Notes: generated from the sequence alone by a model not told the origin. A stretch of 64,000 nucleotides of DNA from Candidatus Aminicenantes bacterium (GCA_026393895.1 JAPKZG010000035.1:607-64606); one strand, 5' to 3'. Positions 1-64,000 are shown, counted from the first letter of the stretch. Translations and numbers: made by a program.

Positions 1-441
1 CATCGTTGTCGGGGCCAGGGTCGATTCGAAGATCACCAGGGGTCGGACGCCGGCCGGCTTATCCCGGAGCGTCCGGGCGGTCGCGGACACCGCCTCCATC
101 AACGGGCCGTAATCGGGAGCGAGGCCGCGTTTGTCCGTCTGGACGCAAAAAAGGATCGCGTCGGCGTCGCGGAGTGTACCGAAATCGGACGAGGCTTCGA
201 GAAGCTTGGCCGCGACTGCGTTGCGGATGATGAGCTCGAGACCGGGCTCGATGCCGCCGAGCGGCGAGCGGCCGGCGTTGAGCGCGGCCACTTTCCAGCC
301 CGAGGTCGGCGAATCCCGTTGAATCAGGATGACCCGGGCGGGCCGCGAGGATCCGAACCGCGGGCGGGCGGCGGCCAGGGAGGCGGCCATCGGGACGCCG
401 ACGACGCCGGCGCCGACGACGGCGATTTTTTCGATCTTCAT
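1..441 (-). CDS. Nucleotide-sugar dehydrogenase (UDP-glucose/GDP-mannose DH family), 5' part; runs off the window edge
   Basis: Not in the ORF track. Manual translation from ATG 441 gives MKIEKIAVVGAGVVGVPMAA...ILFCVQTD...LVIFESTLAP (GxGxxG Rossmann motif, EST motif). ATGA overlap with the asnB stop. Confidence 0.85.
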   Translation of the reverse strand, partial: MKIEKIAVVGAGVVGVPMAASLAAARPRFGSSRPARVILIQRDSPTSGWKVAALNAGRSPLGGIEPGLELIIRNAVAAKLLEASSDFGTLRDADAILFCVQTDKRGLAPDYGPLMEAVSATARTLRDKPAGVRPLVIFESTLAPTTM

Positions 442-2336
442 GCGTTTTTCCCGCCGGACCCGTCGATGAAACGGCGATACCAAAGCTCGAGGTTCAAAAG
501 GCCCCAGAGCTTGCGGCCGTAGGCGTCTTCCTGATCGATGAGCCGTTCGATGACGACAGGATCGAAAATCCCGCGTTCGCGACAGGCCTTGGAAAGGAGG
601 ATGTCCCGGACATATCCTTTCAACCCGTTATGAACCCACAGATGGAGCGGAACGGGGAAGCCCATTTTATCCTTCCGGTGAAGGATGGACGGCGGGAGAA
701 TATCTCCGGCGGCCATCCTGAGGATGTGCTTTAATTCGCCCCCCTGGAATTTCAACCGCGGGGGCATCGAGGCGATGAGCTCGGCGATCCGGCGGTCGAG
801 GAGAGGCGCCCGGGATTCGAGCCCGCAGGCCATGGTCATCCGGTCTTCCACCTGAAGCAGGGCCGGAAGGCCGGCCTTGATGTCGAAATGGACCATTTTG
901 TTGTAATAAGAGAGCGTTTGGGGATGGTCGAAAATTTGGGAGAACCGCTCGAAGATTCGACCGTCGTCGAATCCGGCGCGAAAGTCGGCCGCGTACATGC
1001 TCCGGTCGCCGCTGTTGCGGTCGATCAGCCGGAAATACCGGGAAGCCATCGGTTCGAACAGGCCGTCCTGCCAAAATCGCCGGAGCATCGGCGTATATTG
1101 GCGAAGCACGGGGAGATTCGGGAGAATGGATTTCAGGGAGACGATATGCTCGCCTTCGTCGTTGGTTTCAGTGATGGCGCCCTTGAGGGCCTGTTCCAGG
1201 TAAGCGGCGACATACCTGGTGTAGCCCCCGAAAATCTCGTCGCCGCCTTGGCCGCCCAGGATCACCTTGACATGCTTGGCGGCCTCCCGGGCGACGACGT
1301 ATTGAGGGAACAGTCCTGGTCCGCCGGCGGGTTCGTCCATATGGTAAACAAGGTCGGCCAGCGTGTCGATGAAGTCGGTCGCCTGGGGGTAAATTTCCCT
1401 GGATACCGCTCCAGCCATCCGGGCGACCTCGCGGGCGTAGGGCGTTTCGTCGAAGGCGGGATTTTCGCGGAACGCCCCGGTGAAACACGTCAGGGGCCGG
1501 GGATAATGCCGGGCGGCCAGCAGGGTGACGAGGCTTGAGTCCACGCCTCCGCTCAAGGTCGTTCCGACCGGAACGTCGCAATGAAGCTGGAGGCGGATGG
1601 AGTCCTCGAGGAGAAAACGCAGCTTCTCCAGGAAATATTCTTTGGTATGGTTGGTATCGACCGTGAAATCGAGGTCCCAATACCTTTCGGCTTGAACGGT
1701 CCCGGCCTCCGTGTCGATCAGGAAATAATGACCCGGACAGATCTTCTGGACGCCTTGAAAGAAGGTCTCCCGGTCGAGGACGTATTGAAAGACGGCATAC
1801 TCACGGAGGGCGTTCTCGTTGACGGCGACGGATACGTCGGGATGGGCGAGGAGAGCCTTGATTTCGGAAGCGAAGATCCAACTGTCGCCCTGATCGTAGA
1901 AATAAAGGGGTTTGAGCCCGAAATGGTCCCGGGCGGCCATGAGCCGGCGGCGGGGGCGGTCATAAAGGACGAAGGCGAACATCCCGTTGAGGTGCTTGAC
2001 GCAATCCGGGCCGAACTCGAGGTAGGCATGGAGAAGGACTTCGGTGTCGGATGCAGTCGCAAACGACCGGCCGAGTCGCCGGAGTTCATCGCGGAGCTCC
2101 CGGTAGTTGTAAATCTCCCCATTAAGCACGATCGAGACGCCCTCGACGGTCATGGGTTGTCCGCCGGTTTTAAGGTCGAGAACGGCCAACCGTTTGTGAA
2201 AGAGGCCGAGAGGGCCTTCGACGAACCCGCCCTCCTCGTCCGGGCCGCGGTAAGCGATTCGGTCGGCCATCCGGCGGAGAATCGAGAAGTCAGCGGCCTG
2301 TTTGTTTTTGTTGAAAAACGCGACTAATCCGCACAT
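438..2336 (-). CDS. asnB: Asparagine synthase (glutamine-hydrolysing), polysaccharide-amidotransferase type
   Basis: N-terminal MCGL (Ntn Cys), RGPD, NGEIYN, LSGGVDS, GQGGDE, RKDKMGF. Start moved to ATG 2336. Confidence 0.92.
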   Translation of the reverse strand: MCGLVAFFNKNKQAADFSILRRMADRIAYRGPDEEGGFVEGPLGLFHKRLAVLDLKTGGQPMTVEGVSIVLNGEIYNYRELRDELRRLGRSFATASDTEVLLHAYLEFGPDCVKHLNGMFAFVLYDRPRRRLMAARDHFGLKPLYFYDQGDSWIFASEIKALLAHPDVSVAVNENALREYAVFQYVLDRETFFQGVQKICPGHYFLIDTEAGTVQAERYWDLDFTVDTNHTKEYFLEKLRFLLEDSIRLQLHCDVPVGTTLSGGVDSSLVTLLAARHYPRPLTCFTGAFRENPAFDETPYAREVARMAGAVSREIYPQATDFIDTLADLVYHMDEPAGGPGLFPQYVVAREAAKHVKVILGGQGGDEIFGGYTRYVAAYLEQALKGAITETNDEGEHIVSLKSILPNLPVLRQYTPMLRRFWQDGLFEPMASRYFRLIDRNSGDRSMYAADFRAGFDDGRIFERFSQIFDHPQTLSYYNKMVHFDIKAGLPALLQVEDRMTMACGLESRAPLLDRRIAELIASMPPRLKFQGGELKHILRMAAGDILPPSILHRKDKMGFPVPLHLWVHNGLKGYVRDILLSKACRERGIFDPVVIERLIDQEDAYGRKLWGLLNLELWYRRFIDGSGGKNA

Positions 2337-2509
2337 GGACTGTATATCTCCCGTCGACGAGCGGAGCGACGCAGACTCCCGGCTCGTCCCGTCGGAAAAC
2401 AGCATACCGAAGAGATCCGTGACACGAAATACCCTGAACCGGTGATTCCCAGGGTGATTATAGGTGCCCCGGCCTAACCTTTCAAGGGGAGAGGAGTTTT
2501 TAAAGCCAA

Positions 2510-2539
2510 TTGACTTAGGCGCGCGGCGGGGAATATATT
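2510..2539 (+). promoter_or_regulatory. Putative sigma70 promoter of the SBBP gene
   Basis: TTGACT-N18-TATATT; GGAGG RBS before ATG 2608. Confidence 0.4.
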
Positions 2540-2607
2540 TTATGCCAGCGGGATTTATCCCGTATGATCAGAAAAGGATCCATCGCCAGAAAGCGGAGGC
2601 TCTATTG

Positions 2608-4971
2608 ATGCGCATTCTCAAATTCATTTTCGCAGCCATTTTCCTCTGCTCCCCGGCTTTCTTCGCGGCTTCGGATGTCCTCAGGCCGCAGGATGTGAAT
2701 CAAGAGGCTCCGGATAATGTGCCGGTGGAGGTCACCTACGATTCGAGAGGGGATCATGATTCTCGACGTCCCCTGGCGATCAGCCTGACACTGAGTTGGA
2801 ACACTTTTCTTGGAGGAATAAGCGCGGACATGATCAGTGGGATTGCCGTGGATCCGCTCGGCAACATATATGTGGCCGGCGAAAGCGCTATGCCCTGGGG
2901 CTCGCCGATTCGCGCCCACTCTGATCGAATGGACGCCTTTGTCGCGAAATTGAACGCCAACGGCAATCTGTTGTGGAACACGTTTCTGGGAGGGACCCCA
3001 ACCGACTGGGGCAGAGACATCGCCGTGGATCAATTCGGGAACGTCTATGTTGCGGGCTATAGTGATGGGACTTGGGGTTCGCCGGTCCGCGCCTTCTCCG
3101 GGGATAATGATGATGTCTTTGTCGCCAAACTCAATACCTACGGCATGCTGCAGTGGAACACCTTTTTAGGAGGGACGGATAAGGACGTGGGCTACGGCCT
3201 CGCCGTGGATACGATCGGAAACATCTATGTGTCGGGCGATAGCTGGGCGAGTTGGGGCTCGCCGATTCGAGCTTTCTCCGGAAATGACGATGCCTTTGTC
3301 GCAAAATTGGACGCCTCCGGAAATCTGTCATGGAACACCTTTTTAGGAGGGACGGATAAGGACGTGGGCTACGGCCTCGCCGTGGATACGATCGGAAACG
3401 TCTATGTGACGGGTAATAGCTGGGCGACTTGGGGCTCGCCGATCAGACCCATCACCGGTCCGGAGATAGCTTTTATCGCGAAATTGAATACTCGCGGAGT
3501 TCTGCAGTGGAATACCTTTCTGGGAGGAGGCCGGGGCGAGGGCATCGCCATTGATTCAATCGGGAACGTCTATGTGACGGGCTATAGCATTGCGACCTGG
3601 GGCTCGCCGGTTCGTTCCTACTCTGGTGGATGGGATGCCTTTGTCGCGAAATTGGATTCATACGGAAACCTGGGGTGGAATACCTTTCTGGGAGGGCTTG
3701 GTTATGAGGAGGGAATCGGCGTCGTCGTGAATTCGATCGGGAACATTTATATGACGGGTATAGGCGAACAGACCTGGGGCTCGCCGATTCGTCCCCCCTT
3801 CGGCGGGGCCGATGGCCTTGTCGCGAAATTAGATGCCGGCGGCAATCTACGGTGGAACACCTTTCTAGGAGGGACGGGTTATGACGAGGGCAAAGACATC
3901 GCCGTGGATTCGGTCGGGAACATCTATGTCGCGGGCGATAGCGGTGCGACCTGGGGCACGCCGATCCGCGCCTTCGCCGGCTTAGATGATGGTTTTGTGG
4001 CGAAGATCAAAGAAAGGTGCTCTCTGACGATTACGTCCGCTCTCCATGGCACGACGAATCCTGCTCCCGGGACATACTTTTATGATGCGAACAGCACAGC
4101 CTCTGTTTCGGCAATAGCGGACGGCGGATATGTCCTTGACAAATGGACGGGCGACGTGCCGGCCGGACAGGAGACCTCGGCGACGATCTCCATCCTCATG
4201 GACGCCGGAAAATCGATCCGGGCGAACTTCAAAGCAGGGTACTCTCTGACGATTGCCTCCGGCCCCCACGGGACGACGAATCCCGCGCCCGGAACTTATT
4301 CCTATAATACGGGAAGCACGGCCTCCGTTTCGGCGATCTCGGACAGCGGATATGTCTTCGATCGATGGACGGGCGACGTGCCGGCCGGACAGGAGACTTC
4401 GGCGACGGTCTCCATCCTCATGGACGCCGGAAAATCGATCCGGGCGAACTTCAAAGTAGGATACTCTCTGACGATTGCCTCCGGCCTCCACGGGACGACG
4501 AATCCGGCGCCGGGAATCTATTCCTACGGCGCGGGAAGCACGGCGTCCGTTTCGGCGATCTCGGACGGCGGTTATGCCTTGGATAAGTGGACGGGCGATG
4601 TGCCGGCCGGACAGGAGACTTCGGCGACGGTCTCCATCCTCATGAACGCCAATAAATCGATCCAGGCAAGCTTCAGGGCCGTTAATCCGCCGTCCAACCT
4701 GACTGCTGTCCGGTTGACGAACCGTTCGGTGACCCAAACCGAGTACATCGTCGACCTGACTTGGGAGTCCAACCCGGACAATGCCGGACTGAGCATCGCG
4801 GCCTACCGTGTTTATCGAAAAGAGGGAGATTCCTGGATCAAGATTGCCGACCTTTCATCGGATGCACTGAGCTACCGCGTCCGAAACGTCCCCGAAGCGG
4901 AGCAGACGTTCGGCGTCACCTCGGTCACCGACAGCGGCGCGGAAAGCGCCAAAACCCCGGTCGTTAAATAG
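2608..4971 (+). CDS. Secreted SBBP beta-propeller repeat protein with three InlB B-repeat-like domains and a C-terminal FN3-like domain
   Basis: Signal peptide MRILKFIFAAIF. About seven repeats of WNTFLGG...IAVD..GN(I/V)YV.G....WG.P.R...DAFVAKL. Three 74-aa repeats. C-terminal PPSNLTA...LTWESNP...YRVYR. Confidence 0.85.
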   Translation: MRILKFIFAAIFLCSPAFFAASDVLRPQDVNQEAPDNVPVEVTYDSRGDHDSRRPLAISLTLSWNTFLGGISADMISGIAVDPLGNIYVAGESAMPWGSPIRAHSDRMDAFVAKLNANGNLLWNTFLGGTPTDWGRDIAVDQFGNVYVAGYSDGTWGSPVRAFSGDNDDVFVAKLNTYGMLQWNTFLGGTDKDVGYGLAVDTIGNIYVSGDSWASWGSPIRAFSGNDDAFVAKLDASGNLSWNTFLGGTDKDVGYGLAVDTIGNVYVTGNSWATWGSPIRPITGPEIAFIAKLNTRGVLQWNTFLGGGRGEGIAIDSIGNVYVTGYSIATWGSPVRSYSGGWDAFVAKLDSYGNLGWNTFLGGLGYEEGIGVVVNSIGNIYMTGIGEQTWGSPIRPPFGGADGLVAKLDAGGNLRWNTFLGGTGYDEGKDIAVDSVGNIYVAGDSGATWGTPIRAFAGLDDGFVAKIKERCSLTITSALHGTTNPAPGTYFYDANSTASVSAIADGGYVLDKWTGDVPAGQETSATISILMDAGKSIRANFKAGYSLTIASGPHGTTNPAPGTYSYNTGSTASVSAISDSGYVFDRWTGDVPAGQETSATVSILMDAGKSIRANFKVGYSLTIASGLHGTTNPAPGIYSYGAGSTASVSAISDGGYALDKWTGDVPAGQETSATVSILMNANKSIQASFRAVNPPSNLTAVRLTNRSVTQTEYIVDLTWESNPDNAGLSIAAYRVYRKEGDSWIKIADLSSDALSYRVRNVPEAEQTFGVTSVTDSGAESAKTPVVK
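4018..4683 (+). repeat. Three tandem 222-bp intragenic repeats (B-repeat-like domains)
   Basis: Units start at 4018, 4240 and 4462; long identical runs such as GGACGGGCGACGTGCCGGCCGGACAGGAGAC. Confidence 0.9.
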
Positions 4972-5033
4972 GAAAGGAACAGCCTGAGGGCGACGGATTA
5001 TGTGGAAAATCCGGAGCGGGTTATAATGGCGGT

Positions 5034-5675
5034 ATGAAAGCCCGGGCGATCGCTTTGGGAATCGGATTGATCCTGGCGGTCCAAGGGGCGGGCCAAGCCC
5101 AGGCGGCGAAGAATTTTCTATTCTTGTCCGGCGGCGCCCATTATCATTTTCAGTCCGGCGAAACGGGGGAATACGTCCTCGGCGAGAACGATTTTCCCGT
5201 CATTCCGGCTCATACCGGATTCCTTCTCGGGTTTTCTTATCTCCGGACGTTCGGAAAGATGTTCGGCGCGGAAATCGACGCCCGTTTTGTAAGCTCGTCC
5301 CACGTCGTTCTGACGGATCCCTCCGACGGCGATACCGTCGAGATTTCGGCCGGCCCTCACGCTTCGTTCACGGTGAGTGCGTTGTTCGCGCCGTTTCCCT
5401 GGGCGGTTCGGCCTTATCTCCTCGCCGGCGGCGGACTGGACGTTTTTTTGGCCGGAGATGCATCCTACACGTCCCGATACGGTTATGTCATCGATGTTCC
5501 GGCGCCCGCATTCAAGGAACGTTTCGATCCCGAAGCCCATGTCGGCGTGGGGGTCCTTATTGTCCTGGGAAAGCGGTGGGGATTCCGTCTCGAATCCCGT
5601 TATGGCTGGATTTTCGACCGGCCCCGGACACTTTCCGGGATCTCCGGGTCCGCCGGAGTTTTTCTTTCGTTCTGA
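5034..5675 (+). CDS. Outer-membrane beta-barrel protein (OmpA/OmpW-like membrane domain)
   Basis: Signal peptide ending AQA, alternating amphipathic strands, C-terminal GVFLSF ending in Phe. Confidence 0.7.
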   Translation: MKARAIALGIGLILAVQGAGQAQAAKNFLFLSGGAHYHFQSGETGEYVLGENDFPVIPAHTGFLLGFSYLRTFGKMFGAEIDARFVSSSHVVLTDPSDGDTVEISAGPHASFTVSALFAPFPWAVRPYLLAGGGLDVFLAGDASYTSRYGYVIDVPAPAFKERFDPEAHVGVGVLIVLGKRWGFRLESRYGWIFDRPRTLSGISGSAGVFLSF

Positions 5676-5677
5676 CG

Positions 5678-8251
5678 TCAGCGGATTTTTTTCCGGCCGA
5701 TCCCTTTTCCCAAAACTTCGTCCCCGTTGAGGATGAGGTGATAAGCTCGCCACCCGAAGCCGGGAATCGTTCCCGAAACGAGGTCGGATTGAAAGACGGC
5801 GGTTTCGAGGGGCGTTTCGATCAACGACGTCCTTTCGGCCTCGAGAATCTCGTAGCCATCGAATTGGAGTCCGAACGCCGTTTCGTCCGGAGTCTGGTTC
5901 CATAACCGGACGACGATCCCTCCCTTAGCGGTGTCTTCGGCGGGTTTGACCGACCAGACGAAAACCCCGGGGGACGTGGGGGCGAACAGAGAAAAGGAGG
6001 CGGCCGGGTATTTCGTCCCGCCGGTCACTTCGCCGGCCTCCAGCGGATTCTGATGTTCGAGGGAAAAGCGCATCGCCTCGGCGGCGTCGAAGTCGCCGTG
6101 GGTTTGGAGGGCGAAACGCTGGAGAAAATAATCGTCCCCGCCCTGGTTGGGAATGCCGAGCGCTGCTCCGTCGACCTGGCCTCCGGCCAGGATGGAAACC
6201 TGCCCGGTTTGCGTGTCGAGAAAAGCGGTCGTGCTGTTGCCCCGGCGCAGAAAGGACAGGTCGGGGCTCGAAATGGTCAACCCCGTCCCGTCGGCCGACA
6301 GGTCGGCGAAATGATTGAGCGTGAGCCAATCATAGCGGGCAGCTCGGGATGAATATTGGCCGCCGTCGCCCTCCAAGCAGGCCAGGAGGACCGCCCCGAT
6401 CTCCTCATGCCGGAGAAGGGCCGAATCGAGGTTGACGTTGAAATCCCAGGTCCGGATATCGCCGAAATTTTGACGGATTTCGTTTCGAATATCGATCCGG
6501 GAAGAATCGCGGTAGAGGGTGACGGCGGTTTCATGCACTAGGGGGGCCGAGGACTTAACCCGCAGCGTCGCGGACACCGGCCCGGCGTTTTCGACTTCGA
6601 TCGTTCCGCCGCCCGATCCGAGGTCGTTGACGGCGCGGCCGCCGGCCGCCCGGACCATTTCGCGCCCGCCTCGTAGTTTGTCGACGAGACTGATGATTGC
6701 GCCGTTCGCTCCCACTTGAAGGCGGTAACGGGAATTTTCCAGGATGTCCCCGTTCGCCGTCGGTCCGCCGTCGAATGAGGCGCCCGTTCCGGAGACGACG
6801 TCGAACGTCTTATACCCGACCGGGGGGATGCCTACCGCCCAGATCCGGAGATAGGAAATTCCCCCGATGGTGACGCGTTGGGAAGGCGCTTCCAGGCCGG
6901 TGGCCGTGTCGATCACGTGAACGTCGCCTGTCCCAGCGAAGGGAAGATCCGCTTCCCCCGTCCGGAGCCATCCGAGGGAATTGAAGACAAAGAACCGCGG
7001 AGAGGATTCGCTCTTGGAAATCATCCCTCCCAGAGCGGCCAGGGCGTCGTTGAACAGGGCTTCGACGTAGGATTCGATCCCGGCGGCGCGTTCGCGATGC
7101 CAGGCGGCCCGGGCGTCTCGGGAGATCGGGCCGTCGGCCGTCCAATCGTGGTCGTAGTACATGCCCAGGTCGACCCAGGCCGATTCCCTTTCGTCCTCGC
7201 GTCCGCGCATGAACCCTGCGTTCTGAAGGATCACGAGCGAAGCCATAGCTTCAGCGGCGCGCAGTTTCTCCGACGCCCTTTTGACCCGGCCGGAAAGCTC
7301 GGCCATCGAGGCGCTGAGGATGTCCCATTCGTTGCCGAAACTCACGGATTGGGTCGGCGCGGTCGGACCATAGGCCGCGGTGAAATCCTCGAAGAAGTCG
7401 ATGATGTTGGAAACGATGACCTTGCGGTTTGCGATGGACTTCGCCTTAGCTTGCTGTACGAACAGGTCGGTGAAGGTTTTGAGGTCGTCGCCCCCGTAGC
7501 CGAAGATGCCGATGACGTCATAGGGATGGCGCGCTTGAAAACCCGCGTCGGCGGAGACGAAATCAACGGCGCCGGACGGATCCCGCGCTTCCGCATATCC
7601 GCCAATATCATAATTATTGTGGCGGATCATCGAATTCCATTTCGTCAGGATCCGGCTGCCGTCCAACCCCGTCCACCAGTACGTGTCATGCGGCCGGTCC
7701 CATGCGTCCGGGACGCGCGAGGCGCACCCGCAGATTCCTTTCCAAAAGAAGGACGCCCCCGCTCCGGCCCAGAGCGTCCCCAGGCCGAAGGGGAGGGTCT
7801 GGTTTTCTTGGGCGAGCGCGAGCTTCAGGCGGAGCCCGTACCGACGCTCCAGTTTCCCGGCATAATACATGCTCCGCAGCACCGCCTCGGCCGGCATCGC
7901 CCCGTAGGCGAGATTGAGCAGGGTGAGGGGGACGCCGATCGATCCGTCTTTGATCTTTTCGATCAGACGTTCGAAATCTGTCATCGAACGACTTTGTTCG
8001 TAGACTCGGACCCAGAAGTTTCCATCGGTGTTGAAGCGGCTCCGGAAATCGGAAGATTCGCCCGCGGTCTGATCGGCCAGGTTCAGGTAGTAATCAAGCA
8101 TCTCCAGGAAGGCCTGGCGGTAGGTGTTCTCATCCGTCGACCACATATAGTCGGTATGGTCGTCGTTGGCGATGTAGACGCGTTTTTCCGCGGCGGGAAG
8201 TCTGGAAGCGACGGCAAGAACAAGGGCGAAGGCGAGGAGTCTCCGGATCAT
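5678..8251 (-). CDS. Secreted glycoside hydrolase family 38-like (alpha-mannosidase fold)
   Basis: Signal peptide MIRRLLAFAL; N-terminal DHTDYMW (HxDxxW); later FVFNSLGW.R and VWSVKPAED motifs typical of GH38 C-terminal domains. Confidence 0.7.
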   Translation of the reverse strand: MIRRLLAFALVLAVASRLPAAEKRVYIANDDHTDYMWSTDENTYRQAFLEMLDYYLNLADQTAGESSDFRSRFNTDGNFWVRVYEQSRSMTDFERLIEKIKDGSIGVPLTLLNLAYGAMPAEAVLRSMYYAGKLERRYGLRLKLALAQENQTLPFGLGTLWAGAGASFFWKGICGCASRVPDAWDRPHDTYWWTGLDGSRILTKWNSMIRHNNYDIGGYAEARDPSGAVDFVSADAGFQARHPYDVIGIFGYGGDDLKTFTDLFVQQAKAKSIANRKVIVSNIIDFFEDFTAAYGPTAPTQSVSFGNEWDILSASMAELSGRVKRASEKLRAAEAMASLVILQNAGFMRGREDERESAWVDLGMYYDHDWTADGPISRDARAAWHRERAAGIESYVEALFNDALAALGGMISKSESSPRFFVFNSLGWLRTGEADLPFAGTGDVHVIDTATGLEAPSQRVTIGGISYLRIWAVGIPPVGYKTFDVVSGTGASFDGGPTANGDILENSRYRLQVGANGAIISLVDKLRGGREMVRAAGGRAVNDLGSGGGTIEVENAGPVSATLRVKSSAPLVHETAVTLYRDSSRIDIRNEIRQNFGDIRTWDFNVNLDSALLRHEEIGAVLLACLEGDGGQYSSRAARYDWLTLNHFADLSADGTGLTISSPDLSFLRRGNSTTAFLDTQTGQVSILAGGQVDGAALGIPNQGGDDYFLQRFALQTHGDFDAAEAMRFSLEHQNPLEAGEVTGGTKYPAASFSLFAPTSPGVFVWSVKPAEDTAKGGIVVRLWNQTPDETAFGLQFDGYEILEAERTSLIETPLETAVFQSDLVSGTIPGFGWRAYHLILNGDEVLGKGIGRKKIR

Positions 8252-8355
8252 AGGGAACCTTCCATCTTTCAATATAAGGCGATTCGGGGTCACGATCAAG
8301 CGGATTCCGGCCGGCTGTCTCATCCAGGGGACAAAAGCCGTCCGTCGCCGGCGTC

Positions 8356-9207
8356 TCAGGATTTGAGGCGTTTCGTTTCGTAAAGCCGCTTGAGGATCGC
8401 GGCGTCATATTCGCGGGCCGGGCTTTCGCAAATCACCAGCCCTTCGACGTTCATGTCGTTGACCGCGGCGATCCATTCGCCGTAGCGGAAATCGGAGTCG
8501 GCCAGGTTGAGATGCTTGATCTCGCCCTTGTCGTTGTAGGCGATACCTGAGAGATGGACGTGAATGTCGCGAAGCGCGGCCCGGCCGAGGCGTTTTTCGA
8601 TTTTTCGCAGGATCCGGTGAAAATCGACGTAACTGTTGGCCTTGCCTTCCCGGGCGTGAAGATGGGAGAAGTCCAGGCACGGGGCCAGTCCTTCGACGTC
8701 CCGGCACAGCGCGACCACCTCGTCGAGCGAGCCGAATTGCGACCGTTTGCCCATGGTTTCAACCCGGAGCGTGACCGGATTGCGTTCGGATTTCAGAACG
8801 GACACGATTTCCCGGAGCGACGTCCGCAGGATGTCGAATGTTTCCTCGGGCGTCGAGCTCCCGTAGTATCCCGCGTGGAAAACGACGCTCCGGCCGCCGC
8901 AGAGGGCGGCCATCCGGGCCGAGCGGAGAAGATGTTCCCGGCTTTGAAGCCGGGTGCCCATTTCCCTGGAATTGAGGTTGACGTAATAGGGCGCGTGAGC
9001 GCTGAGACGCATTCCTAGTTCCTCGGCGCGCCGGCGGACCTTCTCGGCCGTTTCCGACCCGATTTTCACCCCGCGGACGAATTCCATTTCCAGTCCGTCC
9101 AAGCCGAGGGACTTTAAATGGGTCAAGGCGGCGAGGGTTGAAGTCTGGGGGGTGGAATCAGGTACGCCGGCCGTGCCGAAGAAAAGCCCTTTAGCAGCGG
9201 GAGTCAT
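8356..9207 (-). CDS. nfo: Endonuclease IV / AP endonuclease 2 family TIM barrel (archaeal-like type)
   Basis: FGTAG start, [46 protein letters not shown]. Start ATG 9207 overlaps the thiC end. Confidence 0.8.
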
Positions 9208-10498
9208 CGGACGCTCCCCGCCCTCCCAGGAATTCGGAGACGATCCGCATCGCGCAGAAATCCCCGCACATCGAACAGGCCGAGGAATGGGTCCGGCGCG
9301 TCGCCCGGACGCTCCTGAATTTTTCGGGATCGATCGCCAACCGTCTCTGGGTCTCCCAGTCAAGGCGTTTCCTCGCCCGGGACATCCGCTCGTCGCGTGT
9401 CCGGGCTCCGGCGACTCCCTTGACGATGTCGGCGGCATGAGCGGCGATCTTGGAGGCGATCAATCCGTCCCGGACGTCCGCCGCCGAGGGAAGCCCCAGA
9501 TGCTCGGCCGGCGTGACATAGCATAGAAAATCGGCGCCGGCGGCCGCGGCGATCGCCCCGCCGATGGCCCCGGCGATGTGATCGTATCCGGCGGCGATGT
9601 CCGTTACGAGCGGGCCGAGGACGTAGAACGGGGCCCCTTCGCACAGGCATTTTTCCAGCTTGACGTTCATTTCGATTTGATCGAGCGGCACGTGCCCGGG
9701 CCCTTCGACCATGACCTGGACGCCGGCCCGCCGGGCGCGCCGGACGAGCGTCCCCAGCGTCAGGAGTTCTTCGATTTGGGCCCGGTCCGTGGCGTCGGCG
9801 ATCGACCCGGGCCGCAGGCCGTCGCCGAGACTGAGGGTGATGTCGAAGCGCCGGGCGATTTCCAGCAGACGATCGAAGTGTTCGAAGAGGGGATTTTCCT
9901 TTTCGTGACGGAGACACCAGGCGACGTGGAACGCGCCGCCGCGGGAAACGATGTCGGCGATCCGTCCCTGGCCGCGAAGACGGTCGATCGCCCGCAGGGT
10001 CAACCCGCAATGAACGGTCATGAAATCCACGCCCTCGCGGGCCTGGCTTTCGATGGCCGTAAAAAGATCGTCGACGGTCATGTCCACGATCGTGCCCCTC
10101 CGGGCGATGGCTTCGATCTCGGCCTGGTAAATCGGAACCGTTCCCAGAGGAATCGGCGCTTTTTTAAGGATCGCCCGGCGGATTTTCCGGATATCGCCGC
10201 CCGTGCTGAGATCCATCAAGGCGTCCGTCCCGTACTTCAAACCGACCCGGGTTTTGACCAGTTCATCGGCCAATCGGGGGAAATCCTTGGACGTTCCGAT
10301 GTTCACGTTGACCTTGGTCCGGAGGCCGCGGCCGATGCCAGCCGGATGGAAGGGCTTGTGAACGGGGTTGTGGGGGATGACGACGTCCCCGGACGCGACG
10401 GACGAGAGAAGAGCGTCTACGGAAACGCCTTCGGCCCGGGCGACGGCTCGGATCTCCGGCGTGGCCCGGCCTTTTCTGGCGGATTCGATTTGAGTCAT
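9191..10498 (-). CDS. thiC: Phosphomethylpyrimidine synthase ThiC (short form); a Bza paralog is not excluded
   Basis: [53 protein letters not shown]-terminal CSMCGDFC Fe-S motif. Confidence 0.88.
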
Positions 10499-10563
10499 AA
10501 TGTTTCCTGGAGGCCTAGTCTACCCGTGATGGGAGCCGAATTCAACCGAACCGGAAAGTCCTT

Positions 10564-11568
10564 TTATTTTGAGGGGGGTTGCCGGAGGATTCGAAGCCGT
10601 TCCAGATCCGCCGGGTCCAGGGTCATTTTATCGAACCGTTCCGGCCGGAATAAATCCTCCGATTCCGCAAGCAGCCGGACGACTTTCTTTTGATCGCCCT
10701 TCCGGGCCGCGCTGAGAAGGAGAAGGGCCCGGCCTTCGTCCCGGAACCGTTCTTCGACGGGGACGTTCGCGGTCAAAGAAAGAAATTTTTCGAGGCTTTT
10801 GACGGCGCGTTTCGGATTGCCGGCCAGATATTCGACGCGGCCGATTTCGAGATGGGCCCGAATTTCGGCCGGATTTTGATTAAGCAGCTTTTCGAGCGTA
10901 TCGCGCGCGGAGTCGTATTCGCCGGTTTGCCGAAGCAGACGCGATAACTCATAATAGGGATCAGGGTTCCGGGGATTGGTTTCCATCGCTTGAAGAAGGT
11001 CATGGACCGACGGCGTTCCGGCCGGGGGAGGCGGCGTCACCCGATTTTCGGGAGGAAGGGGAATAGGTTCCGGCGGCGCGGAGATTACCGGGGACTTTTC
11101 AGGTTCGGATGGGAGCGTTTGCGGCGCAACCGCGGGGCTCCGGGGAGATCCGGTGAGGAGATTGTCGAGTCGGGACCTGGCTTCGCCCTGAAGGTTCATC
11201 GCCCGGAGGCCATCCCATCCGATGTGGGCGGCGGCGGCGTTTAGGTTTTCGTTTGCTTTTTCCTTCAGGCCGAGGGCCGTCCGGCAGAGGGCCAGAAAAA
11301 CATAGGCCCTGGCCTGGAGATTCTTATCCCGGGATAGGCCGAAAACCGCGATTTCCAGGTATTCGACGGACCGGTCGTAGCTGCGGGCAAAATAAGAGGC
11401 CTCACCCGTCTCGAGCCATTTGCGATAAAATGGGTCCGTTTCCTGCATTCCCGCCGGCCGGGCCAGGGCGGTAAAAAGGAGAATCGATTCGAAAAAGCAT
11501 ACCGCGACGACGCTTTTCCGGCGTTGCCTGGGTAAGGCTTCCCCTGACGCGTGTCTCATGATAAACAT
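10564..11568 (-). CDS. Tetratricopeptide repeat protein with Pro-rich linker
   Basis: TPR-like helices (PRNPDPYYELSRLL, PAEIRAHLEIG), Pro-rich centre, N-terminal hydrophobic segment. Start uncertain. Confidence 0.7.
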   Translation of the reverse strand: MFIMRHASGEALPRQRRKSVVAVCFFESILLFTALARPAGMQETDPFYRKWLETGEASYFARSYDRSVEYLEIAVFGLSRDKNLQARAYVFLALCRTALGLKEKANENLNAAAAHIGWDGLRAMNLQGEARSRLDNLLTGSPRSPAVAPQTLPSEPEKSPVISAPPEPIPLPPENRVTPPPPAGTPSVHDLLQAMETNPRNPDPYYELSRLLRQTGEYDSARDTLEKLLNQNPAEIRAHLEIGRVEYLAGNPKRAVKSLEKFLSLTANVPVEERFRDEGRALLLLSAARKGDQKKVVRLLAESEDLFRPERFDKMTLDPADLERLRILRQPPSK

Positions 11569-11674
11569 GTCGAAAACAATTATTTTATACCCCGGACAGA
11601 CCTGATTGTCAAAACCCCAATGAGAGTTCCGAATAAGGGATCTCAGAGATAAGATCCTTCGATCTTTCGTTCGA

Positions 11675-11703
11675 TTGACATCGACCGTATTCTCAGCTAT
11701 ATA
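11675..11703 (+). promoter_or_regulatory. Putative sigma70 promoter of the GT-C gene
   Basis: TTGACA-N17-TATATA, ending 21 nt before ATG 11725. Confidence 0.6.
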
Positions 11704-11724
11704 GCCAGCATCAATTATTATCTC

Positions 11725-13443
11725 ATGCGTAAGCCATTTGGAATCCGCGAAAAACGCCCATGGATAATCAATGTGGGCATTCTATTCTTCGGCGGCATTT
11801 CGATCGTGGCCTTGTTTTGGGCCAGCCCGAACGGTATCTCCTGGACTTTGGATTCCGCGCGCTATTTGGACGGAGCCGAACATATTCTCCGCGGCGAAGG
11901 CTACGGGACGCGATTCCAAAATTTCATCAATCCGATTCCCGTTCGTGATTTCATCCGGGAGATGCAGTCCCCCGCGGGTCTTCGTTTGAACCGCGATATG
12001 AATTTCCCGCCCATGTATCCCTATTGGCTGGCCGCGCTTCGCGGGATCGGACTGACGCAGGTTCAGGCGGTCAATTGGAGCGTCATCCTCTTTTTCGGAT
12101 TGAACGGAATTCTCTTCGGATGGGTTCTGAAAAAAGTCTTGAACGATTCTCTCCCCGGAGTATGGGTGGGTGTTTTTTGCTTTCTGGCATCGGAATCCAT
12201 GCTTCAGATCCATACCATCGCCGCGTCCGAGCCGCTGTTCATTTTTTTGGAGATGGCGGGCTTCCTTGGTTTGGCGGCGTTCATCGAGCGTCCGCGGTGG
12301 GGAATGCTGACCGTCGGATCCCTCGCTCTGGGTGCCGCATTTTTAACCAGATATTTGGGGATCGCGGTGATTCTTACGGGAATCCTGGGTCTATGGATCG
12401 GGGCCCCTCTCGATCGTCGCCGTAGGCTTCGGGTCTGCCTCTATTCGGCGGCGATCAGCTTTCTTCCGATGGGGATTTTTCTTCTCCAAAAACTCAGGGA
12501 AACAGGCCAGGCGACGAGTCACCATCCAACCGTAGACTTGGCGAATTTACGATCCATCGTCCTTTTGATCGAAACGATATCGAGTTGGATTTTTCCGCAT
12601 GTGTCTCGGTTGAACGCCTACCCCTTCCTGCGAATGATCGTTGTTCCCCTCGCCTTGATCGTTCTGATCGGCTTAGCTGTGATCACGACCAGATCGGTTG
12701 TCCGGAAATTCTTCAAGAAGCAACCGGGTCTCCCATCCGAACACGGAGCTGAACTCCGGCTGTTTTTCGGCCTCTTCATCCCGCTGTATCTGCTCATCCT
12801 CCTGCCGTCCGTTTGGTTTGTCGATCCGGAAACGCCCTTTGATATCCGCCTCCTTTCTCCGATATTCGTCTCTTTTTTGGTTCTCGCCTGGTGCGCTTTT
12901 GCGGAAATGATGAGTTCGAAACCGGCTCGGGGGAGAACGATATGGATCCGGGGCGGCGTGAGCCTCTATCTCCTCTGTTGGGGCTTGTCCGGCATCGTAT
13001 GGGTGGCGGCTTATCAAGTCCGCGGCCGGGAATACAACAATTTGGAATGGCGGCGGAACGAAATACGGCAGCCGATGCGCGACCTTCTCCGGGAGGATGA
13101 GCGCCTCCCGATCCTGACGAATGACGATGGGGCGATCTATTTTTTCACCCGGCGATATTCATATTGGATGAACTTTTCGAAATGGGAGAATCGGTTGGAT
13201 CTCCTCAAGGAAGAAATCGGGGAATCCGACGTTCTTCTTGTCTTTTTTAAAATGCCCGGGCGGAACCGATATGATCGCGAAATCTATGGGTGCTCTTATA
13301 ACGATGTCGCTCCGCAACTGAAAACCGTCCTCCAGCCTCGTATCCTTGTCGACAATGAGCTCATTACCGTGATGAGGTCCGAACGAAGACTTAGTCTTGG
13401 GGCCCCCCGGGAAGAGGGAGGAGAAAGGCGGTCCGGCGATTAG
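11725..13443 (+). CDS. Polytopic membrane glycosyltransferase, GT-C fold (ArnT/PMT-like)
   Basis: One TM segment, then an acidic loop (TLDSARY), FPPMYP, SEPLF, LTRY and about 11 more TM segments. Confidence 0.65.
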   Translation: MRKPFGIREKRPWIINVGILFFGGISIVALFWASPNGISWTLDSARYLDGAEHILRGEGYGTRFQNFINPIPVRDFIREMQSPAGLRLNRDMNFPPMYPYWLAALRGIGLTQVQAVNWSVILFFGLNGILFGWVLKKVLNDSLPGVWVGVFCFLASESMLQIHTIAASEPLFIFLEMAGFLGLAAFIERPRWGMLTVGSLALGAAFLTRYLGIAVILTGILGLWIGAPLDRRRRLRVCLYSAAISFLPMGIFLLQKLRETGQATSHHPTVDLANLRSIVLLIETISSWIFPHVSRLNAYPFLRMIVVPLALIVLIGLAVITTRSVVRKFFKKQPGLPSEHGAELRLFFGLFIPLYLLILLPSVWFVDPETPFDIRLLSPIFVSFLVLAWCAFAEMMSSKPARGRTIWIRGGVSLYLLCWGLSGIVWVAAYQVRGREYNNLEWRRNEIRQPMRDLLREDERLPILTNDDGAIYFFTRRYSYWMNFSKWENRLDLLKEEIGESDVLLVFFKMPGRNRYDREIYGCSYNDVAPQLKTVLQPRILVDNELITVMRSERRLSLGAPREEGGERRSGD

Positions 13444-13628
13444 AATACGTCTCGGCCTTTGAGAATCTTCGATCAATCACCCCTCGACCGGATTTCATTC
13501 ATAAGAGTAAGGAACGCATCGGCGGAGAATTCCCAACGGGCTGAATCATATACTTCCCCACCTGCTTCTCCCGGCAGGAGGGACATCGGATCCGGGCCAA
13601 GATCAGAGGAAATGATGACGCTCATCTC

Positions 13629-14912
13629 TTAAGAATCCCCTTCGTTCAGAGCCTCGGCGTAGAAACCCTGAAGACGGTCGCCCAAACGGTCCCAGACATA
13701 AAACTCTTCCGCCCTCTGGCGGGAGGCCCGGCTCAGCCGCAACCGAAGGTCCGGGTCCCGGGCAAGGGTTCCGAGCGCTTCGGCCATCCCGGTGACGGCA
13801 AACTCGGGGTTCCTGGGGGCGATTTTGATCCCCCAGTTCTCCTGGATATGGAAACCCGGCCCGGCCGAATCGAGGCAGATGACCGGAAGCCCGGAGGCCA
13901 TGGCCTCGATGACAACCGCGCCGCCTCCTTCCCGGAGGCTCGGGTAGAGGAAGATATGACTGGCCCTCATTTTCGCCCAAAGCTCTTTTTGAGGAAGCCA
14001 GGGGACGAACTGGACCTTGTCTTGAACTCCGAGGCCGGTGACGAGATCGTGCAGCCTCTGGCCTTCCGGTCCCTCGCCGACGATGGTGAATCGGGATTCC
14101 GGGAAATCCCGGGAGAAAACGGCAAAAGCCTTGATGGATTCGGCGAAATTCTTCCAGAAAACGAGCCGGCCCGTGGTCAGGACCTGAAGACCGCCGGAGG
14201 AGGCGTGGATCGCCGAGGCCGGCGCCACGTCCTCGATCCCGATGCCGGTCACGGGAAAGAAATGGATCTTGCCTTGGTATTTGGCCGGAAATTTGACCTT
14301 GGTGTCCTGATTGCAGACGAGGATCGCCCGGGCCCGCTTCATGCATCTTTGCCGCGACCAGAGGAGCTTCCGTCCGATCCATTGACTGACGCCGCGTTCG
14401 AGGTCTTCCAGCTTCCCGCTCAAGGGGTATTCCGGTAGGAAACCCTTCGGCGTCCTCTGTCCCCCCCCCATCGGCCCCCAGATGAACGGAATGGGGAGGA
14501 AGGCTCCGATGAAACTCGGCATCCAGTAGTTGGCAAAGGTGATGTGATGGGCCGCGTCGAACCGGAACCGCCGGTGAAGTCTCCGGGCGAGGAGATAAGC
14601 CCGGATCTGCCAGAAGTAATAATAAAAATGAAGGCTGACCTGGTGATACCAGAGCGAACGGGGCCAGCCCGGAAAATCGGTATAATGAAATTGAACACCG
14701 GCCATTTCCCCCTGGCTCACGGCCCGCTCGACGCCTTTCCGGTTCCGCCGCTGGGTGATCACCCAGACGTCGTGTCGCCGGCCGATCTGCTTGACCAGAT
14801 TCCAGCCGAGGACGGATTCGCCGGCTCCCAGGATCTTTTCCTCTCCTTCGAAACCGCTCGACGTCGAGGGATGACAGGCAAACGCGGAAATCAGAATCTT
14901 GGATCGCTTCAT
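13629..14912 (-). CDS. Glycosyltransferase family 4
   Basis: FLYPSLREGGGAVVIEAMASGLPV (EX7E motif). Confidence 0.9.
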   Translation of the reverse strand: MKRSKILISAFACHPSTSSGFEGEEKILGAGESVLGWNLVKQIGRRHDVWVITQRRNRKGVERAVSQGEMAGVQFHYTDFPGWPRSLWYHQVSLHFYYYFWQIRAYLLARRLHRRFRFDAAHHITFANYWMPSFIGAFLPIPFIWGPMGGGQRTPKGFLPEYPLSGKLEDLERGVSQWIGRKLLWSRQRCMKRARAILVCNQDTKVKFPAKYQGKIHFFPVTGIGIEDVAPASAIHASSGGLQVLTTGRLVFWKNFAESIKAFAVFSRDFPESRFTIVGEGPEGQRLHDLVTGLGVQDKVQFVPWLPQKELWAKMRASHIFLYPSLREGGGAVVIEAMASGLPVICLDSAGPGFHIQENWGIKIAPRNPEFAVTGMAEALGTLARDPDLRLRLSRASRQRAEEFYVWDRLGDRLQGFYAEALNEGDS

Positions 14913-14941
14913 GGTCTTCGCCTTTCCTGCCGCAAGCGCTC

Positions 14942-16180
14942 TTAACCTCTCGGTCGTTCATAGACCTTCATTAACCGCTGATAATGAAGGTCCTCGTTAT
15001 AATTCAGGACGGCCATGTCCCGGGCCGTCCGGCCCATGGCCTCGGTCCGGTCGTCGTCCTGCAGCAGAGAGGTGATCTTCTCCGCCAGGTCGTCGGCGTT
15101 TCCTGGTTCGAACAGGAGTCCCGTCTCGCCCGGACGGACCAGTTCCGGATACGCCCCGAGGTCGGAGGCGATGACCGGCTTGCCCAGAAGAAAAGATTCG
15201 AGAATGCCCATGCCGAATGTTTCATACCACTCCGAAGGAAAGACGACGAACTTCGCCTTGCTCAGGATATCCGCATAAGCGGCCTCGCCGAGGAACCCGA
15301 TGAGTTCCACGTTCTTAAGGGCGTGATCTCGGATGAACGCCTCGACGCCGGCCCGTTCCGGCCCGCGGCCGGCGAGCAGAAGCCGGCCGCGGCGGACCTT
15401 GGTCATGGCCTTGAGCAGTGTGTAAATGCCTTTCTGCCGGACCAGGTATCCGGCAAAGACGAAATAATCCTCGGAACCGTTCCCCTTTCCAGAGAACTTC
15501 GCCGCCGGCAGGAAATGGTCGATGTGGACGATCCGCTTCGGGGACAGCCCCCACTCGATCATCTTCGTTCTCAGAAACCGGCTCGGGGAGATGAAGAGAT
15601 CGATCTTCCCCGGATATAAGTGGAAGAGGGTGTGGAAGCACATGGCGCTGAACGACATGAAGCTCACCAGGAAATTCCCGTTGCAGCAGTTCTGGAGGAG
15701 GGCCTGATGATACCGGCGGCCCTTGCACCGCTCGCAGATCCGGCCCCCGGTGTAAAGATACCGGGAAGCGCAAACGAGGTTGAAATCGTGAAGCGTCTGG
15801 ACCACGGGGATCCCGGCCCGGCTCAGCCGGGTGATGAGGGACGGCGACAATTGGAAGAGGATCGTATGGAGGTGGGCTACATCGGGCCTCTGTTCGGCGA
15901 TGATCCGGTCGATGGCCCGGGCCACGTCGAAAGCGTACAAGGCGTCGGCGTAAGCCTTGGCCATCTGCGTGATCGTCGGTCGGCCTTCGTCTTCGCCCGA
16001 GAACAGGGAGAAGCGGGGCACGAAATAGCGGGAATATGGCGTCGCGAAATTCTTCGCGTAGCGTCCGGCAAATGGGATCACCTGATGGCCGTGCCTTTCT
16101 AAAAGACTGTTCGTTTCCATGAACACGCGCGAAGCCCCGCCGGTGACGAAATAGTACTTTTCCGCCGCCAGGATTTTCAT
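14942..16180 (-). CDS. Glycosyltransferase family 4
   Basis: PSEWYETFGMGILESFLLGKPVIAS; TLHDF..C motif. Confidence 0.9.
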   Translation of the reverse strand: MKILAAEKYYFVTGGASRVFMETNSLLERHGHQVIPFAGRYAKNFATPYSRYFVPRFSLFSGEDEGRPTITQMAKAYADALYAFDVARAIDRIIAEQRPDVAHLHTILFQLSPSLITRLSRAGIPVVQTLHDFNLVCASRYLYTGGRICERCKGRRYHQALLQNCCNGNFLVSFMSFSAMCFHTLFHLYPGKIDLFISPSRFLRTKMIEWGLSPKRIVHIDHFLPAAKFSGKGNGSEDYFVFAGYLVRQKGIYTLLKAMTKVRRGRLLLAGRGPERAGVEAFIRDHALKNVELIGFLGEAAYADILSKAKFVVFPSEWYETFGMGILESFLLGKPVIASDLGAYPELVRPGETGLLFEPGNADDLAEKITSLLQDDDRTEAMGRTARDMAVLNYNEDLHYQRLMKVYERPRG

Positions 16181-16291
16181 TTCAAATCAGGGATTTTGCT
16201 CGGAAACGATCGTCTTTCTCACGAAAGAATGATATTCCTCATCACGGGCCAGCGTCAACCTCGTGAATAAGGATTCGGATCTCTTCCATCC

Positions 16292-16414
16292 GTCGTAGCT
16301 GCGGGCGAAATAAAAGGCCTCACTCGTTTCGAACCGTTTGCGATAAAATGGATCCGTTTTCTGCATTCCTGCCGACCGGGTCCGGGCGGTAAAAGGAGAA
16401 TCAATTCGAAAAAG
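16292..16414 (-). pseudogene. Decayed partial copy of the 5' region of the TPR gene (11374-11497)
   Basis: Hand alignment of about 124 nt shows 13 substitutions and one 1-nt gap; translates to AGMQKTDPFYRKRFETSEAFYFARSYD. Confidence 0.85.
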
Positions 16415-16427
16415 AATGCCGCATCCC

Positions 16428-16492
16428 CTCACCTCTGAAGGGGAGGGGAGACGAGAAAAAGTCACCCCTGGATTCATCCGGTCGGACGATTG
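16428..16492. repeat. Dispersed intergenic repeat, copy A (copy B at 25947-26011; partial copies at 2473-2496 and, reversed, 38200-38218)
   Basis: CTCACCTCT(G/A)A(A/G)GGGGAGGGG...GAGAAAAA.TCACC...TTCATCC...CGGACGATTG; 50/65 identical to copy B by hand count. Confidence 0.75.
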
Positions 16493-16570
16493 TTAAAAAA
16501 ACCACCTCGGTCCATTATGATAGGCGTAGGATGGAATTTGGTCGTATGGAGAGGTGCGGACTTTCCTTGC

Positions 16571-16582
16571 GGCGGTAGCTTG
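16571..16582 (+). promoter_or_regulatory. ops-like element (RfaH/NusG-paralog recruitment site)
   Basis: GGCGGTAGCTTG matches GGCGGTAGnnTG and ends 12 nt before the wzx ATG. Confidence 0.55.
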
Positions 16583-16594
16583 TAAAAAATCGAC

Positions 16595-18157
16595 ATGAGC
16601 ATCAAGAAATTATCCGTGATGGGGACCGGGCCAGATCTCGGATCCCGGCGGCTCGTGAAAAACACAGGTCTCAATTTACTGGGGCTCATCGTCCCGGCCC
16701 TGATCGGTCTGGTAACGGTTCCGGTCGTGATCCACTGGCTGGGGACCGATCGGTTCGGGCTTTTTTCGATCATTCTGGCCGTGTTTGGATATTTTGCTTT
16801 GTTCGACCTGGGGCTCGGGAAGGCGTCCATCAAATTCGCCGCGGAAGCGATGGGGCGGGGCGAGACTGCCGATTTGCCCCGGATTATCTGGACAACGGTC
16901 GGTATGCAAACGGTCTTCGGACTCATCGGAATGGCGCTCATGATCGCCGTGACCCCGTTTCTCGCGGAACACATCCTTAAGATTTCAGCGGCGAACATGG
17001 CCGAGGCGAAGGCCTCACTCGTGTTGATGGCCTTATCGCTTCCGTTCGCGATCATCACTCCATCGATCCGAGGCGTTCTTGAAGCCGGCCAGCGCTTTGA
17101 CCTGGTCAACGCGGTCAAGATCCCGACCAACGCGGTGATTTACATTCTTCCCCTGATCGGGGCGCCGTTGGGAATGGGATTGCGGGGGATCGTTCTTCTT
17201 TTAACCGTTTCCCGTGTCGCGACGATGTTCGTTTGGATCGGGCTCGCCGTCCGGGTTTATCCGGTCCTGCGGAAACGTGATTTCCTTCCTCGGGCGAGGC
17301 TGCGGACGCTGTTCAGTTTCGGCGGATGGAACGCTCTTTCGAGTTTTGTCTGGTTTATTCTGGTCTCCGCCGACCGGTTCGTCATCGGCACGTTGCGGGG
17401 TATGACGGCGGTCGGATATTATGCGGCCCCGGCCGAGGCTACGGGCCGGATGAGCATGCTACCCGGAAGCCTGGCCTTGACGCTGTTTCCCGCGTTCAGC
17501 GCCCTCGAGGGCGGGGGGGACGCCGAACGCTCGAAGCGCCTCTATACCCGTTCCCTGAAATTTACATTGATCTTTATGGGTCCGCTGACGGCGGGCTTGA
17601 TTGCCCTGGCCGGGTTCATTCTCCGCATGTGGCTCGGGCCCGTATTCGCGGTTGAAAGCCGTTTCATTCTCCAGATCCTGGCCCTGGCGTTTTTGATTTC
17701 GGCGCTGGCCTATGTTCCCTACAGTTATCTCCAGGGCTTGGGTCGGGCCGACCTTCCCACCAAGTTCCAATTGATCGAATTGGTTGTCTTTGCCCCGGCG
17801 CTGTGGTTTGGCGTCGAGTTTTTCGGCCTTGGCGGTGCGGCGATCGCCTGCACGTTGCGCGTTCTCCTGGACCTCGGATTGCTGTTGGCCGCCACCGGCC
17901 GGGTTGGGGGGATTTCAGCCCGGCGGCTGGCGGATGCGGGAATCCTCCGTATCGGTGCCGCGCTCGGGATCTATACCGCCGCCCTTTTCGCCGCGAAAGC
18001 GCTTCCCGTCGCGCCGCTGGGAATCATCGTTGCCTCGGTTCTTTACGTCCTCTGGGCCTGGCGGTTCGCCCTCACTCCGGACGAACGGGACGGTTGGATC
18101 GGCCTCGGCCGCCGCTTTTTCGGGAAAAAAACACCCAAGGAATCCGCCGGATCATGA
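16595..18157 (+). CDS. wzx: Polysaccharide flippase (Wzx / MOP family)
   Basis: LVKNTGLNLLG, RFGLFS, FDLGL, DRFVIG, GYYAAP; about 14 TM segments. Confidence 0.9.
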   Translation: MSIKKLSVMGTGPDLGSRRLVKNTGLNLLGLIVPALIGLVTVPVVIHWLGTDRFGLFSIILAVFGYFALFDLGLGKASIKFAAEAMGRGETADLPRIIWTTVGMQTVFGLIGMALMIAVTPFLAEHILKISAANMAEAKASLVLMALSLPFAIITPSIRGVLEAGQRFDLVNAVKIPTNAVIYILPLIGAPLGMGLRGIVLLLTVSRVATMFVWIGLAVRVYPVLRKRDFLPRARLRTLFSFGGWNALSSFVWFILVSADRFVIGTLRGMTAVGYYAAPAEATGRMSMLPGSLALTLFPAFSALEGGGDAERSKRLYTRSLKFTLIFMGPLTAGLIALAGFILRMWLGPVFAVESRFILQILALAFLISALAYVPYSYLQGLGRADLPTKFQLIELVVFAPALWFGVEFFGLGGAAIACTLRVLLDLGLLLAATGRVGGISARRLADAGILRIGAALGIYTAALFAAKALPVAPLGIIVASVLYVLWAWRFALTPDERDGWIGLGRRFFGKKTPKESAGS

Positions 18158-19302
18158 AAACCGTTTTCATCGCTCTCTACCAGGCTTATCCTCCCGTTTC
18201 GGGTTCCGCCTCCGTGTCGTTTCGAGCCGCCCGCGCTTGGCCGGGCGAAAAAATCCTCTTTCAGCTCGACGACGGTCGGGCGCCGGACATCACGCCGGAC
18301 GGTCTCCCGCTCGTCAATTTTCGTCTTTCGACGGATGGGCGGCTTCGCAAGCTGGCCGGCCTCTCGACCCGTTTTTCGCGAATCTCAAGGCGAACCGCTT
18401 TGGAGCGGCCCGACGTCATCGTATTTGAAGGCGGCTCATGGGCGCCGTATTACGCGTTGCTTCATTCGATGCTCCGCCGCCGATGTCCTCGGGCCGTCTT
18501 TGTCTACCACTCCCACAATGTCGAATGGATCCTTCGCCGGGAACGGCGCGACCGGGCGGTAGTGCGAGGCGCGACGAAATGGGCGGAACGGCGGCTGCTT
18601 CGGTCCGTCGACGTCGCCACGGCCGTTTCCGAGGTCGACGCCGGGATGATGGCCCGCTTGTACGGCGTCCGTCCGATGCTTCTTCCCAACGGAATAGAGA
18701 TCGGGACCTTCGACAGGATTTCTTCCGCCGATATCGCCGCGGTCCGGGACCGGTATGGATTAAACGGACAGGAAGCGTTGTTCATGGGGCTTTTAGGATT
18801 TCCTCCGAACGACGAGGCGGTGCGGTTCCTTTTCCGTATTTTTGACGGCGTCGTCCGGATGAATCCGGGAGCCCGATTGGTCGTCTTGGGCGGGACGGTC
18901 CGGGAATCCGCGCCCTGGCTCGTCAATCCCGGAACGATCCCCTTTGCCGATGTCCCGACCGTCATCCGGAGTTCCGCCCTGGGTTTGGCCCCGGTTTTTT
19001 CGGGTTCGGGTACGAGGATCAAGATATTGGAATATGCCGCCGCGGGAATTCCGGTGGTCGCCACGACAAAAGCCGCTGAGGGCCTCCCGCTCAGAGATCG
19101 CGTCCATCTCCGGCTGGCCGACGACGAAGCCGCGTTCACTTCGGCGATCAGCGATCTCTATCGGGATCGTCCCGAGGCGGAGGCCATGGGCGCCCGCGGC
19201 TCGGCCGAAGTCCGTCGCGCCTTTGATTGGCCCGGCTTGGTCGCTCCCGTCGCGGCCGCCTGCGCCTCGCTCGTCGAAAAAAGGGCGGAGATCCGGAAAT
19301 GA
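18154..19302 (+). CDS. Glycosyltransferase family 4
   Basis: ATGA overlap with wzx; HNVE, PNEEA-like FPPNDEA, GSGTRIKILEYAAAGIPVV. Confidence 0.88.
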   Translation: MKTVFIALYQAYPPVSGSASVSFRAARAWPGEKILFQLDDGRAPDITPDGLPLVNFRLSTDGRLRKLAGLSTRFSRISRRTALERPDVIVFEGGSWAPYYALLHSMLRRRCPRAVFVYHSHNVEWILRRERRDRAVVRGATKWAERRLLRSVDVATAVSEVDAGMMARLYGVRPMLLPNGIEIGTFDRISSADIAAVRDRYGLNGQEALFMGLLGFPPNDEAVRFLFRIFDGVVRMNPGARLVVLGGTVRESAPWLVNPGTIPFADVPTVIRSSALGLAPVFSGSGTRIKILEYAAAGIPVVATTKAAEGLPLRDRVHLRLADDEAAFTSAISDLYRDRPEAEAMGARGSAEVRRAFDWPGLVAPVAAACASLVEKRAEIRK

Positions 19303-19375
19303 AGCCGCGGGTTTCTTTTTTAGCGCCGGTGAAAAACGTTAAAATGCCTTTCCTCCAACACGCTTATTATTATTT

Positions 19376-20620
19376 TTGGCAATGGTGGGCGTAAAGATGT
19401 TTTTTGTCTTCTTGTGGATTCTTGTTTGGGGAGGGATGTTTTCCGGCCCCTATAATCTGGAGATGCCGGGATTCACGTCGTCAGCCTTTAATATTTTTCA
19501 AGGTCTTCGCGCGTTGTTCCCGCTGTTAGCTCTTTATTTATCGATGATCTGGATCATTGCCAAGAAACCGGGAATGTACATCTTGAGAACGCCTTTGGTT
19601 TTCTTTTTGGCTTACGGTTTGACGGGCGTTTGCACCTCATTGCTTCTGTCGGTCAACCCCGTGGAATCGCTATATTGGGTGGGGGTCTTTTTATCCTCGC
19701 TGAGCGTGGTCTGGTGTGCGATCGAATCCGAACGGCCCCGGGAAGCCTTGCGATCGATCATTGTGATCAATTACGCTGTTTTTGTATTCATCGCGGTGAG
19801 TTTGATTCCCGAAGCCGTTCGTGTTTTTTTGGGAAGAGAATCTTTTTCCGCATATTACAAATTATTCTTCGGATTGGGCGAGATTACAAAAAACGGCGCC
19901 GGGCGGTTTGGCTTGGTGATGTTGATCCTTTGTTTTGTCCGATATATGACGACGTCCGGACGGAGAAGATACCTTTGGTTCTTGGGAGTCGGACCCGCGG
20001 CTTTCTTGGTCATGATGACCCAGTCCAGGACGGCGTTGCTCGGGTTTGCAGTGGTCGCCGTATTGTTTGTGCTGCTCTGGGGAGCGGATTGGCGGTATCT
20101 GTTTCTGGCCCCCGCGGGGGCGTTCGTCTTATGGACATCGGGGATCAAATGGAGATCCCAGGGCTCGATCGACCGGCTCTTGAGTTTGACCGGGCGAGAG
20201 ACCACTTGGCAGAAGGGTTGGGCCCAAATCGAGCATTCCCCGTTTTTAGGTTGGGGATTTAATGCCGATCGTCTTTTGCTCCGGTACGAGCACATGCATA
20301 ACGCTATTCTCCAGGCGTTAATTCAAACCGGGATTATCGGGTGTTTATTTTTCTGCCTGGTTTTTATATGGTTTTGGTGGGAGCTGATTGCTTCCGGATT
20401 GATACAAAAAACCAAGACGTTGATCGGCTCGGAGAAAGCGTTCGTCATGGAATCCATTCTCATCGTCGCGTTTATGACGGCCAGGTCGTTTTTCGAATCC
20501 ACGGCGGCGTTTTATGGTGTCGACCTTCTTCTGCTCGTACCGTCCATGGCTTATGCCATCCTAACCGTTCGAGAGAAAGCGGTTGGAATAAACGAATCCG
20601 CCGAAGAATGTGCAATATGA
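19376..20620 (+). CDS. O-antigen ligase/polymerase family membrane protein (likely Wzy)
   Basis: About 11 TM segments, TQSRT, TGRETTW, PFLGWG, HMHNAIL...GIIG; lower GC than the flanks. Start uncertain. Confidence 0.8.
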   Translation: MAMVGVKMFFVFLWILVWGGMFSGPYNLEMPGFTSSAFNIFQGLRALFPLLALYLSMIWIIAKKPGMYILRTPLVFFLAYGLTGVCTSLLLSVNPVESLYWVGVFLSSLSVVWCAIESERPREALRSIIVINYAVFVFIAVSLIPEAVRVFLGRESFSAYYKLFFGLGEITKNGAGRFGLVMLILCFVRYMTTSGRRRYLWFLGVGPAAFLVMMTQSRTALLGFAVVAVLFVLLWGADWRYLFLAPAGAFVLWTSGIKWRSQGSIDRLLSLTGRETTWQKGWAQIEHSPFLGWGFNADRLLLRYEHMHNAILQALIQTGIIGCLFFCLVFIWFWWELIASGLIQKTKTLIGSEKAFVMESILIVAFMTARSFFESTAAFYGVDLLLLVPSMAYAILTVREKAVGINESAEECAI

Positions 20621-21849
20621 AAATCCTGATCCATACAATGTATTTCCTTCCGGACATGGGGAGCGCTCCCATCCTTATGGACGAATTGGCCGCGTCTCTC
20701 GCGGCCCGCGGCCATCGCGTCGAAATCATCACGACGACCCCCCGTCCGCCCCACAATCGCGGGTATGAGGGAAAATTGTTCGTCCGGGAGACGCGGAACG
20801 GGGTGAAGGTCACCCGCTTCCCGACTAATTTTACGGTCCACCCGATCGGCCGGCTGATCGCCTGGTCGATCTACACGTTGGCCACGTTTTGGCACCTGCG
20901 GACCGTCCGGCGCGGCGACGTCGTGTTCCTTCGGCTTCCGCCCCTTCAACTCGGGCTGACCGGAATCCTGGCCCGGGTCCTTTGCGGCGCCTCGGTCATT
21001 CTCAACGTCCAGGACATTCACCCGGATCTTTCGATCGAAGCGGGTATTCTCCGCAATCCGCTGGCGATCCGGATCGCCCGGGCTTTCGAAAAATGGATTT
21101 ACAACGGCCACGATCGGATCGTCGTCATCAGCGACGGCTTCCGAAAAAACCTCCTGGCCAAAGGCGTTCCCGAGGACAAAATCTCCATCATCCCGAATTG
21201 GGTGGATACGGATTTCATCCGGCCATTGCCCAAGGACAACCCCGTATCCCGCCGTCACGGCCTGCACGACGTTTTTTCCGTCATGTATTCGGGAACGATC
21301 AGCATCTCTAGCTTCGAAACCCTGACCCGGATCCTCGAAGCAGCCCGGTTCTTGGCAAACGACCCGGGAATCCGGATCGTCATCGTCGGGGACGGCCTTA
21401 AACTTTCCGACCTTCGGGCCCGGGCGGACGCCCTCCGCCTGGGCAACGTCGATTTCCTTCCGTTCCAACCGTACGCCGACCTCCCCGACCTGCTGGCCTC
21501 GGCGGACGGGCTGATGGTCCCGCTGGATAAGGACAAATCGTTTCTCTCCGTTCCCTCGAAGCTTTACAACTTCCTGGCCGCGGGCCGGCCGATCTTAGGG
21601 CTTGCGACCGAATCCTCCGAGGTTTTTCAGATCATCCGCGACGCGGAGTGTGGCCTATGCGCCCCGCCCGATGATCCGGTCCGGATCGCCGCCGCCATCC
21701 GTGCTCTCAAGGAGGCCCCGGACCGGCGGGCCGAGATGGCCGCCAACGGCCGGCGGCTGGCCGAGGACATGTACTCGCGCCGGAGTGTGGTCGACGCCTT
21801 CGAAAAAATCATGGAATCCGCCAGCCGCGGCCCCGGGAGTTTACGCTGA
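20617..21849 (+). CDS. Glycosyltransferase family 4, WbuB-like
   Basis: ATG 20617 overlaps the upstream stop; YFLPD, VQDIHPD, IPNWVD, VPSKLYNFLAAGRPI. Confidence 0.9.
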   Translation: MKILIHTMYFLPDMGSAPILMDELAASLAARGHRVEIITTTPRPPHNRGYEGKLFVRETRNGVKVTRFPTNFTVHPIGRLIAWSIYTLATFWHLRTVRRGDVVFLRLPPLQLGLTGILARVLCGASVILNVQDIHPDLSIEAGILRNPLAIRIARAFEKWIYNGHDRIVVISDGFRKNLLAKGVPEDKISIIPNWVDTDFIRPLPKDNPVSRRHGLHDVFSVMYSGTISISSFETLTRILEAARFLANDPGIRIVIVGDGLKLSDLRARADALRLGNVDFLPFQPYADLPDLLASADGLMVPLDKDKSFLSVPSKLYNFLAAGRPILGLATESSEVFQIIRDAECGLCAPPDDPVRIAAAIRALKEAPDRRAEMAANGRRLAEDMYSRRSVVDAFEKIMESASRGPGSLR

Positions 21850-22478
21850 TGAAATCAGCGTTCCTGAAGGCGCTGTTTCTCAAACGACCGTTCGATGCGG
21901 CCTTATCGTTCTTCGGACTCCTCGTCTCATCCCCGCTCTGGGTCCTCATCCCGGTTCTCATCAAGATCGAGGACGGCGGGCCGATCTTTTTCAGCCAGGA
22001 GCGGGTTGGCAAGAACGGCCGGATTTTCAAAGCCCTGAAATTCCGTTCGATGCGAACGGATGCCGAGAAGGACGGCCCGCAACAGGCGGTCGAAGGCGAT
22101 CCCCGCGTCACCCGGGTGGGTCGGATCCTTCGGGCCACGGCGATGGACGAATTGCCCCAACTCGTCAACATTTTCAAGGGCGACATGAGTTTCGTCGGCC
22201 CGCGCGCCCTCCGGCCACACGAGAAGGAAGTCCATGGCGATCCCGATCAACGGGACATCCAGGACATTCCCGGATACCGGGAACGGCACATCGTCCGGCC
22301 GGGGTTGACCGGTTTGACCCAGGTCTTCCTCCCCGGCGACACGCCCCGCCGTAAAAAATTCCGGTATGACCTGCTCTATCTCCGCAAACGAAGTTTCTGG
22401 TACGACCTCCGGCTGATTTTTCTTTCCTTCTGGATCACCTTCCGGGGAAAGTGGGAATCCCGTCAATCCAAGGTTTAA
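21849..22478 (+). CDS. Priming sugar-phosphate transferase (Bac_transf family)
   Basis: KRPFD, FKALKFRSM, DPRVTRVGRILR, DELPQLVNIFKGDMSFVGPR, RPGLTG. Confidence 0.93.
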   Translation: MKSAFLKALFLKRPFDAALSFFGLLVSSPLWVLIPVLIKIEDGGPIFFSQERVGKNGRIFKALKFRSMRTDAEKDGPQQAVEGDPRVTRVGRILRATAMDELPQLVNIFKGDMSFVGPRALRPHEKEVHGDPDQRDIQDIPGYRERHIVRPGLTGLTQVFLPGDTPRRKKFRYDLLYLRKRSFWYDLRLIFLSFWITFRGKWESRQSKV

Positions 22479-22561
22479 GGCCGATTGATTCAGCCGCGGA
22501 AAAACGGCATAATAGGGCCTGGTTTTAGAAACGATGGGTGATTGAGAATCTTTAAGGATCG

Positions 22562-23764
22562 ATGACTGAATCTATGGAATTTTTAGATGTGGCTGTGATC
22601 GGCGGCGGGCCGGCGGGCCTGCAAACGGCCCGCCTGCTGGCCGAAGGGGGGGCGAGAGTCGCCGTTTTTGAAAAAAAACAGGAAATCGGCCGAGATGTCG
22701 TCTGTACGGGTTTCGTCGGCTGCGAAGTTTTTTCCGAGTTTGGGGTGCCGGCGGAGACCATCGGCTCCGAATTCCAGGAAGCTAAAATCGTGTCCTTTTC
22801 GGGACGGTCCATTCATTACCGTCATCCCGTTCCGTTCGCCGCCGTCGTCGACCGGCAACGATTCGACGGAATTTTAGCCGGTTTGGCGAAAAAGGCCGGG
22901 GCGGAAATCGAGACGGGAACGACCGTCCGCGATGTCGCGGTTTCCCGGGACGGCCTTACGATCGAAGCCATCCGGGACGGCCGGCCGGTCCGCCGGCGCG
23001 CCCGGCTCGCCGTTCTGGCGACGGGGATCGACCGCCGGCTCCATGCGAAGCTTGGCCTGATACCGCCGAAACGCACCGTGCACGGCGCTCAGGTCGAAAT
23101 CCAGGAGGAGGGGATCGCGATTCCGACGATTTACGTCGGGCCGCCGACGGCTCCTGGAGGATTTGCCTGGTCCGTTCCCTCCGGGAAAGGCCGGTTTCGC
23201 GTCGGGCTTATCACCGACAAGCATCCGCAAAAAGTGTTCGAGGGCTTCATCGCCCGCCATTATCCGCGGCTGGATTTGAACGGGGCCGTGCGGCGTCTCG
23301 AATTCAAGCCCATTTCCCAGGGGATGGCGAAAACGACGGTCGGAAACCGCGCCCTGGCCGTGGGCGAGGCCGCCGGTCAGGTCAAGACCACGACGGGCGG
23401 AGGGATCTATTACGGATTGTGGGGAGCCGGGCAGGCCTCGGAAGTCATTCTCGACGCCCTGAAAAAGGATTCCCTCGGGTCCGCCTCCCTTTCCCCGTAT
23501 GAGCGCCGCTGGAAGGCCGGCCTGCGCCGGGAAATCTCCGTGGGGTTTTATGCCCGAAAACTTTATTCCTGGATGAGCGAAGGGCAATTCGAAACCCTGT
23601 TTGCGCTGGCTCAATCCGATGGCATCATCCCGTTGATCCAACGGGAAGGTCATTTCGATTGGCAGAGCGGCGTGATCCTGTCGCTCTTTCGGAAAGCGGC
23701 CGTCGCCGAGATTTTCAAGGGGCTCTCCCGGAAAACCGCCTTGTTGGACCGTCTTTTGAATTGA
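22562..23764 (+). CDS. Geranylgeranyl reductase family FAD oxidoreductase
   Basis: DVAVIGGGPAG, CTG, DRQRFD, FAWSVP, VGEAAGQVKTTTGGGIYY. Confidence 0.85.
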   Translation: MTESMEFLDVAVIGGGPAGLQTARLLAEGGARVAVFEKKQEIGRDVVCTGFVGCEVFSEFGVPAETIGSEFQEAKIVSFSGRSIHYRHPVPFAAVVDRQRFDGILAGLAKKAGAEIETGTTVRDVAVSRDGLTIEAIRDGRPVRRRARLAVLATGIDRRLHAKLGLIPPKRTVHGAQVEIQEEGIAIPTIYVGPPTAPGGFAWSVPSGKGRFRVGLITDKHPQKVFEGFIARHYPRLDLNGAVRRLEFKPISQGMAKTTVGNRALAVGEAAGQVKTTTGGGIYYGLWGAGQASEVILDALKKDSLGSASLSPYERRWKAGLRREISVGFYARKLYSWMSEGQFETLFALAQSDGIIPLIQREGHFDWQSGVILSLFRKAAVAEIFKGLSRKTALLDRLLN

Positions 23765-23786
23765 CGGTTTCGATCCGGTAAACATC

Positions 23787-25025
23787 ATGCGCCGTTTGGC
23801 CGTCCTGATTTTCGGATGCCTCTGTTTGGCCGGGGCGGCGTCCGCCCAGACCTACCAGATTTTCGCGGACGAATACCAGCGCCTGATCACCCAGGCGCGC
23901 TGGAAACTGGGGCCGTTCCGGATTTTTCCGACGATCGATATCCGCGACGTCGGGTATGACGACAATCTTTATTTCGGAAGCGACCAGGGCGAACCTAAAA
24001 AGGACTTTACGGCGACGCTGTCTCCGGAAATCAAGGTCTATTGGCCGCTGCGGAACTCGTTCATTCTCTATTTCCGGGAAAATCCCGAGTACGCCTATTT
24101 TCATCGGGAATCGCAACAGCGGGCGTTTAACAACAGCTACGGGGCCGGTTTCCGGTATTTGTTGCTGGGCCGGTTCGTTCTGTCAAGCGAGGTGGGCAAC
24201 GCCGTCCACCGGCGCCGGCTTTCCTCCGAATTTCGGATTCCGGCCAGCGACCGGGTCCGGAGCCTCCAGGCCGGCTTTTCCTTCGAGACCGCCCGGAAAA
24301 CTTCGATCGGAATCACGGGCGCCGTCCGGAAAATTTCCTACGAGGAAATTTACTTCAATCCCGAGGACGCTCCGGTGTCCCGGCTCCTTGACAGGGAGGA
24401 ACGGGAGATTGGCGCGGAGGCGTACTATCAGCTTTTTTCCGACGGGTTTCTCTTTCTTCGCGGAAATTTCCAGGAATACCGTTTTTTGGACGAAGCGGCC
24501 CTTTGGCGGAATTCAACCGCAACTTCGTTATGGGCGGGCCTCCGGTTTCCGCTCCTCGGCCGGATGAGCGGCGTTCTGAATTTCGGTTTTAAGGAATTTA
24601 ACCCAAAAATGGAGGGGGAGCCCCCGTTCCATGGCCTGGTCGGAAATTCCGGGCTCGAGCTGCGGACCGGCCGGCTTGCCTTCCGCCTGAATTTCGCCCG
24701 GGACCTGTCTTTTTCCTCATATGCCGAAATCTTTTACTATGTCGAGAATTCGGTCCGGCTGGGCGGGTCCCTCTATTTGACACCATTCTTGAAAGTCGAT
24801 TATGATTATTCCAGTGGACGTGCGGAATATTCCGCCCGGGAATCGGGAACAGAGTCCGAGGGGAGGGTGGATCGGCGCCGGAATCATTCTCTAGGATTGC
24901 TGGTCCGCGTGTTCCGGACGGCGGGAATCGGAATCTCCTGGAATTTCGAACGTTGGATGTCTGCCCGCGCGGGGTTCGACCGGGCCCGGAACTTCTTCGG
25001 CCTGGCCTTCACCCGGAGTTTTTAA
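23787..25025 (+). CDS. Outer-membrane beta-barrel associated with polysaccharide export (EpsL-like)
   Basis: Signal peptide, GYDDN motif, amphipathic strands, C-terminal Phe; lies directly upstream of wza. Confidence 0.7.
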   Translation: MRRLAVLIFGCLCLAGAASAQTYQIFADEYQRLITQARWKLGPFRIFPTIDIRDVGYDDNLYFGSDQGEPKKDFTATLSPEIKVYWPLRNSFILYFRENPEYAYFHRESQQRAFNNSYGAGFRYLLLGRFVLSSEVGNAVHRRRLSSEFRIPASDRVRSLQAGFSFETARKTSIGITGAVRKISYEEIYFNPEDAPVSRLLDREEREIGAEAYYQLFSDGFLFLRGNFQEYRFLDEAALWRNSTATSLWAGLRFPLLGRMSGVLNFGFKEFNPKMEGEPPFHGLVGNSGLELRTGRLAFRLNFARDLSFSSYAEIFYYVENSVRLGGSLYLTPFLKVDYDYSSGRAEYSARESGTESEGRVDRRRNHSLGLLVRVFRTAGIGISWNFERWMSARAGFDRARNFFGLAFTRSF

Positions 25026-25038
25026 GAAGGAGACGAGG

Positions 25039-25902
25039 ATGAAACATCAAACGGCGATCATAACGGGGGCGATTCTATTTCTTTGGTGGGGATCGTCCGT
25101 CGTCCCGGCCCAGGACGTCGCGGAACAAACGGAAAGGTTCGTGACCGCTTACCGGATCGGGCCCAAGGATCTTCTCGGGATCGAAGTCCGCGAGGACGCT
25201 AAGTTGAATACCGAGGTCCGGGTTTCCGAACAAGGGAAGATCAATCTCGCCTATATCAACGAAATCTATGTCGAGGGGCTTACCGCGGCCGAATTGGGGA
25301 ACAAGCTGGCGGAGCTTTATTCGCCGTACCTGCGCGACCCGCACGTTGCCGTCACCATCAAGGAACGTCAGAGCAAGCAGGTCTCCATCCTGGGGGCGGT
25401 GACCAAGCCGGGATTCGTCCAGCTCTTCGGCCGGACGACCCTGCTGGAGGCCATCACCGCGGCGGGCGGATTGACCCGGGAAGCCGCCCGGGAGATCATC
25501 ATCATCCGGACGTTTCCGGACGGGACGACGAACAACATCAAGATCCCGATCGACGACCTGATGTTGAGGGGCGACCCGAAGTACAATCTTCCCCTTGAAG
25601 CGGGAGACAGCGTCATCGTTCAAATCGACCGGACGGTTATCATCTATATTTACGGCCAGGTCAAATCCCCGGGTGCGCTGGCGGTCCTCCAATCGCGGAT
25701 CCCGACGGTTACCCAGGCGATCGCCCAAGCGGGGGGATTCACCGATCGGGCGGCCAAACGGCGGGTGGTCGTGACTCGCAAGGACGAAAACGGCCGGGAA
25801 AAAACCTTCAACATCAACGTCGTCCGGATCCAGAACAATCGCATCGAGGATTTTCAACTTCGGGAAGGCGATACCGTCTTCGTCCCGGATACGATCTTCT
25901 GA
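25039..25902 (+). CDS. wza: Polysaccharide export protein (Poly_export + SLBB domains)
   Basis: YRIGPKDLLGI, VSILGAVTKPG, AAGGL, GQVKSPG, GDTVFVP. Confidence 0.9.
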   Translation: MKHQTAIITGAILFLWWGSSVVPAQDVAEQTERFVTAYRIGPKDLLGIEVREDAKLNTEVRVSEQGKINLAYINEIYVEGLTAAELGNKLAELYSPYLRDPHVAVTIKERQSKQVSILGAVTKPGFVQLFGRTTLLEAITAAGGLTREAAREIIIIRTFPDGTTNNIKIPIDDLMLRGDPKYNLPLEAGDSVIVQIDRTVIIYIYGQVKSPGALAVLQSRIPTVTQAIAQAGGFTDRAAKRRVVVTRKDENGREKTFNINVVRIQNNRIEDFQLREGDTVFVPDTIF

Positions 25903-25946
25903 GACGCTCCCCCCATGACGGCGTTCGGCTCCGCACCCCGCCCCTT

Positions 25947-26011
25947 CTCACCTCTAAGGGGGAGGGGGAGGGAGAAAAAATCACCGGGGAGTTCATCCCC
26001 CCGGACGATTG
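25947..26011. repeat. Dispersed intergenic repeat, copy B
   Basis: Aligns without gaps to 16428-16492; lies upstream of wzc. Confidence 0.75.
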
Positions 26012-26089
26012 CCGGGGAAACGCTTCGGAGTTATCTTACCCCCGGTACGGCGCCTCCCGCGCCCTGACCGGGAAGTATAAGGAACGAAC

Positions 26090-28396
26090 ATGACCGCCGC
26101 GCGACAATCGATTCGGCAAGACATCAACCTGATGGAATATTGGGAGATCGTCTGGAAACGAAAGACGCTCGTTCTTTCCACCCTGGGCGCTTGTCTGGCC
26201 CTGGTCGCGGTCCTGTCGTTCACCCAGACCCGTCTTTACACGGCGACGGCTCAGATCCTGATCGAAGATCAGGGGTCGAGCAAATTCAACCTCCAGGAAT
26301 ACCTCAACGCCCCGACGAACACGACCGACGACTTCCTGGGAACGTATTTCAACACGCAGCTGCGGATCATCCAAAGCCGCAGTTTGGCGGAGCGGGTCGC
26401 GAAAAAGATGAATCTCGGCTCCCGGGCCGAATTCCGGTCCGAGTTGGAAAAGGACCGGACGATGCTCGAGATGGCCAAGTATATCGTCACCCTCCGCTGG
26501 CTTCGGCCGAAAAGCAAGACGCCGGATACGGCCGGGGAGATCCCGACGGGCGCCGAAGCCGAAACCATATATGCCGGCCTGTTGCTGAGGAGATTGTCCG
26601 TCTACCCGGTGCCGGAGACCCGGCTCGTCGACGTGAGTTATGTCTCTCCCAACTCCCGGTTCTCGGCCGATGTCGTCAACACCCTGGTCCAGGAGTATAT
26701 CGACTATTCCATCGAGTCGCGCTCCGAGGCGACCCAGCAGACCTCGGATTTCCTCACGGAAACGATCGCCCAGCTCCGGCAGGACCTCGATTCCAAGGAG
26801 CGTCAGCTCCAACGCTATTCCGGGGAGAAAAAAATCCTGCCGCTTTCCGATAAGGATTCAAACACCGTGTCCCAATACGCCTCCACGGCCAGCGCCTATT
26901 CGAGCGCCCAGGTCGCCCGGATCGCCGCCCAGGCCAAGTACCAGGAACTCCAAAAACTTCGGGTCGACACCCTTCCGCAAAACGTCAGCGACCCGACGAT
27001 CCAGGTGTTGCGGACGAATTATTATCAGGCGAAATCCGAATACGAGGAAAAGATCGCGACGACGTATACGCCCAGCCATCCGGAAATGATTCAGCTCAGG
27101 GCTAAAGTCGATACCTTGGAATCTCAGCTGAAAACGGAGATCAAAAAAGCCGTCGACCTGGCTTATTCCGAATATTCCCAGGCCCTGGGCAACGAAAACC
27201 GGCTGAGGGACATGCTGGACAGCAAACGGACGGAAGTCACCCAACAGAACAATGACTCTCTGTTCTACGCCGGCCTGAACACCGACGTTGAAAGCCTCCG
27301 GGAGCTGATTTCCAACCTCACCGCCCAGCAGAAAACGACCCAGGTCTCGACCATGTTGAGCGGCCTGAAAACGAGCAACATCAAAATCGTCGACCGGGCC
27401 CTCGTCCCCGACAGCCCCTCTTCGCCGAACATCAAGCGCAACTTCATCGTCGCTTTTCTTTTCGGGCTCATGCTGGGCGTCGGTCTGGCCTTTGCGGCCC
27501 ATTTCCTGGACAACACGATTAAAAATCCGGAGGATCTGGACAAGCTGACCGGCCTTCCCTCGTTGGGCCTGATTCCTCACTTTTCGCCCAATGATTCCGG
27601 CGGCAAAGGGGTATACGCCTCACCCTACGGAGACTCCGCCGCCCAGAACCCGGAGGCGACCAAGGTCTCGGAAATCGAACTCATCAATCACCTGTTCCCG
27701 AAAATTTCGATTGCCGAGGACTACCGGAACGTCCGGACGTCGATTCTCTTTTCCCGGGTCGACAGCGACCAACGGGTGATCGCCTTCACCAGCACCCAAC
27801 CCCAGGAGGGCAAGTCGGCGACCATCTCGAACATCGCCATCTCGTTCGCCCAGATGGGCGAACGGGTGCTGGCGATCGACGCCGACCTGCGCAAGCCCCG
27901 GCTTCACAAGATTTTCCAGGTTCGAAACACCGTCGGCTTGAGCGACGTCCTGACCGGCCGGGTCGATCTCGAGGAGGCCGTCCAGAAAACACCGGTCGCC
28001 CATTTTTCTCTCCTGCCGAGCGGCCCGCATCCGCCCAATCCGGCCGAGCTGCTGAATTCCAAGAAAATGAAGGCGCTGCTGGCCGTCGTTCGCGATCGTT
28101 ACGAGATCGTCCTCATCGACCTTCCGCCGGTCCTGGCCGTCGTCGATCCGGTGATTGTGGCGGCCCTGGCCGACATGACGATCATTATTTTGAAAACCGG
28201 CAAAACGACCCGGAAGCCGCTTCTGCGGGCGATCGATCAACTCCGCAAGGCCAAAGCCCGGATCGCCGGCGTGATCTTCAACGACGCCGAAACCAAGAAA
28301 AGCACGTTCATGACGCCGTACTTCCAGTACGAATACTACCAGGATCCGAGCGTGGACGAGGCGGCCCTCCAGAAAAAGGCCGAAAAGAAAGACTGA
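26090..28396 (+). CDS. wzc: Polysaccharide co-polymerase / tyrosine autokinase
   Basis: Two TM segments flanking coiled coil; EDYRNVRTSI, Walker A PQEGKS, IDADLRKP, IDLPP, Tyr cluster PYFQYEYY. Confidence 0.93.
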   Translation: MTAARQSIRQDINLMEYWEIVWKRKTLVLSTLGACLALVAVLSFTQTRLYTATAQILIEDQGSSKFNLQEYLNAPTNTTDDFLGTYFNTQLRIIQSRSLAERVAKKMNLGSRAEFRSELEKDRTMLEMAKYIVTLRWLRPKSKTPDTAGEIPTGAEAETIYAGLLLRRLSVYPVPETRLVDVSYVSPNSRFSADVVNTLVQEYIDYSIESRSEATQQTSDFLTETIAQLRQDLDSKERQLQRYSGEKKILPLSDKDSNTVSQYASTASAYSSAQVARIAAQAKYQELQKLRVDTLPQNVSDPTIQVLRTNYYQAKSEYEEKIATTYTPSHPEMIQLRAKVDTLESQLKTEIKKAVDLAYSEYSQALGNENRLRDMLDSKRTEVTQQNNDSLFYAGLNTDVESLRELISNLTAQQKTTQVSTMLSGLKTSNIKIVDRALVPDSPSSPNIKRNFIVAFLFGLMLGVGLAFAAHFLDNTIKNPEDLDKLTGLPSLGLIPHFSPNDSGGKGVYASPYGDSAAQNPEATKVSEIELINHLFPKISIAEDYRNVRTSILFSRVDSDQRVIAFTSTQPQEGKSATISNIAISFAQMGERVLAIDADLRKPRLHKIFQVRNTVGLSDVLTGRVDLEEAVQKTPVAHFSLLPSGPHPPNPAELLNSKKMKALLAVVRDRYEIVLIDLPPVLAVVDPVIVAALADMTIIILKTGKTTRKPLLRAIDQLRKAKARIAGVIFNDAETKKSTFMTPYFQYEYYQDPSVDEAALQKKAEKKD

Positions 28397-28404
28397 TCCG
28401 TCCT

Positions 28405-29931
28405 ATGTGGAAAATCAGAATCCAGAAATTCCATTGGCGGGCGAAACCGTCCGTCGCCGCGCCCGGACCTCCGGCGAAACCATCCCGGACGGCGGGGGTC
28501 GAAACGAACGACCTCGACGGTTTGAGCGCCCGGGACCGCCTGGGCCGCAAGATCCTCGATTACGGCCTCCTGGCCCTCCTGGTCTGGACGCCGTTGCCCA
28601 TCGCCTCGGTGGAGTCGTGGTCGATACTCGTCATCGAAGTCGCCGCCCTCGCCCTTTTTTCCGTCTATCTTTTTCTGGATCAGAAGCCCCGTCCGAGTCC
28701 CAAGCTGCTTTCGGAGATGCGGCTCATCCGGCCGGTGTTTCTCGGCCTGTTTGTTTTTCTAGGCCTCCAGATGCTGCCCCTGCCGGCCGGGATCGTCCGG
28801 ATTCTTTCGCCCCGGGCGGCGGCTCTCCGGTCCCAATATGTTCCGGTTTCAGCCCAGGCCAAGACGGCGACGCTTTCCCTCCTTCCCGGTTCCACTCTGG
28901 CCGCGACGCTGGAACTCCTGGCCTTTGTCCTGGTCGGTTTTCTGGTTCTGCGGACGGTGACCCACCGGAAACAGATCCGCCGAATCATGCTGACGCTGGT
29001 CGTTATGGGGATTTTCGAGGCGCTTTACGGGATGTTCGAGTTGTACCGGAACCATCCGCGGAACCTTTTTTATCCGAAGACGTTCAACCTGGGTTCGGCC
29101 ACCGGGACGTTCGTCAACCGCAACCATTACGCCGGCTACCTGGAAATGGTGATCCCCCTCGCCCTGGGGCTCATCATTTCCCGGATCGACCTCTTCGGCG
29201 AGCCCGGCACGCCGTTCCGGGCTCGGTTCGCCCGGTTCCTTAACCGGGGACTGGGCGTAAATCTTCTGCTCGGGATCGGCATCGTAGTCATGGCCGTCGC
29301 CCTTCTTCTCTCCAATTCCCGTTCGGGATTCGTCATCCTGCTACTCTCCTTCGTTCTCATGTCCGTCCTTACGGCCCAATACTTCGGCCATACCCGGATG
29401 CAACAGGGCTGGGTCCGCCGCGTCATTCAAATCGCCGCCGTTTCCATCATCGGCTTCGGCTTGTATATCGGCCTGGAAACCATGATCGGACGGTTTGCCG
29501 TGGACAGACTCCTTCAAGACGGCCGGCCCCGGTATTGGGGTGGAGTCATGACGATGATCGGCCAGTTCCCCCTCTTCGGCGTCGGGTTCGGCGCCTTCGG
29601 CAGCGTTTATCAGGCGTACGATACGACGGGCATGGAATACGCCCTCGTCCATGCCCACAACGACTATTTGGAACTCCTCAGCGAACTGGGCGTCCTGGGT
29701 TTCGGGTTGCTGGCTTTCGGGGTGGGGTTGATCCTGTTCAAATCCTTCCGAACGTGGATGGCCCGGCGCCATCCCGAACTCAAGGGATTGGCCCTGGGAT
29801 GCCTGGCTTCCGTGGCGGCGATCATGATCCACAGCATGACGGACTTCAATCTCCAGATCCCGGCCAACGCCCTTGTCTTTTCCGTCATCCTCGCCCTGAC
29901 GATGAAGACGGTCTATCACCGGAAAACCTGA
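28405..29931 (+). CDS. O-antigen ligase family protein (ligase or O-oligosaccharyltransferase-like)
   Basis: GTFVNRNHYAGYL, SNSRSG, FGVGFGAF, HAHNDYLELLSELG, HSMTDFNLQIPAN. Confidence 0.85.
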   Translation: MWKIRIQKFHWRAKPSVAAPGPPAKPSRTAGVETNDLDGLSARDRLGRKILDYGLLALLVWTPLPIASVESWSILVIEVAALALFSVYLFLDQKPRPSPKLLSEMRLIRPVFLGLFVFLGLQMLPLPAGIVRILSPRAAALRSQYVPVSAQAKTATLSLLPGSTLAATLELLAFVLVGFLVLRTVTHRKQIRRIMLTLVVMGIFEALYGMFELYRNHPRNLFYPKTFNLGSATGTFVNRNHYAGYLEMVIPLALGLIISRIDLFGEPGTPFRARFARFLNRGLGVNLLLGIGIVVMAVALLLSNSRSGFVILLLSFVLMSVLTAQYFGHTRMQQGWVRRVIQIAAVSIIGFGLYIGLETMIGRFAVDRLLQDGRPRYWGGVMTMIGQFPLFGVGFGAFGSVYQAYDTTGMEYALVHAHNDYLELLSELGVLGFGLLAFGVGLILFKSFRTWMARRHPELKGLALGCLASVAAIMIHSMTDFNLQIPANALVFSVILALTMKTVYHRKT

Positions 29932-29932
29932 C

Positions 29933-31711
29933 ATGATCAAACGAATCGGAATCGGAGCCGGACTCCTGCTGGCGGGGGCACTCTCGCTCTTCGTCTATCG
30001 GGGGGAGAGGGAAGCCGACCGGGCCAGGAATATGATCCTGAACGGAGGCGCGGGCCTCTCCGCAGAAACCGGCGGAAGCTTCCTTTGGCTGAATGACCGG
30101 GTCTATCACGCTCGGGCCAACAATCTCTTCAAACAGGGCGTCGGCCGCCTGGGGGAAGCCGACCTCCGTGACGCCGATTTCCGTCTCGCCTACCGGAATT
30201 ATCTTCGTTCGCTCGCCCTCAACCCGTTTTCTCCGACGGCCCACTTCGATTTCGGCCAGATTCTTCAATATATCAACGCCCTCGATTTTCCCGCGGCCGA
30301 ACGTTATTTCGACGAATACCGGAAGGCCGCCGCCCTAGCGGGCGTGGACACCTCGATTTATTTCGAAGTGGGGAAAATTCTTCTGGCCCGGTGGCCCGGC
30401 CTCTCTCCGGACGAACGCGTCTTCACCGAGGAAATCGCCCGGACGCTGTTGTCTTTCCGCGGCCCGAAACGGGAGAAACGCCTCGATATTTTGCTCAACC
30501 TCTGGGAATTGAACGTCCGGGTCGCTGCGGTTCTTAAGAAAATCCTTCCCAAGGACGCGGAGATGTTGCGCCAGGCGGCCGGTTTCCTGGGAGAGAAGGG
30601 GCTCTTTCTGGAGACGCGCCTCGGCTTCCTGGCCGAAGCGGAACTCATCGATTTCCGGACGGCCTCGGAGGAAGCACAGGCGGGCCGCATCGCTTATCAC
30701 GCGCCGCGGACGGACGAAGCCCTGGAACATTATCGCGTGGCCCAAAGACTCCTTGACGGGATCCGGTTCTATCAACAACTGTCGCCGGATGAAAAGGAAA
30801 TCGCCTCGGCCGATTTCCGCGAATTGGACAAGGCGGTCAAACTCGGGATTTTAAAGTGCCGCATCGAGACCGCGCCCGATCCGAAAATATTTTATGATGA
30901 TTTCCGCGCCTATGTGGACGTCGAGGACAGTCTCGGAGCGATCGGGGAGCTGGAATCGCTGCTCAAGTCGAAGGGCCTGGTTGAGGACCGGTCCCGGACC
31001 GGATTCCTCGACTTCGACCGTCTGAATCTTTCGATCGAATTGAGTTTCAAGCAAAACCGGTTTCGAGAAGTCGTTCAAACGGGACAGGCGCTCAGGCAAA
31101 ACCTCCTGGTTGTTTCCGACGACCGGCGCCAACCGTACGGCCGGATGTTTGAACTCGTCGGCGACGCCTGCCAAAGGCTCGACGATTTGTACGAATCAAA
31201 CGCCTTTTATGAAAAAGCCGTCGCCCTGGGAGCGGAGGCCGCCGTCGTCCGGATCAAGATGCGCCGGAATTATGAACGCCTGAACGAAGCCCGGGAAATC
31301 GTGGCTCTCCAGACCCTGATCGACGCAGGGCTGACCCCCCGGGAGACGCCGCTGATTGATGCGGCTTGGATGATGGGAGAAACATTTTCCCGGCCGCTCG
31401 TTCTCGACGAAAAGATATATCGTCTGAGAATTGAATTTTCCGACGGTTTGATGGGGATGCCGCTCCTTCTCTCCGTCGTGGTCAATGGCAAAATACTCGG
31501 CGAAGAATTTTTGAATTCCGATGCCCTGGAAATCGATTTTCCGGCCGTTTTAGGCCGAAATCTCCTTAAAATCACGCCCGTCAACCGCATTTGTCATCCG
31601 GTTCGGATGATCCTCGTTCCTGTGGAAAAAACGCCGGCAACCGGTGAAAAACCGGATCTTTCCGAAAAGGCTCCAGGGGAGAGCCAAAAAGGTTATGGAA
31701 AAAACACTTGA
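29933..31711 (+). CDS. Membrane-anchored TPR-like protein
   Basis: N-terminal TM segment, YLRSLALNPFSPTAHFDFG TPR-like repeat, helical body, beta-rich C-terminus; starts 1 nt after the ligase stop. Confidence 0.6.
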   Translation: MIKRIGIGAGLLLAGALSLFVYRGEREADRARNMILNGGAGLSAETGGSFLWLNDRVYHARANNLFKQGVGRLGEADLRDADFRLAYRNYLRSLALNPFSPTAHFDFGQILQYINALDFPAAERYFDEYRKAAALAGVDTSIYFEVGKILLARWPGLSPDERVFTEEIARTLLSFRGPKREKRLDILLNLWELNVRVAAVLKKILPKDAEMLRQAAGFLGEKGLFLETRLGFLAEAELIDFRTASEEAQAGRIAYHAPRTDEALEHYRVAQRLLDGIRFYQQLSPDEKEIASADFRELDKAVKLGILKCRIETAPDPKIFYDDFRAYVDVEDSLGAIGELESLLKSKGLVEDRSRTGFLDFDRLNLSIELSFKQNRFREVVQTGQALRQNLLVVSDDRRQPYGRMFELVGDACQRLDDLYESNAFYEKAVALGAEAAVVRIKMRRNYERLNEAREIVALQTLIDAGLTPRETPLIDAAWMMGETFSRPLVLDEKIYRLRIEFSDGLMGMPLLLSVVVNGKILGEEFLNSDALEIDFPAVLGRNLLKITPVNRICHPVRMILVPVEKTPATGEKPDLSEKAPGESQKGYGKNT

Positions 31712-31737
31712 CAAAAATGAAATCAAGTACTTATAAT
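31708..31737 (+). promoter_or_regulatory. Consensus sigma70 promoter
   Basis: TTGACA-N18-TATAAT, followed by AGGAGG RBS and ATG 31765. Confidence 0.8.
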
Positions 31738-31764
31738 ATAAACGCCAAGGTTTAGGAGGATGCT

Positions 31765-32565
31765 ATGTTTAGACGAAAAAACGAGTTGAGTTTTGTTTCT
31801 TGTATTGTTTTCGTGTGCCTAATCGTTGTTTTGGCCGCCGGAACGGTCTGGGCCCAGACCGTCGAGCGGGGACATCTTGTCGGAACGCTCTTCACCCAGG
31901 ACGGGAAAACTCCCATCGTGGGCGGGGTCGTTCGTCTGAAAAACATCTCTTCCGGGGCCGTTTCGGCCGCTGAACCCACCGATGCCCAGGGAAATTTCCG
32001 CCTGGAAAACCTGAGCAAGGGGATTTACCAGTTCGGCATTACCACGGCTGAGGGAGATTTCAATTCCAACGAACTCATCGGAATTCTGGCCAACGAAACG
32101 ACGAAGATCACGCTTTCTCTCAATCCTTATGACGCCAACGTTCAAACCGCGGTTCAGGAAGTCCTGAGAGATCAAACCGTCGAGGAAGGGGAGAGCCGGA
32201 TCGGCCGCGTCGTCCGGTATAATCCGGCGACGAAAGAAGCCGAGGTGTTCATCGAGAAAGGCGTTCTCCAAATCGACGACCGCGTCCGGGTCAAGGGCCT
32301 CCAGACGAATTTCTTCCAGGACGTGGAAAGCCTCGGCGCGGGCGGGGAAGCCGTCAAGCGGCTTTTCGCCGGGCAGAACGGTTTGTTGAAAGTGATTCGG
32401 ACCGCCGACCCGGGCGACGGTATTTTCGTCATTTGTAAGAAAGGCGTTCCGCCGTTCTTCCTGACGCCGTGCGGCATCGCCAGCGTCATTGCCGGGAGCG
32501 GCTTGATTCTGGCCGGCGTCGTCGAAATCGCGGACAAGACCCCGGTTTCTCCTTTCAAGAAGTAA
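31765..32565 (+). CDS. Secreted protein with carboxypeptidase-regulatory-like (Ig/transthyretin-like) domain and C-terminal hydrophobic anchor
   Basis: Signal peptide to VWAQ; GTLFTQDGKTPIVGGVVRL...TDAQGNFRLENL..GIY; C-terminal GIASVIAGSGLILAGVV followed by PVSPFKK. Confidence 0.7.
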   Translation: MFRRKNELSFVSCIVFVCLIVVLAAGTVWAQTVERGHLVGTLFTQDGKTPIVGGVVRLKNISSGAVSAAEPTDAQGNFRLENLSKGIYQFGITTAEGDFNSNELIGILANETTKITLSLNPYDANVQTAVQEVLRDQTVEEGESRIGRVVRYNPATKEAEVFIEKGVLQIDDRVRVKGLQTNFFQDVESLGAGGEAVKRLFAGQNGLLKVIRTADPGDGIFVICKKGVPPFFLTPCGIASVIAGSGLILAGVVEIADKTPVSPFKK

Positions 32566-32586
32566 CCGGGCGATAACGGAAATTTC

Positions 32587-32639
32587 CCGCCCTCATGTTG
32601 ACCGGTGAGCCGGTCGACATGAGGACGGGACTTTTTTTG
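32587..32639 (+). terminator. Intrinsic terminator
   Basis: 20-bp stem CCCGCCCTCATGTTGACCGG / CCGGTCGACATGAGGACGGG (one G-U, one mismatch), loop TGAG, then a T7 tract. Confidence 0.85.
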
Positions 32640-32684
32640 GGCGAAATTCTCCTCTCGAAGCCTTCGATCTGCTATAATTATCCC

Positions 32685-33290
32685 ATGGACATTCAGCGGC
32701 GAAAAAGGATTTCCGGTCATCGGGCCGCCTGGGCCCTGGCCGTCGTCCTGGCCGCCGGTCCGGTGGGACCGGCAGCCGGGGGGGAGTTGACGGCCGAAAT
32801 GAAAAAAGACGCGTCCCGGATCCAGGCGGAGCTCGACCGGATCAAAAAGAAATACGAGGACGGGATCACCGGGCCGATGCGGAGCGTCGCTTTCACCGAA
32901 CGGGAATTGAACTCCTGGCTGGCCGTCCTCCTCGAAAGCAACCGGGATGACGCGCTCCGTGAACTTGTCCTCAAGCTGTTCGACGATAATCGGATCGAAG
33001 GAAAGGCGTTCGTCGATTTGAGCGGGGCTTCGCTTCCCCTGGGGCTCAAGCCCCGGATGAACATTTTTTTCGCCGCCCAGGTGACCGTCGTCGACGGGGC
33101 CGCTAAAATCGATATCAACAAACTTTTCCTCGAAGGACAGGTCATCCCCATTGTTCTGCTGGACACGATTATTGCGGCCGCGTCCGCCTTGAGAAAATCC
33201 GACGCCCGTTCGATCAAGGATTGGGTGGCCCTGCCGCCCGGTCTCAAGGATTTGCGCGGCCGCCAAGGAAGCGTCGTTCTCTATTATTGA
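32685..33290 (+). CDS. Hypothetical exported/membrane-anchored protein
   Basis: ATG 32685 follows a TATAAT; N-terminal hydrophobic segment; FTERELNSWL; ends 10 nt before rsmD. Confidence 0.6.
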   Translation: MDIQRRKRISGHRAAWALAVVLAAGPVGPAAGGELTAEMKKDASRIQAELDRIKKKYEDGITGPMRSVAFTERELNSWLAVLLESNRDDALRELVLKLFDDNRIEGKAFVDLSGASLPLGLKPRMNIFFAAQVTVVDGAAKIDINKLFLEGQVIPIVLLDTIIAAASALRKSDARSIKDWVALPPGLKDLRGRQGSVVLYY

Positions 33291-33300
33291 CGGGGGAGAC

Positions 33301-33852
33301 ATGATCAGGGTCATCAGCGGAATATACAAGGGAAAGCGGCTGCGTAAGGTCCAAAATCCCCAGGTCCGCCCTTATCCCGACAAACTGAAAACGGCGCTGT
33401 TCAACATTCTCCGGGAAGAACTTCCCGGCCTCAAGGTGCTCGACGGATTCGCCGGAACGGGATCGGTCGGGATTGAGGCGCTCAGTAACGGCGCCTCCTT
33501 CGCCGTGTTCGTCGAAATCCTTCCCGCGGCTGTCGGCACGCTCCGCCACAACCTGGCCAAATTGCAGGCCGAAGACCGCTCGCGGATCGTCGCCATGGAA
33601 TTCAACCGAGCGGTCATTCAACTGGCCGGAGAGGGAGCCCGGTTCGACCTCATTTTTCTCGACCCGCCCTACCGGCTTCTGGACGAACGGAATCCGCTCA
33701 AGGTCATTCGCAAACGCGGCTTGTTGGCCCCGGGCGGAAGGATCATCCTCCGCCGCCATTTCAAAACCCGCTTCGAGGCCGGGGATTTCGCCCTGGAACG
33801 GCAGGTCCGCTTGGGCGACGACACCCTCTGCTTCTACCGCGAACCGGCCTGA
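33301..33852 (+). CDS. rsmD: 16S rRNA m2G966 methyltransferase
   Basis: MIRVISGIYKG, VRP, LFNIL, LDGFAGTGSVGIEALS, FDLIFLDPPY. Confidence 0.92.
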   Translation: MIRVISGIYKGKRLRKVQNPQVRPYPDKLKTALFNILREELPGLKVLDGFAGTGSVGIEALSNGASFAVFVEILPAAVGTLRHNLAKLQAEDRSRIVAMEFNRAVIQLAGEGARFDLIFLDPPYRLLDERNPLKVIRKRGLLAPGGRIILRRHFKTRFEAGDFALERQVRLGDDTLCFYREPA

Positions 33853-33935
33853 CGCATTCCTCAACGCCCTTGCCACCCGGGGGAGAATCGTTTAAAATCA
33901 AAACGGCTTTTCAGGGAAGCAGAAACGGAATCTCC

Positions 33936-34784
33936 ATGAAGAAGGGTGATCTGGCGCCGGAGAATTGGAACAGCCCGCTGGTCGACGAGAGCGAGATTTT
34001 CGGATCGCTCGGCGAGCAGCGGGGGACGGTTCTGTTCCTCGGGCGTTTTACGGCCAACGAGGTCTCGGGCGTCCTGGCGAAAATGGGTTTTTTCAAGGAA
34101 GCCCGGAAGCGCGGTTTGTGGCCGATCTCCGTCAAGCTCGATTCCTCCGAATATCCGCCGCTGCAGAGGTTTCAGATCTATCACCGGGACCACGTCCCCG
34201 ACCGTTTGATCGTGGATTTGAAAATCCGGGAAGGCGTTTTCAACCCGAAGGGGAAAGCCCTCGCCCCGGCTCCGCTCCGCGAATTTACGGCCCTGGTTTT
34301 TGAGTGGTTGACGCTCCAGAATCCGGAGGCCGAATTCACCGAGCGGCACGGGTCTCTTCCCGGCCAGCTCCACCCGGGGCTGGGCATGAGCAAACGGATC
34401 ATGGACATCTTCATCTATCTCGGCCGAACGATCGGGAAGGACGGCCTGCTCGCCTTTCCGGCCTACTACCACAACGCCGTCCTTTTCTCCAGGTATTTCA
34501 AGTTCGCCAACCCCTCCAAGGAAGCCGAGGTCCAGACGATCCGGCGGACGTTCAGCCACGTTCCGATCAAGCAGATGGCCTGGATCGTCCACCGGAACTG
34601 CCTGAAGAAGGCGGACGGTTCACCCTACGAATGGACGGCCGAAGAGCAGGTTCTGCCGCTGGCCCGGGATGTCCGCGAGCATTTCGAATCCCGGGCTTAC
34701 CGCGACCGGGTCCGCGAAGGCTTGAACCGGACGCGATTCACCGTCGACTGGGACGAATACGAACGGAAGTGTCCGAAGGATTGA
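33936..34784 (+). CDS. Conserved hypothetical protein resembling the C-terminal domain of some bacterial HDAC-family proteins
   Basis: EWLTLQNP..F......LPGQLHPGLG and PAYYHNA motifs; the family link is from memory, not a search. Confidence 0.55.
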   Translation: MKKGDLAPENWNSPLVDESEIFGSLGEQRGTVLFLGRFTANEVSGVLAKMGFFKEARKRGLWPISVKLDSSEYPPLQRFQIYHRDHVPDRLIVDLKIREGVFNPKGKALAPAPLREFTALVFEWLTLQNPEAEFTERHGSLPGQLHPGLGMSKRIMDIFIYLGRTIGKDGLLAFPAYYHNAVLFSRYFKFANPSKEAEVQTIRRTFSHVPIKQMAWIVHRNCLKKADGSPYEWTAEEQVLPLARDVREHFESRAYRDRVREGLNRTRFTVDWDEYERKCPKD

Positions 34785-34793
34785 CGGCGGGAA

Positions 34794-34821
34794 TTGAATT
34801 TTTTGCAAAGTCTGGTATAAT
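34794..34821 (+). promoter_or_regulatory. Putative sigma70 promoter of rpmE-prfA-prmC
   Basis: TTGAAT-N16-TATAAT; AAGGAG RBS. Confidence 0.6.
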
Positions 34822-34848
34822 AAGCGTCCTTCCAAGGAGAATTAGTCG

Positions 34849-35070
34849 ATGAAACAGGATATTCATCCGAATTATGAAGATTGCATGGTGATCTGCGCCT
34901 GCGGTAACACGTTCCAGACGCGGTCGACAAAGAAGGAAATCCGGGTCGAAATCTGTTCGAATTGCCATCCCTTTTTCACCGGAAAGCAGAAATTCATCGA
35001 CAGCGCCGGACGGGTCGAAAAATTCCGCAAAAAATTCGGCGCGACCCCCGTCTCCAAGAAAAAGAAGTAG
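34849..35070 (+). CDS. rpmE: 50S ribosomal protein L31 (Zn-binding C+ form)
   Basis: [35 protein letters not shown]. Confidence 0.97.
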
Positions 35071-35088
35071 GTTCGATGCCCCGGCGCG

Positions 35089-36180
35089 ATGATTCCCAAA
35101 CTGGAGTCTGTTGAGGAAAAGTATCGCCGGCTCGTCCGGGCGCTCTCCGATCCGGCCGTCATCGCCGACCCAAAAAAATTCCGGGACATTTCCAAGGAAC
35201 GGGCGGATATCGAACCGCTCATCCGGAAAAACGAGGAACTCAAACGCGTCCGGGCGGATATCGCCGGATCGCGCGACATCCTGGCGGATCCGCACACCGA
35301 CTCCGACCTAAAAGCCCTCGCTTCTGCGGAGCTCCGTCATCTGCAAGATCGGGAAGCCGCCTTGTCCCGGGACATCCGGGTCCTGCTCGTTCCCAAGGAC
35401 CCCTTGGACGAACGGAGCGTTTTGCTCGAACTCCGGGCCGGGGCGGGAGGGGATGAATCATCCCTGTTCGCCCAGGACCTGTTCCGGATGTACGCCCGTT
35501 ACGCCGAGCAAAAAGGATGGTCTTTTGAAGTTTTGGATACGAGCCTTTCCCCGATCGGCGGTTTCAAGGAAGCGATCGCCGGAATCCGCGGGGCCGGGGC
35601 GTATTCCCGCCTCAAGTTCGAAAGCGGCGTCCATCGCGTCCAGCGCGTCCCGAAAACCGAGGCGGGCGGCCGGATCCACACGTCGACCGTTACGGTCGCC
35701 GTGTTGCCCGAGGCCGATGAAGTCGACGTCAAACTCGATCCGAAGGACCTCAAAGTCGAGGCCTTCGGTTCCTCCGGACCCGGCGGGCAGAACGTCAACC
35801 GCAATTACACGGCCATCCGCATCACCCACAAGCCCTCCGGAATGGTCGTTTCCTGCCAGGACGAAAAGTCTCAGCACCGGAACAAGGAAAAAGCCCTCCG
35901 GGTGCTCCGGTCGCGGCTTTTGGAGATCGCCCGGACGGAACAGCAGCAAAGAATCGCCCATGACCGCCGCACCCAGGTCGGCACGGGCGAACGGAGTGAG
36001 AAAATCCGGACGTACAATTTCCCGCAATCCCGGATCACCGACCATCGGCTGGACGAAAATTTTCATAACCTGGCCGCCGTTCTGGACGGTGATCTCGAGA
36101 CCATCCTCGAAAAACTCTTCCAACATGACCAGGCCAGCCGGCTTAAGGACGCCCGGCCGTCCGGCGAACCGGACCGATGA
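35089..36180 (+). CDS. prfA: Peptide chain release factor 1
   Basis: ESGVHRVQRVPKTE (PxT), GPGGQNVN, RSEKIRTYNFPQ. Confidence 0.97.
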   Translation: MIPKLESVEEKYRRLVRALSDPAVIADPKKFRDISKERADIEPLIRKNEELKRVRADIAGSRDILADPHTDSDLKALASAELRHLQDREAALSRDIRVLLVPKDPLDERSVLLELRAGAGGDESSLFAQDLFRMYARYAEQKGWSFEVLDTSLSPIGGFKEAIAGIRGAGAYSRLKFESGVHRVQRVPKTEAGGRIHTSTVTVAVLPEADEVDVKLDPKDLKVEAFGSSGPGGQNVNRNYTAIRITHKPSGMVVSCQDEKSQHRNKEKALRVLRSRLLEIARTEQQQRIAHDRRTQVGTGERSEKIRTYNFPQSRITDHRLDENFHNLAAVLDGDLETILEKLFQHDQASRLKDARPSGEPDR

Positions 36181-37022
36181 CCGCCGGGGAGCTGCTTGGC
36201 CGGGCCGTCGCCCGCCTGAGGATTATTCGCGGAATCGACCCTTTTCTTGAAGCCCGGGTGCTTCTTCGCCGGACGGCGGGCTTCACCGACCTGGAAATCT
36301 TTGCCTTTTCGGACCGGCCGGTGACCGCGACGGCCGCCCGACGGTTTTCCCGGGCGGTGGAAGAGCGGCGCGGCCGCGTTCCCCTGGCTTACATCCTCCG
36401 GGAAAAGGAATTCTGGTCCATTCCGATGACGGTCTCTCCGGCCGTTTTGATCCCCCGTCCCGAAACCGAATTGCTTGTCGAACGGGCGCTGGCCCTGACC
36501 GGGACGGCCGAACCGTTGATCATCGAAATCGGGACGGGGAGCGGTTGTCTCGCGGTCGCCTTGGCCAAGGAGCTCCCCGGGGCCCGCATCATCGCGACCG
36601 ACATCAGCCGGCGGGCCCTCCGCGTGGCCGAAGCGAACGCCGCCCGGCACGGGACCGGGAACATCCGTTTCGTCGGGGGCGATCTTTTCGGAGCGCTCCG
36701 CGGTCTGGGACTTGAAGGCCGGGCGGACCTTATCGTCAGCAATCCGCCCTACGTGACGGATGGAGAATGGAAAAGGCTGACCCGCGATGTCCGCGAGCAC
36801 GAACCGCGCCGGGCGCTGGTTTCGGGACCGACCGGGTTGGAAATGATCCGCCGGCTGGCCGTCGGCGGACCGCGTTTTCTCAAGCCCGGCGGCGCGCTTC
36901 TTCTGGAGTTCGGCGCCGGTCAAACCGCCGCCGTCCGCGGCCTGTTCGGTTCTCCCTGGGCGAGGCGGGAAACGGCGAAGGATCTTTCCGGACGCCCCCG
37001 CGTGCTGGCCGCGTTTCTTTGA
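36177..37022 (+). CDS. prmC: Release factor glutamine methyltransferase
   Basis: VPLAYI, LIPRPETE, EIGTGSG, IVSNPPY; overlaps the prfA stop. Confidence 0.95.
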   Translation: MTAGELLGRAVARLRIIRGIDPFLEARVLLRRTAGFTDLEIFAFSDRPVTATAARRFSRAVEERRGRVPLAYILREKEFWSIPMTVSPAVLIPRPETELLVERALALTGTAEPLIIEIGTGSGCLAVALAKELPGARIIATDISRRALRVAEANAARHGTGNIRFVGGDLFGALRGLGLEGRADLIVSNPPYVTDGEWKRLTRDVREHEPRRALVSGPTGLEMIRRLAVGGPRFLKPGGALLLEFGAGQTAAVRGLFGSPWARRETAKDLSGRPRVLAAFL

Positions 37023-37031
37023 GCGCCGCCG

Positions 37032-38135
37032 CTATTTTTTCACTTTGCGGACGAGCCGGAAAAAATCCTCGATGAAGGGAATTTGTTTCGTCGTTTCGTA
37101 ACGGATTTTTTCCCACTCGGGAAGGTCGAGGGAGCAAAACGCCTCCACGACTTTCGGGTCGAAATGCCTCCCCGAGTTCCGGATGATTTCCTTCCGGGCG
37201 CAGTTCATGTCGCGGGACTTGCGGTAGGGGCGGTGGGCGGTGATGGCGTCCAGGGCGTCGGCCACTGCGAAAATGCGGGCTTCCCGGGGGATCTCCTCGG
37301 CGGCCAGGCCTCGGGGATAACCCGTGCCGTCGTAATGCTCGTGATGGTAGAGGATGATATTCCCGATTTCGGGGACGAGCTTTATTTCTCGGATCAGTCC
37401 ATAGCCCAGAGAAGGATGGAGCCTGACTTTCTCCCATTCGGCCCCCGACAGGGGACCGGGTTTGTTGAGAATCGCGTCGGGGATGGCGATTTTCCCGATA
37501 TCGTGGAGGAGCGCGCCTTTGCGGAGGTTTTCGAGTTTTTGTTCATCCCGGTCGCCGAGCAGTTTGGCCAGCGCTTCGGTATATTTGGACACGGTTTGGG
37601 AGTGGCCGAACGTTTCGATGTCGCGGATGTCCATCGCGGTCATCAGGTTTTCGAGGGTTGCTTCGTAGATTTCCTCGAGTTCCCGGTTATGCCGATCGGA
37701 CCGGTTCCGTTCTAATTTTAGGCGGCGCAAAGCCCGCGAAGCGAGGGTCCGGCGTTGCTCAAGGTCTTTTATGATGATCTCGTTGCGGATGGCTGTGTAA
37801 ATTCCGATAGCGTCGTCGGGAGAGAAGGCCCCGTCCAAACATCCCGCCGCGATCATCTCGACGGCGGCCCGCGGGTCGGACAAACGCGTTCCGGCGATGA
37901 CCGACAGGTCGGGCCGGGCCTTTTTCAGCCCGGCCAGCAACCGGGCGGCCGGTCCGTCCAACGGGCCGACGACGGCGATCAGAATTTCGGCTTCCGGGTC
38001 GTCCAGGGCCTGCCGGGCCGCTCCGGCGAGCGACGAGGCGGCGATGACGTCCGCGGCCAGGGTTTCCAGGAGGGCGGCCAGGTTCCGGCCGCGCGGGGCG
38101 TTTCCGTCGTAGATGATGATTTTGCGTTTTGTCAT
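37032..38135 (-). CDS. HD-GYP phosphodiesterase with degenerate receiver domain
   Basis: GHSQTV, LLHDIGK, HHEHYDGTGYP, IFAVADALDA; the receiver-like N-terminus lacks an obvious phospho-Asp. Confidence 0.9.
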   Translation of the reverse strand: MTKRKIIIYDGNAPRGRNLAALLETLAADVIAASSLAGAARQALDDPEAEILIAVVGPLDGPAARLLAGLKKARPDLSVIAGTRLSDPRAAVEMIAAGCLDGAFSPDDAIGIYTAIRNEIIIKDLEQRRTLASRALRRLKLERNRSDRHNRELEEIYEATLENLMTAMDIRDIETFGHSQTVSKYTEALAKLLGDRDEQKLENLRKGALLHDIGKIAIPDAILNKPGPLSGAEWEKVRLHPSLGYGLIREIKLVPEIGNIILYHHEHYDGTGYPRGLAAEEIPREARIFAVADALDAITAHRPYRKSRDMNCARKEIIRNSGRHFDPKVVEAFCSLDLPEWEKIRYETTKQIPFIEDFFRLVRKVKK

Positions 38136-38366
38136 GGATCTTTTCGTCTTTTATACCCTATTCCCGCGGCGCCATCAAGATGGAGCGCATCCGGAGTCAC
38201 CCTTAGGGGTGAGAAGGGTGAAATGAATATCCCCCAGGAAATCGTCCGCGGGGGTGATTGCGGCCCCTTGGCCACTTCGGTTACACTCGGGGCGAAAAGG
38301 ATGCGAGGAGCGGACCACGGAAGCGGTTCGGGGAAGATCCTCTCCCGGCACCTAAGGAGATCGGCC

Positions 38367-39710
38367 ATGAAGAAAAAAATGAACGTTCTCGACGAATCGA
38401 ACACCCTGATCACGGAAATCGAGACCAATCTCGATAAAACCCTGGCCAGGCGGCGGGAGGAAATCGAGCAGGAGCTCCAGGCGCGTATTCAGCAGGAGAA
38501 GGAGGAGTCCGAACGCAAGTTGAATGAGATCGAAGGAGAGATCGCCCGCGAACGGGAAACGCTCAGGGATTACCGCGGCACGATCGCCACCTATGAAACG
38601 GATCGGGATACCCTCCAGGACGAAATCAAGACTCGCCTCGAAAAAAGCATCGGTTATCAGAAAGACATCGAGCAGTTGACGGCCCTGACGCTGGAAGAGC
38701 TTCGCCTGCTTTCGGACCTGACGGCCCGTCTGACCGCGCTTCGGGAACGGACCGAATTGAAGGTTTCGGAGATCCGCACCCGGTTGAAGGATAAATACGG
38801 CCTCGTCACCGAACCCCTCGACACGAAGGAAACGGGCGACGTGGTCGTGAATCTGCAGCAGGAATTGTCCAAGCTCAAAAAAATCCAGGCGCTTCTCGAA
38901 ACGGAGAATCCGCCCGTCGAACCGGCACCGCCGGCGGCCATCGGAAACGCGGTTCCCGAGCCCGTCCCGGTGTCCGAGCCGGAGATCGAACCCAACCCCG
39001 AACCGGAAATGTCGTTCGTCCCTCCCGAGATGTCCGTCCCCGAAGCCGTCGCCGCCGAACCGGCTCCGGCGGAACTCAAAATGCCGGAAATCAACCTCTT
39101 CATCGAGGAATTCGTCCGGAAGGAAGGCGAGGCGCACGCCGACCTGCCGATCGGGGACTTTCCCATCACGAAATGGTAGGAGAAGACCCCGCCACCCGCC
39201 CCCGCCGAGGACGTAAATTTCCATGGCGTTTTCGAGACGCTGGAAAAGAACCGCAAGTCGGAGCCGACCGATTACAACGGCGAAATCAGCTTTTTCCGAA
39301 ACGGCGATAAGATGATCCTCGACGGCGAGACGATCATCCGGGCGATGAGCCATATCGTCGACGACAGTCGGAGAATTTACCAGAAGCTCGCCGGCACGGA
39401 ATCTCCGAAGGATCAGTTTTTCCTGAAGCAGGACCTGATCAATCATCAGGAAATTCTCCGGAAGATCATCCTCCGCGGAGTCAAGCTTTGCGAGAAGGAA
39501 AACGGCCGGCTTCCCGGCTACACGGAAGACGTCCTGAACGTCCCGCTCTTGAAGGAAATCCTGGATAAGCTCAACCTGGACAACTGGAGCAACGAAGAGG
39601 AATTCAACGCCTTCGAAACCCGGACCTCCCGGATCAAAGACGCCTTCTATAAGAGGATCACTCCGCCGGCGCTCTACCTGAAATCCATCGTCCAGGAACT
39701 CGGCGCGTAG
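38367..39710 (+). CDS. Coiled-coil hypothetical protein; one reading frame interrupted by TAG at 39177-39179 (possible pseudogene or split gene)
   Basis: AAGGAG RBS and ATG 38367. The frame continues open after the TAG (EKTPPPAPAEDVNF...NGDKMILDGE) into ORF 39312-39710. Confidence 0.65.
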
Positions 39711-39749
39711 TCCCCGATCGGGGACCGTCGGCTCCCCTCCCGGCCCGCG

Positions 39750-41744
39750 TCAGGCGAGGGGAGATCCTTTTTGCCCCAAGGCCGAAAAATAATTCTGAAG
39801 AGCCTGCCGGTCGGCGGAGGTGAGGTCGCGAAAGCGAATCCCAGTATGATAAAACGCCGATTGGGCCGAGGCTTTTTCGGAATGAACGACGTCGGCCCGG
39901 AAGGGGTTGGCTTTCTGGCCGAGGATGATCAACAAGTCCAGGACGCGGTCCTTGGCTATCCGCATGTCCGAGGAAATTCTCGCTCCGCCCGCGCTCATGT
40001 CGATGGTCCCGAAGACTCGATGGCCGCCGTTTTCCCGGCAGAGACATAACGTCGAGGTGAAAAAGCGGGGATCCCGGCGTTTTTCGGTGGCCGGCTTGTT
40101 GGAGACCGTGTTCAGAAGCGAGGTTTTGCTGATTACGGCCGCTTTGTCGCGGACGTAGGCGCAGACGCGGTTTTTATAGACGCGCTTGCTGTCGACGATC
40201 CCCAGGGCGGCCTGCCGTTTTCCCTTGGCCTCGGCCAGGGCCAATTCGGCCTCGGCCGTGATTTTCTTCAGGCTCAGTTTGGACGGGGCCAGCCCGATCT
40301 GTTCCGGGGGGAAGAGGGTGACCCCGAAGCTCATCGTCAAATTGCGGCGGGGTTGAAATTCCTGGTACTCGAAAAACCGGTCCTCGACCGCTTTCCGGAT
40401 CCGTTCGGTCAGCAGGGTCGCTTCCTCGATGGAATTGACGCTGCCGAGGAAGAACAGAAACTCCTCGCCGCCGTAGCGGCACAGAAGGTCGTCCTCGCGG
40501 ATGGCGGATTTCATCGTCACGGCGAGGTCGCGCAACAACCGGTTGCCGGCCTCCTGGCCGTTCCGGTCATTGTAGTGCTTGAACCAGTCGACGTCGCCCA
40601 TGACCATGGCGAATGTCCCTGTTTCCTTTCGGCGTTTGCTGAATTGTTCGACCTGTTGAATGACCTTTTCAAAAAACGGGTCCGGCCGGAGCAGGCCTGT
40701 GAGGGCGTCGTATTGGATGAGGTTCAACTTGGTCATGGCCAGGGCGATGTGCTCGGACAATCCCCGGAGGATTTGCGCGTCCTCCGCCGAGAAGACCGCC
40801 GGCGTTCCGACCTTGTTGTAGACCTCGATGACCCCGATAATCTCGGAAATGCTTTTCAAGGGAACGCAGAGGAGGCTCCGGAGAGGGGCGCTCAAACGCC
40901 GGTATCTTGAGGAAAAGCGCGGGTCGCCGGAGGCGTCGGCCAGGGCGATCTCCGTTCCGGACCGGGCGACGTTCGAGGCGAAATCCAGGGAAGGGAGGAG
41001 GGCGACATGCCGGGTGAAGTCGGAATGGGTGAGATAGGATTGGTCCCAAACCAGCGGTTTGAGATACGTCCCGAGCGTGTCGTTGTCCTCGAGAAGGTAG
41101 AGGGAAATGCTCCCGGCGCGGACGATCTCCTTGATGTCCGGAATGGTGTCGAGGAGGTTGTTGACGTCGGTGGCCGCATACAGTTTACGGAGGACGTTCT
41201 CGAATTGCTGGTTGAGCTTCTGGGTGCGAATGTAGCGGGCTTCGAGGGCGACCCGTTTTTCGAGTTCCTTGACGAGTCCCTCCGAAAGGGCGCTGCCGAC
41301 GCTTTTAATCTCAGCATAGACCTGTCGGAGTTTGTCTTCGGTGGACGCCTTGGACTTGGAGAGGGCCTCGACGTCGTTTTTCAGCCGGCCGTATTCATGG
41401 GCGATGGTCAGGACGCGTTTGGCTCGGGCCTGGTCCTCCGGTTTTCCGGTGAAGAGGAGATAATCGACGAACCGGTCGGAAGGATAGCTCCGAACGGCCT
41501 CTTTGAGACGGTCTTCCCGGTCTCCGACCAGGAGGAGACAGGGAACCTTGGCCAGGAGTTCGGGAAGAGGGGAGCGGCCGGCGGTCTCGATTTCAACGAT
41601 CGCTAGATCGAAAGAAGAAGACGATAAGAGAGAGACGGCTTTTTCGATTGTCGGGGAGGTGTAAACAATCCCCCGCTCATGAGCGAGATTGAACAAAAAC
41701 TCCCGCTCGGCAGGAGTGGAACTGAATATAAAAATTTTGCCCAC
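39750..41744 (-). CDS. Diguanylate cyclase: REC-like, coiled coil, GAF, GGDEF, PilZ
   Basis: DALTGL, GDVDWFKHYND, REDD I-site, RYGGEEF; PilZ motifs RRDPR and DMSAGG. Confidence 0.9.
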   Translation of the reverse strand: MGKIFIFSSTPAEREFLFNLAHERGIVYTSPTIEKAVSLLSSSSFDLAIVEIETAGRSPLPELLAKVPCLLLVGDREDRLKEAVRSYPSDRFVDYLLFTGKPEDQARAKRVLTIAHEYGRLKNDVEALSKSKASTEDKLRQVYAEIKSVGSALSEGLVKELEKRVALEARYIRTQKLNQQFENVLRKLYAATDVNNLLDTIPDIKEIVRAGSISLYLLEDNDTLGTYLKPLVWDQSYLTHSDFTRHVALLPSLDFASNVARSGTEIALADASGDPRFSSRYRRLSAPLRSLLCVPLKSISEIIGVIEVYNKVGTPAVFSAEDAQILRGLSEHIALAMTKLNLIQYDALTGLLRPDPFFEKVIQQVEQFSKRRKETGTFAMVMGDVDWFKHYNDRNGQEAGNRLLRDLAVTMKSAIREDDLLCRYGGEEFLFFLGSVNSIEEATLLTERIRKAVEDRFFEYQEFQPRRNLTMSFGVTLFPPEQIGLAPSKLSLKKITAEAELALAEAKGKRQAALGIVDSKRVYKNRVCAYVRDKAAVISKTSLLNTVSNKPATEKRRDPRFFTSTLCLCRENGGHRVFGTIDMSAGGARISSDMRIAKDRVLDLLIILGQKANPFRADVVHSEKASAQSAFYHTGIRFRDLTSADRQALQNYFSALGQKGSPLA

Positions 41745-41791
41745 GCCTACTTATCCTCCGATTCAAACCTCAGCCCGAACTTCCCAACTCA

Positions 41792-41820
41792 TTTATAATC
41801 CGTTTGTTGGGGCCTGTCAA
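41792..41820 (-). promoter_or_regulatory. Putative sigma70 promoter of the DGC
   Basis: Minus strand reads TTGACA-N17-TATAAA. Confidence 0.65.
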
Positions 41821-41884
41821 GAGTTTTTTTTGAACTGATTTCCCTTCTTTGGGCCTGTACAAAATATTCCAATACCGGCTTATT

Positions 41885-42225
41885 CCCGGAGGCAATCCCC
41901 CTCCGCTTCGTCACCTTGCAGAGAAAAGAGTCATCGCTTGAGGCTCCTTGGACCCTGACAACCAAGGGTTGTGTAGGGCGATCCCTCACGCCAAGGGCGG
42001 GGAGGACTGCAAAGCCCGCAAGGCATCGGGGAGAGCAGGGCTGGTGGATTTCCCGCCGCCCGTTGAGGGGGAACCCAATGCAAAGGATTCCCCCTCAAGA
42101 GTGACCGAGGGTCCCACTCCGCTCCGGGGGGTTGTCTCCGGGAGATCGACCGGTCTTTTCTGGAGAGAGTCCTCCAGCCGAACCGTTGGTCTGACAGGAG
42201 TTTTCAGCTCCGGAGGGGAAGCGTT
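41885..42225. ncRNA. Candidate structured RNA, family unassigned
   Basis: Consecutive hairpins across about 340 nt of intergenic DNA (see findings); no known family recognised. Confidence 0.35.
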
Positions 42226-42305
42226 CGAGGACGGGCAGCAACCGGGGAAATGGGGTGAAAACCTGCGGCCGGTATGATATATTTACCTTTTTCCAGGAGG
42301 ACAAG

Positions 42306-43976
42306 ATGATGCCGCAAGACTCGACATACCGTCCGATCCGGGCCCCGCGCGGGTCCCGTTTGCACACGCAGGGATGGAGCCAGGAAGGCGCTCTCCGGAT
42401 GCTGATGAACAACCTGGATCCCCAGGTTGCGGAAAAACCCGAAGAACTGATCGTCTACGGGGGAACCGGAAAGGCCGCCCGCAATTGGGACTGTTACCAT
42501 GCGATTGTCAAAAGTTTAAAATCGCTGAAAAACGATGAAACCCTGATCGTTCAGTCGGGGAAAGCCGTGGGAATCTTCCGGACGCACGCCGAGGCGCCCC
42601 GAGTGCTGATCTCCAACGCCATGCTGGTGCCAAAATGGGCCACGTGGGATGAATTCCGCCGCCTGGAAGGGCTCGGCTTGACCATGTACGGCCAGATGAC
42701 GGCGGGGAGCTGGATTTACATCGGGACCCAGGGCATCCTCCAGGGGACGTTCGAAACGCTTGCCGCGGTGGCGAAAAAACATTTCGGCGGAACCTTGAAA
42801 GGCCGGATCGTGGTCAGCGCCGGGTTGGGGGGGATGGGCGGCGCCCAGCCGCTGGCGGTCACGATGAACGAAGGCGTGGCGATTGTCGTCGAGGTCGACC
42901 GGAATCGGATTCAGAGGCGGCTCGACACCCGCTATGCGGACACGACGACGGACAACCTGGATGAAGCCCTCCGGCTGGCAACGGTGACGGCGAAAAAGGG
43001 CGAGCCGCTTTCTATCGCCTTGTTGGGGAACGCGGCCGATATTCTCCCGGAACTCGTCCGCCGGGGGATCACTCCCGACGTCCTCACGGATCAAACGTCC
43101 GCTCACGATGAGCTCAACGGCTACGTGCCGAACGGCCTTTCCTATGAAGACGCGCTCGCCCTGCGCACGAAAGACCCGGCCGATTACATCCGGCGGAGCA
43201 TGTCGGCGATGGCCGTTCATGTCCGGGCGATGCTCGAACTTCAAAAGCGCGGCGCCCGGACGTTCGATTACGGAAACAACATCCGCGGCCAAGCCAAGCA
43301 GGCCGGTGTCCCGGACGCGTTCGACATTCCGGGATTCGTCCCCGAATACATCCGGCCGTTGTTCTGCCTGGGGAAAGGCCCCTTCCGCTGGGCGGCGCTT
43401 TCCGGGAAACCGGCCGACATCTTCGCGACGGATCAAGCCGTGCTGGAGACGTTCCCCGAGGATGAGGCCTTGGCTCGTTGGATCCGCAAAGCCCGCGCCC
43501 AGATTAAATTCCAGGGCCTGCCGGCCCGGATTTGCTGGCTCGGGTACGGCGAGCGGGAGCGCTTCGGCGACGTCATCAACCGGCTGGTCCGCAAGGGCAA
43601 AATCAGCGCGCCGATCGTGATCGGCCGGGACCATCTCGATACGGGGTCCGTGGCCTCGCCCAACCGCGAGACCGAAGCGATGAGAGACGGCTCGGACGCA
43701 ATCGCCGACTGGCCGATCCTCAACGCCTTGCTGAACGCCGTGAACGGCGCTTCGTGGGTGTCCGTTCATCACGGCGGCGGTGTGGGAATCGGCCTATCGA
43801 TCCATGCCGGAATGGTCATCGTCGCCGACGGGCAGACGTCGACCTCCCGGCGGCTCGAGCGCGTGCTGACCGGGGACCCGGGCATGGGAGTCATCCGGCA
43901 CGCCGACGCGGGCTACCGGGAAGCCGTCGATTTCGCCCGCAAGGCCGGCGTGAAAATTCCGATGGGCGGCCGGTAA
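42306..43976 (+). CDS. hutU: Urocanate hydratase
   Basis: [67 protein letters not shown]. Confidence 0.97.
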
Positions 43977-44120
43977 GCCCGGCGCCCATCTCCAACCGTC
44001 AACGGCCGGAGACGGCCGGGGACATTTTCAGACAACTCCGATTTTCGCTTTTTTCCCCCGGGGCGAAGGCCCGTTCGTGTTTTTCTCCTTTCGGCCGTTA
44101 TATTCGCCGGTTCGTGATTC

Positions 44121-44136
44121 TGGCATGAACCCGGCA
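44121..44136 (+). promoter_or_regulatory. Possible sigma54 (-24/-12) promoter of the peptide cassette
   Basis: TGGCATG-AACC-CGGCA has GG and GC at the canonical spacing, but CG replaces TT. Confidence 0.3.
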
Positions 44137-44163
44137 TTAGATCAGGCCGAAAGGAGTCATCAC

Positions 44164-44412
44164 ATGACCGATCAAAAAAAGTCGGGTGGAACGAAGGTCG
44201 TCGCCTTCATCCTGACGGCGGCGATCCTGGGCGGGGTGTTCGCGGGGAGCGGCCTGGCGCTGCCGAAGGGCATCTGCGAAACGGCCCTTGAGAGATGCAT
44301 GGTGAATGCGGCGGCGGGATTGTTCGGCGAGCTCTTGGGAATCGTTATCACGGTTTCCTCGTGTCTGGCCGGGTACGATTTTTGCCGCAAGTACGTCCTC
44401 CCGCCGAGGTGA
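44164..44412 (+). CDS. Secreted Cys-rich peptide 1 (82 aa, twin CX6C)
   Basis: AAGGAG RBS; signal-like N-terminus; core GICETALERCM...SCLAGYDFCRKYVLPPR. Confidence 0.75.
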   Translation: MTDQKKSGGTKVVAFILTAAILGGVFAGSGLALPKGICETALERCMVNAAAGLFGELLGIVITVSSCLAGYDFCRKYVLPPR

Positions 44413-44416
44413 TTCG

Positions 44417-44629
44417 ATGAAAATTTCCGTTCGAATCATTTTCCGAAGCGCGACGATTCTCCTCCTTCTGGTTCTGCTCGCGAGCGCCGGCGTCCTCGAA
44501 GCGGGCATTTGCACGGACGCGTTTAAGCGATGCATGCTCGACCCTATCAACCAGGTGACTCTGACAGGGGGGTTGTATTGCCTGAACGGATACTACTTCT
44601 GTCTTAAGTACATCGAGCCGCCGAAGTGA
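44417..44629 (+). CDS. Secreted Cys-rich peptide 2 (70 aa, twin CX6C)
   Basis: GAGGTG RBS; signal peptide to VLEA; core GICTDAFKRCM...YCLNGYYFCLKYIEPPK; paralog of peptide 1. Confidence 0.78.
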   Translation: MKISVRIIFRSATILLLLVLLASAGVLEAGICTDAFKRCMLDPINQVTLTGGLYCLNGYYFCLKYIEPPK

Positions 44630-44637
44630 TCCGTCCG

Positions 44638-44684
44638 TCCGGGGGAGGAGGGGAGCGACCCCCCCCTCCCCCCGGAATTTTTTT
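44638..44684 (+). terminator. GC-rich hairpin plus T tract between the peptides and the propeller gene
   Basis: TCCGGGGGAGG...CCTCCCCCCGGA followed by ATTTTTTT. Confidence 0.65.
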
Positions 44685-44740
44685 GAGTGGAAATGAAAAA
44701 AAAGGAACGTTGGAACGTCTTTCCAAACAGGAGGACACCC

Positions 44741-45691
44741 ATGAAGATCCGTCGGGATTTTGTTTTCTTAGTCCTGTTCGCGGTGGCGATGTGCGCCGCT
44801 TGGGGAGATTCTTTGGCGGCCCGAATCAAGCTCGAAGAGCTTTCGACGATCGGCGGTCCGGAAACGGACGCGCTGTTCCTTTGGACGGCTATTTCCGTCG
44901 ACCCGGAGGACAACGTGTTTTTCTCCGACGCACTGGACTGTTCCATCAAGAAGTTCGGCCCGGACGGCGTCCTGTTGAAGAAGGCCGGCCGCAAGGGCCA
45001 GGGGCCCGGCGAGTTTGAAAAACCCGCCGGGGTGGCCGTGATCGGCGACCAAGTCTACGCCTGGGACTTGTTTGGGCGTGCCCTTCAGGTCTTTGACCGG
45101 AACCTCGTCTATCGGGAGACGCTTTTGATGCCGGGAACCGTGGACGGCCTCGCCGGCTTTCCCGGCGGGCGAGTTGCGGCCTGTATCCGTCCGTCTTACA
45201 CCCAAGCCAAGGTTGTCGTGTTTTCCCCGGACGGAACACCGGTCCGGGAATTCGCCCTCTCCGATCCGAAGGATCCGACGCTGTTCGGCACGGTCAGCTT
45301 CGCGGTCGATCCTTCGGGAGAATCCTATTTCGGCTATCTGTTCCGCGATCTGGTCGAGAAACGGAGCGCCGCCGGAGAACGGATCTGGGCCCGGACGGCG
45401 ATAGGGGCGGGACCGAGCGCCGTGAACGACGTTCAGGGATTCAAAGTCCCGTCGGAGACGTGTATTTTGAGTCTGGCCCGGGACGGTCAAGGCCGTGTCT
45501 TCATATTGGGCGGAACGAAGGCGGTTCATCAAGGCCGGGATGTCTTTGTCTTTCGCCCCGACGGATCGGTCCTGGCTTCGCTGGTCCTGCCGGAACCGAG
45601 TCATACCTTGTATTTTGACCACCGGGACCGCCTATACGTTTCCGCCGACGGGGGCGTCACCATGAAAAAATACCGGGTGACGTTTGAATAG
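44741..45691 (+). CDS. Exported 6-bladed beta-propeller (NHL-like) protein
   Basis: GGAGG RBS; signal peptide; ISVDPEDNVFFSD, GRKGQGPGEFEKP.GVAV.GDQVYAWD, FAVDPSGESY, ARDGQGRVFI. Confidence 0.8.
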   Translation: MKIRRDFVFLVLFAVAMCAAWGDSLAARIKLEELSTIGGPETDALFLWTAISVDPEDNVFFSDALDCSIKKFGPDGVLLKKAGRKGQGPGEFEKPAGVAVIGDQVYAWDLFGRALQVFDRNLVYRETLLMPGTVDGLAGFPGGRVAACIRPSYTQAKVVVFSPDGTPVREFALSDPKDPTLFGTVSFAVDPSGESYFGYLFRDLVEKRSAAGERIWARTAIGAGPSAVNDVQGFKVPSETCILSLARDGQGRVFILGGTKAVHQGRDVFVFRPDGSVLASLVLPEPSHTLYFDHRDRLYVSADGGVTMKKYRVTFE

Positions 45692-45710
45692 GCATTCCCA
45701 GGCCCTTAAG

Positions 45711-46232
45711 ATGAGGCATCCTTCGATTGTTCTCCTAATCGCGATTTTTGCGTCGATACTTGCCTCGCCCCCCGTTGCCTCCTTTCATGCTTCCGGCGGA
45801 AGGGGCGAAGACGGCCGTCCCGTCTTCGAACGTTTCGCGCTTGTCTTGATCGATGCCGACGGGCTGGCCTGTTCTCCCTGCCTCGCGTCCCTTCTGGACT
45901 TTTGCCGGGCTGTTCCCCGGGACGTCCAGGAGGAACGGATCGTCGGCGTTCTCACATTTCGGGACGGGACCGAACCCGATCCCCGGCGGGCTCGGATCGC
46001 CCGGACGAGATGGAACGGATACAGCCGGGCCAACGACATTTGGTTTCCGGTCACCGTCGATGAAGCTCACGCGTTCAACAGCTTGAGCGAAGAGGGCACG
46101 ACGATTCTCCTGTTCGATCCTTCGACGGGAAACCTGAAGCGATGGACCGCCCCGTTCCGCCCCGGCGTCTTGCAGGAAATGACCGATTTTCTCACAACGC
46201 TGAAACCCGATATAATGGAAGCTCACCCATGA
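45711..46232 (+). CDS. Exported thioredoxin/redoxin-fold-like protein with CxxC
   Basis: Signal-like N-terminus; ALVLID...ACSPCLASL pattern (strand, CxxC, helix); TTILLFD. Start may instead be TTG 45684. Confidence 0.55.
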   Translation: MRHPSIVLLIAIFASILASPPVASFHASGGRGEDGRPVFERFALVLIDADGLACSPCLASLLDFCRAVPRDVQEERIVGVLTFRDGTEPDPRRARIARTRWNGYSRANDIWFPVTVDEAHAFNSLSEEGTTILLFDPSTGNLKRWTAPFRPGVLQEMTDFLTTLKPDIMEAHP

Positions 46233-47590
46233 TCGCAAAAGAACGCCTTTGTTTTCTCAATTCCCGGGAATCCGCCGCCGGCGATTATGTCCTTTATTGG
46301 ATGCAGGCGGCCCAACGGGCCGAAGCCAATCCGGCCCTGCAATATGCCGTCCAACTCGCCAACGAGAAACGCCGCCCCTGCCTGGCGTTTTTCGGCTTGA
46401 CCGGCGGCTTCCCCGAGGCGAATGCCCGGCACATGGCTTTTATGCTCGAAGGCCTGCGGGAAACGCAACGGACCCTGGCCGACCGCGGCATCAAGCTCGT
46501 GGTGAGGCCGGTCTCGCCGGAAAAGGGCGTCGTCGAAATGGCGCGGGCGGCTTCCCTGGTCGTGACGGACCGGGGATATCTTCGGATTCAAAAGTCGTGG
46601 CGGGCCCGGGCTGCGGCCGATTTGTCCTGTTCCTTGATTCAGGTGGAAACCGAGGCAGTCGTTCCCGTGGAAACGGCTTCGATCAAAGAGGAATATGCGG
46701 CGGCCACCCTCCGGCCGAAACTACGTAAAATCCTGGCTTCTTATCTCTCCGTCCCCCCCGAACGCAAACCTTTGCGCGACTCCCTGGGTTGGCAGGGAGA
46801 TTCGTTCGACCTGGAAAACATCGACGATATTCTCGCCGGCCTGAAGATCGACCGCAGCGTCGGCCCGTCGCCTTTTTATCGCGGCGGAACGGACGAAGCC
46901 AAAAAGCGCTTCCGCGTCTTCCTTCGGGAGCGGATCGGTCATTTCAGCGACCTCCGCAACAATCCCTCGCTCGATTATTTGTCTCATCTTAGCCCGTATC
47001 TTCATTTTGGCCAGATCTCTCCCGTGTGGCTGGCGATGAAAGCGGAGGCGACCGGGAGTCCCGGCCGGGAAGCGTTTCTCGAGGAACTGATCGTCCGCCG
47101 GGAATTGGCGATGAATTTCGTCCATTACAACGACCGTTACGATTCTCTGGAATCGCTTCCGGCTTGGGCTCGGGCAACGTTGGCCGAGCACGCCGTCGAC
47201 ATCCGGCCCGTCCTCTGCACCCGGGCGGAGCTGGAAGCGGGGAAAACGCACGATCCCTACTGGAACGCGGCCCAACGGGAAATGGCCCTGACCGGGAAGA
47301 TGCACGGATACATGAGGATGTATTGGGGAAAGAAAATCCTCGAATGGAGCGCGTCTCCCGAAGAGGCCTTCGCGACCGCCCTTTACCTGAACAACAAGTA
47401 CGAGATCGACGGCCGGGACCCCAATGGGTTCGCAGGCGTGGCCTGGTGTTTCGGCAAACACGACCGCCCCTGGGGGAAACGGCCGATCTTCGGCTCCGTG
47501 CGCTACATGAATGACAGGGGATTGCGGCGGAAATTCGACGCGGACCAGTATGTCCGCAACGTCGCCCGGCTGGAAGCGCGCGCGGATTGA
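46229..47590 (+). CDS. phr: Class II CPD photolyase
   Basis: YVLYWMQAAQRAEANPAL, SHLSPYLHFGQIS, EELIVRREL, GKMHGYMRMYWGKK, DGRDPNG, GSVRYM. Confidence 0.93.
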   Translation: MIAKERLCFLNSRESAAGDYVLYWMQAAQRAEANPALQYAVQLANEKRRPCLAFFGLTGGFPEANARHMAFMLEGLRETQRTLADRGIKLVVRPVSPEKGVVEMARAASLVVTDRGYLRIQKSWRARAAADLSCSLIQVETEAVVPVETASIKEEYAAATLRPKLRKILASYLSVPPERKPLRDSLGWQGDSFDLENIDDILAGLKIDRSVGPSPFYRGGTDEAKKRFRVFLRERIGHFSDLRNNPSLDYLSHLSPYLHFGQISPVWLAMKAEATGSPGREAFLEELIVRRELAMNFVHYNDRYDSLESLPAWARATLAEHAVDIRPVLCTRAELEAGKTHDPYWNAAQREMALTGKMHGYMRMYWGKKILEWSASPEEAFATALYLNNKYEIDGRDPNGFAGVAWCFGKHDRPWGKRPIFGSVRYMNDRGLRRKFDADQYVRNVARLEARAD

Positions 47591-47596
47591 CCCCGG

Positions 47597-48472
47597 TCAG
47601 AGCCGGCGCTCGAGGCGGAATTTTTCGACGAAATGATGCGGTTGATAGGAAAGCTTGGCCCGCCGCAGGCCGGGGATTCCGAGGTCTTCCTCGCGGTTGA
47701 TGAAGGCGAAATCCCGGAAGGCGTTCCGGACGAACTCCCGGTTCATGATCTGGGCCAGACCCTCGCAGCAGGGGCTGACGATCTCGATATGGATGACGGC
47801 CGTGTCCCGGGTCAACGGCTCGCCGATCGAGAGGGCAGCGAACCGCCCGTCCACTTCGATCGCCCCGCCCGACAGGCCGAGCGCCCTAAAATGGATCAGG
47901 GCTTCCTGAATCGCGGTTTTTTGGCCGACGGCCATGGCCGCGCCGTCGTCTTTTTCCGCAAACCATTCCTCGAATAATTTTTGGCAGGTCTCCCGATGGC
48001 TATCGTTCACGGGGATGTATCGCCAGGCATGCTCGCGTTCGAATTTCCGGATGCGGTTTCGCTTGCCGTCGAATTTCTTGCCTTGCAGTTCGGCTAGATC
48101 CTCCGTCGCGTATACGTAATCGAACGCGTCGCGTTCGGGTTCGTGAAGAAAGCCGGCGCCGTGCTTTTGGATGAAGGCGGCGGGGACGCGGACCAAACGG
48201 GGAACGACGTCGAGAAGGGTTTGGATCGTCTTCGGAATTTCGGACTCTCCGACCGGAGCGAGGGCATAGGACGGTTGCCCGGGAGGATCGAAGACGAGGC
48301 AGAGGTTCCCGCAAAGAACGGTCCAGCGGGGGCGGTCGAAGTGTCGCCAGATAAAATTATTGCCGAAGGAATACTCGCTGGCTTCGAACGGGTGCCGGTC
48401 GAAAAATTCCTGGATGACCGGCCTGTCTTCGAGGAGAAGAGGCTTGAATTCGGGGAAAAGGGGAGGATTCAT
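47597..48472 (-). CDS. DUF2156 / phosphatidylglycerol lysyltransferase C-terminal-like protein
   Basis: SEYSFGNNFIW, DYVY, GKKFDGKRNRIRKF, INREEDLGIPGLRRAKLSYQP. Confidence 0.85.
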   Translation of the reverse strand: MNPPLFPEFKPLLLEDRPVIQEFFDRHPFEASEYSFGNNFIWRHFDRPRWTVLCGNLCLVFDPPGQPSYALAPVGESEIPKTIQTLLDVVPRLVRVPAAFIQKHGAGFLHEPERDAFDYVYATEDLAELQGKKFDGKRNRIRKFEREHAWRYIPVNDSHRETCQKLFEEWFAEKDDGAAMAVGQKTAIQEALIHFRALGLSGGAIEVDGRFAALSIGEPLTRDTAVIHIEIVSPCCEGLAQIMNREFVRNAFRDFAFINREEDLGIPGLRRAKLSYQPHHFVEKFRLERRL

Positions 48473-48876
48473 TTTTTTGTCCTGACCATCACCGTGCAGC
48501 TTTCTTTGGAGCAGCCTTCGCACCAGGTCGGGTCTTTGGCCATTCCATTCGGGGCGCGAACGGTCAGGGCGAATCCGTGGCGCTCGAAATAGTCGGGGAT
48601 GACGGTCGCCAGGTAGACATCGCCCGCGGCGGCGGCCATCAACGTCTCGATCAGGCGGCCTCCGAGGCCGGCCGACCGGGCGCCCGGATCCACACCGAGG
48701 GCGACGAGTTCAAGACAATCCGGGTGGACGAGAAGCGCGACCATTCCCCAAAGACGCCCGCTTCCCTCGGCCACCCAGATTCGGTCCTCTTCCATCCCCG
48801 GGTAATCGAGGCCGAGAGAGACGGCGAGCTTCCGGATCGCTGGAATATCCGAGGTGCGGGCGTTTCGGATGAGCAT
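48469..48876 (-). CDS. GNAT N-acetyltransferase (ArgA-like short form)
   Basis: LELVALGVDPGARSAGLGGRL, YFERHGF, C-terminal CxxC. Confidence 0.8.
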   Translation of the reverse strand: MLIRNARTSDIPAIRKLAVSLGLDYPGMEEDRIWVAEGSGRLWGMVALLVHPDCLELVALGVDPGARSAGLGGRLIETLMAAAAGDVYLATVIPDYFERHGFALTVRAPNGMAKDPTWCEGCSKESCTVMVRTKK

Positions 48877-48987
48877 GACCGGTCATTATAACAAAATTTC
48901 GGGGGAGAAGAAGTGACCTTGCCCGGATGGCCGCCCGTTTGACCGATCGGGGGAGGTGCTATACAATCTCGCTCGCCGAGGTTTTAC

Positions 48988-50276
48988 GTGAATCAACCCT
49001 TCATCGTCCGATTTGCTCCGAGCCCGACGGGTTTTCTCCATCTGGGAAGCGCCCGGACGGCCTTGTTCAACTGGCTGGCGGCCCGAAGTTCCGGAGGCCG
49101 TTTTCTTCTCCGTGTGGAAGACACCGACAAGGTCCGTTCCGAGCAAAGGTTCTTGGATGAAATCCTCGAAGACCTGCGCTGGCTCGGCCTGGATTGGGAC
49201 GGTGAGCCGCTCTACCAGAGCCGCCGGTTTGACCTTTACCGGGAGAAGGCAGAATCGCTGGTTTCCTCCGGGCAGGCCTACCGCGAAGGCGAGGCGATTC
49301 TCTTTCGGGTCGTTCCCGGCCGGAAAATCGCCTATGACGACCTGATCCACGGTCGGATCGAAGTCGAGACGGAAAACATCAAGGACCAGGTCCTGATCAA
49401 ATCCGACGGGTCGCCCGCCTATAATTTCTGCTGCGTCGTCGACGACACGGAGCTCGGCATCACCCATATTCTCCGCGGCGACGATCATATTTCCAACACG
49501 CCCAAGCAAATTCTTTTTTATGAAGCGTTCGGCGTTACGCCGCCCCGGTTCGGCCACATGCCCCTGATTTTGGGGCCCGACGGGTCGAAACTCAGCAAGC
49601 GGCACGGCGGCGTGTCCGTGGCCGAGTACAAGGCCGAGGGATTTCTGCCGGAAGCCCTGGCCAATTACCTGATCTTTCTCGGTTGGACGCCGCCCGACGG
49701 CCGGGAAATCCTCGAACTCGGAGAGGCGGCGCGCCTCTTTTCCATTGACCGGATGAACGACGTTCAGGCGAAGTTCGACCTTGTGAAACTGAAATGGATG
49801 AACGGCGAATACATCATGAGCAAGGAGACTCCGACGCTCGTCCCGCTTCTCCGGGACCAGCTTCGCCGCGACGGGTTCGACTTCGAAACGGAGGAGGAGG
49901 GCCGCTGGGCCGCGATCGCCGACCTCTACAAAATCCGGATCAAGACGCTTCGCGAGTTCGGTTCGATGGTCGACTTCTTCTTCCGGGACGATTTTCCGGT
50001 CGATGAGGACGGCCGCAAGAAACATCCCGAGCCGCCCGAACGCAAGGCTCTCTTGGCCGACCTCGCCGCCCGGATCGAAGCCCTGCCGGAGTTTTCCGCC
50101 GAGACCTTGGAAGCGATGTACCGGGCGATGGCGGACGAAAAAAACATCAAGGCCTCCGAGCTCATCCATCCGACCCGCATGGCCGTCAGCGGCCGGACCA
50201 AAGGCGCGGGGCTGTTTGAAATCATGGCCGTTCTCGGACGCGAGACGGTCCTCCGCCGCCTGAAAAGGAACGCATC

Positions 50277-50280
<4 letters not shown>
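48988..50280 (+). CDS. gltX: Glutamate--tRNA ligase
   Basis: [36 protein letters not shown]; includes the anticodon-binding domain. Confidence 0.95.
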
Positions 50281-51983
<1,703 letters not shown>

Positions 51984-52010
51984 AACCGGCGCTTCCTTTA
52001 TTTCCCGGAT

Positions 52011-52054
52011 AATCAAAAGCCCCGCCCCCTAATCGGGGAGCGGGGCTTTTGATT
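52011..52054. terminator. Bidirectional intrinsic terminator between glnS and the M28 peptidase
   Basis: Perfect 15-bp inverted repeat AATCAAAAGCCCCGC / GCGGGGCTTTTGATT. Confidence 0.85.
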
Positions 52055-52088
52055 TTTAGGCGGGAAACCGCGCCCGCTTCGGCAGTTT

Positions 52089-53915
52089 TTATTTATCCGC
52101 GTAAGCGAAGGACGTCAGGTAACCGATCTGGCAGATCTTCGTGAACAGTTCGGCGTTGACTTTCTCGACGCTGTCGCTCGTCTGGTGATAATCCGAGGTC
52201 ATCGCGGCCATGTAGTAAACAAACGGGATCTTGACCGCGGCGAACGACGAATGGTCGGACCCGCCGAAACCCTCGCCGAGGGGGCTTTCCTCAAAGGCCA
52301 GGTCCAGGCCGACATACGCGTTCATTTCGCGGGATAAGGTGACGAAATCCGTCCCCCCCGTCAGGGTGACGTCGACGAAACGGTCCCCGCGGATCTTTTT
52401 TACCATGTCCTCGGCCCCCGGGACGTTGTACCGTCGGACGGCCCGGGCCAGAGCGGCCTCGTCGAACGACCGGCTGATCATGTCGTAATTCAGGTAGCCG
52501 ACGGTTTTTTCTATCGGAAAGAACGGGTTGGCGACGTAGTAGCGGGAACCGTACAACCCTTTTTCCTCTCCCGTCCAGAGGGCAAATAAAATCGTCCGTT
52601 TCGGCTTGATCGGGTTCTGGGCAATAGCTCTGGCAATGGCCAGGACGCCCGCCGAGCCGGAGCCGTTATCGTCGGCGCCGTTGAAGACGTAGTTTTCCCA
52701 CTTGCCGAGATGATCGAAATGAGCGCCGATGACGAAGCATTCGTTCTTGAGTTCCGGGTCGGAGCCTTCGATCAGGCCGAGCACGTTCGGGCTCTGCACG
52801 AGGGTCATATTAGAGGCGGTCGCCAGGGTCAATTTCGTCCCCGGGACACTGAGGGAGGCGGGCTTCATAGTCGTTTCGATCTTCTTCTTGAGATCGTCAA
52901 TGGTCTGTCCGGACCCCTCGAGAACGGCGTTGGCGATTTCCCGGGTGACGGTCACCGCGGGGCCGCCGCTCATGGGGCCCCTTTCCGAGTTGCCTTCGCC
53001 CGCGATCATGAAGCGCAGCCGCGGCTTGTCGATGATCGGCCGGTCGTCGGAGGGTTTTCGGATCTCGGAAAGCCCGCGGAAGATCTCCTTGTCCTTGTCG
53101 CCGTTGTCGACCAAGACGACGGCCGCGGCCCCGCGCTTAGTGATTTCATCGATCTTGTTGAAACGGGGGGGGCCGCCGCGGCGCATCATCATCTCAAATC
53201 CCGGGAACGTCGGGAAATACTTCTCTTTGAGTTCCTTGTTGGCCTGGAACGGGGATTGGGGATTGTTCTTGCCCGGGGCTTCGGTCAGAATCAGGACGAT
53301 TTTGCCCTTGAGGTCGAGGCCCTTGAGCTCGTCGAAACCGATCGACGGTTCGCTGATGCCGTAGCCGACGAAGACGACGGGCGCGGAGATCGATTCGGCC
53401 GCGCCGCCGCCGGGCGCGAAGTCGACGCCCCCGGTGAAAACTTTTGTTTTAAGGCTTGGGCCCTTGGCGACTTCGACCGTGATGGTGCTCCGGACGTCGG
53501 AAATTTCCTTGAAGGCGATGTTTTGGAAATAGGTCCGTTCGGGGGCGGGCGGAGGCGTCGCCCCGAGACGCCTCCGGAATCCGGGCGCCGGCGGGAAGTC
53601 ACCGGCCGGCTTGAGGCCCCACATTTTAAAAAGCGACGCGGCGTAATCGGCGGCCTGGGAGTATCCGGGAGTTCCCGTCTCCCGGCCTTCCATCCAATCG
53701 GAGGACAGATAGGCTAGCATCGCCATCGTTTCCTTCGGGGTGATGGATTCGAATCCGATTTTGTACTTGTCGGGGACTGGCCCGGGCTTATCCACGAGGC
53801 AGAGAGCCTTTTGGACGTCCTCGAGTTTCAGCGGGGGGGCTTGCGGCGGCATTTGCGCCTGTAGTGTAATGAAACCGGCGATCAGGATGATCGCTCCGGC
53901 GAGATGCCTCTTCAT
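52089..53915 (-). CDS. Secreted M28 family metallopeptidase with PA domain
   Basis: EGRETG, VFVGYG, IGAHFDH, GADDNGSG, WTGEEKG, SDH, YHQTSD. Confidence 0.9.
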   Translation of the reverse strand: MKRHLAGAIILIAGFITLQAQMPPQAPPLKLEDVQKALCLVDKPGPVPDKYKIGFESITPKETMAMLAYLSSDWMEGRETGTPGYSQAADYAASLFKMWGLKPAGDFPPAPGFRRRLGATPPPAPERTYFQNIAFKEISDVRSTITVEVAKGPSLKTKVFTGGVDFAPGGGAAESISAPVVFVGYGISEPSIGFDELKGLDLKGKIVLILTEAPGKNNPQSPFQANKELKEKYFPTFPGFEMMMRRGGPPRFNKIDEITKRGAAAVVLVDNGDKDKEIFRGLSEIRKPSDDRPIIDKPRLRFMIAGEGNSERGPMSGGPAVTVTREIANAVLEGSGQTIDDLKKKIETTMKPASLSVPGTKLTLATASNMTLVQSPNVLGLIEGSDPELKNECFVIGAHFDHLGKWENYVFNGADDNGSGSAGVLAIARAIAQNPIKPKRTILFALWTGEEKGLYGSRYYVANPFFPIEKTVGYLNYDMISRSFDEAALARAVRRYNVPGAEDMVKKIRGDRFVDVTLTGGTDFVTLSREMNAYVGLDLAFEESPLGEGFGGSDHSSFAAVKIPFVYYMAAMTSDYHQTSDSVEKVNAELFTKICQIGYLTSFAYADK

Positions 53916-54064
53916 GATGCGAACTCCTTCTTATAAATCAAACTTCAATATTATTATAGACGATCCGGCCCCGCGTTTCTTTCCTAATTTTAAAAAATCG
54001 AGGCCGGGCCCCCGGCCCCCTTGCCTCCGGAGGCCGCCTCGGATACAATACCGCCCGTTCCCGC

Positions 54065-54141
54065 GTGCCTGTAGCTCAGTTGGATAGAGCGACGGCCTCC
54101 GGAGCCGTAGGTCGCAGGTTCGAATCCTGTCAGGCACGCCA
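54065..54141 (+). tRNA. tRNA-Arg (anticodon CCG)
   Basis: Acceptor stem GTGCCTG/CAGGCAC, anticodon arm ACGGC-CTCCGGA-GCCGT, T-loop TTCGAAT, encoded CCA. Confidence 0.95.
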
Positions 54142-54150
54142 CCATAACGT

Positions 54151-55206
54151 ATGACCAGCAGAAAGCGACTCATCGCCGCCTTGACGGTCTTCCTTTTTGT
54201 CTTTGTCCTGGGAGCCGCCGGATTCAAGTTGCTCGGTGGTCCCGAATGGACGGTCCTCGACGCCGTCTATATGACCGTCATCACCGTGGCCACGATCGGT
54301 TACGGCGAAGTCCACGATTTAAGCGGTCATCCGGCCGCCCGGGTTTTCGCGGTCGTCTACATCATCCTTTGCCTGGGGACGATCGCCTTCGCCGTTTCCT
54401 CCATGACGGCGTTCGTCGTGGAGGGCGAGCTCCGAAATCTTTTGGGGAGACGTAAGATGGAAAAAGCCGTCGCCAAACTTACGAACCATTACATCGTCTG
54501 CGGAAGCGACGAGACCGCTCAAACGGTCGTTCAGGAGCTCCGACAGACGAAAAAGCCGTTCGTTATCGTCGATCCATCGGCCGAGCGCATCGAAAAAATA
54601 AAGGCGATGGGGGAAATCAATTGGGTCCAGGGCGATCCGTCCGAGGATGCCGCTCTCCAGAAAGCCGGTATCGGGCGGGCTCGGGGGATTCTCTGTTCGC
54701 TCCCGACCGACGAGGCCAATCTGTTCGTCGTCGTGACGGCCAAGAGCCTGAATCCCGCGATCCGGGTCGTGGCCAAGGGGATCGACGTCCGGTCGCATGA
54801 CAAAATGAAGAAGGCCGGGGCCGACAGCGTCATCTCGCCGACGTTCATCGGCGGGATGCGGATGGTCTCGGAGATGGTCCGTCCGGCTACGACCACCTTC
54901 CTCGACCTGATGCTCCGGGAACGGGACCGGATCCTGCGGTTCGACGAGGTGACGGTGCCCGCCGGATCGCCCCTGGCCGGGAAAACGATCGGCGAGGCGG
55001 ATCTAGAATCCCGAACCGGGGCGCTACTGGTTGCCCGGAGACGGGGCGGGGGGAAGGATTTCGAATTCAACCCCAGAAAGACGGCCGGGATCGAAGCCGG
55101 CGACGTCCTCGTCTTCATCGCCGCGCCCGAGATGATCGCGGGATTGGAAAAAATCGCCGGCGGGCCGGAAAACGGCCCGAAGGCGAGAAACCCGGCCTCC
55201 GCCTGA
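54151..55206 (+). CDS. TrkA-family potassium channel (ion-channel, RCK_N and RCK_C domains)
   Basis: [11 protein letters not shown] selectivity filter, HYIVCG, GDPS, TDEANL. Confidence 0.9.
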
Positions 55207-55218
55207 GCCTCCCGGCGT

Positions 55219-55247
55219 TTGACAACAGAAACCCTCTCGGCTACACT
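55219..55247 (+). promoter_or_regulatory. sigma70 promoter of tRNA-Lys
   Basis: TTGACA-N17-TACACT, ending 13 nt before the tRNA. Confidence 0.65.
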
Positions 55248-55260
55248 TAGCACCCTTGAT

Positions 55261-55333
55261 GGCCCGTTAGCTCAATTGGTAGAGCAGCGGACTCTTAATC
55301 CGCGGGTTGTAGGTTCAAGTCCTATACGGGTCA
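55261..55333 (+). tRNA. tRNA-Lys (anticodon CTT); CCA not encoded
   Basis: Acceptor stem GGCCCGT/ACGGGTC, anticodon arm GCGGA-CTCTTAA-TCCGC, T-loop TTCAAGT; followed by TCT. Confidence 0.93.
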
Positions 55334-55587
55334 TCTCCTTTTTTCCCTGAAAAGCCTGATAAATAAGGCATTTGCGCGGATTTCTTCCTCCGGTCTATTT
55401 CCGCCCGTTTTCCTTCAATTCCTGCCTATTCTCGGGAAAAGTCGACACTCCTTTAGTATAGAGTGGAAGAAATACAAGCCGTTTATGATAGCATAGGAGG
55501 AGCCTTGACAATTCTTTGTGAATAGTTGACTTCGTTTTTGTAGCTGGGATATACATAATTCAAGTGAATATTTTGCAGGAGCGAGCC

Positions 55588-55965
55588 ATGAAGCGAAATG
55601 AGGGAGTTTTTATAGCCTGCCTCTGCCTCATAATTGCTTCATGTAAAAGTCCATTCTCGTCGGCAGCGGCAAACCTGGTCTTGGACGGAAACTTAGTCGG
55701 AGTAATGACTAGTGATGGGCGTCCTGAATTTGATGGGGCTGTTATAAATACGGGGAATAATACGGCCTATTATTGTAAAGTCGTGCTCACCTGTTATTCC
55801 GACGAGGCCAAAACAACGCTCATTGACACGGCCATTGGATACCCCGCTAACCTTGGAGACATCCCGGCCGGTACAAGGGCGGTTTTTCAAGCCGTCGCTT
55901 TTAATTGCACGTCCCATGAGCAGATAAAGGCTATGACGGTAAATATCTCGTGGCTGGATAGGTAG
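55588..55965 (+). CDS. Lipoprotein, FxLYD-like domain
   Basis: Lipobox LIIASC; GAVINTGNNTAYYCKVVL.C.S...IPAG; AT-rich relative to the flanks. Confidence 0.6.
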   Translation: MKRNEGVFIACLCLIIASCKSPFSSAAANLVLDGNLVGVMTSDGRPEFDGAVINTGNNTAYYCKVVLTCYSDEAKTTLIDTAIGYPANLGDIPAGTRAVFQAVAFNCTSHEQIKAMTVNISWLDR

Positions 55966-56199
55966 ATAGGCATATAAAGCCTCCTGGCCCGTGTCGTAAG
56001 CAATGGCGATCCGGGGCTATTGAAGCGGGCCGTCGAGCGCCTAGGCAATATTCTTGATCCGACCCGGTAAAAAGTCGACACTCGATTTTTATCCTTGATT
56101 GGAAACGAAATGGACAATCCGGGTTCGTTCCCGGTTGACTTTTTTCTTTCGGATGAAAATAATGGGTCTATCTTTTAGGCTTTTATAGGAGGGAATTCC

Positions 56200-56550
56200 A
56201 TGGCTGAAGTCGAACTCCAACCGGGCGAAACGGAACTGGGCAAGTGGACGCTGAATCTCTGCCCGCACGGGGGAGGCCGCTATACGGGGCCCCTGACCGT
56301 GACCAATCAAAGGGTCCTTTTTTTATCGAAATTCGATACGTCGTTATCCGGGGCGATCGGGGAATTGATCGTTTACAAAGGCGACTACGGGTACGTGTCC
56401 ATTCCCAAGGACCAGATTCAAAAAGTGGACATCGTCGGCGGCTTTCTCAAGAAGAAAGTCGCGATCACGTTGACGAACGGAAACGTCCATACCCTGGATT
56501 ACGGCATGTTGAGCGTCGAGAAAATTGCCGAAGCCATCCGGCAAAGATAG
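56200..56550 (+). CDS. Small hypothetical protein (PH/GRAM-like)
   Basis: GGAGG RBS; G.LTVTNQRVLF and IP.DQI.KV...GGFL patterns. Confidence 0.65.
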   Translation: MAEVELQPGETELGKWTLNLCPHGGGRYTGPLTVTNQRVLFLSKFDTSLSGAIGELIVYKGDYGYVSIPKDQIQKVDIVGGFLKKKVAITLTNGNVHTLDYGMLSVEKIAEAIRQR

Positions 56551-56571
56551 AAACCGAAGCCCGGCGCCCGT

Positions 56572-58374
56572 TCAGTCCTTGACCCAATCTTTCCAGATCG
56601 CTTGTTGAAGAGGATCCGGATTCGTCATGGGGCGGATCTTCCAGGTCCTCTCCAGGCGATGCTCCAGGACGATTTCGACTTCGCGGACCACGCCGCCGCG
56701 TTCCACAGCGAGCTTGATCCGGCCTCCGGGTTTCAGCACTTTCAAGGCGTCGGTGAAGGCCGCGGCCGTCATCGAAACGCCGTTCAGCGATTTAATTTCG
56801 TCCGCCGCGGCGAGACCGGCCGTCCGGGCCGGAGAATCGGGTTCCGTCGCGGCGACGACAAGACGTCCGTCCTTGTCCTCGACGAGCGCGCCCAAAAAGG
56901 CGTCCGGCAGTTCCTTCGGCTTTTCAAATTCAAGTCCGGCGTAGGCGAAATACTTCGCGTAATCGACGTCTTTCGTCGTTGAGGCGTACCCGAACACTTC
57001 GGTGAGGGGAGCCCCTGCGGCCGCTTCGCAGACGGCCTGGAATTCCTCGTCCGTCCAGCCGCGCCCGAGTTCCTTGTAGAATTTCCGGTAAAGCGTCCGC
57101 ATCACCGAGTCGAGCGATTCCCGGTTTTTCGATTCGTGGCGGACGGCGAAATCCAGCAGGGCGCCCAGGACGGCGCCCTTGTCGTAGTAGGAGATCGTTT
57201 TGACGATCCCGGTTCCGCGTCCGCCGAACGGACCCTGGATCCAACTATCGAAGCTCGATTGGGTCGCGGATTGGAACAGCCGTCCGGTCTTGTTTTCATA
57301 GGAGGCGATGGTGTTGCCGATCTCCTTCAACATCTCCTCGTTCGTCGTCGCCCCGGCCCGGCGGAGCATCAGAAACTCGTAATAGGACGTGAACCCTTCC
57401 GAAACCCAGAGCATGTCGGTCAGGTTGGGTTTATCGTAGTCGAACGGGCCGAGAGCGATCGGCCGGATGCGCTTGACGTTGAAATTGTGGAAATATTCAT
57501 GGGCCAGGAAATTCAGCATCCGGATTTTTTTCTCCCGGGTGTTTCCCCCGCCGCCGCTGAACCCCATCGCCACGGAATTCAGGTGCTCGATCCCGCCCAT
57601 GCCGGGGCCGATGCCGAGGAAGGTGTAGTGCGTGTAGGGGACCTCGCCGATGACGTCGACGCCCGCTTCGATGACCGGCTTCAGGTCTTTCATGAATTGT
57701 TCGGGATCGGAGATCCCCAATTGATAGCCGACAAAATAATGGGGAACGCCGCGGATTTCAAACGGCGGCAGTTGGTCGAGATTCCCCAGGACGATCGGGC
57801 AGTCGTAGAGGGTGTCGAAGTCGGGGGCGGTAAACGTCGCGGGTTGGTCATCCGAAACCCGATCCAAACCGGTCGCGATCCCGCTCCATTTCGGGTTTTG
57901 GTGAATCGTGACGGTCACGGGATGCCGGATCCGGCCGGCCACGTACATGAACAATCCGACCGGGGCGATGTACCCCCGGTCCTCGTCCAGATAGTTGTGG
58001 GCGACGAACGGCGACGTCGCTAACACGTCGTAGGCCACGGTCATGGCGGCCGTCCGGCCGGAGACGACCCGCCAGCAGTTGTCGGTCGTTTTTTCCCAGG
58101 CGAGAGATTTTCCGTCGCCGTCTACGGCCCGGAAATTCAGCACGTTTCCGGCATAATCCTGGAGCCCGTAATATCCGGGCATCCAGACGGGGATCTTGAA
58201 ATCCAGGAGCTCGTCGGTCAGTCCCTCGCACCGGAACTCGACCCGGTAAAGATGCTCGGCAGGATTCAGGAAAACCGTGAAGGCCATCCGCGTTTCCGGA
58301 TTTTGTCCGAATCCCGACAAGGGAATCATCGCGAGAACTGCTAAAATCGCGATCGAGCGCGACCTGTTTACCAT
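56572..58374 (-). CDS. M61 glycyl aminopeptidase family protein with C-terminal PDZ domain
   Basis: PVWMPGYY, GGIEHLNS, AHEYFHNFNVKRIRP (HExxH), LWVSEGFTSY, SYYDKG, PDZ. Confidence 0.92.
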   Translation of the reverse strand: MVNRSRSIAILAVLAMIPLSGFGQNPETRMAFTVFLNPAEHLYRVEFRCEGLTDELLDFKIPVWMPGYYGLQDYAGNVLNFRAVDGDGKSLAWEKTTDNCWRVVSGRTAAMTVAYDVLATSPFVAHNYLDEDRGYIAPVGLFMYVAGRIRHPVTVTIHQNPKWSGIATGLDRVSDDQPATFTAPDFDTLYDCPIVLGNLDQLPPFEIRGVPHYFVGYQLGISDPEQFMKDLKPVIEAGVDVIGEVPYTHYTFLGIGPGMGGIEHLNSVAMGFSGGGGNTREKKIRMLNFLAHEYFHNFNVKRIRPIALGPFDYDKPNLTDMLWVSEGFTSYYEFLMLRRAGATTNEEMLKEIGNTIASYENKTGRLFQSATQSSFDSWIQGPFGGRGTGIVKTISYYDKGAVLGALLDFAVRHESKNRESLDSVMRTLYRKFYKELGRGWTDEEFQAVCEAAAGAPLTEVFGYASTTKDVDYAKYFAYAGLEFEKPKELPDAFLGALVEDKDGRLVVAATEPDSPARTAGLAAADEIKSLNGVSMTAAAFTDALKVLKPGGRIKLAVERGGVVREVEIVLEHRLERTWKIRPMTNPDPLQQAIWKDWVKD

Positions 58375-58474
58375 CGGCGTTTCCTCCGAAGGGGCGGCAT
58401 CCCCCGTTTTATAGGCGTTTTCGACGACCGTGTCAAAGATAGAAAGAGATTTTCGTTGACATCTGGGCCCCCGG

Positions 58475-58655
58475 GTTCTGAATTCCTGGTGGAATGGCGG
58501 GATTCGGCTTCACGTCAATCCGGCGGGCAGTTTCGTTTTAGGCGGCCCCTCGGCCGATTGCGGGGTAACGGGCCGCAAGATCATCTGCGACACCTACGGC
58601 AGCGCCGGCCGCCAAGGTCGAAATCCAGGTTGCCTAGGCCATCGGGAAGCCCGAC
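58475..58655 (+). pseudogene. metK: Remnant of S-adenosylmethionine synthetase (no start, deletion plus frameshift, TAG)
   Basis: 58508-58612 encodes [35 protein letters not shown]; 58611-58655, in another frame, encodes [14 protein letters not shown]. Confidence 0.85.
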
Positions 58656-58711
58656 CTGCCCTGGGAGGCGTGATGATACCGGACGTCGCCGGAATGGGGA
58701 TATTACAAAAA

Positions 58712-58740
58712 TTGACATATCCGACCGGATAGTTTATAAA
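58712..58740 (+). promoter_or_regulatory. sigma70 promoter with palindromic operator-like spacer
   Basis: TTGACA-N17-TATAAA; the spacer contains TATCCG-AC-CGGATA. Confidence 0.65.
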
Positions 58741-58838
58741 TCCGTACCTGTTTTACGTTGATCGGGTTTCCGGCCAAAAGACCGGACGAAATTTTGGACA
58801 ACACCTGATATCGATAAAAGTCGGAGGGAGAAGACGAC

Positions 58839-59918
58839 ATGGATCTTTTTGAGAAATGCCGGGAATTTTATTCAAATCCCGAGAGCGCCAAGAAATTCGG
58901 ATACCCGATGACGCCGCAGGCGGCTATGGCGTCCGGGCTCTTTCCCTTTTTCATTCCCATCGACCAGGCCGAAGGACCGGAAGCGATCATTCACGGCAAG
59001 CACTACATCATGATCGGTTCCAACAATTACCTCGGCCTCACGGTTCATCCCAAGGTCAAAGAAGCGGCCGTCGCCGCCGTCCGCAAGTACGGCACGAGCT
59101 GCACCGGGTCCCGGTTCCTCAACGGAACCCTTCATATGCACATCGAACTCGAGGAAAAATTGGCCGCCTTCGTCAGCCATGAAGCCGCCCTTGTCTACAG
59201 CACGGGCTTTCAGGTCAATATCGGCTCCATCCCCGCGGTCATGGACCAGAATGACATCATCGTCACCGACAAGGACGTCCACGCCAGCATCGTCGACGGC
59301 GTGCGGATGGCCAAGGTCCAAAAAAACACTCATACCCGTTATTTCAAGCATAACGACGCCGCCGATCTCGAAAAAATCTTGAAGAGCCTTCCGGCCGAGC
59401 CGGGCAAGCTCGTCATCATCGACGGGGTCTACAGCATGGGCGGCGACATCGCCCCGCTTCCCGAAATCGTCCGCGTCTGCAAGGCCTACGGCGCGCGCCT
59501 CTTTTGCGACGACGCCCACTCCCTCGGCGTCCTGGGCCGCGGCCGCGGGACGGGCGCCCATTTCGGGATGGAAAAGGACGTCGACCTGGTCATGGGGACG
59601 TTCAGCAAATCCTTCGCCTCCGTCGGCGGATTCGTCGCGGGCCCGAAGGAAGTGATTCTTCGGACGATGGGCTACAACATCGGGCCGAGCGAAACGCCGA
59701 TCATCCCGATCGTCATCGGCGATCAATTCAAGGCCATCAAGGCGTGGAAAGTGTTTTTCGACGAGGGCATTTACGCCAACGTCGCCCTTCCGCCGGCAGT
59801 CACGCCCGAATTTTCCTGCCTCCGGACGAGCTACATGGCCACCCATACCGATGCCCAGTTGGACCGGGTCCTGGAAGTGTTCGACAAGGTCAAACATCAG
59901 ATTCACATCGGCGAATAA
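58839..59918 (+). CDS. PLP-dependent alpha-oxoamine synthase (serine palmitoyltransferase / BioF / Kbl family) with apparent internal in-frame deletion
   Basis: GSNNYLGL, TGSRFLNG, HASIVDG, DGVYSMGGD, DDAHSLG, GTFSKS (PLP Lys); KEVI joins directly to LRTMGYNIG. Confidence 0.85.
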   Translation: MDLFEKCREFYSNPESAKKFGYPMTPQAAMASGLFPFFIPIDQAEGPEAIIHGKHYIMIGSNNYLGLTVHPKVKEAAVAAVRKYGTSCTGSRFLNGTLHMHIELEEKLAAFVSHEAALVYSTGFQVNIGSIPAVMDQNDIIVTDKDVHASIVDGVRMAKVQKNTHTRYFKHNDAADLEKILKSLPAEPGKLVIIDGVYSMGGDIAPLPEIVRVCKAYGARLFCDDAHSLGVLGRGRGTGAHFGMEKDVDLVMGTFSKSFASVGGFVAGPKEVILRTMGYNIGPSETPIIPIVIGDQFKAIKAWKVFFDEGIYANVALPPAVTPEFSCLRTSYMATHTDAQLDRVLEVFDKVKHQIHIGE

Positions 59919-59981
59919 AAAACCGACCCGATTGACTTCACCCGGCCGTTCTGTTATCTGATTTCCAGCGGAGGTTGATTC

Positions 59982-61358
59982 ATGTCCCTTCTGGAAATCG
60001 CCGGTCTTGCCCTGATCGTTCTTGTCGTGGCTGTCCTCATCCTCCTTTTTGTCATCGGGAAACGGCGCGACCGCGTCGATTTTTCGCCCCTGCAGGCCCG
60101 TCTGGATTCGATTGAAAGGGGACAGGAACGCGGCGAACGCGAATTGCGGGATGAATTTGCCCGAAACCGGGACGAATCGGCTAATCATCTGTCCGTTCTT
60201 CGGCAGGAAGTGGGGACTTCGCTGAAAGGCGTCTCCGATTCCGTCCTGCGGCAAATCGCCGAATTGACTCAGGTTCAAAAAGGACAGATGGAGGGATTCG
60301 ACGCTCGCCTCGGGAAGCTGACCGAGACGAACGAAAAAAAGGGGGACGCGTTGCGGGAGGCCGTCGAGAAAAAGCTCACTCAGATCCAGAACAACAACGA
60401 CGCCAAACTGGAGGAGATGCGTAAGACCGTCGACGAGAAGCTCCAGACGACCCTGGAAAAACGCCTCGGCGATTCCTTCAAGCTCGTCAGCGACCGCCTC
60501 GAGATGGTCCACAAAGGCCTGGGCGAAATGCAGACGCTGGCTAGCGGAGTCGGAGATTTGAAGAAAGTCCTGACGAACGTCAAAACCCGCGGGACATGGG
60601 GAGAAATCCAGCTGGGAAATCTTCTGGAACAGATTCTGACGCCCGACCAATATGAAAAGAACGTCCGCACGAAATCCGGGAGCAACGACCAGGTCGAGTT
60701 CGCGATCAAATTGCCCGGCCGGGGCGAAGCCGGCGACCGGCCCGTCTGGCTTCCGATCGACGCCAAGTTTCCCAAGGAAGATTACGAGCGCTTGATCGAC
60801 GCCTCGGAGCGGGCCGACGCGGCGGGCGTCGAAGAATTTTCCAAGCAACTGGAAGTCCGGATCAAGATGGAGGCCCGGATGATCCGGGAAAAATACCTCG
60901 ACCCGCCGCAGACGACCGATTTCGGACTGCTCTTCCTTCCGACGGAAGGACTCTACGCCGAAGTGCTTCGCCGGCCCGGATTGACCGATATCCTCCAACG
61001 GGAATTCCGGGTGGTGATCGCCGGACCGACGACACTCCTGGCGCTTCTCAACAGCCTCCAGATGGGTTTCCAGACGCTGGCCATCGAAAAACGGTCCGCC
61101 GAGATCCGAAACTTGCTTGGGGCCGTCAAGACGGAATTCGGCAAATTCGGCGAGGTGATCGAGAAGGTCCACAAGAAAATCATGGATGCCGGAGACGTCA
61201 TCGACAAGGCCAAGACCCGGAGCCGGGTCATCGAGCGGAAACTCCGGTCGGTGGAGGGACTTCCGGCCGCGGAGGCGCGTAACCTTCTGGCTAGCGCGGA
61301 ACTCGAAGCCGACGATGGGGAATCGGAGCCGGCCGGGGGGGAAGAGCCGACCACCTGA
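59982..61358 (+). CDS. rmuC: DNA recombination protein RmuC
   Basis: N-terminal TM segment, coiled coil, KTRGTWGEIQL, PIDAKFP, FLPTEGLY, GPTTLLALL. Confidence 0.93.
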   Translation: MSLLEIAGLALIVLVVAVLILLFVIGKRRDRVDFSPLQARLDSIERGQERGERELRDEFARNRDESANHLSVLRQEVGTSLKGVSDSVLRQIAELTQVQKGQMEGFDARLGKLTETNEKKGDALREAVEKKLTQIQNNNDAKLEEMRKTVDEKLQTTLEKRLGDSFKLVSDRLEMVHKGLGEMQTLASGVGDLKKVLTNVKTRGTWGEIQLGNLLEQILTPDQYEKNVRTKSGSNDQVEFAIKLPGRGEAGDRPVWLPIDAKFPKEDYERLIDASERADAAGVEEFSKQLEVRIKMEARMIREKYLDPPQTTDFGLLFLPTEGLYAEVLRRPGLTDILQREFRVVIAGPTTLLALLNSLQMGFQTLAIEKRSAEIRNLLGAVKTEFGKFGEVIEKVHKKIMDAGDVIDKAKTRSRVIERKLRSVEGLPAAEARNLLASAELEADDGESEPAGGEEPTT

Positions 61359-62126
61359 TTACTTGATCAACCGTTTTTTCATCCGCCCGACCCCGAACCA
61401 AAAGGCGATGGCCGTCAAGGCCAGGATGAAGGCGAGATTCAGGACAAGATTTTTCGTGTAGACGCCCGCGTACACAGCGCGCGAAACTTGCACGGCATGG
61501 GTCAGGGGAAGAAATTGAGCCAGGGTCTTCATCCAGGCCGGAAAATGATCGAGCGGAAAAAACACCCCTGAAAAAAAGAGCATCGGGGTGATCACAAGCT
61601 CCGTGTAATAATTGAAGAAGTCGAAATTGGGGGCGTAGGACGTGACGATCATGGCCATCGAGCCGAACATGATCCCGATGAGAACCATTAGGACGCAAAG
61701 GAGAAGGCCGGCGGGGAGTGAAACCGGGAAGACGCCCATGAAAAAGGCTACGGCCATCATCAACACACCGCTGATCAACCCTCGAAACGCGCCCCAGAGG
61801 ATGTCGCCGGCGATGGCGTCCTCGGCCGAAACCGGGGTGGCGATCAGGGAATCGTAGAGTTTTTCATGGATCATTTTGACGAACGCGCCGTAGAGGCTCT
61901 CGAACGTCGAAGACATCATCACCGAGGTGATCAAGACGCCGGGGACGAGAAACGATAGATACGTCTTCCCCCCGAACGCGCCCATGTACGCACCCATGCC
62001 GATGCCGAACGTGATCAGGTAAAAAAGCGGTTGAATGAGGCTGGCGATGAACGTTGAGACGACGAAGCGTTTGTAGGATACGAGGTTCCGGTAGAAGACG
62101 AGAAAAGCCCGGCGCGAGAGGTTCAT
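61359..62126 (-). CDS. ABC-2 exporter permease (NodJ-like)
   Basis: QPLFYLITFGIG, FLVPG, FSGVFFP, LPLTHAV; ATG 62126 overlaps the ATPase stop. Confidence 0.9.
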   Translation of the reverse strand: MNLSRRAFLVFYRNLVSYKRFVVSTFIASLIQPLFYLITFGIGMGAYMGAFGGKTYLSFLVPGVLITSVMMSSTFESLYGAFVKMIHEKLYDSLIATPVSAEDAIAGDILWGAFRGLISGVLMMAVAFFMGVFPVSLPAGLLLCVLMVLIGIMFGSMAMIVTSYAPNFDFFNYYTELVITPMLFFSGVFFPLDHFPAWMKTLAQFLPLTHAVQVSRAVYAGVYTKNLVLNLAFILALTAIAFWFGVGRMKKRLIK

Positions 62127-63040
62127 TCGATCAGGCTCCGTCCCGTCAGTTTCAGGAAGACGTCCTCGAGGGTGGCCGGCCGGTGGACGGTGTTGGGCAG
62201 GTCGAGTTCGACCAGTTTCTTTTGGATTTCGCGGCCGTCGCGGCAATAGAAAAAGAGGGTGTCGCCGGCCCGCTCGTGCCCGCGGGCGAAGGGGCCGAGT
62301 TCGGCGATCAAGTGGGGATCCTCTTTCGCGTCGATCCGGATTTCGACCACTTCCCGGCCGATTTCGTCGTCGATCAATTGCCTGGGAGAGCCTCCGATCA
62401 GGATTTTTCCCTCGTTCATGATGACCAGCCGATCGCAGAGCTGTTGGGCCTCCTCCATGTACTGAGTGGTGAGAATCAGAGTGGTCCCCTGGCTTTTCAG
62501 GAGCCGGAGCCGCTGCCAGATCAAATGGCGGGCCTGCGGGTCGAGCCCGGTCGTCGGCTCATCGGCGATAATGAGCGACGGTTTGTTCAGCAGCGCCCGG
62601 GCGACGAGAAGACGGCGCTTCATCCCCGTAGACAATTCCGAGATCTTGTTGTCCCGCTTAGCTTCGAGCTCGACGAAGGCGATCAACTCGTCGGTCCTTT
62701 TCCGGGCCTCGCGGCGCGGGATGTCGAAAAACTTAGAAAAGACCATCATGTTTTCGAACACGGTCAGGTCGTTGTCCAGGGTGATTTCCTGGGGAACGAC
62801 CCCGGTCATGGCCTTGATTTTGCGGTTGTCGACGTTGGCCGGAAGTCCGCCGACAAAGATCGTGCCCGAGGTGATGGGGGAGACGCAATGGATCATCCGG
62901 ACGGTAGAGGTTTTCCCGGCCCCGTTCGGCCCGAGAAAGCCGAAGCATTCCCCTTCGCGGATTTCGAAGGAAATCCCGTCGACGGCGGTCAGATCGCCGA
63001 ATTTTTTCGTCAGGCCGTCGGCCTTGATGATCGTTGCCAT
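62123..63040 (-). CDS. ABC exporter ATP-binding protein (NodI-like)
   Basis: GPNGAGKT, LSTGMKRRL, DEPTTGLDP, TTQYMEEA, RPATLEDVFL. Confidence 0.93.
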   Translation of the reverse strand: MATIIKADGLTKKFGDLTAVDGISFEIREGECFGFLGPNGAGKTSTVRMIHCVSPITSGTIFVGGLPANVDNRKIKAMTGVVPQEITLDNDLTVFENMMVFSKFFDIPRREARKRTDELIAFVELEAKRDNKISELSTGMKRRLLVARALLNKPSLIIADEPTTGLDPQARHLIWQRLRLLKSQGTTLILTTQYMEEAQQLCDRLVIMNEGKILIGGSPRQLIDDEIGREVVEIRIDAKEDPHLIAELGPFARGHERAGDTLFFYCRDGREIQKKLVELDLPNTVHRPATLEDVFLKLTGRSLIE

Positions 63041-63153
63041 GGGACTCAAGTCCCTTATCATACCAGAACGTCCGGGCCCGGCCAATTCGTTTCTTGACCG
63101 CTGAGAGAGGGAGAATTATCATGCGGGAGCCGGACGGCGCCGAAAACGAAAAA

Positions 63154-64000
63154 ATGACTATTATTTTGAAACCTTTGAAGATCGGCGGATTGACGATCGA
63201 TTTTCCGGTCGTCCTGGCGGCCTTGGCCGGCTACAGCGACCTTCCTTACCGAAAGATCTGCCGGTCGCTCGGAGCGCCGTTCGCCACGACCGAGGTTATG
63301 ATCGACCGCTTTCTGCTCCATGAAAGCAAGCTCCGCCGCTTCATCCTCAAAAGCGACGCGGACGACCATCCGGTCGGCGGCCAGTTCATGGGAAGCGACC
63401 CGGAGCTCATGGTCCGGGCCGCTTTCGTCATCCGCGATCTGGGATTCGACGTCGTCGACCTCAATTTCGCCTGCCCCGTCCGGAAGGTCGTCAGCCGGAA
63501 GCGGGGCGGTTTCATGATGACGCAGCCGGAGGCCGTTCTGGAGATCGTCCGGCGGGTCCGCGAGGCGGTGCCCGACCGGCCGTTGATGCTGAAACTCCGC
63601 CGATCGTTCGATCTTGACGAAACGGACGCGGAAGCGTTTTGGACGATCGCCCAGGGCGCTTTCGAGGCGGGCGTAGACGCCCTGTGCGTTCACGCCCGGG
63701 CCGTCGAACAGCAATACACGGGGCGAGCGGATTGGAATTTTCTTTCGGCCGTGAAGAGGGCTTTTCCGGACAGGACGATCATCGGCTCCGGCGATGTGGC
63801 CACCGCCGCCGAGGCGATCCGGATGATCGCCGAAACTGGCGTGGATGGAGCGGCCGCCGCCCGCGGGGCCATCGGCAACCCCTGGCTCTTCCGCCAGGCC
63901 CGCGAATTGGCCGCGGGCCGGCCAGCGCTTCCGCCGACGATCACCGAGCAACGCGATGTCCTGCTCCGCCATTACGAGCTGTGTCTCCGTCATTACGGCG
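63154..64000 (+). CDS. dusB: tRNA-dihydrouridine synthase, partial (runs off the window edge)
   Basis: Not in the ORF track. Manual translation from ATG 63154 gives VVLAALAGYSDLPYR, DLNFACPVRKV, VHAR, IGSGDV, ARGAIGNPW. Confidence 0.9.
   Translation, partial: MTIILKPLKIGGLTIDFPVVLAALAGYSDLPYRKICRSLGAPFATTEVMIDRFLLHESKLRRFILKSDADDHPVGGQFMGSDPELMVRAAFVIRDLGFDVVDLNFACPVRKVVSRKRGGFMMTQPEAVLEIVRRVREAVPDRPLMLKLRRSFDLDETDAEAFWTIAQGAFEAGVDALCVHARAVEQQYTGRADWNFLSAVKRAFPDRTIIGSGDVATAAEAIRMIAETGVDGAAAARGAIGNPWLFRQARELAAGRPALPPTITEQRDVLLRHYELCLRHYG

Follow-up and report, generated by a model that had tools for sequence, protein, structure and literature searches.

The plant protein SOQ1, which acts on the lipocalin LCNP, has its redox motif at the interface between a thioredoxin (Trx) domain and an NHL domain. 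The twin CX9C and CX3C proteins of the mitochondrial intermembrane space, which adopt the CHCH fold, are helix-turn-helix proteins held by two disulfides and oxidised by Mia40/CHCHD4. Methylamine dehydrogenase combines a cysteine-rich small subunit with a propeller large subunit, accompanied by the thioredoxin-like MauD. The two-peptide bacteriocin gallocin A of Streptococcus gallolyticus is made up of alpha-helical hairpins with an intramolecular disulfide, and its activity requires a thioredoxin-domain surface protein, BlpT (bioRxiv 10.1101/2022.12.05.519244). The locus described here lies in a 64 kb stretch of Candidatus Aminicenantes DNA that was analysed as a whole (the window). It carries two small genes for exported cysteine-rich peptides, pepA and pepB, which define an A and a B type, and genes for an exported propeller and an exported CxxC protein. 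This peptide pair is real, conserved and previously undescribed, and its cysteine signature is new. Literature searches that combined Aminicenantes with sigma-54, bacteriocin or NHL repeat, or that used DUF5128, returned nothing relevant.

Gene content and control of the locus

A first interpretation, made without database searches (the sequence-only reading), had proposed two tandem paralogs, each with a ribosome-binding site, a Sec-type signal and a characteristic cysteine spacing, followed by a hairpin, an exported propeller and an exported CxxC protein. All of these were located (Table 1). Its remark that the open reading frame track starts both peptides wrongly was also correct; the listed starts, GTG 44077 and ATG 44306, are too far upstream, and the JGI gene calls for the orthologous locus L001 agree, with products of identical size (82, 70, 316 and 173 aa). 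The AAGGAG site of pepA is conserved in L001, L007, L019 and L006, and GAGGTG precedes the start of pepB. Only 4 nt separate the two genes, which have a common promoter region. Within the window, pepA and pepB are the only twin-Cx6C open reading frames with C-x2-G-Y-x-F-C, and Rfam and tRNA scans gave no match at the locus. Coding on the opposite strand was considered and dropped, since both dN/dS and the conservation agree with the open reading frames of the + strand.

Table 1. Positions of the cassette features, counted from the first nucleotide of the window
Feature	Position	Strand	Remarks
Sigma-54-type promoter (predicted), TGGCAT-N5-CGGCA	44121..44136	+	-24 GG 44122-44123, -12 GC 44134-44135
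pepA ribosome-binding site AAGGAG	44151..44156	+	read from sequence; 8 nt before ATG
pepA, 82-aa precursor, A type	44164..44412	+	Sec-type signal and C-x6-C-x21-C-x6-C core
pepB, 70-aa precursor, B type	44417..44629	+	Sec-type signal and C-x6-C-x15-C-x6-C core
GC-rich stem-loop and T-run, pepB/propeller gap	44634..44685	+	intrinsic terminator or attenuator
Exported six-bladed NHL-type beta-propeller, 316 aa	44741..45691	+	N-terminal signal, AGGAGG upstream
Exported CxxC protein, predicted thioredoxin fold, 173 aa	45711..46232	+	C54-S-P-C57 codons at 45870-45881

Inspection of the region upstream of pepA points to a sigma-54-type promoter, TGGCATGAACCCGGCA, about 28 nt 5' of the ATG. The sigma-54 consensus is TGGCAC-N5-TTGCW, with a -24 GG and a -12 GC at fixed spacing close upstream of the gene. 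The element is the sole strict match in the window, where 0.12 would be expected by chance. The element recurs at a fixed distance from pepA in 37 of 55 distinct loci, compared with 0.47 in shuffled sequences, mostly as TGGCAY-N5-TTGCW, and in the alignment of the intergenic region it stands out as conserved amid divergent sequence. The canonical -24/-12 is lacking in the other 18 loci, about seven of which show variants by eye. This conserved, predicted promoter is new here; like the strict A-then-B gene order and the parallel with thioredoxin-NHL proteins, it had been missed by the sequence-only reading. No gene for a sigma-54 activator was found within the window. A cassette-bearing contig, L090, encodes a FHA-GAF-Sigma54_activat protein, so that such activators exist in at least one organism that carries the cassette.

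The hairpin behind pepB (44634-44676), together with its T-run, has a predicted folding energy of -33 kcal/mol (z = -2.1). A hairpin and T-run of different sequence occupy the same place in L001, L007, L091, L137 and L019. The feature is seen only in the high-GC clade; none could be made out in the AT-rich clades.

The peptide family and its conserved neighbours

The peptides belong to a previously unannotated family of 199 clusters at 50% identity. The four-cysteine pattern is retained in 160 of 161 retrieved members and dN/dS is below 1 for both genes, which places the twin-cysteine peptides far beyond chance and confirms the original observation. A41 and G70, like the four cysteines, are invariant or nearly so, and the family signature consists of a signal peptide followed by C-x2-A-x3-C … C-x2-G-Y-x-[FW]-C-x-[KR]-[YF]. 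At the N-terminus of 161 of 164 peptides, a positively charged n-region leads into a hydrophobic segment 12 residues or more in length; in PepB the signal would be cleaved between ASAGVLEA and GIC. The mature peptides are hydrophobic, with a median net charge of 0. Aromatic residues are conserved at positions 71 (Y), 73 (F/W) and 77 (Y/F), off the face that carries the cysteines and small residues, and could therefore provide a docking surface.

The alignment bears out the proposal of a constant scaffold with a variable loop. In the A type, to which PepA belongs, the loop is long, hydrophobic and rich in Gly and Ala; in the B type it is short and polar, with D-P. GxxxG occurs in 50% of A loops, compared with 27% in shuffled sequences, and in only 5% of B loops, and enrichment of small-xxx-small and GxxxG zippers is confined to the A loops. 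The two types constitute separate ancient orthologous groups. Their loop lengths co-vary, A loops of 22 residues being found with B loops of 14-16, and those of 38 with B loops of 20. The dN/dS values are 0.4-0.7 for pepA and 0.22-0.24 for pepB, and pepA and the loops are evolving fast.

That no named family had been recognised in the sequence is upheld by searches of Pfam, NCBIfam and the PDB. Among the four window proteins, Pfam, NCBIfam and PADLOC identified no family apart from a sub-threshold ScyF/NHL match for the propeller, and neither window peptide matched NCBIfam. Pfam searches with 148 members of the peptide family gave scattered single matches only, none of them to PF10439 at E <= 0.01 (0/148), and a profile search of the PDB returned nothing meaningful. 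Three other identities for the peptides were considered and dropped. The residue before the first cysteine is mostly V or I, which the lipobox [LVI][ASTVI][GAS]C, with its Cys at +1, does not allow, and the peptides are thus not lipoproteins. A metal site formed by the four cysteines was dismissed because Cys at i and i+7 of a helix are too distant for one ion, and no His is present. RiPP precursors were dismissed on account of the Sec-signal N-terminus and the absence of a maturase gene nearby.

A helical hairpin had been anticipated for these peptides, and the AlphaFold model of PepA agrees. It is a helix-turn-helix of moderate confidence (mean pLDDT 67), with helices at 37-51 and 57-78; C38 and C45 lie on one helix and C67 and C74 on the opposing one. 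A Foldseek search with this model gave no match below E = 4.9. Taken with the invariant cysteines, A41 and G70, the model suggests that each mature peptide is an antiparallel alpha-helical hairpin with two disulfides, the connectivity of which we infer.

The profile of the propeller family matches TRIM-NHL structures (E = 8e-35, over 3-4 stretches, in a profile search of the PDB), and also PAL, PknD, SOQ1 (E = 0.003) and NHLRC2 (E = 0.25). DUF5128 is matched by 35 of 39 members and the Pfam NHL family by 17 of 39; the window propeller by itself falls below the Pfam thresholds. The protein stops directly after its sixth blade. Signal-like N-termini are present in 38 of 39 propellers and in all 25 CxxC proteins. 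Among these 25, the CxxC is invariant and P113, presumed to be the cis-Pro, nearly so; the inner dipeptide varies (SP, PA, FN, PI, MT, AP and others). AlphaFold, working from a shallow alignment, gave the CxxC protein a low-confidence model (mean pLDDT 52) with beta-alpha-beta…beta-beta-alpha topology. The top Foldseek matches to this model were nearly all of Trx fold, none of them significant (best E = 0.046), and sequence profiles gave weak matches, to StoA (E = 0.023) and, for 2 of 25 members, to Redoxin. At one locus, L036, the propeller and the CxxC domain form a single protein of 540 aa, joined by a Pro-rich linker that stands where the CxxC signal peptide would be. The suggestion that the CxxC protein is a foldase gains from the invariant CxxC, the near-invariant proline, this fusion and the gallocin A/BlpT precedent, and a role as a dedicated thiol-disulfide helper is plausible. 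By analogy, the NHL propeller and the thioredoxin-fold protein may represent a split version of the known Trx-NHL pairing.

Related loci were sought with a degenerate DNA pattern scan, and the comparison covers 66 distinct loci. Both peptides are visible in 61 of them, the remaining five being cut by contig ends, and the A-then-B order is kept in essentially all 61. Downstream of pepB comes the propeller gene (45 of 46 loci), which the CxxC gene then adjoins in 29 of 39, a co-occurrence that bears out the claim of a conserved four-gene module. The helper genes are not always linked, since no CxxC gene adjoins the cassette in 10 of 39 loci, mainly from the clade whose A loops have 38 residues, and L019 retains the peptides alone. 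There is one cassette per locus, and it always encodes exactly two peptides; its synteny is conserved over a deep lineage, and it diverges in step with the neighbouring genes. It is found intact in two unrelated contexts, flanked either by hutU, GGDEF, gltX and phr genes or by glycosyltransferase, DHH and Ni-SOD genes, and therefore behaves as one module. A functional tie to hutU or to the photolyase was dropped for the same reason; their adjacency reflects synteny rather than shared function. Near the cassette there is no recurrent gene for an exporter, a regulator or a membrane immunity protein, no small conserved membrane open reading frame was found in or beside it, and it contains no DsbD/CcdA-type electron source. 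Searches of plasmids at the DNA and protein levels yielded remote propellers, no relative of the peptides and no sign of mobile origin. All named members of the peptide family are from Candidatus Aminicenantes, and the cassette appears to be specific to that group, as judged from the few records that carry names.

A possible envelope module and its rivals

The reading that we tentatively favour is of a sigma-54-controlled envelope module of Aminicenantes, in which a split Trx-NHL machine folds a 1:1 pair of stapled hairpins. An enhancer-binding protein encoded elsewhere would activate the promoter upstream of pepA. In the high-GC clade, the hairpin behind pepB would give rise to a short, abundant pepA-pepB transcript, and read-through would supply smaller amounts of the propeller and the CxxC protein. 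Sec would export all four products, and the mature peptides, A with about 47 aa and B with about 40, would each fold as an antiparallel alpha-helical hairpin. Two inter-helix disulfides, C1-C4 and C2-C3, would staple this hairpin; each helix would contribute two cysteines one heptad apart, between which the small residues A41 and G70 would permit tight packing. The NHL propeller would provide the platform for binding, and the CxxC protein, with its probable thioredoxin fold, would catalyse the formation or proofreading of the peptide disulfides, the two being a split counterpart of the pairing in SOQ1 and NHLRC2. Once folded, A and B would act at the membrane as a 1:1 pair. An obligate pair is suggested by the existence of two ancient groups in constant order with co-varying loop lengths. 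The zippers of the A loops, together with the neutral, hydrophobic character of the peptides, suggest a membrane-active tip, such that the glycine-zipper tip of A would enter the bilayer with B as its shorter, polar partner. The site of action would be the producer's own envelope, in an inducible membrane-associated complex, rather than the membrane of a competitor; the single syntenic cassette, its co-divergence with its neighbours and the lack of a recurrent exporter or immunity gene nearby all point in this direction. On the other hand, pepA evolves faster than expected for a housekeeping part of the envelope.

Such rapid evolution, of pepA and of the loops, would suit a two-peptide bacteriocin-like toxin, close to the antimicrobial module of the sequence-only reading. 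A and B would be released to permeabilise jointly the membranes of competitors, the CxxC protein would form their disulfides, and the propeller, as an immunity protein or export chaperone, would bind them in the periplasm of the producing cell. We regard this as unlikely. Gallocin A does offer a precedent, with two disulfide-held hairpins and the thioredoxin-domain BlpT, and GxxxG, a hallmark of class IIb, is enriched in the A loops. The peptide genes are adjacent, 4 nt apart under one promoter region, as in class IIb; a promoter-proximal transcript that ends at a terminator recalls the way structural genes of peptide antibiotics are organised, and the predicted sigma-54 promoter would make expression inducible. 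However, GxxxG, a helix-packing motif expected of both peptides in class IIb, is not a feature of B, and the leaders are Sec signals rather than double-glycine leaders served by a C39-peptidase ABC transporter, of which none is encoded nearby. Aminicenantes organisms probably have two membranes, so that Sec would take the peptides only as far as the periplasm, and neither a C39/ABC exporter nor an outer-membrane export component recurs near the cassette. The same is true of quorum-sensing genes and of small membrane immunity genes, which were missing both at the locus and among its recurrent neighbours; we know of no propeller-type immunity protein. Bacteriocin loci are usually patchy and variable in copy number, whereas here a single syntenic cassette with exactly two peptides is the rule. 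The median charge of 0 and the absence of PF10439 matches also argue against a bacteriocin. Of the earlier proposal, the conserved module stands and the foldase is plausible, but the synteny, the missing exporter and immunity genes and the neutral peptides do not fit a classical bacteriocin locus, and neither an antimicrobial or signalling activity nor a role of the propeller as immunity protein or receptor is supported by any evidence.

The constancy of the peptide-propeller linkage (45/46 loci) could instead mean that the module functions around the propeller, a binding protein or enzyme of the periplasm for which A and B serve as small disulfide-rich subunits or membrane anchors and the CxxC protein as an assembly factor. 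Y71, F/W73 and Y/F77 could then form the docking surface and the hydrophobic tip of A a membrane anchor, all partners apparently being exported to one compartment. This seems quite unlikely to us, inasmuch as, in the high-GC clade, a terminator ahead of the propeller gene implies that peptides and propeller differ in stoichiometry, L019 has peptides and no propeller, no catalytic motif was identified in the propeller, whose closest relatives are NHL domains of the binding type, and no cofactor-forming residues or nearby maturases were found. Still less probable is a redox relay or sensor, in which the Trx-NHL pair would use the peptides as redox-active partners or substrates in regulating an envelope process. 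The natural fusion at L036 supports Trx-NHL coupling, SOQ1 demonstrates that modules of this kind can have a specific small protein partner on which they act as catalysts, and a variable CxxC dipeptide would be compatible with this idea. Nevertheless, heptad-spaced cysteines on paired helices are more probably structural staples than switches, the cassette provides neither a DsbD/CcdA-type electron source nor a C-terminal domain like that of SOQ1, and in 10 of 39 loci the CxxC gene is not beside it.

Returning to the stapled hairpin pair, a fuller claim would be that this is a new peptide system, in which a split thioredoxin-NHL machine matures heterodimeric alpha-hairpin miniproteins of the twin-Cx6C type that are induced through sigma-54 and exported by Sec. 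This is doubtful as it stands. If true, it would entail a membrane-directed activity with no described counterpart, and the system could be either a new class of two-peptide antimicrobials for two-membrane anaerobes or a self-assembling envelope or surface layer like those of hydrophobins and chaplins. The results add a large family of small proteins, hitherto without annotation and marked by a new cysteine signature, and tie two "hypothetical" proteins to it in a manner that can be tested. They also make available a bacterial model of the thioredoxin-NHL pairing in which the two parts are separate genes and the likely substrates are encoded beside them. To our knowledge few substrates of thioredoxin-NHL proteins have been identified, and this applies also to NHLRC2, the human protein mutated in FINCA disease. 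Should the peptides prove membrane-active, they would furnish peptide engineering with a compact scaffold, a disulfide-stapled helical hairpin whose loop varies naturally, and would be of ecological interest in a sediment lineage that is abundant and uncultured. The conserved promoter provides a route to the inducing signal.

Comparison with known systems

As judged from sequence and models, the peptides resemble those of gallocin A and class IIb in being a co-encoded pair of about 40-60 residues with few charges, one of which has GxxxG-type motifs, and like those of gallocin A they are modelled as disulfide-held alpha-helical hairpins. Each system also has a dedicated extracytoplasmic protein with a thioredoxin domain, predicted in the case of Aminicenantes, where by analogy the peptides may likewise need it. 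The differences are several. Sec leaders replace the double-glycine leaders that an ABC transporter cuts in gallocin; each peptide has two predicted disulfides, arranged as twin C-x6-C, in place of one; an NHL propeller is present and a hairpin immunity peptide is not; the promoter is of the predicted sigma-54 type; the cassette is syntenic across a candidate phylum; and the peptides have no similarity to PF10439. The twin CX9C and CX3C proteins share the paired CXnC staples and, if our inference is correct, oxidative folding by a dedicated oxidoreductase after translocation. This is a structural analogy only, no sequence relationship having been detected; the Aminicenantes peptides have C-x6-C spacing (one heptad) rather than x9 or x3, and they are bacterial and Sec-exported, with a predicted cleavable signal and a long hydrophobic loop. 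Methylamine dehydrogenase offers an analogy to a module centred on the propeller, with its small cysteine-rich partner, propeller and thioredoxin-like factor.

The CxxC protein is like TlpA, ResA and StoA in having an N-terminal signal or anchor, a CxxC at the start of the modelled helix 1 and a conserved proline in its F-P-[IV] loop. It differs from them in falling below every curated family threshold and in being co-encoded with an NHL propeller, to which it is fused at one locus. It is SOQ1 in plants and NHLRC2 in animals that combine, outside the cytoplasm, a CxxC Trx fold with a six-bladed NHL propeller, a pairing found in Aminicenantes as adjacent genes in 29 of 39 loci and as a fusion in L036. 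In Aminicenantes, however, the genes are otherwise separate, the order in L036 is reversed (NHL and then Trx), the C-terminal beta-stranded DsbD-like domain of SOQ1 is missing, and no homology of the Trx domain to those of SOQ1 and NHLRC2 can be recognised from sequence. Further, the Aminicenantes pairing is encoded together with two dedicated miniproteins, which SOQ1 and NHLRC2 lack.

Peptide genes and the family they belong to

As the sequence-only reading had proposed, two tandem paralogs with ribosome binding sites, signal-like segments and twin Cys spacings lie on the forward strand of the window, followed by a hairpin, an exported propeller and an exported CxxC protein. Its remark that the ORF list mis-starts both peptides was also correct, the listed starts lying too early; on orthologous contigs, independent gene calling predicts the same four proteins of 82, 70, 316 and 173 residues. 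The two peptide genes are the only ORFs of the 64 kb window in which twin C-x6-C spacing and the C-x2-G-Y-x-F-C motif occur together.

Features of the cassette, its surroundings and related loci (window coordinates, unless prefixed by the handle of a related locus retrieved from genomes or metagenomes)
Feature	Position	Strand	Details
SBBP/InlB-type protein	2464-4971	+	835 aa; SBBP propeller repeats and InlB-type B-repeats
Chain-length regulator	26090-28396	+	Wzz/GNVR, tyrosine-kinase type
GAF-GGDEF-PilZ protein gene	39750-41744	-	divergent, upstream of hutU
Palindromic element	43990-44010		CCGTCAACGG
Predicted sigma-54-type promoter (-24/-12)	44121-44136		upstream of pepA
pepA	44164-44412	+	82 aa; Shine-Dalgarno, positively charged N-terminus, hydrophobic signal-like segment; core C-x6-C-x21-C-x6-C
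pepB	44417-44629	+	70 aa; Shine-Dalgarno, positively charged N-terminus, hydrophobic signal-like segment; core C-x6-C-x15-C-x6-C
GC-rich hairpin with T-run	directly after pepB		-33 kcal/mol
Exported propeller	44741-45691		316 aa
Exported CxxC protein	45711-46232		173 aa; motif CSPC
Photolyase gene	46229-47590	+	start codon overlaps CxxC stop (ATGA)
tRNA-Arg(CCG)	54065-54141	+	Rfam/ARAGORN
tRNA-Lys(CTT)	55260-55335	+	Rfam/ARAGORN
Second propeller paralog	L015:3677-4861	-
Second propeller paralog	L020:9180-10421
Second propeller paralog	L084:5613-6776
Second propeller paralog	L108:5167-6351
Sod_Ni gene	L015:5728-6189	-	likewise in L020, L054, L072, L084, L108
Propeller-CxxC fusion	L036:864-2486	+	540 aa
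Cassette lacking propeller and CxxC genes	L019:9815-10420
Frameshifted cassette	L011:8001-10105		1.1 Mb long-read MAG contig

Elsewhere in the window, the chain-length regulator suggests an exopolysaccharide locus, and Rfam and ARAGORN found nothing beyond the two tRNA genes.

A word-indexed search recovered 14 relatives of the peptides, and an exhaustive profile search (E <= 1e-3) gave 199 clusters at 50% identity. The Cys pattern is kept in 160 of the 161 family sequences retrieved, with the consensus [AG][GD][VI]-C-E-x-A-[LF]-x-[RK]-C-[LM]-x-D-[AP] … [YF]-C-[LI]-x-G-Y-x-[FW]-C-x-[KR]-[YF]. Searches of Pfam, NCBIfam, PADLOC and PDB returned no match, in agreement with the earlier view that the peptides belong to no recognized named family, and all members with a source name (few records have one) come from Candidatus Aminicenantes or Aminicenantales, annotated as "hypothetical protein". 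Among the loci listed, first and second peptides fall into two ancient orthologous groups, A and B (first peptides in 58 of 61 loci, second peptides in 60 of 61); the apparent exception, locus L103, was rejected as an artefact of ORF sorting. Type A loops are hydrophobic and Gly/Ala-rich, with 20-23 residues (38 in one clade); type B loops are polar, start with D-P and have 13-17 residues. The two lengths co-vary among the loci listed (22 with 14-16, 38 with 20, 29 with 19; Spearman rho 0.59, but with few independent events behind the figure).

An N-terminus resembling a signal peptide is carried by 161 of the 164 peptides, by 38 of the 39 propellers and by all 25 CxxC proteins. The predicted mature peptides, of about 47 (A) and 40 (B) residues, are hydrophobic with a median net charge of 0. 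The motif GxxxG is present in 50% of the A loops, where shuffling gives 27 ± 4%; the figure for B loops is 5%. An AlphaFold model of pepA built on an 80-sequence alignment (mean pLDDT 67) places a signal helix at 9-27 and further helices at 37-51 and 57-78, with C38 and C45 on the first of these and C67 and C74 on the second. Since the paired Cys of each helix are seven residues apart they share one face, as do the invariant small residues A41 and G70 between them. In the model this geometry is as expected for an antiparallel hairpin, in which C38-C74 and C45-C67 would be the probable staples. Away from the Cys face lie the conserved Y71, F/W73 and Y/F77, a possible docking surface.

Conservation and descent of the cassette

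Loci were collected by a one-genome-per-species scan, by a degenerate DNA pattern that demanded G-Y-x-F-C-x-K-Y over metagenomes, and by exact-protein look-ups; the counts below are among the matches listed. At least 66 distinct cassette loci were obtained, ranging from 36 to 64% G+C, of which 61 contain both peptides, the remaining five being cut by contig ends. These loci were fetched via the peptides alone, so that linkage to the other two genes is an unbiased test. Of the 46 loci with sufficient downstream sequence, 45 have the propeller gene after pepB, and in 29 of 39 the CxxC gene comes next, which upholds the linkage of peptides to propeller and redox gene. Gene order is invariably A, B, propeller, CxxC, and no CxxC gene adjoins the cassette in the 38-residue-loop clade. 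The sole exception among the 46, L019, keeps hutU, a sigma-54-like promoter, pepA, pepB and a terminator hairpin; where the propeller and CxxC genes would otherwise stand, it has a convergent, unrelated SBBP-like repeat gene.

The cassette occurs in two unrelated neighbourhoods among the loci listed, one with GGDEF, gltX, hutU and photolyase genes, as in the window, and the other with glycosyltransferase, DHH-phosphoesterase and Ni-SOD genes. It follows that the four genes travel as a unit and that hutU is a syntenic neighbour; as a functional partner hutU was rejected on the same ground. The photolyase gene follows the cassette in at least 13 loci and may be co-transcribed with it in the window clade, in which its start codon overlaps the CxxC stop codon. 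The GAF-GGDEF-PilZ gene, kept in at least 19 cassette loci, encodes a c-di-GMP synthase domain together with a c-di-GMP receptor domain, an unusual combination in a single protein. The clade with 38-residue A loops has, near the cassette, a gene for nickel superoxide dismutase (Sod_Ni, E = 4e-29; HCQIPCGIY hook at the N-terminus), which is of note in presumed anaerobes. In the contig L011 several frameshifts break all four cassette genes; sequencing errors in homopolymers are a likelier cause than pseudogene formation.

The dN/dS values for pepA (0.40-0.70) and pepB (0.22-0.24) indicate that both are coding and under purifying selection. With values of 0.26-0.31 for the propeller and 0.30 for the CxxC gene, the entire cassette evolves faster than its housekeeping neighbours hutU (0.08-0.09) and photolyase (0.11-0.16). 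Cassette divergence follows that of hutU across loci, which fits vertical descent, and plasmid and PADLOC searches found no relatives on plasmids or among defence systems.

Predicted sigma-54 control

Alignment of the hutU-pepA spacer from five relatives reveals one conserved block, just 5' of the ribosome binding site, TGGCAYGAAYCCGGCA, which by its sequence is a -24/-12 promoter of the sigma-54 type. It is the sole strict match in the window, where 0.12 would be expected. Of 55 distinct loci among those listed, 37 have the canonical TGGCAY-N5-TTGCW upstream of pepA, its distance from the gene almost constant, compared with 0.47 in shuffles; about seven more carry one-base variants, as judged by eye. 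No enhancer-binding activator gene is encoded within the 64 kb window, and an FHA-GAF-Sigma54_activat protein is encoded on another cassette-bearing contig (L090). All five aligned relatives also share a short conserved palindrome, CCGTCAACGG, some 110-120 nt 5' of the -24 element; this palindrome may be a binding site for an activator or may belong to the end of hutU. Within the high-GC clade (L001, L007, L091, L137, L019) the terminator-like hairpin after pepB keeps its position and not its sequence. AT-rich clades show no evident hairpin, and their spacer between pepB and the propeller gene can shrink to 21 nt.

Helper proteins, proposed mechanism and known systems

The propeller family profile matches TRIM-type NHL domains (E = 8e-35) and also the PAL domain of PAM, PknD, SOQ1 and NHLRC2; 35 of 39 members match DUF5128, and the nearest NCBIfam model, ScyF, scores far under its cut-off. 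The clade without the CxxC gene encodes, within a few kb of the cassette, another and more distant NHL/DUF5128 propeller paralog, its signal of the lipoprotein type. In 25 diverse CxxC proteins the CxxC is invariant and the Pro of an F-P-[IV] loop nearly so. The AlphaFold topology is thioredoxin-like, at low confidence (mean pLDDT 52); the top Foldseek matches are nearly all thioredoxin folds, none significant, and profile searches match StoA (E = 0.023) and, for 2 of 25 members, Redoxin, both weakly. In L036 a single ORF joins propeller and CxxC domain through a Pro/Ser-rich linker that stands in place of the signal peptide. This looks like a natural gene fusion, with some possibility of an assembly error, and speaks for a joint function of the two proteins.

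We tentatively prefer, as the best overall reading, a sigma-54-induced envelope module in which a peptide pair folded by the Trx and NHL proteins would act in the producer's own envelope. A signal would activate an enhancer-binding protein and sigma-54 at 44121-44136, pepA and pepB would be produced in excess, and all four products would be exported. With the unfolded peptides bound to the propeller, the thioredoxin-fold CxxC protein would introduce or correct the two disulfides of each. The stapled hairpins would then work as a 1:1 A/B pair at a membrane, with the glycine-zipper tip of A buried in the bilayer. The producer's own envelope is suggested as the site of action because the cassette is single and vertically inherited, always has exactly two peptides and lacks an exporter or immunity gene, and because the peptides are uncharged. 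Gene content and order, conservation, motifs, the fusion and the promoter and terminator elements are observed in the sequences; cleavage of the signal peptides, disulfide pairing, contacts between the proteins, A/B pairing, insertion into the membrane and the target are inferred.

The reading as a two-peptide bacteriocin in which the propeller confers immunity or serves as a chaperone, close to the antimicrobial proposal of the sequence-only reading, is unlikely. It draws on the closest functional parallel to the cassette, gallocin A, in which two disulfide-stabilised hairpin peptides depend on the thioredoxin-domain protein BlpT (10.1101/2022.12.05.519244). In its class IIb form the idea fails on leader type, exporter, immunity gene and family model, and a class IIb locus was rejected. 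A complex centred on the propeller, to which the peptides would belong as small subunits or anchors, seems less probable again; the near-constant propeller linkage and the peptide-only locus L019 bear on it from opposite sides. A SOQ1-like redox relay or sensor is very unlikely, and some weight is assigned to none of these readings. The thioredoxin-NHL pairing of SOQ1/NHLRC2, with the SOQ1 redox motif at the domain interface, is the closest architectural parallel for the helper proteins; orthology was rejected, as the cassette genes are split, the sole fusion is reversed in order and the C-terminal domain is absent.

No description of the peptide family, its Cys signature, the obligate NHL-propeller pairing or the sigma-54 control was found in the libraries and literature searched. 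It is doubtful that the cassette is a new kind of system. Its likeness to mitochondrial twin-CXnC hairpins is a structural analogy only, and secreted disulfide peptides served by their own thioredoxin-fold helper are a known arrangement.
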